Below, piece after piece: positions 1-64,000 of a DNA stretch of 64,000 nt (position 1 is the stretch's first letter; each line of letters begins with the position of its first letter). The notes below the pieces were generated by a model. The model did not search any database and was not told the origin of the DNA. It saw only the letters and a program-made list of their open reading frames with translations. Both the position numbers and the translations under genes were made by a program. This DNA comes from Callorhinchus milii (taxonomy: Eukaryota): positions 27,962,001 through 28,026,000 of the forward strand of contig NW_024704747.1 in the NCBI RefSeq assembly GCF_018977255.1, written 5' to 3'.

Positions 1-2969
1 TCAACTTTGTGCAGATTTTACAGTAAATAATTTTGTCTAAGTATTGATCACACAGCAAGTGTACTCTTAAGTTAAATAAAACTGCATTGTAGGTTTGTAA
101 TTGCACTTTGCAGACGTCAAAAGCCTTTGTTGTTGAATTAACGAGAGGAGACATCAAACCACGGAGGGAGAATTTCCTTAACCCTTTCATTGGAGTGTAT
201 CGGGCTTCAATTTGAATTTGGATAAAATTCTCTGCTGCATAATATACTGCTGTCATCGTACTTTTGTATAATAGTTGCAAGAATGAATTTAAAAGTTTGT
301 GGCTCATTCTCTAAAGCTAAAACCAATACAGTTAAACAAAAAAGCATCAAATTTCTAAACCATGAACTGAAGTGATTTTTAACCACTATTTTAAATGTTG
401 CTATCTCAGCATTTCTGTAAGCGTGGTACCTAATGAAAGGGTTAAAGACCGCTTGGTGATGTTATTGATTGCTGACGATATCCAAATATCTGTATTTTGT
501 AACAAAATTAATAAAACAATATTTTATACAACATCTCACTATTTGTTGTCACTGGCTCCAAAGTTGACCGATACATAAACAAGACTAATCTAATTCTGTT
601 TGGGTGCTGATTTCAAGCTGTAGTGCTTAAAGAATAATATATAGTGCTATATCAAATGCAAGGATTAATTATATTATTTAAGGTCCATCTTGGGTTTGAA
701 ATACCAGCCTTCTATCACTAGAGGTCTTCAGTGAGCTATAGGAATAATGGCAGGAAAGATTGATGGAGCATTTCAAAACACCACATGACCTGGGGACCAT
801 TTCTCAGTGAATTATTCATTCAATTATTACAGTCACTTGCTTAAAAGTTCTGTACGTTTGCTCTGTACATAAACAGGACTGGTCAGAAAAAAAACTAATT
901 TAATCAGTAGGAATGCATTCACATCAGAGTTTTGTAGCTGAGATTACCAGGTTGTAAATTGAGGAACTGATTAACAACAAACAACTTACATTTATACAGT
1001 GCTCCTCACCCAGAGAGCTTGATTAACAGAAAACCGGGTTCATCAAACTCCTTGTTTAAGGTCTTCAATTAAATTCAGTTTGAAATTATGACATCTGCGT
1101 AGTGGGCATTGGCATTAATAGATCTGTCAAGATATAGCGAACTGGTGAACCAGGCTCGATGGGCTGAATGACCTCCTCCTGTTATCCTATTCTATTGATT
1201 GGTAATTTAATAATTGCAAGCGCTTTTTTTGTGCTTAATTTGCATACAAATTCCTTAAGCAAATCGAGTGTCTTTCACGTTTGGATCAGCCTCGATCCAC
1301 AAGGAAAGCTGAACTTGCCCAACCTTAATCATTTTCACTGTTGGCTATCACCTTTCTAGCTTTATTAGAGGATCATAGACAATGGCACAATTTCCGACTG
1401 GAACGTAGGAAATTCCCTAAGGCTTACAGACGCCGATCTGTTCAAAGTGTGGTACAGCAACATTCCACCAGTCTGTACAAGTAAACAATCTAGACTGTGT
1501 TAACTTCGAAACTGTTTTGAAATAAATAGTCTACATTCAGGAATGCTTAGGGGGAGGCTGACACATTCGTGCCAAAAAAATTAATGTTTTGTTCATAATT
1601 ATAGAATATTCTCCCTTTCGTGTTATGCAAAAGCTTGTTTCACGTGAATGTTAAGCCAGTGAACGCAAGTCCCAAGGCGTACCTAATAAACACATTTAAT
1701 TACGAATGACCAGAACACTCTTGGATTTTTTCCACTAAAGTGTATACAGAAATAAGTTGGACAGTTTGGGATATTTACTTGGCAATGGATCAGGTCAAGA
1801 GAAGACATGCAAAAGAGTTATTGAAGTTTAACAGCAATTTTTGTTTACCAAACATAATAGTGAACCAAATGCATCTAAGGGTGCCACAGATTGATTGTAT
1901 AAAGCTTTCTTGAATAAGAAGTATCTGTTGGAAGGAATTGTTTGATGAAATGCAGGCTTGCTTCTGTGTCCTGTTGACTATTTTGTGTAATTAATCCTCC
2001 CGCCCTTCCTGTCACAGATAAACAAACACCGATCTTAGGACACTTGAGTTGCACTGTTCCCTCAGACACATGTAACTTGTAGGCACAGAATGGTCGATGA
2101 ACAATGTAAAGGTTTACAGGTTTTTAATTAGTGTCAATGAATACATACAATCTCTTTTCATCATAATAATAATGGTGTTTAATGATAGCCATGGGCATGA
2201 TACATGGCTTAATATAACGATCCATATAAAATACTACTATATTGTATTGCAACTTTAAACTGTTATCCATCTTTGTTTCATAACACAATTTGAGCAATGG
2301 ATTCCCATCTAGTTAGAGCAATCGGAGAAGGAGCTTGTTAATTCTGTGACATTTACTCAGTCAGCTGGTAGTTCTGCCTGATCATCTTAATCTGAATGAG
2401 GCTGCCAGATGGTTGGATGAATTATAATTCAATTCATATTCGCATCATTGTTAGTTCTCTCTGAAACGTCCTAGCTGCATGTTACAAGCTGCATGTTAAT
2501 TGTGTGTATGAGCTTCAATTCAACACTACATTACACTGGTGGTAATTAGTATAACTTCTGTACACTTGAAAGAATAATTATCATTATTTCAGGGAAGGAA
2601 AATGAGCTCAGTGTCCTTTATAATAATAACTTTCCTATCTTATCTCAGCACAAGCAATGGAGAATCAAAATCAAACTTGGGAACTACAGTATATGAGACT
2701 TTTCCATGGAAAGATCTTTCATTGCGTGAATAGCCTTGCAACAAGTTAACATTGTCGGATTCCTCCATGGCAAAGCTCAATGTAGAATTAAACTAAACAG
2801 ATTCATTGGTTTGATACTGAGTTTGTTTAGTCAGAGAGCGATGGTGGTTCAACACGTTTGAAGACAAAATACACAGTCACCACACTTTACAGTGAATCCT
2901 GTGAAGCGCTTTAGAGATGCTCCCAATGTTAAAGGCGCTATATTGAATATAAGAATTATTACTTTATTT

Positions 2970-3180
2970 GTTCCCTGACTTTTGGGTGGAGGTAGAAAAT
3001 CAGCCGTGGGTTCCCACTCCTGTTTGCTATCCAGTGATTTTTGGGTGTGTGTAGGTGTGTTCCAGTCAAATAGTTTGCTGATGTTTGTAGTCCAGACTCA
3101 CACATGAAGAGTCATCACTTGAATGAGAGCAGTTGGTGCCTGTGGACCTGTACACTACAGAGTCAGCATCTTCAGGAGAC
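2970..3180 (+). mobile_element. Ancient SINE (AmnSINE2-like) fragment; others at about 23740-23940, 30150-30210 and 59750-59915
   Basis: AAAATCAGCCGTGGGTTCCCACTCCTG..GCTATCCAGTGA...CTCACACATGAAGA..CCTGTGGACCTGTAC; parts are shared among the copies. Confidence 0.6.
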
Positions 3181-4214
3181 AAGTGGTGAAAATTTGCGGA
3201 GGATTTAAACAAAAAGAAAGTTACTATCTCATGGGTTATTGATATACATAAAAGTTTCACCACTTTGTGTGAGCGACAATCCTCTATTTTAACCTTAAAT
3301 ATTTGTAATGTACGTTTGCAAAAAAGGCTAAACTGTGATTTGACTTATTTAAAAGCACATCATGGTTTTTTTACTTAAAGATGGAAATTGATATTGTTCA
3401 GCCCTGATTATAAATAAATAAATACTGTCTGTGTTTAGTGTCTAATCACTGCTTCTCTTCCTGAGAGATAAAGTAGTTAACGTCTCACACAAATAATAAT
3501 AATGTTTTACATTATACTATCAGCATTCTGTATAAAAATAATGAGTTACAAAAGCAAATTTGTCTGGTTAAAGAGTGAACTATCCTAAACCTCAACCATA
3601 AAAAAATTAAAATATACAACATGTCAAACAAAGAATAAAATGTAGACAGGAAGACTTAATGTGAACTTTTAAAAATCTTAATAAATGTTTGGATTTTTCT
3701 TTAAACAGGCGAGCAAAAGATTTTCTATAAACAAACAAATGCGCATTTTTTTGTTTATTTCCTTCTTGTTGTTTTGAAATTTTCTTCCTCGTTTCAATTT
3801 ATTTTTGCGTGACCTGGACAGGTACAAATTGGTGTGTAATCTGCGCTAATCCAGAACCATCTGAATCCAGGACAAGTTGATTGAATCCAATTGCCTCGTA
3901 AACCTACAACCGACTCATATACTCAGACATCGCTGAATGAGGCCTTGTTGAACTTGACCTCAGTGAGTACAAACACACAGAGAAAAACACCGCCTTAAGC
4001 CAAGCTGTTCAGCTCGTCCCTCAGGCTCATTTTCCATGTGTTTCTACTTCGCTTGTGTGAAACGTATGAACCAGAACTGGCTATATTCCCACGTGGGACC
4101 CAGATTACAAAGTCCACACGCAGCAGCTGCGATGCAGGAAAGTGCGCAGATGTGACGTTTCCAAGTGGAGGAACACTCTGGAGCCTGCGACCACCCAAAA
4201 ACAGAGTCTCCTAA

Positions 4215-4856
4215 TGTAATAATACATTAAGAGCCCGAATTAATAAGTTATCCTTGAATCATTTCAGGTCATCAGATACATTTCTTTTTCTCATGCCGAA
4301 ACACGGCAGAGAATTAGCTGGAACACAAGAGCAAAAAAGGCAATCCGGCAGAAATTTCTAAACGGCAGAATATTCCAAGGATTGTAAAATCCAATTGAAA
4401 TCTGCACAATAGGATTAATAATAAAAATCATAATAATAATAATAATAATCCTTGCATTTGATATAGCGCCTTATCACGTCTTCTAGATGTCTCAAAGCCC
4501 TTCGCAGAATATACTGTAAAGTGAATTGACTGTAGATTTGTAGGTGAAACGCAGCAGCCAATTACACACAGCAGCGTCCCCACAAACAGTCGTGGATTGA
4601 AGTGACCAATTTTTTTTTTTTTTCTTGAGGGATTATTATCAGGCGTGTGTGGAGTAAGGAAACTTGCCCAATGTTTCGCCCCGCCTGGAATCGAACCCAG
4701 TTCTCTCGCTTGCGAGACGAGTGCTCTAACCACTGAGCTACAGGTCTCCACACAGGATTCTTTCTGCATGCGAAAAAGAACTGTACCTGATGACCTGAAA
4801 CCATGCTGCATTTTTCAGGATAACTTATTCATTCGGGCTCTTAATGTGTTATTACA
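4215..4856. repeat. About 85-bp inverted repeat pair (4215-4300 and 4762-4856); possible MITE with an inserted SINE
   Basis: TGTAATAATACATTAAGAGCCCGAAT..TTTCAGGTCATCAG..TTCTTTTTCTCATGC is the reverse complement of 4762-4856 apart from a few substitutions and one small indel. Confidence 0.8.
4430..4757 (-). mobile_element. tRNA(Ala-like)-derived SINE with L2-type tail; complete ends, short internal variant
   Basis: Minus strand shows A box TAGCTCAGTGGTTAGAG, anticodon-like loop CTCGCAA, B box GGTTCGATTCC, the GGGCAAGTTTCCTTACTCC box, and the tail ...GGCGCTATATCAAATGCAAGG(ATT)n. Confidence 0.9.
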
Positions 4857-5058
4857 CCAAGCCAGATCAGAGACGAACAACAGCAACTTGCATTTAAATA
4901 GCGCCCTTCGCTTTGCATCTCAGAGTACCAAAATGCAGAGACTGAGGGCAAAACCACAAACAAACATTATCTTGCTTAAAATTAGTTTGGAGAGAGTTAT
5001 GGAGAAGGCAGGATGACTCACTCGAGGCGGTACAGTTCTTTTTCTCATGCAGAAAGAA

Positions 5059-5215
5059 TCCTGTGTGGAGACCTGCAGCTCAGTGGTTAGAGCACTCGTC
5101 TCGCAAGCGAGAGAACTGGGTTCGAATAATCCTTCAAGAAAAAAAAATTGGTCACTTCAATCCACGACTGTTTGTGGGACGCTGCTGTGTGTAATTGGCT
5201 GCCGCGTTTCACCCA
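5059..5215 (+). mobile_element. Internally deleted inverted duplicate of the 4430-4757 SINE
   Basis: Same head and the same private substitutions. About 55 bp are deleted after GGTTCGA, the tail is absent, and the same 30-bp 5' flank is present (5029-5058). Confidence 0.85.
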
Positions 5216-7230
5216 TCGTTAAACTATAGTTCAACATTCAATATTGAAATCAATCGGTGCTATAATTTGATCTGAGCAGTCGCTTCACGAATGAGACCAT
5301 TTTATCCATTGGGAATCCACTAGATGTCCTCATAACACTTTTGCAGTTTTCTCCTTCACAAGAGCAGGCACAGACTTAGTTGTAGCCCATCTCTGGAACT
5401 GTAAAATCCACCGATGTTCCTCAACGTACACGCCAACCTGATCTAAACTATTTTTAACCCATGTTTTTACATTTTCTCACTGTCAGGCATTTTCCCCACC
5501 CACTCATTGCATGCAGCAAAACTAATAAATCACTGACTGAGGCCACATTTAGGATATTTGGATCTTATTTGGCATCTTTGCTAAAGGAGTGGGAAGCTTT
5601 ACTTGAATGGATCTGTTCTGAGATGTACGGTTGGGGATGGCAATTTGCATTTGGAGCCATTGGAAATGTCTGGAGAAGTGAAATAAGCCAACTGAACGAG
5701 AGGCAACAGGAGGAACGGCTTTGTGAGGACAGTGGAACGGTTTGGCTTCAAAGCTTAAAGCCTGTGGAGTTTTCCTATGTTCGTCCGTACACTATACCCA
5801 GTCATGAAGGCAATAACCAAAATGTGAAGCCAAGTTATTAATGTCAATTCTGCATTTTTATTCCTGCATTTTTATTCCATTGCTCCTTCAAAACTATTTG
5901 ACTCCATCTATTTGACTCCCATCTACTCCACGTTTATCAAGGCAAAGCAGAGGACAATTGACATTGTTGGGTACGACACTGATATATTATTTCTAAAAAC
6001 AGAGCGACTGTTGTTGTCTGTGTTAAATAAACACAAAACTCACCTGCAATTTGTTGATGGTAGCTTTTCCCACGGGAATACACTTGTTGCTGTGGTGGAA
6101 ATGTGAAATGACTTTGATACATAATAAAATAATAATAAGCCCTGCATTTGACACTGCGCCTTATCACGTCTTCGAGACGTCTCAATGCGCTTCACAGAAT
6201 ATACTATAAAGTGAATTGATTGTGTATTTTGTGGACAAAATTACTTTAGCATTGATGATAATTAACACCTCACATCAGTGTAAGTTTTGCAGGCAAAACA
6301 AGGCTAAGATTAGAGGAAAGAATTTTCTTCAGTGCTGTAAATTTCCATGGTTCTATGGGTGGCCCTCCATCTAGTGGCTTCACAAAGAACAGGTGAAAAT
6401 AAGTCAATTGAAGCAATTGAGCCCAAGTTTCAGCAGGAAAGTACACTATTCGAAGGAAAGGAAGCTGATGTGAATAGTTACGGTGAGAAATTCCTTGCGC
6501 ACTAAGAACTGAATACCATATTGACAATTTGTACCGACGATAGGATTTTTCCACTGTAAGTTTCAAAATAATTGTTCAGCATTGCAATTCTTTCTTCCTG
6601 CAGCCCACCTCTGCATCCCTAGCATGGCATGCTCCAAACCAAATATCAGATGTATTACAGCTTTGACCTTGACTTGTTGGAATTGGATTAAATTGAATTT
6701 ATGCGGTCTTAAGATATGAGAACTTTTTTTAATTAAAGCTGAACACATTAATTCTTTAATTGTAGCCACTCTGGTGTATCTATTCCCAAGGAAGCTGGTT
6801 TCTCCCAATGTGTTTAACAAAAAAAGTCTCTACATGTGACAGTAATTACTGTGAAGGGCTTTGAGATGTTTTGATGCGATCAGGGACTAAAAAAATGCAA
6901 GTTCTTTTCCAATCTGGGTTTTGCACTAAAATTAGGGTTTTAGTAAAACGAAATGGGTATAAGTTGGTCAAAACAGACAAAAACAGTTCGATTTGTATTG
7001 TAAACTAAATGCTTTTTCACCTCAGCAGGCTTTCCACGTTACCTTTTTTGCTGTGGGTTCTGCCCGGCATAGCAAACGGGTAAAAAAAAAATCATATCTT
7101 AGCAGCCTTAGGATATACTTCAGAACCAGTTCTAGCTGAACTGCTATCTGGTTACGTAAACAGAGCCTTACAAACCTGAGATGGTCTTTGTTTCTAGTCA
7201 ACCACATGGTGTTCCAGTTTTTCACAAGCT

Positions 7231-7380
7231 TCAGTGACCTGTTATCTTCCTATTATGTATTCTCAATGGGTTGGAATATTTGACTGGTCCTATATTCTCC
7301 TTCCTCACCAACCTATAAAGTGGTTTCTCCAGGCCAATACAGCACTTTATCATGTCACCAGACTTTTCTGTAAAGTGTAA
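7231..7380 (-). mobile_element. Decayed CR1 ORF2 C-terminal fragment
   Basis: Minus strand GDMIK...GLEK...RKITGH resembles the CR1 pattern RGDMIE..GLDK..RTRGH. Confidence 0.5.
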
Positions 7381-7984
7381 CGACTTTCTGTGGGACACTG
7401 CCGTGCGCAATTGGCTGTCGTCTTTTCGCCCACAAAATACACAGTCACTACACTTTACATCCTGTGAAGCGCTTTGAGACATCTCGAAGACGTAATAAGG
7501 CGCTATATCAAATTCAAGGATCCCCATTCAGAATAGCTGGACAAAGGGTAGATTTTGAAAGGTCTATGATGGGAGTGGGGCTCGATGGGCTAAATAGGCT
7601 TTTCATGTTTTTGGTTTCCAAGGTTAAGCGATAGGTCTGATCAAGATGAAAATCTCTGAGAAATTTAACACCTCTGTTACCTGTTACTTTTAAAAGCTAA
7701 TGAAGCTTAGAAAATTGAGCCCCTGGTAGATTGTTTGTGGCAAGGTTGGGTATTGAGAGTGTCAAGCTATTTAATCAATCATTTAAAGAGTCAATGGAGC
7801 GTTTAATTGCATAACAAATCAGTTGACAAAGCCCTGCTGATGTCTGTAGTTTGTTCATGTTTAGTTTAGAGTGCTCCACAAAGAAAGAAGCAAAAGAATG
7901 TTCGATGATTGCCCTACGCCCTTCACAGTTTATTCACACCTTGACCATTGGAGAAATGAGCGCATTGGTTTTAACAACTCAACA

Positions 7985-8240
7985 TCAACCTCATTGATTG
8001 CTTTGAGGAGGTGACATTCCCAGTTGACAACGTTATATACCTGGCAACTCCAGATCCATTAGCCTGATTCCCAATAATCAGAAAACTAATGGAACCAATC
8101 ATGATAAGCAAAACAGAGGGTTACCTGTATGTAAAATACAATAATAAATGACAGCTAACGCTGGTTCAGAAGGAGTCAATCATGCCTGAATAACCACATT
8201 GACCTTCTGAGGAGGTGACATTATAATTTAACAGCTCTTG
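7985..8240 (+). mobile_element. Two decayed CR1 reverse transcriptase fragments
   Basis: KLMEPI...GGTTCAGAAGGAGTCAATCATGCCTGAATAACCACATTGAC..TGAGGAGGTGACA corresponds to GFRRGRSCLTNLI.FFEEVT. The EEVT segment occurs twice. Confidence 0.6.
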
Positions 8241-10364
8241 AACATTGAAAGGAGACATCTATCTCTACGGGGACTTCATAGGGATATATTAGACACAGTG
8301 AGTGTGAGCTCAGAGATGATTCTTTATCAAGTAGAGACAGGATCCAGCTGATGAAACCCAGACAAGTCGCAAGATGGGGATAAAAAAAATGGAACTTGGA
8401 ACCACACTTTCAGATGCGGAAAAACAGCTGGTCAAGTACTGGGGAGTGCTGAGTAACTGGAGAACTGAAGGCACACCAAGCTCTTCCTTTTCCAGGTGTA
8501 AATAGCTTACTACTAATAATAATGATAATCCTTGGATTTGATGTAGCACCTTATCACGTCGCTACATCTCAAAGCGCTTCACAGAATATAATGCAAAGTG
8601 AATTGATAGTGTATGTTGTGGGTGAAATGTCCAAATGAAATGAAAGTGGTGTGTGTATGGGAGAGGCGGAAGAGTTGTGTGACTAAGGTCAGGATTGTGA
8701 AAGGAAAGTTTAAGAGAGGGATCCAGAAGTAATTCTATTTACAGCGGATAATTGACAGCTGGAATGGGTTACCAGGAAGTGTAATTGAGGCCAGGAAACC
8801 AGACTCATTTTAAGAAGCAATTTGATGATGTAATGGGAAGAGATGGTAAGGTCGTTAATTATGGAAAGATGAGCCAAAGAACTTTCTTCATTAGAAAACT
8901 CTTGATATTAAAGTTCTTATTTTTTCTTATGATTTTGAGTTGGGTTGCTCTTTTAATTCCGTAATGTCTTTGCTCATTTTAAATGAATATTATTAATAAT
9001 ATGAATTCTTAATGTATATTGTAAAATGTTAATTTGCAGCTACAGCAACTAAAATATTCCACAAACAAAATGAGTGAAAGATCTGTTCCTATCTGTTATA
9101 TTCCAAATAAAACATTGTGCTTTTGTAATTATATCCAGTTCTCATATTATCATTTGTGTTGCAATTGAGTTATATTCAACCGAGTTTACCAATACCATTG
9201 GAAACAATGTATTTTTCCTTAACACATGACAACTGTTGTTTGGGTTAGTTATCTGATGGTCACATTAAGTTTCTTTACAGTCTTATTCAAGTTCCTCGTT
9301 TATCTATTCTTGGTGTTCTGAACACTGGGTTAAAGATTGTGCAATTGTCACAGACTGTGATGTACAGTAAGGGGTGTATGAAATGCAAACTACAATTTTT
9401 CCACTGTTATTCTCACAGTAGTAGGGCATAGCAGACATCAAAGATCCCAAATAACCCCCTTGGAAGCAGAAGAGATGTTAAACAATGCAAAACAAATGGC
9501 GGAATCATGGAAAGTGAACCTGGTGGGAAGGATTTCAATAAGACACCAGGGACTGCATGATGGAGTGATAGAAAAAGATCCTTTGCTATGGAGATTTGTT
9601 ACCACAGAGGAGATTCAAAGGAAATACATTTTCTGTATGAAAGAGACATTGAAGACTTGGACAAAATGTAGGGTATAAAGGAGAAAACCTGAAAAGAAGA
9701 GCAATAATGGGGGAATATCAAGTGATATCAAATGAATGTGGGAGAAGATGAAACAGAACTTGGTCAACAGACGTCACGGAATCTGGCAAATGTACTACAG
9801 TGGGGTTGGAGAAAACAGAGAAAGAAAAAATACAAGGGTTGTTAAAAAAAAATCTCTATAGGGCTTGGTGATAGGAGTTGAGAAAAACAATAGAAGCAGA
9901 TGGAAGAAATGTCAGGAAATAAAGAAACTATTCAGGGATCTAATAATAATAACCCCTTGCACTTGATATAGCACCTTATCATGTCATTGAGACGTCTCAA
10001 AGCGGTTTCGCAGGATTTACTGTACAGTGGATTGACTATTTATGTGGGTGAAATTTGCATTATTTCTTAAATTCCCAATGAAATCAGCACTGAAACTAGA
10101 TCGGGTCAAAGTGGAGTCCCCCTTGCTAGTATGATGTACTTCAGATTACCAGAAGGAGTCTCTATCTGCACACCTTAAGATTTCTTCTTAAGGATTTCCA
10201 TTAGAAATATAGTACCACAAATTAGACTGTAATATCTATATTGCCTAATTCAACACCGTGAGCAGAGTGATACCTAATAATAACCCTTGCATTTGATGTA
10301 GCGCCTTAGCACGTCATTGAGAGCTTCACAGGATTTATTGTCAAGTGGAGTGACGATTTTGTTG

Positions 10365-10590
10365 GAGAAAGACACCAGGTTACTTGAAAAGTCACGCTCA
10401 AAGACAAATATAACTTTGGAAAATAGAGAGGAGACTTCATCAATGATGAAGACATTTGGGAAAACAGGCAAAGAATCACCATTGAAAGATGAGATTTTAG
10501 GGCAGAGTCAGCAACTGGAGAATTGGAAGCATGACATGTTCTTTATTGACAGGGGTGACTGGAAAGATAGAAAACAGCAGCAGTTTTGAA
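10365..10590 (-). mobile_element. Highly decayed L2-like reverse transcriptase fragment
   Basis: Minus strand reads LLLFSIF... in a pyrimidine-rich context resembling the region before the YADD motif. It is frameshifted. Confidence 0.35.
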
Positions 10591-13110
10591 ATGCACGGAT
10601 GTTTTATTCCCCCACGAATCGGTGGCCACCACAACTCAACGCTCCCATTTTATCTGACAATCCCGAGCTCTTTCAGGGAGCCATCTTGCCCCTGCCTTTA
10701 CTTCGCTTATCGTTGCCGTGGGCTTGGTGGTTTTACCTGGTTTTGGGGTTGTTGAATTATGTCACAAAGAATAAGACACTTAATCTGAAGGTTTGGCGAT
10801 TACCTGAACCAACTGTCTTGTGTTAAATATTGTACAGCATTCGTTAAGGAGAGTGACTCCCAAATGCTACGTAGTGACGAGGATTGGGGGTGGGGGGGGA
10901 ACACGTTCGTTATTGTCTTCGATAATTTTGAATTCAGAGGTAAGCCATTTGGGATAACCAATTAAACCAAGACCCACTGCTTTGCAAGGATTTACAACAT
11001 GGGTGCTCATGGAGTAAGCAGCTGCCTGGTCTATTTAGATGTATTGTTGTATGCTAATTAACCGTCCAAGAGCATTCAAATATCTCAGCCAGCTGTCTAC
11101 TGCATCCACAAACTAACCTAAAGCTCATGCTGTGCGTGCGCACAATCACCAAATGCTCTCTGGAATGTTTAGACCAACAAGGTAAGAATTACCAAAGAAT
11201 TTCAAAAGGCCACAAAGCACTTCAGGCCAGGAGTACTTTGGCTAAGACTAGAGCATCTGAAGGCTGCCGCATTATATATTCAACATTCTGCTAGAGTTCA
11301 AAGATGCAAGTCCAAGGAATTCTGTATCCAAATGTTAGCACTTGAGACTAAATACACATTTCAGCTCACACACAGCTTTAAGGCATGTTTTGCCTATGGA
11401 TTCAATTCAACTTGGTTTCGTGTTTTCAATTATAATCCAATTTAAAAGATGTGCACCGTAAGCAGTAATGAACACTTTGCTTGTTCCAAGAAGCAGACAA
11501 TAATGAAATAAATACAACACTGAAAAATTTGAAGAATTTTAACGACCCTCAATTTTAAAACATGTTGCAACCTTTTGTCATTTCGAGAAGAAAAACCTGT
11601 TATCTCTGCATTGTTGTCTGGTTTGCTTCGCTCTGTAGCTTTCTTTGATTTGACTTTTTGGCGAAACCATCATGCTTAGTATCTCCTGTTCATGAGAAAG
11701 GCAACACATTTCCATACAGAGGAAGATCATTTATATAATTTCACCTGCCTTTGAAACATTAACAGGATCTATGATCCTGGGATGTATAGGTCTCCTCTAA
11801 AGTGGGATGTTTAGGTCTCCTGTGCAACACACTCATAAGGTATCCTATTAATTTTATGATTATCTGATGGCTTTGACACTATCTAAATGCTGAGACTGTA
11901 AGAAATGTAATATTTCAACAATGTGGTGGGTGCAAAGTATTCATATACATTGTCTGGTTACAAATCGTGTCTAATGGCATAATTAGCAGATGGCCATTGA
12001 GTGTTGGAAAGAGATTTGGAGCCAAACAGGCAGTAGGAAGAACATTTTTAAATGTCCTCAGGACCAAGTTGCTAAAGCTCACGCTAAAGCTTACAGCAGT
12101 CTGGACTTTGGCAGTGGGATTGCAAACAAAATGAGGTGATGCTACCGTTTTCAGAAGTTTTGAGACCCACCTAAAGAGGGTGTGTTTCTTTTCTGGTGTC
12201 TCAAGACAGCAGTACATCAGGTTTCAATACAATACTGCTGGAGACAATGACGGACATCTTTTCTGGCCATCAGCCCATCTGTAAAGGCCCACAGTACTAT
12301 TATAATAATAATAATAATAATAATCATCCTTGCATTTGATAAAGTGCCTGATCATGTCTTCAAGACATCTCAAAGCGCTTCACAGGATAAAGTGAATTAA
12401 TTAGAAATAAACTCATGAGTTAGTTGTGGTTTTAAAATTGTACATTTTTTAAACGTCAGAGAAAGAAAGGTCTTCGTTCGATTTGATCTCATCTTTCTAG
12501 AATATCAACCTATCATCTTCCCATTTGAGAATTAAGCTGTTTATTAAATGTGTTCAGTGTCCTGTTCTCAATTATTATTCTTTAGTAACCCCTAAAGAAA
12601 TATGTTGTGTCATAACATTGGTCTTAGTATCCCTTCTGAAGCTGTGCATTCTGACCCTGCTACTTTGGCAGATCTGAAAGTGAGTGTGCTTATTTCTATT
12701 CAGTTTTTCTGTTGTTTCAGCTGCTGAACAAACTACGCAATACAATACAAACAGGGCGCTAGAAGCTTCGGGGCATCGCCGTATAACAGAACTTCTTTTC
12801 CAAACAATTTGTAATATAATAGTATCAGGGTAAGCCTTTCAGCTGGTTTCGGAAATCTCCTCAAGCACGAAACCGTGACAATGAACGTGTGAAAATCTAA
12901 TGGCGGAAAATGTAAATCATTGATGTGAATGGCAAACTGCATTGCAGTCTAATGGCCTCTGTCTTTATGTGAAAGCATCTGAGACCAAATGGCTATAATT
13001 GGTCAGGTTCTTACAAAATCTGTTTCTCCTCTAATTGAGCTGCTTTCCAGTCAACTCTTGGGTTTGCTAACTTTCTGAACTCTGAAGCCTGTGTCTGAAA
13101 ACCTGGGCTA

Positions 13111-13446
13111 CAGCAACAACAACATCTTGCTTTTACATAGCGCCCCTCGCACAAGGTAGCGTCCCAGAGCACGAGTCAGTAACGCAGCACGATGTCGAGG
13201 AGGGGGGAGGTGACCGAAGACACGGTCGAAAAGAGAGATCTTCAGGCGCGACCTGAAGATAATAACAATCCTTGCATTTGAAAAAAGAGCCTTATCACGT
13301 CTTCGAGACGTCTCAAAGCGCTTCACAGAATATACTGTAAAGTGAATTGACTGTATATTTTGTGGGCAAAATGCGGCAGCTAATTGCGCACAGTAGATAG
13401 GGAAGGATGGGGCAAGGTGGAGGGATTGAGGGAGAGAGTTCCGCAG
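13111..13446 (-). mobile_element. L2 3' fragment split by a nested SINE (13259-13394)
   Basis: L2 tail and 3' end at 13111-13258. L2 sequence resumes at 13395-13446 (GAGGGATTGAGGGAGAGAGTTCC). Confidence 0.8.
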
Positions 13447-14079
13447 TTTTATTTGTACAGTTTTTAGGGTTTTTTTTAGACTACGTGCTTGAATGTATGG
13501 GTGACTTGAGTGACTATCTGTAACTTTGGGGTCTAAATTGCAGGATTCTTAATAGCGTATGGAATCGAAATAGCTGAAATCTTAGGCATTTGCAGTGTGC
13601 ATCACTGGGAATAGAAAGTAACGTGTTAAGCTCTCCCAGACGCTGCCCAGTGCGACGGGCGCTATGTAAACGCAAGTTGTTGTTGTGGTGGTAACATGGC
13701 CACGCTTAACCTTAAGAAGAAAAGGTTTGAATTAAACACTCTCGTCTGCATCGTTGGACCAACTTCACCAGGACGTTGACACTGGAAACATTATTCCCTC
13801 TCTGGAACCTGAGAAAATCCACATCTTTATCGTTAATATATAACGATAATAATAATATTCCTTGCGGTTTGATGCAGCGCCTGATCACGTCTCCCAGACG
13901 TCTCAAAGCGCGTCACGAGATACACACCATAACCTCCTGCAATATACTATAAATCTACGCATGAAGTGAATCCGCTGTGTATTTTGGGGAGCGAAAACGT
14001 GGCAGCAGCGTCCCGCAAAAGCAACCGTGGCTCGAGTGGACCGAAACGATGGTGGGTTGGTATTGATTGAGCGAGTGAG

Positions 14080-14080
<1 letters not shown>

Positions 14081-14121
<41 letters not shown>

Positions 14122-14981
14122 TCTATCAGTGTTACATTCTTCTCACTGTGCAATACAGTGCAATAAACTACAAGACCCACAATCCAGCGACTTTGCAGAA
14201 AATCCGCCCAGTGTGTGAGTGTGTGTGTGTGTGTGTTGTGTGTTGTGTGTGTGTGTGTTCAGTTGCGCATAAACGCCCCTTTGAGCAGAGCTCTGTGTGT
14301 GTGTGTGTGTGTGGTGTGGGATCAAAGCTCTTATTGTGTGAATGTAACCAGCAAGAAGGAGGAAGAGAAGAAAGAGAGAGAGAGAGAGAGAAAGGAGGAG
14401 AAGAAGAAGAAGAAGGGGGAGAATCAACTAAAAAAAAAACCTGAACCAATGCAATGCACAGACTGGGAGTGCAACAGAGATTGTGCAAAGCAGAACAGTT
14501 AGAGCAGAAGCTGTTTCTTTGCTGAAATACTCCACATACAGTCAGGGCTGAGGGAGAGGGTTGGAAGAGAAGAGAAGAGAAGAGAAGAGAGAGAGAGAGG
14601 AGAAAAAAAAAACCCCCAACAGGAGAATGAAAGCAAAGAGACACTCATCGTGAATTGTTTTTTTCTCTCTCTCTCTCTCTGGGAAGGGGGTTCTGGATGC
14701 TGTTTTGGGGGGTGCAGTCCAGATGTTGATGCTGATGCTGATGCTGATGATGCTGGTGATGATGATGATGATGCCAGAGGCAGACCAGGAAGATTGCAGT
14801 TGGTTTCATGTCGGTTTCACTGCTGTTTGAGACACTGGGAACTGATCAGATTGGAGCTTTCCAAGAGTATTCGTGTGTGTGTGTGTGTGTACTGTGCACT
14901 GTAAGAGAGTGAGAGGGAAGGTGCTGTCTGCTCATTGCTGCTGTGTTTGCACAAAGCCCAAACAGGCAACATTATTGTTTA

Positions 14982-15013
<32 letters not shown>

Positions 15014-15096
15014 TTTTTTTGTTTGATTTGGCATCGGGATCCGCTTTCGAAAACTGGGCGGAAACCAGGATCGGAAATCCTCAACGCACGCACAAG

Positions 15097-15159
<63 letters not shown>

Positions 15160-15160
15160 G
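14081..15160. repeat. Microsatellite cluster: (GATT)n, (TG)n, (GA)n/(GAA)n, (GAAGA)n, (GATGCT)/(GAT)n, (ATT)n, (AAC/AGC)n
   Basis: Visible tracts at about 14081-14117, 14211-14315, 14355-14415, 14565-14600, 14722-14772, 14972-15012 and 15097-15159. Confidence 0.95.
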
Positions 15161-15211
15161 AGATTCCGTTTAGAGAGCGCCTTTCGCGTCGGGAGGACGT
15201 CCCGAGGCGCT
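15097..15211 (-). mobile_element. L2/SINE 3' tail remnant, antisense, immediately upstream of the FMNL2 ATG
   Basis: (AAC)n followed by AGCGCCTTTCGCGTCGGGAGGACGTCCCGAGGCGCT matches the same tail at 19538-19575, 22021-22070 and 43790-43850, and its reverse complement at 44497-44552. Confidence 0.8.
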
Positions 15212-15224
15212 CGTCAAGACAATA

Positions 15225-15341
15225 ATGGGAAATGCTGGGAGTATGGATTCCCAGCACACGGACCTCAGAGCGCACACTATGCCCCTGAAGCTGCCCATGC
15301 CTGAGCCAGGCGAACTGGAGGAGAGGTTCGTGATAGTATTG
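15225..15341 (+). CDS. FMNL2: Formin-like protein 2, first coding exon (39 codons, phase-0 donor)
   Basis: Translates to [39 protein letters not shown], nearly identical to the vertebrate FMNL2 N-terminus as I recall it ([39 protein letters not shown]). It has the N-myristoylation motif MGxxxS, a strong Kozak context (ataATGG), an in-frame upstream TAG at 15171, and a canonical donor TTG|GTGAGT at 15342. Confidence 0.95.
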
Positions 15342-16927
15342 GTGAGTAACGCATCATCTTTTTACCGATCCTGGCTTTTTTTTTTGGGTGGGGAGCGGGG
15401 GGTTTATTTATTTGAAACGGTCTCAAAAGGAATCACCCTCAACACAACTCTGCAACTGATCGATTCGTTCATTAATTCACGTGAGTTTAAAAAAAAGAGA
15501 GAGTTCCTTTATTCGTGCTCAAGTCGCTGCGATTGAATCCAATCATTAGCATTTTTTTTCTACGACGGGAATGCTAATAATAATGGAAATAATGGAATAA
15601 TTAAAATGAGCATTTTGTTACCGTCCTGGATGAAGCACTTTTTTTTTTACCCCCCCCCCCCCCCCAATTAAATGCTGTTTAATAATAATGTGACATATGT
15701 TTTGTGTGTGTGTGTGTGTATGTGTGTGTGTTTGTGGGTTATAAATAGAGGGTAAATAATTGTTTAACATGCAACATAGTAGCTCAACATCAGTTGGAGA
15801 TTTTGTGGACACAAGTGGAATACTATGAATGATTGTGATCATTTTACAAATGAAACACACACACACACACAAAAGTTCTGAACACTTGTGTTGTGTGGTG
15901 TGGTGTGGGTGCAGAGATACCTCACTCGCAAATCTCTTAGCACCTTGTGGAAGGCTTATTCCAAGGAGAACGAAACAAAACTTCGAGACCGTTGACAAAT
16001 TTATTTCTTTGGCCCTGATGGCAAAACTTCTCACAGAGCCAGAGAAATAATCTGTGCAGTACTCCCTAAAGGGGTGTGCGAGGGGGATGAGTGGGAAATG
16101 GAAATGTTCAGGATTGTGTGTGTCTAGAGTGCTTCACAACAACTGCAGTTTGGAACAGAGCAAACCTGATGAACTTTGGATGATAGCAGCAGATAGAAAG
16201 CTGGTTTGAATTAGAGGAACATTGAACCATTGCGATAGCCTTAGTTTTCGTTGAGATGGATTTGCAGCTGGTTGGTGTCAACGGTGCTGTTCTTTTGCTT
16301 TCGCTCTCTCCGTCTCTCCAGCGTTTCAAACATTGACCATGGAAATGGGGTGAGGCTTTCAGGAGAAGAGTTGGGCGTTTTTTCACTCCGTTTCCATGAA
16401 CTCAAAAACAAATTCGGGCTCTCAATCCATGGCTGTTTGTGGGGACGCTGCTGTGCTCAATTGGCCGCCGCGTTTCGCCCACAAAATATACAGTCGCTTT
16501 ACAGTATATTCTGTGAAGCGCTTTCAGACGTCTTGAAGACATGATAAGGCGCGATATCAAACACAAGGATTATTATTAATATTATTGTTATAACTTTCCG
16601 GCCAGAGTCCAGATTTGACTGTAGCCTTCCTTACAAGCCCTGCTGTCCTGTCTGCTATTGACCAACAAACACTCTACACAAGTATTACACAGCCAGCGTC
16701 TTGTTTTTTTTTGTTAGTTGGCTAAGTGTCAGGAGCACATTTTCTGGTCTACTGAATCCAATCTCATATTGAGTTTTGTAAAAAGGAATACAGTACAGTA
16801 CAGTTAGTGTGACGATGAGGGCAGTTATATTCATGGTAAAAACAAATTAGATAGATTTCTGTTAGGAAATAATATCTTGGGATACAGTATATAGTTTGGG
16901 ACATGACATGTCTGACCCGGACCAAAT

Positions 16928-17210
16928 GGATTGACTTCAAGATCCTCACTCTCGTGTTCAAATCCCTTCTCTCCCTGGCACTTCCCGACCTCTCCATCCT
17001 CCTCACTCCCCATCCACCACCCGGTGCCTCCACTCGGACTGGCACCGGCCTCCTGCTCGTCCCTCGCCCCCTCCGCCCCACCATCGGAGGTCGCGCTTTC
17101 AGCCACTACACCCCAAACTCTGGAACACTCTCCCTCAATCCCTCCGCCTTGCCCCCTCTCTCCCCTCTTTCAAGTCCCGCCTGAAAACTTTCCTCTTCAA
17201 CCGTGCTTAC
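16928..17210 (+). mobile_element. L2 LINE 3' fragment
   Basis: Encodes [13 protein letters not shown]...LLLVPR...GGRAFSHYTP and is homologous to the 45.5-45.8 kb copy. Confidence 0.85.
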
Positions 17211-18845
17211 GATCAAAGTGTTGGTGCTTGTTTGTGTGATTCCCATGATTCTTATTTTGTGCTCGACTTGATTCCGTTTGAATCTAATTGTGCAACTTCC
17301 CAAAAAGTAGAGCGTCAGTACAGTGGTGGGACAGTTCGATCTGACAGCCAGACATAGTGATGGCTTCCAACAACAACAACAGCTTGATTTATATAGTGCC
17401 TCTCACATCTGGAGGATGTCCCAAATGCAAGCTGAATGAATTAATTCCACTCCAACCTTGTAGAGTACAAGTGAGGTTGCTCAGTGTCCACACAAGTACC
17501 ACCACCCTCCCAGATCACTGTGGAACTGGATTGCATGTTCCACGCTGAAAGTTGGCATGGATATTTCTGCATTTACACCTTTCCCCCACTGAATCTAATA
17601 TCTGAATGATACAGTATATAGTTTGGGACAAGACATGGGCAAGCAACTGCCAGGATGGTGGAAGACAAACTGGATGGACCTGGGTCTTCTTTCGTCTCGC
17701 AGTTCTTATATCCACCTGGGATTATGAATTAAAATTCTGTCCTAGTAACGACTGCATAAGTAGTTTTGCTGATGTTTCTGTGAATGGTAATTGTGTACTG
17801 CGGTCTCCAGCTAATAAAGAGGGAATATTATATGAGGGTAGGAGTAATGCAAATTTTATTTCCGTGAAAAATGATGAAGTGATGAGCGATCTACAGTCTC
17901 ATGAGTAGAAATGAAAATAATGTTGCACAGACCTCTGCAAGGCATTGTTCTTAATAGTCAGTTGGTCGTATTATTTTCTGTTTCTTAGTAATGTGATACT
18001 CACCTGCGGGTAGTTCCCATGTTGATAGCATTGCACAGTGTATTGTAGAGTTGATTGACAAAGGTCCTCTGCATGATTAGAAGCTTTTAAAAGAAAGAAC
18101 CTTATCTATATTTAGACTTAAAAAAATGTGAATATTGTTTGAAGTGTACAAACGAAACCAGTGATTTATGGTTCATAAATACTGCTCCCTTCATGGCAAT
18201 TTTATTGGCTTTCATTTTGCAGATGTGAAGCGAAAATGCAATTCACTTTTGATTGCCCTAGTAGGTTATCTGTCTCTGACAGTTACACATTAAAGCAATA
18301 ATGAACTGCCAGTAATGTCATATCCTTCCACATATTATCATATGTGTGTCTTTAAAATATATCGTATTATACAGATGTGTGTGTGTCCTTTTAAAGTAAC
18401 TTTTTTTTAAAATGCAAGTTGAGAAATATGGAATAATTGATCAAACAACTAATCAATCAAACAACATGGAGAAGTTACTCGTAAGAACGTAGAGTAAGCA
18501 TAGCATGAGAAGAGCTCACATTGAGGCCACTCCTAACAATCCATGTACAGTCATCGATTCCTCACAACATTGTACAACCTCAGGAGGAAGTTGAATAACT
18601 GTGTGTACGCGTTAGTCTGTGAGGTTTTACCTTGTCCCCTCAGGTAACTGAGTCAAGCCTGCAGGATATGAATCTTACATTACGATCTGCGTAGTCAGCT
18701 ACGACTCATTACATTCCGCACATGTGGTTCACATGTTCCCTTGTGTTGATGAGACTCGTTCCGATTCATTTTCAACGAGATATCAATGCCCTCTCTCTAA
18801 ATCGGTAGTCATGCCACACGACTTACATCAATTTCAAATAGTTTT

Positions 18846-18955
18846 GGGAACGCTCAGCAGGTCAGGCAGCATCTACGGAGAAAGGAAAGTGAGTCAATGT
18901 TTCGGGTCTGTGACCCTTCATCAGAGCTTCGCCTGACCCTTCTGCAGTATTTTGC
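18846..18955 (-). mobile_element. Second Penelope-like short element with hammerhead core (18891-18924) and an inverted remnant (18931-18955)
   Basis: Minus strand reads CUGAUGA-A-GGGUC ACA GACCC-GAAA-C-AUU-GACUC. The following GCCTGACC..TCTGCAGTATTTTGC is reverse-complementary to other parts of the same element (compare 63564-63619). Confidence 0.6.
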
Positions 18956-20197
18956 GTTCTGTGGATTGCGAAATCTCTTCTAGGAGGTGGTTTCCAATTG
19001 GAGTTGATGTGCCTGACTCCAACATGGCCCCCGTCTGATTGAGGCTGACACATCGCCAACTTTTGAACTTTTTTTTAACAAAAAGTTGTGAGTTTAAGCT
19101 CCTGGATCTTACTAACTTTTTAAGAATCCTGACGGAGTCTTCGTTAACTTCAAGAATTAACTGGCATTTGACAGCAATCACAGCACCAATGCTTACCATT
19201 AATTAATTACATACGATTAATTAGTATGTTGTTTCACCCGCGAAATACACAGTCAATCCACTTTACAGGATATTCTGTGAAGTGCTTCGAGATGTCTCGA
19301 CGACGTGAAAAGGGCGCTATATCAAATGTAAAGATTATTATTACCTCTGCACCATGCATGTGTGGAAATCTACTTTCCTGACACTCCATTGCAGACCAGA
19401 ACAGTTTGGAGCTGATGGTATATAACAATGCTTTTCAGGCTCCAAATTGCTGTTAGAGAGTCACAACATCAAATTGGTAGATAGCTGTCAGTAGCGTAAC
19501 TGTAGAAGTACAATACAATACAAAATAACATTTGCAAAGCGCCTTTCACGTCGGGAGGACATCCCAAGGAGCTGGATATAGCATTACCTCTCTGATTGGT
19601 GACTTCATTGATGTGAAAATGCTTGACCCTCTCAATTTAGCATCGCATTTTATGACCGTATTGATTATTTGAGAGGAAACAGCTTGATATTGAGATGATA
19701 CGTTCAGCGAGGAAGCTACTCAACTTTTTTTGGACACAGACAAAATACACTAAACTGATAACTCATGACTCCAAGAGCAAAGAGCTCAGTAACAAGTTAT
19801 CCGGAGTGGTGAGGTAGGCATATGTATAAATACATTAAAAAAATCAAGGCCAGGGTATTGACATTATGATGACTTAACTGGTGGTGATACGTTAAGCCAG
19901 GGTCGAGTTATGAAACATTTACTGCATATTGGGAGCAGTGATAGGATGCAGAAGTCAGCCAAAGAATCATATAGATGGTGTGTATGACTTTTCATTCAGC
20001 ACTTGCATTTCCTACAGGTCTGTAAAGAATAATCATTAAACATAAGAGAAAGAAAATCAAATCACAAGGCCGTTCTATAAATAAGCACTTACTATTGGAG
20101 CAAATTTGCCTACAAAGTATACACAAAATCTGCAGGTAGAAATATTTTAAGATGTTTCTAATAGTGACGTTATTCCTTAAATTTAACATGTCACAAG

Positions 20198-20405
20198 AAG
20201 TGGAATGCGTTGCTTGAGAGAGTGGTGGAAGCAGATTTGATAGTAGGTTTCAAAAGGGAATTGAATAGGTGCTTAAAAAGGAAATATTCGTAGGGCTATG
20301 GAGTAAAGGGTGGGGGAGTGGGACTAGTTGGTGGCTCTTTCAAAGAGCCGACACAGGCTCGATGGGCTGAATGGCCTCTTTGTGCGCTGTAAGATTCTAT
20401 GATTC
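20198..20405 (+). mobile_element. CR1 LINE 3' end (second family)
   Basis: Encodes WNALLERVVEADLIVGFKRELNRCL, followed by CGATGGGCTGAATGGCCTC and a GATTCTATGATTC tail. Confidence 0.88.
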
Positions 20406-21235
20406 AATTTGCTAATAATGCTGAGTTAATTTAGTCCAATTTAAAAAGTGTACAAAGTGCAGTAATCCCGTTTAACAGACCTCTCAGGATCTGTGCCAGA
20501 AGCTATTACGTATGCAGTGGAGAGTTGCGTTCACTTTCTTGTTTAGATTCACCGGGAATAAATTCTGGTGCAAATAATCAGATTGTGACCTGAATACTGT
20601 CATCCCCGTTTTTGCCATAAGTTTTGTTGAAAACAAAGTGGGTATTTTCTTTTCAAAAGGCAACTCGGAAGCTTTACGTATCACACAGTTTGCACTGAGT
20701 CGCGAATGAACCCATTCTGTCAAAATGCATGTGTCACTTGCTTCTGCCTTCAGTTCGTTGAGAATAGCCTGAAAGAATGCGTTAAGCTGGGCCTAATAAA
20801 AGGGCATGATGTAGGCACGATTATATGTGTTATTCACTTTGTTAGAAAGCACTGACTCCATGGGTTGTAATGTGAATGCGTATTATCCAAATATCAAATT
20901 TGACAATATACTGGATAAGAATTGCAACCGTCTGCGTTTGTTGAATCAGCAGACAGTATGCCTGACTTCACATTTTATACATCAGATAATTCCTAATAAT
21001 GATGGCAGAAACAAGACTAACAGCTAATTGTACATGGCCAGTGATAGAATTGAGATACTTGGCTCACGTAAACAGCAGCGGCCAGAATTGATCATGTCAA
21101 ATTCAGCTCACATTAGTGCAACAACCCGGTTCATCAGGCTTTATCAATTAAGTTACATTTGCATTTAAATATTGAGAGCCGGTTTGGCAAAAAGGTTTAG
21201 CTCTCAATGTCGTACAGGAAAAAGGTTCAGATAAA

Positions 21236-21450
21236 TGGAATCTGGACTGCATTGCCTGAAAGGGTGGTGGAAGCCGAATGGATAACAGCTTTTAAGAGAG
21301 AAGTACATAATTAGTTGGGGAGGACAAGTTCGCAGGGCTATGGGTAGAGCGCGGGTGAGTGGGATTTAATTGAATAGCTCTTTTCAAAGAGCGGGCACAG
21401 ACACGATGGGCCGAATGGCCTCCTTCTGTTGTGTATAGTTCTAGGATTCT
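21236..21450 (+). mobile_element. CR1 LINE 3' end (second family)
   Basis: Encodes IWTALPERVVEAEWITAFKRE, followed by ACGATGGGCCGAATGGCCTCCTTCTG. Confidence 0.85.
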
Positions 21451-22002
21451 AAATGTGTTTCTACTTTAGAGTGAAGATGCACTTATTGCTTCGAGATAGT
21501 GCCCACAGGCACATGACCCAACTGGCCTGACGTAATTGGAATATTTTAATTTAGCTACTTGATTTTGCTGTGGTTTTCAGTTCTTCCATGGATTGGCAAC
21601 ATTTCAAGAAAATGTTAGTGTATTCCGAAATAAAACTTGGTGATTAAAGATTGTGTGTCTCTCATATATATCATTCAGGTTGTAAAATTCACCCCCAGCA
21701 GCTCTTTCAGCCATGCTTTAAGCAATGATCAATAATGGTGATTCTTCAGTCTGAGAACTATAACTCTACAAGGGAGTGCTGTCTAGGAGATCGAGGAGGC
21801 TTATGCTCACTTGACATTGGTGTTGTCGGGTTTTTATGTGAAGAAAAGTAATTCAACAGCATATTATGTAGATTTCTTTTAGGAAATAATATCTTGGGTT
21901 ATAGTATGCATGTGCATGTAACTACCAGGATGATGGAAGGCAAGCTGGAGGGACTCTAGTCTTCTTTTGTTCAGTAATTCTTACACCTATTTTCTGCAGT
22001 TT

Positions 22003-22333
22003 ATAATAATAATAATAATCCTTGCATTTGATATAGCGCTTTTCACGTCGGGAGGACGTCCCAAAGCATTTCACAGAACACACTCTAAAGTGAATTGACT
22101 GTATATTTGTGGGCGAACGCGGCAGCCAATTGCGCACAACAATGTCCCACAAACAGTCATGGATTGAAAATGACCAATTTATTATTGTTTTTGGTTTTGG
22201 AGGGATTATTATTAGGCTCTGTGTGGAGTAAGGAAACTTGCCCAAGGTTTCACCCTCTGCCTGGGATTGAACTCAGGTCTCTCACTTGCAAAGCGAGTGC
22301 TCTAACCACAGAGCTACAGGACTCCACGCAGGA
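22003..22333 (-). mobile_element. tRNA-derived SINE, complete ends (short variant)
   Basis: tRNA-like head with a TGC anticodon loop at about 22260-22325, body, and (ATT)n tail. A possible TTATA target-site duplication lies at 22001 and 22335. Confidence 0.9.
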
Positions 22334-22489
22334 CTTATAGGGGTAAAAGGGACTGTTTTCTTACTGTTGAAGCCCATATTTTGGATTTGATAATCCAGTA
22401 ATATTGAAGGTCTGTGAAAAAAGTAGAAAAAATATAGAAATATTACAGTATTACAGTAAATACAGTAAATACTGTAATACAATAAAGCA

Positions 22490-22810
22490 AAAGACCTGAG
22501 TTCTATTCCCAGGAGGGTGAAATGTTGGCCAAGTTTCCTTACTCCACACAGCTCTGTTTACCTAGCAGTAAGTTGGAACCTGGTTGTTAGTCGATTGGTG
22601 GATCGCTTTTCCGGGGATAATAGTCCCTAAAAAAAATAATAATTTGGTCACTCAATCAACGACTGTTTGAGGGACACTGCTGTGTGCAATTGGCCGCCAC
22701 GTTTCGCCCACGAAATATAGTCAATTCACTTTACAATATATCCTGTGAAGTGCTTTGAGACGTCTCGAAGACATGAAAAGAGCTATATCAAATGCAAGGA
22801 TTATTTATTG
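22490..22810 (+). mobile_element. tRNA-derived SINE, near full length (long variant), head-to-head with the previous copy
   Basis: B-box remnant GAGTTCTATTCCC, central TGTTTACCTAGCAGTAAG segment, and L2-type tail. Confidence 0.9.
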
Positions 22811-24429
22811 ATTTATTATGATACTAACACTTCCCAGATGTCTTGAGGTTTAATTTCAGTTGCTTCTTTTGACGGAATCCTCACTTTGTGATCTTTTAGG
22901 AACATAGTACTTTTCATCTCCTCAGAGGCTTAAGTGATACATTCAAAAATAACCCAATGGTACATTGTGAAGGAAAGGAAACTATGAATATTCTAACTCT
23001 GACTGACCAGCTGTCCAAACAACCAAAAGTTCTGGTTGCTACTGTTATCTCTGAATGTTGCTTTTTGCCTTTTGTTTTATTTAAAACCATTTTTTTTNAC
23101 CAACTTACATCGGCCATTTCATTCATAAGAGTCTTGTCTCTGTCTAAATATTTTAATCATTCCTATCAAATCTAATATTAATTCTTGCGTTTGATGCGGC
23201 GCCTTATCATGTCTTCGAGACGTCTCAAAGCGCTTCACAGAATATGCTGTAAAGTGAATTAGCTGTGTATATTGCGGGCGAAACTAAAGTCGATATAAGG
23301 TCTTATTAAGCTTAACTTCATTTCAAACAAGTCTCTTTGGGCTGAACTGTCATAATTGTTCTCTGTCAACTTTATCTTGATGCTTTTGTTTAAGAAAACA
23401 GAAGCCAGCTATTTTGTTTACCTCCTCCCAGTTGATTATACAGTACAGCCATGAGGGATGGCATTGTCATAATGCCACCAGGCATCGAGCCAGTTGTTTC
23501 TGTTTACATGGTGCCACTTCAAGCTCGACCACTCTATAATCAGAGGGGAGAGAGGGTAAATATAATTATTTCATTGTCGTGGATTAGGCTTTTGCATAAA
23601 ACGTCCCTTTATTACGCTACTTTTCTCTGACCGAGAGGATTGGGCTGGAGGTGTAGTCCTGGAGCTCTGTCAGTCAACGCCACTCAGATAGCCTGAAGTT
23701 GACATGGGGTATTTTGCTCTCTACCTCACCCCTTCCCTATGCCACAGAAAAGTCCCAGGTTCTTTCTCTTGAATGTGCTATCAGCTGATCTCAACCAGGC
23801 TGAGCTAGATCTTTAACCGGTTTCACTGACCCCAGGCTAAAGGAGAGGTGCAATCAGCCAAGGCTTCTGAAACTGATAGAAAGTGCGCATATGAATGTTG
23901 GGTGAGGATGGCGCTCAAGGTGATACCCACAGTGAGATTATCTGTTAACGTTTGCTGTCTGGGTTCACGTGAGGAGTATCTCCTTGGGCCAGCGACTAGA
24001 GGCTACCAATGCAGGCAAAAGCCATACATATTAAGGGCTGAGCCAGCAGCATTGACAGAAAAGGGGTCAATCAGAATGCTCGTCCCTCATTCAAGGTGGC
24101 TTCATGTTAAATGATCTAATGTTTGGGGCCGCAGAGTCACAAGGCGTGAATGTGTTTGCGTCCTTCTTCACATGGGCAGTTCCTGGTGTCATGGGGTGGG
24201 GGAACGAAGCAGCAAGTGGGAGCGAGTTATTATCACAACGCCAGCAGCCAGTTAGCAAGTGGAGTTGCACAAGTCTGGTAGCCAGGCTGACTCCCTTTCT
24301 CCCGGGTGAGGAACGCTACAGGCTGTAGGGACATTAGGGTATGAGGACAGAGAGAAATCTCTTCAATTGATTGAAATGATTGTAGTTGATGTTGTAATTG
24401 AAAGCAGGGTCAGCAATTTTCCTCTGTTG

Positions 24430-24432
<3 letters not shown>

Positions 24433-24498
<66 letters not shown>
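24433..24498. repeat. Perfect (ATT)n microsatellite, about 22 units
   Basis: Directly visible. A (TG)n(CT)n compound tract follows at about 24794-24843. Confidence 0.97.
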
Positions 24499-24788
24499 GT
24501 GCCTGTACATGTGCACCTGCCTACACCCATACTGTATACTGTTCCCATCTGTTTCTGCCACTTTTGACTTGCACGTTTCAAAAAGAAAAGAGTATTTCGT
24601 GGAATTACACTCCTTTCTCTCAGACTGTCATTGTTCCCTTCAGACTCTCTCCTTGGGTCACATTTTCCCCTCCCCCACTTGTAGCTTAATTGTTGATAAG
24701 AATGTCCTTTTTCCCTCACTGACTTGGTTTACCACTTGTGCTCTCGCTCTCTCTTTGGTATTCGTCTCAGTTTATTGTGTTTTAAATG

Positions 24789-24822
<34 letters not shown>

Positions 24823-27800
24823 CGCTCTCTCTCTCTCTCTCTCCCAACCCCCACCCCGACTCTTTTTTTGCCTCCCTCGTGTCGCTCTGAAGACAGAAAT
24901 TAGCAGATTACGTGAATGAGTGGGTTTGCATTCCACATGCGCAGAATCTCTGCAGGCTTGAATCAGGCAACCTGTGAGCATTGGCCATTAGCAATAATTA
25001 ATCCACAACACGACGGACATTTAATTCCTGTTTGCGCACAGAATTTCACAATGGCAGTGGTCATTCACCCCACGGTCCCGTGTCCTACATCCAAACAAAA
25101 AAAAACTTATCTTTTATTTTGATTTCATGGAAACCTATTTTAAAAAAAGGGTATTTTAAGCAGAACACTCCTGTAAAGTCGATTCACTTGACAGTTGTTG
25201 TTGACAGTATAACGACACGATAAGGCACTATATCAAATACAAGGATTATTTATTGTAAATTACTTTGCATATTCTTATATCGTCATCGTTTGCTACTAGA
25301 AATAGAATGCCCCATCCTATGCTGCTGCAAAATATGTGCTATCAGCATTATTCAACCCATCCTTACTTCCTCCAAAGCAGCAGATTTGATGGCGCTTGTG
25401 TGTGGAATGCGTATATATTAGAACAAAGCTCAGTTAATGGAGTCAACCATTACACAAACAGACTCTTTCTTACCTGAGATTAAATCTGGAATACTTGAGC
25501 CATTAGGTATTCTTTCATTGTTGCTGTAGGTATTTAAGAATTGATTGAGCAATTGGAGCTGATCGACTAGAGATAGCAGGTGGTCTTAAAGTGGATGAGG
25601 AATAATAGCTTCTACTACACCTAGAATAAATAGACTAAAATGGTCACTCAGTCCATGACTGTTTGTGGGACGCTGCTGTGCGCAATTCGCCCACAAAATA
25701 CGCAGTCAATCCAATTTGTAGTACATTCTGTGAAGCGCTTTGAGATGTCTCAATGACATGATAAGGCGCTATATCAAACGCAAGGATTATTATTCATATT
25801 ATTTTGTTTTGTAAGTTTCCTTTGTGTTTTTTTTTAAAAAAAAGCTATTTTTCATTCCAACCACTTTCTTGGATTCACCCCAACCTTAAGATTGTGTTGT
25901 TGGTGAAATGCCGCACCCTTTTTTGCCGGAAGCCAAAACTGAGTACATGATTTTAAGATCAAGAGTGGAAAGAACTCTGCAAGAGAAACACTGAGAATTC
26001 AGAAAAGAAAAGAAAGGGTCTCAGACTCTCAGACTTGAACGGCCGGTTTAGGGGAACAATAACAATGATTGGACTGTACAGAATACTTTCCTGATATCCT
26101 CCAGAATTGAATCTGATTTGATGTAGAAATTGAAAGCTCTCACACTTTAACTCAATGACATTAACTATAACCTTTTCAAGTTTTGCTTTCACTCTCTTAT
26201 CTGTGTTACACAATAAGAGTTTAAAACCTCTCTCGGTTTCAGTATTACAGTAAAAGAGGCACGTATTGACTGCTACGTAATAGTCATGGATTATTGGCAG
26301 TGAGCGGTGTCCATTTGTGGGGTAATTTTGGCAATCGCCACAGAACTTACAGTCAGCGATTTTGAATTTTATACCAAATTATGTTGTGCCTCTGCATAAT
26401 GGTTTAGTGCTGCGAGTGAGCAAAATATGTAACATCTGCTGTGTGTCTGCGTGAACTTCACTACTTTTGAAGTTCCTTGCTTAGACATAATTCTGTAATA
26501 CCTCCAGCCCACAGCACTTCATCTATCGCCTTGACTGGCAATTTGACATTGTTTAACGTCGGGTCGAGATTCCTCCTGTTATTTGAGTCTTCAGGAAACT
26601 GCATGTTCTGTCAGAAAACATGTCACGACTGTTTGTGGGGACACTGCTGTGGGTAATTGGCTGCCGCGTTTCGCCCACACAATACACAATCAATTCACTT
26701 GACGGCATATTCTGTGAAATGCTTTGAGACGTCTCTATGACGTGATAAGGCGCTATATCGAATGCAAGTATTACGATTATTAAAAACATATCCAGCAACT
26801 CGAGTAATATAAACCAGGTGTGAATTCCAAGCCAATAAATAATAAACATTTTTCTGAACTTCATGAAACAAAAAAATGTCTAGTTTCCCTCTGCTTTTAA
26901 CAAGTCTGAAAATGTTGTTTTGCATGCTACGGCTTGATGCTGGAGCTAGAATTTATGATCTGCTTGCTTCCCAAACTTAAGTGGTTCTGCGCAGTAAACT
27001 TTTTTTTCTGTATAGAGTAAATAGTTTTATCAAAGTGAACTTAAATTCAATAATCTGGAAATTGGATTTCACTGATACGATCAACAAACAAAGAGCACAT
27101 TGTTGCAGCTAACCTGTTGACTGCCTGCATTATGCTGCAGTACTCTCAACTGGGAGTCAATCCAGAGTATGGTATTTGCCCCCCCACATGTAGATCTGAA
27201 CCCGACGAGGATTTGTTTCAACTTTCTTGTTGATTAGCTCCAGTCAATGTTTGTCAATTTGAGGTGGATAGATTTTTGTCAGGTCAGGGTATCGAGGGAT
27301 ATGGAGCAAACACAGGTAATTGGAATTGAGGCCCTGATCTAATAGAATGGCAGAACTGGCTCGAGGGGCTGAATGGCCTACTCCTATTCCTATATAATGA
27401 TCAGTCCTAGGACCGTGATTACTACGTGGCTGATCCTTACTGGTACTGGTTTTCGATTGAGTCAGCAGACAGACTTACTTACTGAAGGTTAATGATCTAC
27501 CATTAGTTTAAAAATAAACTGAGCCAGACCCTAGTGTTACAAAGGTTGAGAAGTACTTCTCTAGGATGTCTGATTCTGTCTGGATAACTCCCATTAAAAT
27601 GTAGTATAGCATGGATTTGTAGTCTGTATAAGCACAGATCAATATTGATACACGATCATCAACATTTGAGCACTTGAAAGATGTGATATTTATGCAGCTT
27701 CCTTCATTGTGAGAAAATATTAATGTTCTGCAAGACTGCTCAATCTAATATGGATGCTTTATCATCCTGTATGGACATGAAAGAATGAAGGTAGAGGACA

Positions 27801-27959
27801 GGTACAAGTTGGTACAGGATCCTTACACAATATCAAATATCAGGATTATTATTATTATTACTCACTCCCTGGTCGGTGTAGATCTGTCAATAATTGGGAG
27901 AGGGTGTGGTGACTGGTTATTGCTGGTGTTATCTGACTACAAGGTGAAATAGCTTCAAG

Positions 27960-28350
27960 ATAAAGGCATAGCTCAGTGTAACACTAAGCTGTAGAGGTCA
28001 CAGGTTCAAATCTTGGTCTTTGCTGAGCCATCTGATCTCCAATGGGGCAGTAATTATGCAATACTGTTGACCTTAATGATCTGGATTAGAGAGAGGAAAA
28101 TTAGTCATTAATTAGTTGCTGATCACTATGTGGAGACTTCCTGCCGGAAGGTTTATGTGTGTTGAAGTTGGGAAGGACAATATCAGGCTTGATTGTGATA
28201 TCCCCTTGAAATATCAATAAATATATAAATATCAATGGTTCTACATGAATAATCATCATCACTTGGGTGAGGTACAAGAGGAGACCTCAGTACCTGTGGA
28301 ACCATACCCCAGGAGAAGAAAAGGAATCACAAATTCTTCAGGGAGGAGAA
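27960..28350 (+). mobile_element. Ancient tRNA-derived SINE (AmnSINE2-like), near full length and highly diverged
   Basis: CAGGTTCAAATC..GGTCTTTGCTGAG..CTGATCTC...GAGGAAAATTAGTC...GGACAATATCAGGCTTG..TGTGAT...CACTTGGGTGAGGTAC..CCTGTGGAACCATACCCCAG is colinear with four other copies in the window. The family name is from memory. Confidence 0.6.
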
Positions 28351-28924
28351 AGAGAACATGAGAGGAACAAAATTAGCACCAACATTAGAGATAAAAGCAA
28401 GATTGATCTGTTTGAGGAGAGCATCTTAATCTATCATTGGACCTTCCCATTTGAAAGTCACTGAAGTGTATTCTATTTTATTTTAAATAACTGGCTTTTC
28501 CATAATCCTACAGCCTTCAGCCTTTGTACTAAAGAATGTTGTTGGCAAGTTTTGGTTCTGCTTCATGTCTGAATTCTCAAATTTCATACAAATGTATTCT
28601 GAGCAACACTTTGTAGAGGATAGTGCCCACTAATACAGGAAACTCTGAGCTCAGAAGCTGTCATTGTCTCAACTAACGCACCATGGTCCTTAACCAAATC
28701 TAAAATCAACGGATAGTTACAGTGACTTCCATATGTTATCTGGAAGCACTTTAGAGATTGTTGGCAAGGGCTTCAAATCTTCACCTCCAGGGAATCCTGG
28801 ATGAAACTCCCAGATGGTGGAAAGCTAGAATTAGCTTTGGGATCTTCTTGGATGAGCCCAATCTATCCTACTCATGAAATTCTTGAACATTAAGGGAATT
28901 TGATTTCACGAACAGTTCTAAAGC

Positions 28925-29065
28925 ACAAATGGCCGATTTTATCTGGAGCATTTTTGGCCAAGACATCAGAAGGATCTGTCTTCTTTTTCGAATAGTGCCA
29001 AGGGATCTTTCACACCCATTTGGCTATACAGATGGGAAATGGGTTTAAAATCTGATCTGAAGGAA
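28925..29065 (-). mobile_element. Deu-domain SINE fragment
   Basis: TTCGAATAGTGCCAAGGGATCTTT...GGTTTAAAATCTGATCTGAAGGA is the reverse complement of the 35535 element. Confidence 0.7.
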
Positions 29066-29324
29066 CAATAGCTTTGCAACAACTGAAACTGGATGCTCGT
29101 CAGAGGATGCCAGTGTTGCATTGATCATTCAGGCACTTATTTATACATCCTCAATCATATTCAGATTCCTATGTGCTTGAGGTTAATAATCCTTGCATTT
29201 CCTTGCATTTGATGTACACCTCATCCCTTTGTTGAGGTATCTGAAAGTGCTTCAGAGAATACAGAGTGAAGTGGATTGACTGTCTATTTTGTGGGCACAA
29301 AAATGTTCAGAGAAGAAGCCAATA

Positions 29325-29465
29325 CCCTCAGGAAGGATTCCAGGAAATTGGATCCTTGGTAAGGGATAATGCATTTCCAATACTGGATGGTAGAATGCAG
29401 ACTGGAAAACTGTTTCAAAGATGTACGTTTGATGCTCTTGAGGTAGGGATATCCTGTTCTGTTGA
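29325..29465 (-). mobile_element. Decayed CR1-like ORF2 fragment
   Basis: Minus strand ..GYPYLKSIK..LHSTIQYWKCIIPYQGSNFLESFLR loosely matches LGYI.RSI..LEYCVQFWSPY..D...LE. Confidence 0.35.
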
Positions 29466-31027
29466 AGTGCTTGATTATGTGACTCACGTTTTCCATGAGG
29501 ATCTTCAGTTGTAGCTGTTAAGAATGTCTTTGGGGGAAAGAACCCTCCTTGGGGAAGAGGTTAAAGAGACCCTGGTAAGTTTCAAGGAAGAAATGAACCT
29601 ATTTCAAGAGCAAACTCAAAGCGGTGGACAATTGTGGGAGCATCAGACAAATCGCCCTCTTAAGGCAAAAAAACAATCTCCAAGGATCAAAGAGGCTCTT
29701 ATGTGCTTGGGTTAAAGTAACCAGAACAGAAGGTCAACAGTCGCGATTCTGAGATAGTTCAGCCGTTGAAAAAATGTAATCTTAAAACAAGCTGTTCTAC
29801 CTTCAATGGGGAATAGATTCTTGGCAATACAGAAAATCTGCTCGGTAGATATATTATGACAAATGGACGCCGTTTGTTTTATGGTGTCAACACAATGAAT
29901 TTCCAGTCATAAATTGTTAAAATGTCTTAACCCTATTGTATTGTTCATTCACTGCCTTATGCCTTGTTCCGTTCCATTTGCTAGCTATTGCCATTGTGCT
30001 ATTGTATCCACATGTAATGGAAGGTTTAGGGAGAACATTACTGGTGTACTGACCGGCCTATAAAAAGGGACCTTGAAGCTGAACCTTAATAACAATGTAC
30101 AAATGGGGTGTGTATATGCACCCCACCACACATCTGATCAAAAGAACTACTGTGCCCTGGGTTAGGAAGCGGAAGATCAGCTGGAGTTCTTGATCATGAG
30201 GACTATCCAGGTATCCATCAAAAAGAGTGGATGGATTCAGTCTTGTTGGCATGGTTTCTTATGCAGTGTAAGAGTAAGGAAGGTCATAGCACTCTGGGTT
30301 CTGCTGAATTGCTATGGAGGTGGACTTTCCTTCAGGCATTTGAGGGATAAACTCTATTCCAAGAATAAAAGAGACCCTACTGAGAGTAAGGAGGCAATCT
30401 TGCTTGAAAGGAGTATTTTACCCTATTTTAACAGTGGTGTGCTTCAAGAACATACTTGTTCTAGGAATGTGGTTCTGGCAAGAACGCATTGCAGGAAAGA
30501 ACAGCACTGGTATCCCATGGTGCTGAACTCACATAATGTGCCAAAATGGGGTTCTCCACAACATGACATGCTTCAGCGAAACATTGCAAGTTACTGAAAA
30601 CAACTATGCAATTGTACTGCCCTTCAAAAAATGCAACTCGTCTTTAAGAAAGTCAACATAGTGTGTAGTTCCACTCTAGATAGTAAGATTTATTGTTGGT
30701 TCGGTACATGCAGGAGAACACCAACAACCGTAAAAATGTGTTTGAAGTTTTGAACTTATTTGCTTTGAATTTATTGATATTCAATAGGTTGCTGGGGTTG
30801 CCTATATTTCACGGAATTACATCTTCAAAAGCCAAGCTGATTTGCTTACCATTTAGATGTACAATATAAAATTGTGAAACTGTTTCACAAAGTTAAATTG
30901 TATGGTGGCTTTACCTTCAGTAAACTAGAGGTCTAAACTGGAGCTGGATTGAGTATCAATATTGACCAGTGAAAAGAACTTGAATGAGATCTGGGGAAGG
31001 GTTGTAAATGAAGCCACTGTTACAATG

Positions 31028-31132
31028 GGGGATAAAATTTGTGATGTTTCACAATGCCTTTCTTGTGTGAACTATGACAGGGAATGCGTTTAGCACAAAG
31101 AACATGTTGTGAAACATTGCAAATTTCACCCC
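31028..31132. repeat. About 105-bp fold-back (MITE-like) element
   Basis: Arms 31028-31072 and 31088-31132 are imperfect reverse complements (GGGGATAAAATTTGTGATGTTTCACAA / TTGTGAAACATTGCAAATTTCACCCC). Confidence 0.75.
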
Positions 31133-32307
31133 AAAGTTTCTAAAACTGGTGATTGTTTGACAATCCAATCGGATAGTTCATTAAAGGAAAAGTTAGGATT
31201 GCGATCAACCAAGATATGATGTTTCTCTAGTATGACCCTGATGAACTCATAAATAAGCCAAGTACTGTATGTACTGAAGAGATGGTACCCCAAGGAAAAT
31301 ACAGTTCCATTAGTGATCCACCCTGATTCGATAGCATTTAAGACAAAAGTGAGTTTTCCCTTGACAAGAATTTGTTAATGGTTAGTCAGTTAATAGTTCC
31401 TGGTCTGCACACTTTAGAAATGTTCACAACAAATTTTAAATCCTGCTGGCAGCCATGTTCATAATAATATAACAATAATCCTTGCATTTGATATAGCGAA
31501 TCATCAGGTCGTTGAGATGTCTCAAAGCGCTTCACAGAATATGCTGTAAAGTGGTTGACTGTGCACTTTGTGGGCGAAACGCGGCAGCCAATTACGCACA
31601 GCAGCGTCCCACAAACAGTCGTGGATTGAGTGTTGTATGCTGTAAACCATCTAAAAGTGTTTACTCTGCCTTTGTGAGTAACTGTCAGTAGTGAATAAGA
31701 TTGAGTGCATTGGAAAAAGAAGAGTAAACGGGCACAGAAACACTGCTCAGTTGTATATTTTAAAAGGAAATTACTACGGGGAGAAAACTGGCATTGATAA
31801 TCACATTCATTCATCATCACAACATCCAACTGAGGTACTGAATGTATTTAGGAATAATGCAATTTTCGCCCTTATATATTACGCTGGATTGTGCCATAAT
31901 CTGAAACATTAGAATAGAGAGACACTGATAAGGTATTAGAGGGAAATTTCTCGGGACCCATCTCAGCGTTTCTCAGACTAATTATGGTCTGCTTTGGAAT
32001 TGCTGTTACTTGGAGGCCGGCTGGGAGCAGACATTTTGTGGAAACCTTCCCCATCATGTGACATCATGGAGGGGACAGCTGGTTGTGGGCAGATCTCTCG
32101 GTTTATCCTCTCACAGGAGCTGACTTCATCATGTTGCAGCTCAGCCCACTCTACCCTTCTGTACAGAGACCTCTGCATTTGGAAGTTTTGAGCAGTTTTA
32201 TCTTTCCCCGATGACATGTGTGGGAGTGGGATAAGCAACAGTGTGGCCTGTCCAATTATTTTTTTCCCTTTTTTTAATAATAATAATGACAATAATTCAT
32301 CATAATA

Positions 32308-32648
32308 CTAATAATCCTTGCATTTGATATAGCGCCTTATCACGTCTTCGAGATGTCTCAAAGAGCCTCACTACTGTAAAGCGAATTGAATTGACTACAT
32401 ATTTTGTGGGCGAAACACTGCGCCCAGCAGTGTCCCACAAAGAGTTGTGAATTGAGTGACTAAATTATCATTATTATCTCTTTTTGAACAAATTATCACC
32501 TCCGAAAAGCCAATCAACTAACAACCAGGTTACTACTTACCGCTAGTTAAACGGTTGTATCTTGGATTAAGGAGATTTGCCTAACGTTTCACCCTGCCCG
32601 GCAATCGAACCCCGGACTTCTCGGTCGCGAGACGAGTGCTCTGACCAA
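32308..32648 (-). mobile_element. tRNA-derived SINE, near full length (long variant)
   Basis: Tail from 32308, central segment, and head with GGGTTCGATTGCC at about 32600-32648. Confidence 0.88.
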
Positions 32649-35534
32649 TATGCTAAAGGACTGCCCAATGCATCGTTGAGTAGTTCAAGTTTAAAGAATG
32701 ATTTGTTTCGCAGTTCAAAATAAGATACGCGGAAATTCTGCAGCTTTGCGGTGTTTTTTTTAGTACGATAGTAGGGAGGTGTTCAGATAATGGAGTTCTA
32801 CATTGGCGTAAAAGTTTGCGGGATAAATTTACCACCAGGAGTTAGTCACACGAGACATTAGCTTTAAAAAGTGGCGTGCAGACAAACAGCTCAGAGTAGA
32901 AGCTATTTGAACATGCTGGTGTTGCAGATTATAGAGACGGTGGGTGGAAATACCTTCCAAGTACAATCCTTCAAAAAGCTGCTTAACTTGCTGTTGCTGT
33001 AGAATGTTCCTAACCTTGTGTAACGGGCGTGGCATATGTGTGTCCACAGGGTGTTTTGATGAAAAAGACAAAGTACATAGTGACAAAAATTCTTGACATA
33101 GTCCACATTGCAGCGAAAATCGGGAAAATTGGGATCTTTAAGTAAAACCAGAGCATAGGGAAATCTTATCTTTAAACTGGTTTGATCATACAGTAACTTC
33201 TCTTTAAGAGGCTTTATCTGATTTATAAATGGAAGAGGGTCTAATGATGTGTGAATGCCACATGGGGAATTCTACTGGACACGCATGTCAAGCGATGATT
33301 ATTTTTAGCGATTATTGTAAGAAAAATCCCCTTTTAAGGTGAATCAGCTCTGCTGATAAAATTCTGCAGAGTGAATTGACTGAATATTTTGCTCACAAAA
33401 CATACAGTCAATTCACTTGATGTATATTCTGTGAAGTGCTTTGGGACGTCTCGAAGCCATGGCAAAAAGCACTATCAAATGCAATGATTATTATTATTAA
33501 TATGGCTTCCTGCAGGACAATGCAGCAGATCTTGTTTCCAAGTAGACTACAACTAAACCTAGAAAGAGTCCTAAATAATCGATACATTCGATACAGCATT
33601 TTACCATCTCATCGAGGCATCTCAAAGCACTTCACAGGATCTGTAGTCAAGTGTGGTGACCATGCATTTGTAGGCGAATGTGACAGCAAATTTGCGCACA
33701 GCAGTTGTCCCACAAAAGCAATGACCCACACTCCCTCAGTAGATTACCGCGGCTCTGATTCACTGATACTAGTAACCAATAAACAACCATTTTTTAATGT
33801 TGAATTGTTTTACTTATTTTTGGCTTGTTTTACATTGTGGCTGTGGCTTACATTATACCAAAGCGCATTCTAGTGAAATCTACTCTCTTGACCCAAAGGG
33901 ACAAGCTTTCTTTTTGCAAAGCTTTGCAAAACCTTCAGTCGCACTAATTTGTCTGTGAAGATTCCTGATCCCCGAAAGATTGTGGAAACGGTCAGTTTCT
34001 ATTTGCATTAAACGGCTTTTTCATGCTGGAGCGTGCCTGTGTGCTCAAGTCTGGTTTCCATGGAGCTGTGTTACGGTTGTCGGCAGAGACCACAAAAAGG
34101 GAGTTTAAAGGGGTGTTAGCACTCTGGCTACAGATTACTAATGTCATCTTTACCAATTCTACAGGGGAGTAAAGTACGGGTGTCTTAATTTAGAAATGAA
34201 TGGCGCAGTGTCGTCAAACAGAGGCTGGTCATAGCGCTGTGATACAATGGGATATCATTCATAAGCGACATGCCTATCAGCCCTTCAACCTCAGTTTTGT
34301 AATGGTTAACTTGCTGGAGAGTTGAGTATAGAGTTAGGAAGGCCAGACTTTGTTTCTTTTGGTTTTCATCATATGATTTTGAAATTGGATGCTGGTTCCT
34401 TTGTTGCTCTGACTGAATGCTTAGAGATGAGTTTTGTTTCTTAACGTAACCAGAGACGTCCTTGTCTTCCAGTGACTATCAAGGAGACTAATGCTATATA
34501 AGAAAGCCGGCAGTTTCCAGGGGAAATCTTGACAATTAAGTGGGAAAACAGCTCAAACAGTGTTTATCCCAAGCTAATTCTTTCCACCGCTGTGCGCAAT
34601 TGGCTGCAGTGTTTCGCCCACAAAATACAAAGTCACTACACTTTAAGGTATATTCTGTGAAGCGAATTGAGATGTCTTGAAGACTTGATTAGGTGCTATA
34701 TCAAATGCAAGGATTATTATTATTATTATTATTTCCAGGGCTATTTCTTTCTCTGTTTTCTGAGTGAGAAATGTGAAATGATTTGATTTTTTTCCAACCT
34801 CAAAATGTATTTCATTTTTCAATGCGTTCAATGTTTTAGAGACTTCATCATTATACTTTTCTAATTAGGAAATCCATTCAGGGGATTCTGGAGATGAGAT
34901 CCCAAAGTGCGCTGGTTAAAAAAAAAATCTTGATCATCATTTTCTGTTACGTCACAAAATTCAACCAATTAAACATCCATATCCCTCAAATTCACGTCGC
35001 AGTGGTTCCAACCATATGTTGCATCTTTACCAAGAAAGTCATAAATTCGTGTATCAAGCTGTTTTTGCCTGTAGAATTCTAAGCAACTTGAAGACAGGAG
35101 CGAAATAATGTACAATTATTAGCTTACATAGCTACAAACAGAAGCCTTTTACAGAAGCGTCAAAGATTTTCACTGATTTTTCTGGGTACTTGAGCACTGA
35201 CCGACTGGCAGATGTTTTATGACACTGGTGTGTATGTCCCTACATTGGGTGTCTGTCGTTAAGTGTTGAATGGTGATTTGTGTGCTCAACTGAATTTGTT
35301 CAGTTGCCTCATTCTGGCGGTTCCGAGCATATTCCCGCCTCGACTAGAGTGCCAGTTTACAATTAGTCGCATCCTGTAATTAATTGCTGAAGATTTTCAA
35401 AAATATGTGTGGGGCAGAAGATATCTTTTGGAGGCAGATTCTGTTTTGTTTTCACAGCCGTTGTTGATTCCAGTTTGGAATTTGTCTTTCCTTTCAATAA
35501 ATCTAACCCTCTCGGTAGGGTAGGATGCGTATGG

Positions 35535-35690
35535 TGATGTCCTTCAGATGAGATGTTAAACTCAGTTCACGTCTGCCTGTTCAGGTAATCTTTAAGATCC
35601 CGTGGCACTATTTGAAAAGAGAAGGGAGTTTCTCCCAGTGCCATAGCCAAAAATACCCCAAGTAAAATTGGTCATTTACTTAATGGCTAC
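35535..35690 (+). mobile_element. Deu-domain SINE fragment (SacSINE1/AmnSINE1-like)
   Basis: CAGATGAGATGTTAAAC...AAGATCCCGTGGCACTATTTGAAAAGAGAAGGGAGTTTCTCCCAGTG matches the Deu domain as I recall it. Confidence 0.75.
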
Positions 35691-38600
35691 CACACTTCAT
35701 GATAAACTTTCTTGTTTGACTACCTCTGCTTGTTTGTCACTCAGTCCACCTTTAGGATTCCCTTTACACTTTGAATTTAACATTTGCCTTTGCCACCCAA
35801 GAATACGTGTAACATTTCTCAATGTATTGGAAGGTTAATAATCGAAAAGCACTATCTACTAAGAACACATTTGTATCAAACCTGTATTTCTAGCCTGTGC
35901 TTAGCTAAGGGCTTAATTGCTCTGTGCCTATTCAGTTATAGGACTGAGATTTATGTGACACCTGCATTAATCTAGTAATGTAGCGTAGCAATTGGTGGGT
36001 TTAAAAAAAATGAATTATTTATCTCTGATAAATGCATGTCGAAGCTCACGAACAGGAATTATTTTAGTCTTCATAGAAGGATAGCTTTGAAATCAATATA
36101 ATTATCCCGGTGAAGATGAATATTAATAATAATAATCCTTGCATTTGATATAGCGCCCTATCACATCTTCTAAACGTCTCAAAGTGCTTCACAGAATATA
36201 CTATAAAGTACTGACTGTATATTTTGTGGGCGAAGTATGGAGTAGTTTCAGCACGAGGCATCTGCCGTGAACCCAGATGTTCATTCAAAATTGGTTTAGG
36301 ATCCAAGAGAACAAAGCAGCTGATAAGACCTATGGATTGTTAGTGGATGCTTGTGATGTAAACCCATAGACATACCACACCCAGAGAGCTCTCGTAAAGC
36401 TTGCGAACACTGCTCGCGTATTGGACAGCAGAGATGACAGCTTACCCCTGCCCTGATATCGGGATCATAGTAAAGTTCAGAGACTAAAGCCTGTAACTGG
36501 TCTTCCACTATAAGAGCAGATGGGCTCTCAATTTATTACTGCAATTAAATGGGATTAAAAGAACAAATCTAGGTTTCCTATTACCACTGTTTAAAGCACT
36601 GCTTTTATCAGTTCAGCCCAAATACCCTTAGCTCCATGGAGAGCCCTCTGACCCACAGCAGACTCACGGAGCTCGGCATCCTCTTATCTAAGAGCATTCT
36701 GCGCCCTCTTCAATCATTCCATAATCCAGGGATTTATCAGGGTCACGTATTTGTGCAACTTGGCAGATAAATCTGGTCCTGAACCATGTTTAAACTAATC
36801 GTGAGATTGAGTAATGTCTGTTCCCCACCCACCGCATGCCATTCAGTAACTGAAAGATATTGTCCAATTTGTTTTCCAAGGTACATATGCACATTATGTA
36901 TGTATTATACTGTGTGTGTGTGTGTGTGTACATGCATAATAACAAGAATTTACATCACATAGCACCTTTCACATCAGGAGAACATCTCAAAGTGCTTAAC
37001 TTGTATTTGACTGGAAGACCTAACTGGGAGCGGTTGAGGCGGGGAAAAGAATCAAATTGAAAGTATGATCAATTAGGTCGATCGAATTGAAGCCAGGTCC
37101 ACTCGCTTGCAAGGCGAGTGCTCTAACCAACCTGCTACAGGCCTCCACTCTGGGGTTGGGGGGGAAGTTCATATCTAACAGCGGTGAGGTGTGCGCATTG
37201 GAAGAAGGCTTTCCAATGAGGCAAGTAAGTAAACCTGGGTTGCTCCGCTCTGGTGGCTCGTCTTTGTTGAGAATGTTTTATGTTAAGAAGATTTCTCAGG
37301 CTTTCCCTTGCGAGACTCAATAGGGGACAGAAAGTTCACGGCTACGTTTTGACCAGGTTGATGGAGTTTGACAGGTGGCGTCACGCATGTATGATCTGGC
37401 AAAACTCGCAGCTTACTTGTGTGAAGAGTTTATCGGGTGCTTCCAAAGGTCCTTTGAGTGACATTAATGAGTTTGTCTGCCTTGGCAATGCCTATGAGCA
37501 ATTGGGGAAAATGAAGACCGTGCCATAGTGTCATTAGACACACCCATGATGTACATTTGAAAACACTCAATAAAAGCATCCAAGTTGACAGACTAATCAC
37601 ACAGTGAGTGCAGTTTTGTGTTTGTCACCATTATTGGCTCTTTACTGACTGCTACTAGAGCAGTGAGAGTTTAAATAGACTCAGCAGTCCTAGTTTTCCA
37701 AAAGAATTGTCATAGATGCCAGTAAATTGATTTACTTCACATTTCGGGTAGTTATTCTCACTCCTTGTCAAACATTGAGTTTATTATTAGCGAGAAAAAA
37801 AACTACCAGTTATTCAGCCATTGAACGCCATACAGGGAATGTGACTCATTGACTTCTGAGGTCTGAGTTGTAAATTATTAACAAACATCAAAGCAGTAAA
37901 AGTTAGTGTAACACTGTGTTAAATATCGCAAAAGCTTCAGGTTTTTTTTGTTGTTGTTGCTGTCTTTCGGCAGTTCCTCTCACAATGTCTGATTGTACTT
38001 TTTATATTCTTCTCTTCTGAAGGCGTTTTGACTCCTTTGTGGCTTCTCATGCTGTGCAGCACCGCAGAGGCTTAGCTTGGTTACAGTCTCCGAGAATTTC
38101 ATTCCTATTTTGATGACTGCTGCGTATTAGAAGGAAAACCGCAATTGATTAAATGTCGCAGTTTCTCCGTAAATCTAATGACAGTGCAAGAATGGGAAAA
38201 TAGAGGAGCTTGAGAAAGGCTCCCAAGTCACTGCTACAAACAAATTAGCACCATGATCAATGCCGACAGTGTTTAATGCTTTGGCTGCCATGCTTATGTT
38301 TTTGCGGGCTAATTTATTTTTGTTCAGAAACGCTCGGTGGATATCACACGATGTTGGTGACCTCAGGGAGTAGGGGGAAATGTTGTGTTTATAGATGTGT
38401 TCGGAGAACAATAGCTGGATTTCGAATCCTTTTTAAGGTCTGTGTCAGGAGCTGTGTGGCAAATACAAATAGGATTGTGGCTGGAATATGTTACCCTGGG
38501 AAATGGTGCAGAGAGTTACTGTGATGGGGAGGGGTTTCATCTCTTTTGGTCCTGCTACAAGGAACTCCTTCCTTGGTATTCTCCTCTGATGCAGTTTCTC

Positions 38601-41600
38601 ATTGCAAAATAGCCCTCACATGCATTTTCCTCTCACCGTAGTCATTATTGATTGGATTACAATTAACTGCTCTACTGTATATAATTTGACTTCAGTTTGG
38701 TTTCCTTACCAGAGTGCTTTGTTCTCATTAGACAAGACTACAGATATAATAGTACTCCTTATCTTTGATATAGCGCCTTATCACGTGGTTAAGATGTCTC
38801 AAAGCATTTCACAGGATCTACCGTAATGTGGATTAACTGTAGGTGAAATGCAGCAGTCAATTGGGCCCAGCAATGTCTCACAAACAGCCACAGAGTGAAT
38901 GACTATATAATGGGGCATGTAAGGGGCTATTATACGTCACATGTAATCTGTATGTGAAACATGTGCACAGAGGGAATTACAGGTGCCTTTAATTATGACA
39001 TTTCAGTAAAGCGGTGCCCTAGATGTTAGGTGAGGATAAGAGAGACTTGGGTGCGATGCACTCTATGGTAAAGAAGCCCTTTGAAACCCACTGTCTAAGT
39101 TGAGATGCCGCACATTTATGACCTGTCACTGTCTAAGATTGACATTGTATTATTGCATTAGAAAAGAATAACTTCAGTCATTAACTGTTCTGATAATCTT
39201 TCAGTAGGCTACTATTAGATAGGCTTCAGCTATTTTTAGATGTCTTATAACTTGAAGGAACTGACAAAGAACGTATCGGTAATCCAACACTGTAGGCCCA
39301 GTTGTTTCACTGCAGTGTTGAAAGCCTTCCTTCTACTTGTGTGCTATTTTGTTAAGCGTAACGGTGCCATTACTGCTGTTTAATTCCACGCTGGGCTGCA
39401 CTGACAAGACTGAATGAACTACAATCGATTGATCCTTAATCAAAAGCCGCCAGTTTGCTCAAAAGAGCAGTTCCTTCTTCGGAGATAAATTATTGATGTG
39501 ACTCTGGATCATTTGATATGAAAAGGAAAAAAAAGTTACATTAGCAGCCAAGGAATATATAACGGAGTTGATTTGTTTGAAAAATCAATGTGACACATTG
39601 TTGTAAGGACATGATGCAGTATTTCATTCTTAGTAGGGTGTTCCTTGCTCTATGGAAACTTAGGTTCCTCAGATATTTAGGGGGCAAATGGAAATCTCTG
39701 GTTCCTGGTAATAATCTTTCTTTTCATAACTAATATTTTGAGGGTATGAGGCATTTGAGGTCAAAAGTGAAATATTTGGAAAGCCGGTTCAAACAAAGTC
39801 TTGATTGTATCTGAATGCTCTGGAAATGCATGCAGCCTAGAGTACGTCAACCCTAATATCTTGTGGTGTCTACTTTACCCACAGCTGGATTCATGGAATG
39901 TGCAGTTTTATAAGGAGGAGTTGCCCATTATTAGGACCCGTTTCGATTTCAGACTTCGATTTCGATTTCTCACCCCAAGCCATTTCCCTCGTCTCTCAGA
40001 AACCAACTAAATGTGACATAAGATTATCCTACGACCCTTATATATCTTACATAATTCGCAAAATATTAAGGAAGATAATTAATTCACATCTGGATTACGT
40101 CAGATGTATAGACTAGTTCCGCATCCTCCTGAAAATGCTCCGTTACTGTCAAGCACTCTGGGACACTACCCTGCATGAGGGGCGCTGTGTGAAGGCAAGT
40201 TGTTGTTGTTGTTGAATTCTTCTTAAACTCACATCTGGTCCAGAGGTGAGAGACGATCCAACTGAATGTTATCATTCAGGTCGATACCATTTTGTTTCAA
40301 TTCACCCGTTTGGGATTTGGTCTAGCAGAACGCTCGAAAATGAACACAAGACTTTTTATTATCTCTTATTTTAAAGGACGTCAGTCCAGTCATACGAAAT
40401 GTTTGAGTAATTAAAGAAGCTGTAAGCTGACTATAGAATCAAGAGTGCAAGTGGATCTAACAATACTTTCTGTACCAGGGTTCACTCACCATTTGTGCAA
40501 ATCAATAACCTCTCTACTCATATACGTTTCACTGCAGATTGCTGTTTGTACCCAGCTGTGTCTATTTTAGGTGTTTGCTGTAAAATGTAGAATATGAATT
40601 TTCAGAAAAAAAATAAAAAAATGAGGTTAAGGTTGCAATCAATACTAACCATTCTGGTGAAATGACTTGAAATTGCCTGTTCTGCAGGCTGAAAAGAGAT
40701 TGCCTTACACTTGTTCTTGTCATAGCACAATTAGGGCTTGAGAAAAGCCAACTGGTTGCCAAAGTATGATTTCTATCCAATTTATCATGATCTCATCCTC
40801 AGGAAGTGAAATATTGATGATTGCAGCAACTGTAGGGCAGTCGGTCAATTATATTTTTCAAATGTTGGCAATTTGTGTTTCAGCTCAGGAGTGGTGATTA
40901 CTTGGTACACTGTAATAAACAGTTACTGTATATAGTAGAGAGTACCGGTAACTCCTAAAACAAAACCTTTAGTTACTCTCATCTCACCCATAAAATACAA
41001 TCACTTTACAGTAAATACTGTGAGGGCTTTTGAAGACATCCTCCCACGTCTCAAATATATAGAATGTTCACTATATACTGTAGATACAAGTTGTAGAATT
41101 TCCCTCGTTTCAATTTACTTAAAAAATATGAGATCTCTTTCTATTTATACCACTGTGAAAGACGCAATATGTTTTACAGGATATTGCTTTGTAATTGGAA
41201 ACAGTTTAGTGAAAATCCGACTTCCAGTTGGAATTTCCTTTTTATAATATTTCACAGGATAATACTGTATTAGGAGTTTATAGCTTAAACCGTGATTGCA
41301 AATTAGGATAGTTGGCAACACTTACACTTTTTTGCCTACTTACACGGATTGTAGATTAGTTTTAAAACATTCAGTGTTTGAGCAAAATCAACCACTAAAC
41401 TCAGTCTAATATAATATGGAAAAACACAAAGGGAAATGCTATGGCTGAACACACTGTCGAATTCTGCCTGAAATGTTTTCTGATATTCTCCGTGACACAG
41501 TATTTGACTTGTTGTTGCTCAAAGAATACATATTTTATCCGATTCCTATTTAAATTCCTGGCCAGAATAGGACTGAAGGATGAGGATTATTTATGTGGGT

Positions 41601-42664
41601 AATTACATATGCCTTCTAATTTTTTTTATATACCAATGGGTGATAAATCAATAATTTAATAAATTTAACTAAAAATCAATGGCATATTGCAGCAAAATAT
41701 TTGACCGGGCGTATTTTATGTTCTTACACCTGGTAAGAAGCATTATGTTTGCATTTTAACCATATTAGGTTTTTGTGAAGGCCTTCAATCAATTTGAGAA
41801 GCTGAACTCTGTGGGAATTTAGTTTGGAAGCAATAACAAAAGAAATGGTAATTATCAGATCAATTTTCTTTACACGCTATTCATTTTCCTTTCCTGGTTT
41901 GTCTAGGTTGGGATATCTGAAAACATTAGAGTGAAATTAGTTCACGTTCTCGGCTGAAATTCTTTGAATTCTTTGGGCTGTTTGGGATTTACTGTACATG
42001 ACGGGATGCCACAAAGGAGGCCTCTGACAGACAATGGCTGTTCTGCATGAAAAGCAACTATTGATGCCTTCAAACCCACTGCATCTAGCAAAACAGTAGC
42101 TGTTTTATGTTTGTGCTGATGGAGCCTGGCACTTAAATTGATCATTTTCCAACATCCATCCTGGGAGCAGAGTCAGAACTCCAGCTTGCAATTGCAGACG
42201 TATTTTGCTCCACAGTCAGTGTATTTTGTGGCTTCAATTTAGGGCAATCAATGTCTAAGATGAATGTCCGAGCACTGGGATGAACTCAATTAATTAGTCA
42301 TAGCAGCACAAACCAAATCCAGTACCATAACTGGAAGAAAGCAACTAGTACGTGATTTTTTTTTTGGTCATATTTCTTTTCCTGGATTTTACATAAGTTA
42401 TATGCTTGTCGCTCATAAAATGGACAACTTGCCATTTGGGTGGTGCAAGGCACTCTGAGGCCTGCAGTGCAATTGGTTGCTTTATGTTGACTGTTGGCAG
42501 CAAGCCCTGGCTGACATGCTGATTTGGCTCCTTGGGTTGATTATGCTGTCGTCATTTTGTGCTCAGCCCTGTGTTTATGTGCAGGAACAGGAGAGTGAAA
42601 GGAGCAGTAAAACCTTTCACTATTTTCCATTAATATTTCAGCAACTGTGAAGGTGATTCAAGGT

Positions 42665-42745
42665 CAGCCCAGCTCGTTGATAGCACTTTCAACCCCGAGT
42701 CAGATGGTTGTGGGTTCAAATCCCACGTCTGGACTTTGAGCTCTT
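42665..42745 (+). mobile_element. tRNA-derived head of a DeuSINE-like element
   Basis: GCTCGTTGATAGCAC..GAGTCAGATGGTTGTGGGTTCAAATCCCAC..GACTTTGAGC provides an A/B box layout. Confidence 0.6.
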
Positions 42746-42875
42746 AGTCTAGTGTGGGGTGGATCGCACTGAGCCAAAGGCCTTCTGGTTGTTTTATAAA
42801 AGCTCATAATAATAATATAAATGCAGCATAAAGTGATAGTTCAAGTGACAGCACTTGAGGCAACCCTTTAATAGT

Positions 42876-42977
42876 TATAAAAACAGAAGTCGCTGGGAAC
42901 ACTCAGCAGGTCAGGCAGCATCTATGGAGAAAGGAAAGTGAGTCAACCTTTCGGGTCCACGACCCTTCGTCAGGACC
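42876..42977 (-). mobile_element. Short Penelope-like (pLTR-derived) element with hammerhead core and candidate 8-bp TSD
   Basis: Closely similar to 18846-18925. Flanked by TTAATAGT at 42868-42875 and 42978-42985. Confidence 0.65.
42941..42977 (-). ncRNA. Minimal type-I hammerhead ribozyme-like motif (degenerate stem III)
   Basis: Minus strand reads GGUC-CUGACGA-A-GGGUC GUG GACCC-GAAA-G-GUU-GACU. It has both conserved core boxes, a perfect 5-bp stem II and a 4-bp stem I. Confidence 0.6.
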
Positions 42978-44519
42978 TTAATAGTAATTACAGGTGTGAT
43001 AGTCTGCTGCCATTGATGGGGCAAGAAGCTGGATTTAAAACATCCCGTCTTGCTGGTGTTCTACAGCAATAAAAGCTAAATCATTCGAATTCTATCTAGA
43101 AGTACAATCCCGGTTGGATTCGCAATTCGATGGTCGTTCCACCCCCAACACTTTAAGAACCTTTCCAAAACCGAGCAAGTCCATTTATCATGGTGATATC
43201 ATACCTAATTAAAACGCTAGTTTTACATCATTTGAAAATGTAAATCACCAATTGCCAAACTACATTTAATGGATCACTCAAGCAACGCAAATCAGTTATT
43301 CTTTACAAAAAAATTTTTTCGCTTCCCTCTGAAAGGCAGGTTGCATTAATGTATGCTGAATTGAATTGAATTTTGCCCAATGTGGATAACCGTGATTACA
43401 ACCTAGACTTTAGTCTAATTTAAATGCCATTAATGGCAGTCACACACGCAGAGTGCTGTGCTGTTTTGTTTGACAGTGATGTTGCTTTCGTGCAGGGCTA
43501 TAATTGGTTTGTTGCTGTTCCCACTGAGGGTAAGGTTTACGTTCTTTCCTGTTACACTCCCCTCACCCGGCCTCAGCAATTCCAATTAACAACTCCGCTG
43601 TTTCAAGTCTGTGAAAAGGATGGCCTTGTAATTTTATGAGCTGTAAAACGCTACAGTAAAAACATTGTCCTTTTCCCAAGAAGCACAGTTCTTGGCAACG
43701 GTTTACCTGTCTTGCTTAACTCTGTCCTCGCCAATATAATAATAATCCTTGCGTTTAATATGGCGCCTTATCACGTCGTTGAGACAGCAACAACAAAATT
43801 AGATTTGTATAGTGCCTTTCATGTCGGGAGGACGTCTCAAAGTGCTTCACCGAATACACTGTAAAGTGAATTGATTGTATATTTTGTGGGCAAAACACAG
43901 GAGCCAACTGGACACACTGGGAGTGAACATAGATGGGTTTGACTGGCCTTAGGTTGAACTGGAACTGAGCAATCCTAAGTGTGAGCCCTTCAGCCGTTCA
44001 TGCAAGTCTCAGATTTGAGCAAATGAGGGTTAACACAGGTCATTAAATTGACCTGAGTTCAAGTGAGATAGAAAGAGAGAGAGAGAGAGCATCAAGTAGT
44101 GGCTCGCAAATTCAAAATAATGAACATGCAGATCGTTCAGCAATTGCAGTCTGAGAAAGTTTTAACAACTGATTTGACCATCTTTCATGCAAAAAGGCGC
44201 GGAAAATTAAAATTATATTTTTTTAAAAATGCCCTCGTGCTCCCTGACCTTCCTTACTGACAAGTGGCATGTCTTATATTGGGTAACGGAGGATAAAAAA
44301 TAGCCAATAGATAAAAAAATATTTTATCCTTTCAGAAGCAATTTTTGTTCCCAGTTCCCGCCCGAATCTGATTCTAATACATTCTTGCAAAAAATGTGGA
44401 AACTTCCTCACACATGAGGTGTTTTTACCAAAGATGTGACTGTAAAATATATGTTAGCGTTAAAAGCAAAGGCTAGCCAGCACTCTGTGTGTGTATGCCT
44501 TGGGACGTCCTCCCGACAT

Positions 44520-44655
44520 GAAAGGTGCGATACAAATGTGATCTTGTTGTTGTAATCACTAATAAGATGACAAATATTGAATTTTGAGAAAGGTGCGATA
44601 CAAATGTGATCTTGTTGTTGTAATCACTAATAAGATGACAAATATTGAATTTTGA
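44520..44655. repeat. Perfect 68-bp tandem duplication
   Basis: GAAAGGTGCGATACAAATGTGATCTTG...AATATTGAATTTTGA occurs at 44520-44587 and 44588-44655. Confidence 0.95.
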
Positions 44656-45319
44656 ATATTGAATTTTTCCCCTGTGGAACTTATAAACTCTGCAGGTGTG
44701 AGAGAGTTGAGAGATGCTTCAAATATGGCATAAATTTCACACTCAATATACCTCAACCCAAGTGTTTTATCCAGCAAACATAGCTTTATTATTATCTGAA
44801 GTTTGTTTTATTTCAGCGACTCCAAGCATGAAGGAATCATGTCATTACTTCATCTCTCCGGAGGATTCAACTCACTGATTTCACTCTGAACACACCATTA
44901 GACCCTAGAAAAATCTTATTCCATGGCGTTCATTTGAAAAATGCGCTTTTTTTCTATTTTTAGAAGTAATGATTTTCTCTAAGTGATTCTTTTTTAAAGC
45001 CGTCATGATCCGGGTGGTGATCTTTGCATTCCTGAAATAAGTCTGGTGGTCTATCACTTAGCCTTAACTCTCGGCACCTCTCTCTGCTCCGGGAGGAGGG
45101 ACTGTGGGATGGAGTTCCATAGAGTGGGGGCAGAGAAGCTGAAGGTACTGAAGCTTGAGGCTAAGAAATCTGACATCCAGTGCCATGAAAATGGCAACCC
45201 TGATAGGTAGGCCATACTTTTGTAACCTTGGGGTGGGTGGGGTGGGGTGTGGGGGAGCTATACAAATGCCTTTTGACAGAGGTAATTCAGAAAGTGAATT
45301 GTAGAAAAGAAAATAGTCC

Positions 45320-46048
45320 CAACAACAACAACTTGGATTTATATAGTGCCCTCCACACCGGATGGCGTCTCAGAGCGCTTTACAGTAACGGATCCCGGGG
45401 CCGAGCCAGGCGGAGGGGGGGGGCGAGCCGGGGTGGGGGGGGGGGGGGGGGTTAGTGGGAGGGGGGGGGAAGGTGACCAAAGGAGCGGTCGAAAAGAAAG
45501 GTCTTCAGCAGAGACCTGAAAATGGGAAGGGAGGGAGCGAGACGAAGGGAGTGAGGAAGGGAGTTCCAGAGCCTCGGGGCGCAGTGGCTGAAGGCACGGC
45601 CACCGAGGGTGGAGTGGAGGATTCGGGGGACGAAGAGGAGGCCAGACCCGGAGGAACGAAGGCAACGGGTACTGTTTTGAAGAGAGAGGAGGTCAGAGAA
45701 GTCGGGGGATGCAGAGGAGTGCAGGGACTTGAATACGAGGGTGAGGGTCTTGAAATGGATCCTCTCTGGGATAGGCAGCCAGTGCAGTCCTGCCAGGACT
45801 GGGTGGATAGGGGAGCGGAGTTTGGGGGTGGGGGGGGTGGGAGGGCAAGGACTGGGGGGATCGGGGAGTTGGGTTTGGTGCGGGTGAGAATGCGGGCGGC
45901 AGAGTTCTGAATGAGTTGGATTTTATGGATGGCAGTGGATGGGAGACCGGCGAGGAGGGCGTTGGAGTAGTCCAGCCGAGAGGTGACAAAGGCATGGACC
46001 AGGGTTTCAGCGGCTTTTGGGGAGAGGTATTGCCTCAATAAATGATGC
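45320..46048 (-). mobile_element. L2-clade LINE 3' fragment (ORF2 C-terminus, 3'UTR and (GTT)n tail)
   Basis: Minus strand gives [44 protein letters not shown], then in another frame [27 protein letters not shown]. These are diagnostic L2 ORF2 motifs. The tail reads AAGCGCTCTGAGACG..GGCACTATATAAAT..GTTGTT. Confidence 0.92.
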
Positions 46049-49000
46049 AAAGTTAATAATTAAGATTATATTCAAATGTCAGTGCCCAAGCCTGATGGTA
46101 TGAAAGTATAAAATGTGAATATAACAAAGTGCTACCTGCATAACCAATATCTGTAGGTACATAGAGTAGGAATTTACCCACTCGCTCATCGAACTTTGTA
46201 CATGAGGTTAATTATTACAGGACGAATAATAGTTAAGAAACCCAGAACTCCCAGGAAACAATCTTACGTCGAATTTAAGTCAGAATTTAAGAAAGTTTCA
46301 GGACCTTTGCAAGTCTCCTGATTCACGGCTAAAGCCGCTGTGCTTCCCGGCCCGTGATCACCTGATCAGAACTGAATAGAGCTTCTCAGTGAATCACTGA
46401 ATCTTGGCTCCTCTCTGATTTCTCATGCCTCGCTTAACCACTGGGGCGAGAAGACGCACAACACCGACTGCAATTCAACTGGGCTGAGGTGAAAGCTTTT
46501 TTCCAACAATTTTAAAGATGTCACCCAGCCAGTGTTCCACTGACCTACTATAAAGCAAAGGCAGTGACTGTGTGTCAGCTCCTCCGTAATGCAATGTGGC
46601 ATTTTTAGGGTACGAGTGCATTGTGGCTGCAGCATCTGAACATTTCACATCTGCTTGATTGCGTCCGCACTGAAATATTTAAGCACTTGGATATGGCTTT
46701 TGCCTGCTTTTTTTTTTCCAGCGCTTAATTGAAATTCAACCATAGGAAGTCCCGGGAGACGTGCATTGCCTTTTGAAGCTGTGAGACTGAAGGGAAAGGT
46801 TGTAGCTCAGTGTTTTAGCCAGCAGCAAACATCTGCGCTTAAAATGGAAGTGCCCTGCGCGTTTGCACTCAGCTCCTTTAGCCCATCTTTGCCTGTAATA
46901 ACTTGAATAGCGAGTCTGCTCTCACATCGAATAATGTGGGCCACAGCAGCGATGCAGGTAAAACACTGTACATTAGTGTTTCCTTGTAACGTACAAAAGA
47001 GCTTCTTCCTGTGAGTTTAGCCTTCAGCTGCCCTGCCAAGTCCCTCAAGATCATTCATCCATAAATCACAGGTCATTGCAAAGTGCTGACTTTTTTACAG
47101 TACAGCTGAATACTGTACTGACTCGAGTTACATAAATCTGAAAATATTTATCAGGTAATGCAAAGTAGATGTTCCTTTAACCAAGTTACCGTATTTATAT
47201 GTACTATATGTGGAGCAGGTTTCGTGCAAATTATTTTCCGTTGCGTTGCTTTTATTTCCAGTGCAATGCAAAATGCAAAGTTTATCTTTGAGGAATGTGA
47301 TTCCACACTGCGGAGATCAAAGGCACAGCACAATCCACGTGAAAGAGTTGCACTTTGAATTGTAAATGTGCTTTCATACGTGTTTCATCTGTTCCGTTTT
47401 TCTTTTATCCAGCTGAAGATGTACTGGCATGTAGTTCTAGGTCTGTGAGACAGATCACATCCCCCCCTAATCCAGTTTAAAACGGCATGACTATATTTCC
47501 ACAATCTTAATCCCTCGGTTTAATTGTATACTTGTTCCCATTGGGAACAGGGGGCAAGTTTCTGAATCTTACGTGGTGCCCTGCAGGCTTTTTTTTATAA
47601 TCAAGGGCAAACATACAAGGGCAAATCATTTAAAAAAAACACTATTGCACATACGAAAGATTATTGTGCGTAGGTACAGATAGTCAGTTCTCTCGTTTTT
47701 GTACTGTACTTGGATATTCTGCAGAATATGCCTTTTTTTATATAGAAAGCTGACACTTTGCCAACCAGTGAGCAATGAATTCTATAATCATAATAATAAT
47801 CCTTGCATTTTGTATACCGCCTTATCACGTCTTCGAGACGTCTCAAAGCGCTTCACAGAATATACTGTAAAGTGAATTGACTGCATATTTTTGCAGGTGA
47901 AATAATAAGGCCCGAAAATGCAAACCATCTGAAATAATATCGGGCTGTAAATGAAGATTGTGTGTACTTGAATTGAAATAAAAAGGCTAAAAAGGTGAAA
48001 ATAAAAGCGGAACCATTCAGTGTAATTTGAAGACAAACCGAGTGTGATGCCTGGAGTTCCGTTGATTGGAAGGTGTTGGGAGTCTTTTAAAGGCTAACTG
48101 CTCTGCTGAATATAGACTGGAAACGCAGGGGGAGATTAAGCACAATAAATGTAAAGGTGGTTACTTGTGATTTATCATTAACGGTTCTGTGGACATGTTT
48201 AATGGTTCCGCCGTTGACACCTTCCAAATGCTATAAACCCCACCTCATCAACCAGACCTACAGTCTAGCAAATTTATTATTTTCAAGTTCCCATATTTAT
48301 CCATAAATAAACGCAATGAATATTTTATCGTGCATCCTGTCAGGACCCTAATTTTAATGTTTGTAGCCGGAATCCCAGAGGGTGGAGAAAAATTCTCAGC
48401 TACTAGCTGGTATGCAGGCTACGTGTCAATGGCTTGAATTGGGTATTGTTCCTTGTTCTGTGAAATACTGTATATCCACACAGTTAATTAAAATAATGTA
48501 ATGATTATCTGAAGGGGCACATTATTATACAGCATGAACTTAAAACGAATACACGTGGTAGTTAAATCAGTAACATCCAGTGTCTCTGTTAACCTGGGAT
48601 ATGGGGTCCTAGGGTATAGATTTCCTCTGGGATGTGATCCATGTCTTTTCCGTACCCTCCCCACCCCCCTTCTCTTCCCTCCCTCCTGATGGTCAGGTCC
48701 TAGAACTTTGGAGGAGCACAGTATCATGTACTGTACAGTCATTTGCCTTTTCTAGTACAATTGGCTGCCGCGTTTCGCCCACAAAATATACAGACAATTC
48801 ACTTTACAGTATATTCTGTGAAGCGCTTTGAGACGTGTCAACGTCATTCACTCTTGCAACTTCTGACATTTGAGCGGAGGTCCAATAGATCATCAATGTG
48901 AGAGATCACCTGTGTGTGAGTGTGTGTGTGAGTGGAAGATTTGATTCTTGCTGATCCGTTTACACATCGCTGCACACGAGACCCTCTTGTGCAATGAAGA

Positions 49001-49608
49001 CATGCCAGCTAGTAGCACAGCATATAGGGGTGGGTGCCAGGCACTGCGCAGAGATGAAGTGACTTTGCTTATTCTCGCTGAGCTCCTGGATTTGCTGCAC
49101 GACTGTTGAGATGTTGAGAAGATGACTTGGGGATGTTGAGCAGATGACAGCAGGAGGGAAAAGAGACCGGAATTGTTCACAGCCACTTTCAAAGTGATCG
49201 TGTTGGTGATATGGCGGACGGGTTTGTCATGGCTTTGAGACATAAGAACATAAGAATTTGCTAGACGAAACAAGACCAAGGTCGTGTCCCAAACTAAATA
49301 CTGTCTCCCAAGTTATTATATTCCTACATCCTGGAGGACACGCTGAAGGGATGGGGTGGGAATTTTCCATCTTAAAATTGAAGAGAGCGAGTACCCTCAA
49401 ATTATGTCAAGTTATGGGTTGTTTGATGTGAAAGATCTTCGCAGTAATTCACGTAAAATTCAATTCAATCGTAGAACCGGAACTTAACAAACGAAGACTG
49501 GGATCTGTAATTGCGGCCTTCGAAAAGGCTCTGTCAACTCAAGTTTATTTTCAAAGCTAAAATGATCACTGGCAACACAGTGATTTGGGCGTGGAAGGCT
49601 GCAGATTG

Positions 49609-49892
49609 CAACAACAACAACAACAACTTGCTTTTATATTAACACCATTCACCCGGGCCAGATCTCGGAGCGCTTAACAGCGGCGGAGCCTTGACACTGA
49701 GTCGGGGGGAGGGAGGGGGTGACCGTAAGCATGGCCAAAGAGGAAGGTCTTCATTCGTGATCTAAAAGAAGGGAAGGAGAGGTGGTGGTGGGGTGGGGGA
49801 GGCGGGGGGGGGCAAGGCTGGGAGGGATTGGGGGAGAGAGTACCAAAACTTCGGGGCGTAGTGGCTGAAAGCCCGGCACTCACCATTCGGGA
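49609..49892 (-). mobile_element. L2 3' fragment
   Basis: (AAC)n tail, a RMKTFLF-like end, and homology to 45320-45610 and 13111-13446. Confidence 0.85.
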
Positions 49893-50164
49893 CACGGTGA
49901 GCTGCTCATTCAGTTGGGTTGCTGGGGTAAGACACTGAGTGGAGCTGACGTATTTTCCCAAAGGGAGGGATAATGGTGGGTGAGTCCTGTCCTCGAAAGC
50001 GCTTTCTTGTGACTGGTTCGAGAGTGCCGCTGCCAGGGGCTGCCTGCCAGCCTGCCTGCTCTGCAGACCTCAGAAGGAGACAGAAAAGAATCAAAAGTGG
50101 CTGCTTCAAACAAACTTGGAACGTAACTGGGGATCGGTGTCTTTTGGGGTTGATTGAACTTTAT

Positions 50165-50228
50165 TAAGCGCTCCGAGACGCCGTCCGGCGTGAAGGGCGC
50201 TATATAAACGCCGGTTGTTCGCGTTGTT
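50165..50228 (+). mobile_element. L2-type 3' tail; similar short tails at about 4876(-), 13627(+), 17368(-), 36937(-), 40150(+), 44497(+) and 56750(-)
   Basis: AAGCGCTCCGAGACG..GGCGCTATATAAACG..GTTGTT motif. Confidence 0.7.
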
Positions 50229-53039
50229 TATGCTGGTGTTATAGACTTAGTGGCTACTAAGTGCCGCTGCTTGCTTTTACTTTGTTTTAGCCAAAAGAGG
50301 AATGGAAAGTAATTCATAGAAAGAGAGAAATTATTCACCGGACTTTGCTCTTGGGTATAAAGTGACATTCAATCATTTAAGGGTGCGGGATCGTTCTCTT
50401 CAATTCTTTAATTTCCTGAATGAATTTAGATTTTGTTCTATTTATTATTTTTAAAATTTGACTCTTGTTACATTACCTAGCTGACATGTTTCATTTGGAT
50501 GAAGCTCAACAGATTCTGACTAGACATCTGTGTGGTCCAAGAACAGCACTTTGAGTTGATGTCAGACACGTAACTCAAGAAGAGGCACATTCTCAGACAT
50601 CCAAGTACATCCCTGCAGTAAAATGTAGGCAGTAACATTTGGTATATTTGTTTCAGCCAAGACTTCTATGCCAACCGTTCAGGAGAGGACAGGTTGTATG
50701 AATGCATAACATTGTATGAGATTTGCGGTTCATAAATGCGACTTGCACACTGTTTAATTTGGTAAAATGTGTATCACATCGTGAAAATGCACAGTGAAAT
50801 AGATTGGAATTACAGTGATTGTGTGCATTGTAATAATGATACTCCTTGCATTTCTTATAGCGGCTTATCACGTCGTTAAGATGTTACAAAGCGCTTCACA
50901 GAATATACTGTAAAGTGTATTTTGTGGGCTAAAAGCTGCAGCCGATATGATTCTCATGATGTTGCACTGTTAAAAAGACAAGACCGTTTGAATGGTTGGA
51001 GGGATGTGTGGGACCTTTCAGTATAATGTGGGGCAGGAATTGTGCAACAGTCCCCATGGCTACTGAACACAACTGCTTGCTTTTGCTTTGTTTTGCCAAA
51101 AGAGGAAGCATTAATAGAAGGAGCAAATTATTCACTGGAATTTGCAGCCTGTGTATTTTTCTGTTGCTGTGCTACAGTGTGAAGTCCCAGCAGGACTTTT
51201 AAAACGTTGGTCCCTTTAAACTCTTCAAACGTTGGACCCAGCTCACTCTGCCAACCTGAGTCAGCAGCTTTCATCAAGCAATGACTTCTGCCCCATGGCT
51301 AAAAGGCAGAAACTCTCCAAACATTCAGTGTCTAATCCATTTTACGTAAGATAATAACCCTTACATTTGATTCAGCACCTTATCATGTCGTCGAGACGTC
51401 TCAAAGCGCTTCGAAGAATAGATTGTAAAGTGAAATGACTGTATATTTTGTGGGTGAAATGTAGCAGTGAGGATTATTATTATTATTAGAATGAAGGAGA
51501 CACCTTTGCAGAATATTTCCACAGCAGATTAAGTAAATCGATTTGAATCCATCATATTGCACATGACCCGTGAAAGGAACCGGCTTGATAGCCTTCTGTC
51601 GTTCCTGCACCAGGTTTTCTTCCGTGTTTTTTGATTGAATGTTCCGATGTTTAATGGCTGCAGTGCCCGGGCCTTGACAGCTGGAATTTTTCTGCTTGCA
51701 AGCATTTAGAATTGTCTGGGTGGTAGTTGAGCTTAATTTGAGGCATGAGTTCTGTTTATGTACGATATGCCACCAATCAGGAAGAAAACGTTCCATTGCA
51801 ACTCTTACCAGATCAGTGCGTGTGAATGAAAAATTCACAGAGGGTAAGAAATATCAGGAGAATATTTCAGCAGCGTAAGAAGAGTATCTTATTCAAGTTC
51901 CATTCTACATTTGTGCTTTAAATTCATTCTTTGTACACACAGACTTTAACATTCCTGTTGCTCTTGTAAACAAGCAAGTGGAATGGTAGGAATGGGTAGA
52001 TGCCTCAGACGTCTGACAATGATTGCTCTGTGGATGAGCTGATAGAACATCATGCCTTTCAGCAGTTAGGTTCGACGCACATATTCTCCAATTATCTTTC
52101 CCTTCCTCTTCTTTCCGAGTCTTTCTGCAGTTTGGCGATGGGTTTGATGGGAGGTCATTCGGCTTTACGAGTGACGCTGGGAGTTCAATGTGCGGAGAAT
52201 TTCCAATTATGTTCCCGTCTAGTCACATTGGAAAACCATTCCATTAGCAGCATGCCATCCACCCCTCGGTAACCTCAGCTTGTTAAGGAAATAGCATTTC
52301 CGTTTTTGAATGTGGAGCACCATGTTCTCAAACACTCACACTTAATTATTGGCTGCAAAGTGACCATTATTTTACCTCACTGCAATATTTTTTTAGGGAG
52401 CACATTTCTAAATATCTATCACATCTCTCTCTCTAGGCAACTCCTTCCAAAATACCAATAGCTGCGGATAATATTGCACAAAGTCTTCAGAAGTATTGTG
52501 AGGTTGCTTTTGCTGAGCTTTGCAAATAACATCAAGGTACTTTCAGACATGGTCATTTTTTTGTGGATTTATTGGGTTTGAAACTACTCACCTGCCTTAA
52601 CGCACAGAATGTTTGTTTCAAAGATCAGTTGAGAGCACTCCAAGATCACTTGTGCGCACAACATGAGCAGAAACAAAAGATTCCTGCCGACTTTTGCAAG
52701 GTACCATTAAATGATTTATTCCACTGGCATAATCATTTCAAGTGGAAAAGACTAAATGTGTGTTTTTTTACTTATTAAAGAGGCAGGAGTGTGACAGACT
52801 CTTTAACTGATATTACAAATGCTCGATCCAGGCACTTTTAAGGTGTCAATTTTGTCAGGAACAGAATCAATTTGCGCTGTTTGCATTTATTCTCACATCT
52901 CCATTTAGCCCTTGAAACCCATCTAAAGTTGGTAAAAACACTTAAATGGGTGTCAGGAAGTTGGGCTGAAAACGTTTTACAGTTTGTGTCTATTATCATT
53001 TTTTAAAGCAATTTCGTATGGACTTCAGCTGCTTCGATA

Positions 53040-53190
53040 TTGGCTTTCAAAAGGGATGTGGATATGTACGGTACTTGAAAAGGAAAAATTTGCAGGGTTA
53101 CAGGATAAGGGCAGGGGATTGGCACCAGTTGGATGGCTCTTTCAATCAAAGCCGAATGGCCTCCTTCTGCGCTGTAAGATTCTATGAGTC
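53040..53190 (+). mobile_element. CR1 3' end; further remnants at about 1130-1200, 7550-7610, 8685-8930 and 27241-27394
   Basis: GCCGAATGGCCTCCTTCTGCGCTGTAAGATTCTATGA and related motifs. Confidence 0.75.
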
Positions 53191-53510
53191 TATAAAGTGA
53201 GAAGATTAAAAGACGGAAAGGAATTTGTATAGATCAGAAAACGGAAAAATAATGTGAACCTTAGCAAAAGCAGTGATAGGCTCTCCAGCTCTCTTTGCAC
53301 CACAGAGCAATTGCTGAAGCCAGCCAAGCTGTGCTCTGTCCAGGACTTACATCTGCTTAGGCAGTCCGTACTTGCTGACGCTAGTTAGCCTTTTTCATAC
53401 ACACACACACATATGCAAATGATTACAACAGCTGCCTCAGCTACCACAACCAGACCCATTCCCTCTCCTCATGCGTGGATAAACAGTGTTATGTCAACTT
53501 TGTCTGAGAT

Positions 53511-53600
53511 TAGGGTTGCCATGACATAGAAATTGTGCTTTCGGACTTTCGTCCGTCCTGAAGGTTTTTCAAGGCGTATTTTCGTCACAAGGATCATTTC
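53511..53600. mobile_element. Possible hAT-type DNA transposon terminus; similar ends at about 45192-45202 and 41311-41323
   Basis: TAGGGTTGCCA, TGGCAACCCTG and GTTGGCAACACT resemble hAT (Tip100/Blackjack-like) TIRs. No matched pair was established. Confidence 0.3.
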
Positions 53601-54149
53601 AGCTCGTTCAAGGACGCACACACTTCTTCGCCACTTGCCCGTGTTATAAGGAGACGTGGATGACAGACACCTTCAGAATTCTCCACGTCAGGGGAGTGTT
53701 GAGTCCTTTCCCTTTTCGCAAAGTGTCTTGCCCCAGTTTATGTGCTCTGCAGACAGAGAAAGAATATTTTACCAGGATTGTACATTGGAAATATTAATTG
53801 TAGATACCCATTTGATGCAGCAGGATAATGTAAGAGATTCACACTTTCCTTTGTCAGCTGTTGTTGAGTGGGTCAAGCCTTGGACTATTAAACCATGCTT
53901 TACCATCAGTGGAAAGTGCTTTCATATAATGCACTAAAAGTCAAATCCTAATAACTATAGACAAATGTCCCGGCTGCTGGTCATATCAAAAGTAATGCAT
54001 AATAATACAGCGATAATAATCCTTGCATATTGACTCAGTGGGAATAAAATCTGCTATCTTGGTCATTTGGTTTTGCTACTGGGACAAATTGGTTAAATCG
54101 GATATTTGGAATTCCTTTGCCTACAAATGGAACGACTCCCAAAATTAGA

Positions 54150-54850
54150 ACATTATGTTTTGACAATTCTTGAGCCTTTCAGTAAGCTGCAGCAGCCCAT
54201 GTTCATTGAGAAATTAGCCTCCTTTGGCATTTCTAGCAAGTGCCTGAACTGGTTCTGCAAATGTGTCAAAGAAAACAACTGTCGGGTCACAAATAAACAT
54301 TCAGTTTCTTATTACAACCCAAACAGGACACCCTCAAGGTTGTGATTTGCCTAGCCCTACCTTGCTTTTATTAGTGTCCAGGTAGATTTCATCGGAAATA
54401 ATGCACTACCCTATCCAGAATGATCAAGCCTCCCAACTGGTAGGTAAAAGCTAACTGAAACACCGTGGATAGCCAGAGACAGAATTGGTCAGAGCTTCAG
54501 TTGGAAAAAATGGTTTATTTTCTTGAGCAGCGATAAGACGATTTCAGTAACTCTCTAGAGAACGATCCATCAAGGTTTTTCATGCCCTCCCACCCCTTCC
54601 ACTGTATAGATTGTTGGCTGTCTTCAGCACCCACCAAACAGCATGGCTTTGTCATTCAATTTGATGTATGCTGACTGGGTCAGACAAGCAACAAAGCTCC
54701 TGCAAAGCTGTTTGAGAGAGGGAATCCTGTTCGCCACTATTGTCAACCTCAGTGTCCCAGAAAGCCTGAATGCATCCACCGCTGAAAATTTATAGCCCTG
54801 TTCAAGTACAGCCCAATGTGTTTCAGATCAGTGGCCTCATTGAGGGCCGT
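54150..54850 (+). mobile_element. Decayed non-LTR reverse transcriptase fragment
   Basis: FIEKLASFGISSKCLNWF...RVTN..S....TGHPQG..SPTL matches the KL..GI.G..L.W...GVPQGSVLSP region. It has several frameshifts. Confidence 0.6.
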
Positions 54851-55020
54851 TTACATCACGTAGATATGGATTCGCTCTTCACAACACACAGCTGTGGCAG
54901 TGAGGCAAGGATTATTACAGAAGCACCACTTTGAGTTCCGAGCGCTTGCTTTCTATACTGGTATTAAAGCACCTCTGTGTATGCCAGGAACATGAGAACT
55001 TCTGTTACGTTGTGTGTCAA

Positions 55021-55321
55021 ACAGTAGAACCAGAGGACACGGCCTGTGATTGGAGTGTGGGTAAATCCAAAACAAATCTGCGGAGACACCACTTCGGCGA
55101 GCGAGTCGTAAACGTATGGAACAGGCTCCCTCGGGAGACAGTGGAAGCAGAAAGGATCGATTGTTTCCGAAGCAGATTAGCTAGATTTCGTTATAGGAAA
55201 TAATATCTCGGGATAGGAACAGTATACAGTTTGGGACATGACACGTGCATGTGACTGCCAGGATGGTGGGAGGCAAACTGGATGGACTTTGGATCTTCTT
55301 TCGTATCGCAATTCTTATGTT
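55021..55321 (+). mobile_element. CR1 LINE 3' end
   Basis: Encodes SRTRGH and KSKTNLRRHHFGERVVNVWNRLPRETVEAERIDCFRSRL (CR1 ORF2 C-terminus). The 3'UTR ends in ATTCTTATGT. Confidence 0.9.
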
Positions 55322-57186
55322 AATCCGAAAAGGCTGCGCAGTGGTGGTGGAGCATTATACAGTTTCTGCTGCATGTGCATTTCTCTCGTAGATTGCGGTG
55401 GTGTTGCCTGGAACTCTGTGCCTGGTTTGCAGAAGTTCATGTCACGGTTAACCTGTTGCCACTGTTGGAGGAGAATAGGATGGGTTTTGAGAAACTGTAC
55501 TTGCTTTTTGATGCTTACGCTTGTTTGCTTTTGCACTGCCAGCGACTAAAATTAGACCAAAATAAGGCAACAGCTGTCTTTGTTATATTTTTCATTGGCC
55601 GCATCCTGTTATTCCACCGATAGGTAGACAACAAAAAAGATATCTGAAAGCATTGGGTTTAATTCTAAGGAGGTTTTATTTTCTGTGACTACAAAGTGCT
55701 CAGAAATATGTTACTAATATGTAAGATGTAATGACAATATTATTGTGATTTGCGCTGTGATTTGCATCTGCATTCCATCTCTTAAGTACTTGACCTCGCA
55801 GTCTCATTCCTAGACTTATTCAAGGCTTTCCTCATTTTATTTTGCTACAGACCAGCGTCCCTTGTGCATTTATGCCAATAGTTCAATCTTTCATATGCCA
55901 GTGGGAATGTCATGTTTAAGCAGCATACAATTATGACAATTTTAAGGGAAAAATATGGAATCCATATGCTTACCGCCTTGACTGAGCCCCCTGGATTATT
56001 TCCCTGCTGTCCTAGCTGTATCCCATTTACAAAGCTTTTTTTTAATTGATTATTACAGTGACATTTAGCAAGCTCACTCTTGGATCATCACTGGCTTGTT
56101 GTAAATTTATTATTGAATGCACTGTTCCCACTACTTCACACATGCCTCGTTGTAAGATCTCTAAGGGATTCTGGCAGCTATACAGATATCCTTATTGCCA
56201 CTACTCACTCATTCAGCTCACTGAGAAGCCTGACTGCACTGCGCACATGCATATATGATCCTAAAGCTATCCTAAAATCTACAGTCAGGTTTATGATACA
56301 CTTACGTGTCACCAAAGCTGATTGGAGATGATTAACGCAGCCCTTCATTTTCAGCACAATCTATTGGTTTAGCACAACCGAAAATAATGACATGCATTCA
56401 GAAACAATCATTTATTATTCATTTTTTTTTGCACATGACTCATTTATGAGTAAAACCAAAAAAGGGAAAGCCTGCATTAATACTACATCTACCTCACAAG
56501 ATAAGTTTAGTAATAGAAACTACTCTGGTACAGTATATAATTTTCATTCCGTAATTATAATCATAATCCTTGCATTTGATATAGCACCTTATTGTGTCTT
56601 TGAGATGTCTCAATCGCTTCACAGAATATTGTGTAAAGTGAATTGACTATAATATTTTATGGGAGAATTGAGCAGGTTATATACTTCAAAAGAATATTTT
56701 AGTTTGATCCAGGCAAGTAAAACAATCTTGATAATGAACAATACAATTACAATTCAATTTGCATTTATACAGTATCTGTCAAGTGGGGAGGACATCTCAA
56801 AGCACTTGACAAGTAACGTAATGTGGGGAGGGGGAAAATGACTGAAAGCGCAAAGAGATAAATGGATAGTATAACAGTAGTACTGTATAACAGAGCAGGA
56901 ATTAGCAGATGAACAGTGCCTGTCAGCCTGGTGTAAATACTATGGTTGATTTTCCTAATCCCCATCTCAGCTCCTAGCATCTGCACCATTTGGGAAAATT
57001 AGAGGATTAGCAGATACCCGGCGTGTTAATAAGGCAGGTGCCTGGGAGCTGTGACATCTGATAATAGGCTACAGCACATTAGTGACACACTCTGCAGAAT
57101 AGAGAAACCACTTGAAAATAGAGACCTATCTGATTTAACCGCTGAATTGATACTGACCCGAAATTAAATGCATTACTGTAGTGCAA

Positions 57187-57305
57187 TACCGTAAAACTCG
57201 CATAAGTCCTATCTTTATAAATCGTATGGTCGTCTTAAGTCGTACATGCACCCAAGCCCCATTCAGTTCAAAACCATTTAGATTTCTTTGCACGAGCCGT
57301 ATTAT
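57187..57305. mobile_element. Possible Tc1/mariner (pogo/Tc2-like) terminus cut by a SINE
   Basis: Begins TA-CCGTA and has repeated TAAGTCG/TAAATCG motifs with locally high CpG. Confidence 0.3.
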
Positions 57306-58850
57306 AAATTAGCTGCCACGTTTCGCCCACAAATTAAAGTTAATTCACTTTACAGTATATTCTGTGAAGCGCTTTGAGATGTCTCAAAGACGTGATAAGG
57401 TGCTATATCAAATGCAAGGTTTATTTGTTATTATTATTATCAATCATCTCCTAACTCATTATATCTCTATTTCGCAAATCAGTTCTTTTTACAGGTTTAC
57501 TGCATTGCGTTCAATATTCAACAGTGAATTGAGCACTAACTACAGCATTAGAAGATCAACACCAGTACACAATTAGTTCCAAATGAACTGAGATTTAAAA
57601 ATGAATTGATTTTTAAAAAAAAAGCACTTTGCTGCCTTTCAAAATTTGATAGAAAAAAATGACCTCTTACAGTTTTGTGCCACAGATGCGGTCTGGAGAG
57701 CAGCGCTATTTTCCTCCCATGTGAGCTCTAAGAGTCTCAGCACAAGTCTCCCCTAATTCAGCACATCTATTGCTTTTTCACTTCTTGACCACACAAGACA
57801 ATAACAATCCTGATTGGACCTCACACATCTTCCGGTCTCTGCAACTCACATGCATTAACACTGACTTGTATCCCTCCCTTTCAAGGCTTTGATTTACCCA
57901 GCCATTGACTTCCACTTTCTCCGGTCCTTGAATGTCTAATAGACCTAGTTATTGCCTGCATTAGGCTCAAGCTTTGCACACAACTTGTACTTTCTAGCAG
58001 TGTTCCTAGGTTATCAATCGGAAGCAGGTTCCCCGGTTGATGTTCCCATCCTTACCTCATGTTTTATTCTTCATAGGTTACTCTCTGCTGAGCTTGTTTC
58101 TCTACTAGTCGCTTACTAGTCTGTACTTCCTGGTTTATGGAAAATATAACATGATACAAGACTAAGCATACTTTCTAATGGCTAGAAGATTTTATTGTTT
58201 CTTTAAGGTGTGGGAGTAGAAAGACAGTGTCACACTTCATGTTATTGTCATTTAGATTTGTAACTGAATGCATACTTATTGTTCTTCCTAATTTTTCTCT
58301 CATTTTGAACCTTGAAGCCAGTCTCAAATCAAACCTGATCTTCAGTTTAAGCTGATTCAAGGCTTTACGTTTCCACAGGACATTTCCAAAACTACTGAGG
58401 GATATGATCTGTATCCTTGTTGTCTTCTCAATGTGCATAATATCAGTGTCTGAAACTATTTTCAACGTGATGAGATGGGCACAGCATTTAACATTGAAAG
58501 GCTGAAGGAACCCTTCAAGACAAGTTTGTTTTGCTCAATTCACAACCTTCATCCAACGAGATGAATCCCTGGGAGCTGTTTTCCTGAACAGAATCTAAAT
58601 TGAAGGCCATGTATTTCGTGTCTGAGAACGATTTGTCTAACAGATGACAGGACTTAACTGATATAACATAGGTGAGCAAGGTGTGCCTTGTACTGTCCTT
58701 GTTTGCCTAGCTTGCAAGAGTATCTATACTTCTGTATCTAGCTTCACCTGACACCTGGCAATTTCATGCAAGCTCTTAGTAAAAGGTCTTAGCATTTGAA
58801 GTAACTAAGCAGGTTTGAATGAATAAATCTAAATAATCGTTGCACTTGAA

Positions 58851-59295
58851 ATAATAATGATAATAATCCTTGCATTTGATAAAGTGCCTTATCACATCAA
58901 TGGGACGTCTCAAAGCCCTTCATAGAATATAATAATAATAATAATAATAATAATCCTTGCATTTGATATAGCGCTTTTCACGTCTTCTAAACGTCCCAAA
59001 GCGCTTCACAGAATATCCTGTAAAGTGAATTGACTGTATATTTGTGGGCGAACGCGGCAGCCAATTGCGCACAGCAATGTCCCACAAACAGTCGTGGATT
59101 AAGTGACCAAATTATTATTAATATTTACTTTTGAAGGGATTATTACCCCTAGAAAATGATCGCCAATTGACTAAAAATCAGGTTCTTACTTACTGCCAGG
59201 TAAACAGGCATGTGGAGTAAGGAAACTTGCCCAAGGTTTCACCCCGCCCAGGTCCTCTTGCTTGCGAGGCGAGTATCCTAACCAATACAGAACTC
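58851..59295 (-). mobile_element. Tandem SINEs: truncated tail (58851-58928) plus near full-length copy (58929-59295)
   Basis: Two consecutive AATAATCCTTGCATTTGATA tails. The second continues through the body into a partly deleted head. Confidence 0.9.
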
Positions 59296-62200
59296 CATTA
59301 TCACAAACATTCGGTATCATTTTAACCACATCATGTTTGTGCTTAATGACATCTCAGACCACAAAATAGCTGCTCTGGAGACAGCTTGACCCCTAAACGA
59401 TACACAAATCTTGTGATTATTATCTAGTATTTTCCAGTTTTGTGTTAAGAACTCGTCAGACTTTAGTACAGTGTGTCCCAGAATTTCCTGCCAGCAATTT
59501 GGGTGTGTTGCCTTTTGAGACACTTGCAAAATATTACACCGAAAGATGCAAGATAACATTTAACTATAGCATTTTGAAATCCAATTATAGAATAGCTTTT
59601 CACTACGATAACAGGTTTAATGTCTAAAGTCTGAAATAAAGTAATTCTAAATTAGCTATGCCTTCCATGGTGACGTTTCACCGTTGGTACACTGGTAAAA
59701 TCCACTTGGCTTGACAAGATTTCCATTGAATTGAGTTGGAGAGTTTGTCTCAGTGGTCCTGGTTTAGGGAGGGGACATGTTAGTCAGGTTCCCCACTGCT
59801 GGTCGCTAAATGATATATATGTGGATGTCAGTCAGGACAAGATAGGGTTCAGTTGTGACTCCTTCACAAATAACTGCCCAATGCTCACTGCTTGTGACTC
59901 ACACATGCATAAGGGTGTGGAACATTTAATGCTCATCGACCCATACTGCCAGTAAAGGATAAATGAATCCAACGTCTTCAAGAGAAGTGGGAGGAGGGAA
60001 GAAAATTGGAAAAGAAAAATGTACATTTTTTATGTAGAAATAGCCAACTATATGAAAGTATGTTATCCCATAATGAAAGTGCATTGAACGTGAATGTTAA
60101 AATCATCTGCAATATTCCATTAGGTCAGTTTTCCTTTTGTTTGAGAGTTACGCCTGAGTGTTCAGTAAGTGAAGCATCCTCTGTTTTTCTTGCCTTTAAA
60201 GAAACCTAGACTTTGGCAAGTCTCAGGAAATTACGAAGGAAACCAGTAATCTGAGAACGAAGCAGAGCACTGGGTCTCTGAAAACAGGCAGTTTAAGACT
60301 GGAAGGTTCTCCAACAGCTGGGGAAAGGAAGATTGCCATTTTTTTTTCGGATTTTGTAAAACAATAGTCCGACTGTTTTTTTTGCACATAATTCTTGGAA
60401 CCCTGTGAGTAATGGAACATGAGGGTGTGTGGAGGTGGGGGGGGGGAAAGCTATCACATGCTGGTTCAGAATGCCAGGCCCAGTGACCAGTGGGTGGGTG
60501 AGTACGGTTGGAAATACTCCTGAGAGTAAATCAGTTGACGCAAGACATTTAGTAAGAGAGCGATAGTGCGGTCCTAATAAAAATAAATTGCGCACTTGCC
60601 AGGAGATTTTTTAAATTATCAAATCAGCAAAAACCTTTGGTGTAGGACTTAAAACTTTTTTTCCTCTCTCTCTCTCTCTGTTACATGTTTTGCATTTCCT
60701 CCCTGGTCCCTGGTTTATAGTGAGTACAGTAATAGCACTTGGCATCTGTACAGTACGCTTTTTTCTCAGAGAGAACTAACTGAATGCCTGTTAAAGAAAC
60801 TGCACTTCAGCCTGTTTGAAATGCATTTATATTATTCTCGAACCCCACTTCTCCGTGTGTGACTCCGAAGCAAAGAGAAATCGTTTTTATTTTAGCACCT
60901 CTAAACGTTTTAATCACCTGAAATCATCTCTTCATCCTAATCTTGCAGTCTCATTCCTTCCAGGGTAAAATTGTCATTTTTGGCTCAGCAGCCTTCAATA
61001 TAATTAGAAAGATTCTGTCTGAAGTCAGTTCAGTGGATAGAACAAAGATACATAAGGACTGTACCACGGTCAAAAAAGTGGTCCAATAAATTAATTGTCT
61101 CAGTTCTTTTGAGAGACACTTAAGACTTTCACCATCATAACCTTAAACAATTTCAATAGTAAATATTTCTTAGCACAGTGTTGCTCTACAGTTCCCTCAT
61201 TTTGTTTGCACTTTATTGTCCTACCACACCCTAGTGATAATTTGTGATTTCATAATAATCTTTCTGAAGTGTATGCAAGAAAACAATTTCTTTGGAAATT
61301 TCATATTCCGCTAAAATTGACGGAAAGACTTTCACAATTTAATGGCGCAGGTAAAACAGGATTTAGTTTCTCACCTCCTCCTCAGCTTGTTATTACTGTT
61401 TGCACTGCATTATTGTGGATCGCTCTGTATGCACATAGCGACATCCCGAGGAATCCCTAGCTCTTGTTTTCCTGTTTCCAGTAGAGTATATCTTGGGGTG
61501 ACAATGCATGTAAGTCTTTCTATTCAGACTTGGATTTTTTGGAACTTTCCACATGCGGTGGATTCATTACAGCTGCTTTCAAACAAAATTTTCTACACGT
61601 GGGCACCTTGCATACCAAGACATACAGCCCTGGTGAGCCGTATAGAATTGAATACTTGTGCTATTGAGGGCTATTCCAAGGTACATTTCGAGACGGGGGT
61701 GTGTAACTGAATTTCATAGTGTGTAGACTAATGGCTCATTTTCCACCTGATGGATACTCTATCCATTTTTGCGTCCAAAGTAATGTCCACACACACAACA
61801 CACACACACATCTGCACTAGCCTCCCCCTCTGCCCAACCTCCGTGGCTGGTAAGGCAATATTGTGGTAAATCAGGGGTGAGATGCAGTACAAAATTCTGT
61901 TGGCCCCGATACCAACATTGTGTAGAGTCTCTTGGGAACACCACCTCTCGCCTGGATCAGTTCAATCTCACTTTTGCCATCCTGCCAAGGCAATGGGCTT
62001 CCAAAATTAGTAACTTATTTCATCGCTTCTTTTTTTTTGGACTTACCAGATCCAGTAAGTCTTCGCTGCATTCGAAAGCCTCCGGGAATATGTTTATATT
62101 GGTTCAGAATGTGCAGGGCAGCACAATACCTCTCTGTGTTATGTGGAATTTTTATAAACCCTTGGAGGACACTGGTCCCATTTCAGCACCGAAATCAAAA

Positions 62201-63563
62201 ATATAACCAGATGTTTTGAAAAAGGCTTGTTCCAAGTAATACTGCGGATTGCACAATGTTCTTTGTTTCTTTCTATTTCTTACTTTTACATCTTAACATT
62301 CGCCACTGGAAATTTACAGAGGGGTGCCTTTGTGCTCGGAAAAGGGGGAATGATGCCAATAGCGGAGAGTGGAATACTTTTCTCACTTTTATTGTGGGAA
62401 CAACCTGAGCACAAATTCCTCGAAAAACTTAGTGACCACTTAAATGCCAAGAGCTCCTGATTTAACTTATATGTGGGAAATAAAACTCCCTCTTACTTCG
62501 CTCCCAAAATGTACCTCAACCTGCAACCCAGAATAGATAGCCCTCATTTCCACTGAACAAATGTAATTACCATCACATCCATGCGTTTGCCTCTCTAACT
62601 GAGATTCCCAATTGCCAATTGCAAGGTAATAATAATTATATTAATAATTGTAATATAATCATAATTATTATTATTACAGGTTGTTTTAATAATAATCCTT
62701 GCATTTGATACAGCGCTTTATCACGTCTTCGCGACGTCTCAAAGCGCTTCACAGAATATACTGTAAAGTGAATTGACTGTATATTTTGGGGGCGAAATGA
62801 ATTGTAAGCATTTTTTGAGCTTTGGGTTCACACCCACCCACTGGGAACTGAGATGAAAGATTGCGGGAGAAGGTGCAAAGGGGAGCAGAAGAAGAGAAAA
62901 AACAAAGGCACTGGGAGGAATGAACACATTGGTATTATTTGTAACTCAGTTAGTCAAGCTGTTAGGTAACACCAAAGGTGGCCTTGCAATCTTAAGAATC
63001 AAGCCTTCAAATTTTGCCCCCATTGTTTTGCTAACCAGAATTTTGTTATAAATATATATATAGTACATAAAAACATTATATATGTGAAACTCACACTACC
63101 CCAAACATGCTCAATCACCTCCTGCTAAAATACAAGCAGTATAAAGAGGAAAACTGCTTTAGTACAGTGTCATTGCCAAAAATCATCCCTTTTTGCGCAC
63201 AACAGAAAAGTCTTCTGAGGACATTTTGACTATTTTCTGAAGTATTTTCACAAGTGTCGCTGCCTGCGTTTGGCACTTTGACAGACGACACCCATTTGGT
63301 ATTCGCAGGGTTAATCCTCCATGTTATTCTCAGACTGCCATGGCAGGTCACTGACCCGCTCTTGAACCAGTCAGCGGAAAGGTCAATGAGATCAGCCGGA
63401 TTTACTTGTCTTCAGTTTCTATTTTTGTTAAGGGTCTTCCCTCCCCATCCCTGTGCCTCTGCCTGATTGCCTGGCTAACACCAGGAATTTTGAGGAGCAA
63501 ACGTAAAAATAATTCCATGTCCTAACTACTCTGTGCTGCCGGCTTTGATGTTCTTCACAAAAG

Positions 63564-63619
63564 GCAAAACACTGCAGATGCTGGAAATCTGAAATGAAAC
63601 CACTGGGAACACTCAGCAG
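63564..63619 (-). mobile_element. Third fragment of the same short element (no ribozyme core)
   Basis: GCAAAACACTGCAGATGCTGGAAATCTGAAAT..CTGGGAACACTCAGCAG overlaps the 42890-42910 sequence. Confidence 0.55.
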
Positions 63620-64000
63620 TGTCATTTAATGCAGCGTACCTTGTCCTTGGTTCGGTTTGCCATTCTTTTATTGTTGTACATTTGCTTTCTTCTACAATCT
63701 AGAAATGATAGTCCCTTTTCAACCTTTTTGGGGGGATCCCACTAATTCATTTACCATGCTTTTTTTTTCCACAGTACCTGCACACACATTGTACTCCTGC
63801 AGGAATAATTTGCACTTGATCAGGCCTATTAGAGCTCTTGTGCTGCTGGGACATTTATTGTACACCGCCAGACTTATTTAAATATAGAGCTGGGACCAAT
63901 ATCTTCGGAAACTTGACTGCTGGGATTTTAGCCACGATTACAACACGGAATGTGTTGTAAATGGATGGCATGTTGAAGAAAGGAGCTATGATTCCTTTAC

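What the first reader, a model, noticed from the sequence alone, without database searches (positions are those of the whole stretch)
42876..42985. About 100-bp interspersed element carrying a minimal hammerhead ribozyme core
Seen: the minus strand reads GGUC|CUGACGA|A|GGGUC-GUG-GACCC|GAAA|G|GUU|GACU, giving both invariant hammerhead boxes, a perfect stem II and a closing stem I. The element has 8-bp direct repeats (TTAATAGT) on each side. Known: Penelope-like retroelements carry minimal type-I hammerheads with a loopless palindromic stem III (GAAAC-GUH) that are proposed to act as dimers. Inference: this is a non-autonomous, ribozyme-bearing retroelement family. The two copies here imply a consensus GAAACGUU. 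This copy has G at that C position and may be inactive.
Basis: partly seen in the sequence, partly recalled or inferred. Interest (0 to 1): 0.7.

Follow-up and report, generated by a model that had tools for sequence, protein, structure and literature searches.

The report
Penelope retroelement stub with dead hammerhead
This 99-base insert is the end-piece of a Penelope-like jumping gene that has thousands of decayed copies in this genome; it carries that group's already described minimal hammerhead motif, in a mutated and likely inactive form, so it is an ordinary example of a known kind.

Summary
Window 42879-42977 (minus strand) carries both hammerhead boxes, a 5-bp stem II and a 4-bp stem I, inside an 8-bp exact (11-bp with one mismatch) target-site duplication.

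It is not a separate non-autonomous family. Longer copies run on, on the same strand, into a GIY-YIG endonuclease and a reverse transcriptase. One locus (L355) holds a whole hammerhead-ORF-hammerhead unit inside a 14-bp duplication. A CX4CX2C linker points to the Neptune/Nematis type of Penelope-like element. A 26-base tail word has 3,186 exact hits in the genome.

This copy's C-to-G change is rare (2 of 80 copies) and breaks the ACGU dimer palindrome. Copies decay neutrally. Between two subfamilies the core is unchanged and all stem changes keep pairing.

One point is of some interest: 35 of 99 copies begin at the start of stem I and only 2 near the cut site, so uncut RNA was likely the template. 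Cleavage was not tested. The scan has noted this family many times on other DNA of this genome.

The parts
42879..42977 (-). 5'-truncated pLTR stub of a Penelope-like element (hammerhead plus 62 nt, without the optional ~35-nt tail)
   Evidence: 3 differences from the family consensus over 99 nt; its ends match the two commonest end classes of 99 copies
42941..42977 (-). minimal type-I hammerhead motif, stem I to stem I
   Evidence: sequence; pairs checked; matches the min-HHR description in PMC4209133
42967..42973 (-). core box C3-U4-G5-A6-N7-G8-A9 (CUGACGA), followed by the extra unpaired A at 42966
42953..42965 (-). stem II, 5 bp (GGGUC/GACCC), with a 3-nt loop at 42958-42960
   Evidence: subfamily B changes the first pair from G-C to A-U
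42945..42952 (-). G12-A13-A14-A15.1, then loopless helix III and the cleavage triplet; predicted cut between 42945 and 42944
   Evidence: position assigned by standard hammerhead numbering (established knowledge)
42948..42948 (-). C15.2 changed to G; breaks the ACGU palindrome
   Evidence: G in 2 of 80 tail-selected copies and 1 of the first 100 pattern hits; self-duplex -1.7 becomes +3.8 kcal/mol
42868..42878 (.). target-site duplication, 3' side of the element (8 bp exact, 11 bp with one mismatch)
42978..42988 (.). target-site duplication, 5' side of the element
18845..18927 (-). second stub of the same family (G16.2 changed to A, stem I weakened), with inverted remnants of the tail just 5' of it (about 18931-18957)
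63564..63619 (-). tail-only fragment of the same family, no hammerhead

Best explanation
The insert is a short retro-copy of the pseudo-LTR end of an autonomous, endonuclease-bearing Penelope-like element (likely Neptune/Nematis type), and its hammerhead motif is a passenger that is likely inactive in this copy. Shown: the family has the layout hammerhead, ~160 nt, ORF (RT, thumb, CX4CX2C linker, GIY-YIG with CCHH), 200-320 nt, hammerhead, tail; copies end at two 3' positions about 35 nt apart, often have an inverted partner, and carry target duplications. Inferred, by analogy with the anole element PAc: the GIY-YIG domain nicked AT-rich DNA, the RT started inside the element RNA at one of two sites downstream of the hammerhead, and copying stopped early. 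Inferred, less firmly (about even odds): the pile-up of 5' ends at the first bases of stem I marks the 5' end of an uncut transcript, so the stubs are run-off copies begun near the RNA's 5' end. In the parent element the loopless ACGU helix III would need a second hammerhead, or the element's protein, to cleave; this copy has lost that palindrome.
For: Linkage: 23 of 30 loci fetched with the endonuclease end have the hammerhead/tail downstream on the same strand. 40 distinct endonuclease-to-hammerhead segments were found, 38 with a spacer of about 206-323 nt. L355 and L356 carry hammerhead, N-terminus, RT, thumb, GIY-YIG and hammerhead in order; L355 has a 14-bp duplication around the unit. 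Protein: DKGG, RYIDD, CX4CX2C and VVYCIRCSRCGLLYIGE motifs. The linker was read in 19 of 44 loci, plus 1 spurious match; PMC8557442 passages say Penelope/Poseidon lacks it. Truncation gradient: 3,186 exact tail words, 1,444 endonuclease candidates, 201 RT candidates, 34 for the ORF's 5' part; these searches differ in kind. Ends in 99 copies: 3' ends 44 at +91..104 and 48 at +121..133; 5' ends 35 at -7..0 (3.7 expected) and 2 at +27..31. Run X9 shows 55 contigs with loose ends at the same -3 position. An inverted partner is adjacent in 49 of 99; a duplication of 8 or more matching bases was found in 31 of 46 short inverted and 6 of 30 short solo copies, against 27 of 861 mismatched control pairs. 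Subfamily A vs B consensus: 22 changes plus one gap in about 106 nt of UTR, 0 in 14 core positions, 3 stem changes that all keep pairing, 2 loop changes.
Against: No cleavage data exist for this family. No Rfam hammerhead model matches. Pfam support is weak: RVT_1 at E 1.6e-5 and 0.009 in 2 of 3 pieces, GIY-YIG at E 0.005 in 1 of 6, all below curated cut-offs; no PDB sequence hit. The tail (4 changes in 100 nt) is at least as conserved between subfamilies as the hammerhead (5 in 37), so the hammerhead does not stand out from its downstream neighbour. Covariation rests on one subfamily split, and C-to-T at position 11.1 also arises by CpG decay (43 of 217 windows). No extra G, the expected cap signature, is seen before short copies: G in 4 of 25. 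The 99 copies all come from the first 27 Mb of one contig and include both arms of some inverted pairs. No tree was built, so the clade rests on one motif.
Confidence: 0.9

Rival explanations
1. The ~100-135-nt inserts are a distinct non-autonomous, SINE- or retrozyme-like family with its own master, mobilised by the Penelope protein.
For: The 5' and 3' ends are sharply preferred and short copies are very abundant. Stubs are 7 of 9 B-type but 23 of 41 A-type copies.
Against: This stub differs from the consensus of ORF-linked copies at only 3 of 99 positions. B-type copies also extend into UTR and endonuclease sequence (L343, L345, L348). 5' ends also form a continuum through the hammerhead, UTR and ORF. 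No head-to-tail arrays of the short unit were noticed in the loci read (not searched systematically), whereas non-LTR retrozymes are defined as tandem repeats (bioRxiv 2026.07.22.740005).
Confidence: 0.07
2. Same element, but the 5' pile-up at stem I is an RT stall or microhomology joining site at the C-rich tract just upstream, or reflects a 3' splice site there, and does not mark the RNA's start.
For: No cap-derived G. The end spreads over -6 to -2. Many junctions join to an inverted partner through short shared bases. The sequence at -4/-3 looks like a splice acceptor, and the D. virilis intron ends at the 5' end of helix I (PMC4209133).
Against: A spliced template should leave shared exon sequence upstream of stubs, and none was seen by eye. 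No GT..AG joint is among the 15 of 37 joints shown. A structure-caused stall would be expected before the fold, not just after it (inference). The sequence around -4 fits an initiator consensus (recalled, not tested).
Confidence: 0.45
3. This copy is a working ribozyme co-opted by the host at this locus.
For: All invariant core bases except 15.2 are intact, and stem I gains a C-G pair. One run guessed to be RNA (X5) has long contigs across the region.
Against: Helix III cannot form (AGGU is not self-complementary). The predicted best fold pairs the 5' end with stem II, at -13.0 against -10.1 kcal/mol for the hammerhead-like fold. The copy is solitary, and no folding signal exceeds shuffles (z -1.2). 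X5 is not on record as RNA. No protein-coding exon was recognised in 148 open frames scanned.
Confidence: 0.02

Closest known systems
Minimal hammerheads (min-HHR) in pLTRs of metazoan Penelope-like elements (Cervera and De la Pena 2014, PMC4209133; parts 1-2 of 4 read)
   Same: Type I; short helix I (4 bp); extra base between 9 and 10.1; G10.1-C11.1; palindromic 15.2-16.2 with no loop 3; thousands of dispersed single motifs from truncated elements; opposite-strand pairs close together.
   Different: Helix II is 5 bp (7-8 bp in the Schistosoma families described). The cleavage triplet is GUU. Subfamily B has A-U at 10.1-11.1. This genome's family is not named in the parts read; the supplements were not seen.
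Neptune/Nematis clades of endonuclease-positive Penelope-like elements (Craig et al. 2021, PMC8557442; passages read)
   Same: C-terminal GIY-YIG with CCHH; CX2-5CxxC linker; DKG motif; partial tandems; inverted 5' partners; optional 30-40-bp tail; target duplications.
   Different: The clade was not confirmed by a tree, and Neptune was not told apart from Nematis. No intact ORF was seen among the copies scored.
PAc, Poseidon element of Anolis carolinensis (Frangieh et al. 2024, PMC11167929; parts 1-2 of 4 read)
   Same: Two internal RT start sites downstream of the hammerhead that define the tail; AT-rich targets; both strands cut and extended; uncut RNA is the main substrate; no reads end at the cut site.
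   Different: In PAc the ORF starts at stem II. Here the likely start codon lies about 164 nt after C3, so hammerhead and tail sit in the 5' UTR. PAc is of the Penelope/Poseidon clade, which lacks the linker.
Non-LTR retrozymes (bioRxiv 10.64898/2026.07.22.740005; part 1 of 5 and passages read)
   Same: Type I hammerhead; derived from Penelope pLTRs; non-coding.
   Different: Retrozymes are head-to-tail tandem repeats. These stubs are solitary or head-to-head, and continuous in sequence with ORF-bearing copies.

Membership tests
min-HHR of metazoan PLEs | CUGANGA and GAAA boxes around helix II, closed by helix I (type I) | tested here: met
min-HHR of metazoan PLEs | Unpaired base between 9 and 10.1; G10.1-C11.1 | tested here: met
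   this copy and subfamily A; subfamily B has A-U instead
min-HHR of metazoan PLEs | Palindromic loopless helix III (15.1-16.1), family consensus | tested here: met
   ACGU in both subfamily consensuses
min-HHR of metazoan PLEs | Palindromic loopless helix III, this copy | tested here: not met
   AGGU at 42949-42946
min-HHR of metazoan PLEs | Located in the pLTR of a Penelope-like element | tested here: met
min-HHR of metazoan PLEs | Self-cleavage as a dimer or with protein help | not testable with these tools
   needs an in vitro assay
Rfam hammerhead families | Score at or above the gathering threshold | tested here: not met
   no hammerhead hit at gathering score or at E up to 10
EN+ Penelope-like element | One ORF with RT then GIY-YIG with CCHH | tested here: met
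   motifs in order in broken copies; Pfam hits below cut-off
EN+ Penelope-like element | Partial tandem forming pLTRs, inverted 5' partners, optional 30-40-bp tail | tested here: met
   L355, L356; 49 of 99 with an inverted partner; two 3' end classes
EN+ Penelope-like element | RT phylogeny within PLEs | not tested
Neptune/Nematis type | CX2-5CxxC linker before GIY-YIG | tested here: met
   19 of 44 loci; the other 25 gave no true match and were not examined one by one
Penelope/Poseidon clade | No CX2-5CxxC linker | tested here: not met
   the linker is present
Non-LTR retrozyme | Head-to-tail tandem repeats, each with a hammerhead | tested here: not met
   this copy is solitary; arrays elsewhere in the genome were not searched systematically
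PLE with spliceosomal intron in the pLTR | GT-AG intron ending near helix I | tested here: inconclusive
   acceptor-like sequence is present; no GT..AG joint among the joints shown from contigs

The most novel reading that the evidence does not exclude
Thousands of fossil stubs record the parent element's RNA: it began at the first base of hammerhead stem I, was copied uncut, and was reverse transcribed from two start sites in its own 5' UTR. The hammerhead would then be a cap-proximal switch that destroys or decaps the RNA rather than a step in making the template. This would be genome-scale in vivo support for the internal-initiation model, so far shown in vitro for one Poseidon element, now in a Neptune-type element.
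Probability: 0.4. Interest if true: 0.42.

Novelty: new member of a known kind. Interest (0 to 1): 0.17.

Why it matters
As a ribozyme find it matters little: minimal hammerheads in Penelope pseudo-LTRs are described, with thousands of copies per vertebrate genome, and this copy is a mutated leftover. The family is still a useful natural record. Its end positions say where reverse transcription started and stopped, and they show that self-cleaved RNA was not the main template. That bears on the open question of what the Penelope hammerhead is for.

Tried and rejected
Rfam: no hammerhead model hit. PDB sequence search with an RT piece: 0 hits. Pfam on 148 of 233 unmasked open frames (147 longest plus one LINE frame): only weak hits below cut-off, no host gene identified.

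The G at 15.2 looked common among the best hits. That was bias from using this copy as the query; unbiased samples show it is rare, so a 'G subfamily' was rejected.

Self-cleaved RNA as template: rejected, since 2 of 99 5' ends lie near the cut site. Cap-derived G: not seen. Spliced template: no shared upstream exon or GT..AG joint seen. Folding z-scores against shuffles are not significant for any of 4 sequences.

Sequencing runs: no RNA holder listed; all are contigs, so expression, starts and cut ends could not be read. No covariance model was built, because copies from two lineages under neutral decay cannot give independent covariation.

Lunse et al. (PMC5785218) is not held; I saw it only as cited in PMC6765202 passages. 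Five literature searches listed no paper on this family or on 5' ends clustering at stem I. Subscription journals, Repbase/Dfam and supplements were not seen, so the family may already be catalogued.

Full report
Observation. The minus strand at 42977-42941 holds a complete minimal hammerhead layout: 4-bp stem I, CUGACGA, an extra A, a 5-bp stem II with a 3-nt loop, GAAA, G, GUU and the stem I partner. The 8-bp repeat lies at 42868-42875 and 42978-42985 and extends to 11 bp with one mismatch, so the insert is 42879-42977. A second copy lies at 18845-18924 and a tail-only piece near 63.6 kb. The two boxes alone occur by chance (9 found, 4.9 expected). The box-to-box pattern occurs 2,173 times in the genome against 121 for its reversed control. 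Rfam has no matching hammerhead model.

The family. The window lies in a 991.5-Mb genome, G000, with vertebrate-like CpG depletion. A 26-base word from the tail has 3,186 exact hits, a lower bound on copy number. Copies that extend 5' run through a pyrimidine-rich UTR into the end of a GIY-YIG endonuclease. Of 30 loci fetched with that protein end, 23 have the hammerhead or tail downstream on the same strand. Further upstream lie thumb and RT motifs. L355 carries hammerhead, N-terminus, RT, thumb, endonuclease and hammerhead in order, with internal deletions, inside a 14-bp duplication; L356 shows the same order. The likely start codon is about 164 nt after C3 (inferred from frame). A CX4CX2C linker was read in 19 of 44 loci; by passages of PMC8557442 this marks Neptune/Nematis rather than Penelope/Poseidon. 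Pfam hits are weak and below cut-off. No open frame long enough for the whole ORF appeared among 150 scored candidates in each of two searches: the longest were 826 aa (a fusion to a LINE frame) and 470 aa. The family looks extinct, though only part of the candidates were scored.

Conservation. I took 99 of the first 100 tail-word hits, which are chosen without regard to the hammerhead. Position 15.2 is C in 64, T in 13, G in 2 and A in 1 of the 80 that cover it. In 50 copies that span the motif without indels (8 more dropped for indels), 12 keep the whole core and 6 keep core and stems. In 39 A-type copies, core CpG positions differ in 37 of 156 cells, non-CpG core positions in 11 of 390, and other non-CpG positions in 36 of 780. 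This is mostly neutral decay after insertion. The informative comparison is between masters. Subfamilies A and B differ at 22 of about 106 UTR positions plus a gap, at none of 14 core positions, at 2 loop positions, and at 3 stem positions that all keep pairing (G-C to A-U; U-G to U-A). They differ at only 4 of 100 tail positions. This supports a selected fold, but from one split only, and the tail is as conserved.

This copy. It differs from the consensus at 3 of 99 positions. The change at 42948 turns ACGU into AGGU, so the dimer helix cannot form (self-duplex -1.7 to +3.8 kcal/mol). The two 5' changes favour a rival hairpin, -13.0 against -10.1 kcal/mol. It is solitary. It is very likely inactive; this is a prediction.

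How it arose. 3' ends fall in two classes, 44 of 99 at +91 to +104 and 48 at +121 to +133 (the reference stops at +133). This is the optional Penelope tail, which PMC11167929 ties to two internal RT start sites. An inverted partner is adjacent in 49 of 99. Duplications are found in 31 of 46 short inverted and 6 of 30 short solo copies, against 27 of 861 control pairs. For 5' ends, 35 of 99 lie at -7 to 0, about ten times the background rate (3.7 expected), 41 lie inside the hammerhead or just after it, 23 lie further upstream, and only 2 lie within two bases of the cut site. Run X9 shows 55 contigs leaving at the same -3 position. So cut RNA was not the usual template, as found in vitro for PAc. 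My preferred reading is that the RNA starts at stem I and that stubs are run-off copies begun near its 5' end. Against it, no cap-derived G is seen (4 of 25), and a stall or microhomology site remains about as likely. In D. virilis the start site lies 46 nt before an intron (PMC2377424 passages) whose end maps to helix I, so a splice site here is a further rival; no spliced joint was seen.

Comparison and verdict. The motif matches the min-HHR of PMC4209133 feature by feature at family level, and the carrier meets the structural definition of an endonuclease-positive Penelope-like element. It is not a retrozyme, because it is not tandem. Expression could not be judged. Earlier notes of this scan describe the same family at other places of the genome (143 fit). 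One proposes the same RNA-start idea, which I had noted before the look-up; that is not independent evidence. Verdict: a correct observation of an ordinary, known kind of element; interest 0.17.

Noticed in passing
L327-L334 (G000 contigs C126, C166, C180, C232, C400, C555, C594, C644) and five more hits on C752, C826, C856, C1023, C1477: Several other minimal-hammerhead families with GUC triplets and varied stems occur only on small contigs. 0 of 8 such loci share any repeat with the window, against 21 of 21 comparison loci, and CpG depletion is weaker (0.64-1.11). These contigs may be DNA of another organism in the assembly.
   Followed up: partly
L355 (G000:C6:15512000-15519000), 1320-3740: Whole pLTR-ORF-pLTR unit with a 14-bp target duplication; broken by deletions, stops and frameshifts.
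   Followed up: yes
L240 and L040: Sequence from about +170 to +200 (ORF start) is joined directly to pLTR sequence upstream of the hammerhead, as if by a template jump or a small circle.
   Followed up: no
L036, L044-L046, L048, L053-L056, L060: A third variant with a different tail segment (TC-rich) and the same hammerhead as subfamily A; probably another subfamily.
   Followed up: no
L363:1-120, just beyond the window's right end: A rearranged subfamily B copy with pieces in both orientations.
   Followed up: no
window 4676-4747 and 22261-22316 (minus): Rfam tRNA hits inside an abundant repeat; likely tRNA-derived SINE heads, not tRNA genes.
   Followed up: no
window 45452-46059 (minus): 3' part of a LINE reverse transcriptase, of the family that also interrupts several Penelope copies (for example L082, L093).
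   Followed up: no
window 41000-44525: Run X5 (RNA only by guess) has long contigs across this stretch, while X1 and X2 mostly do not; either tissue-specific transcription or DNA in that run.
   Followed up: no
L092:2-1627, L102:2219-2788, L078:2692-3258: Host coding sequence beside family copies: by eye a DNA ligase IV-like frame, an antigen-receptor V segment and a hexokinase-like exon (names recalled, not searched).
   Followed up: no
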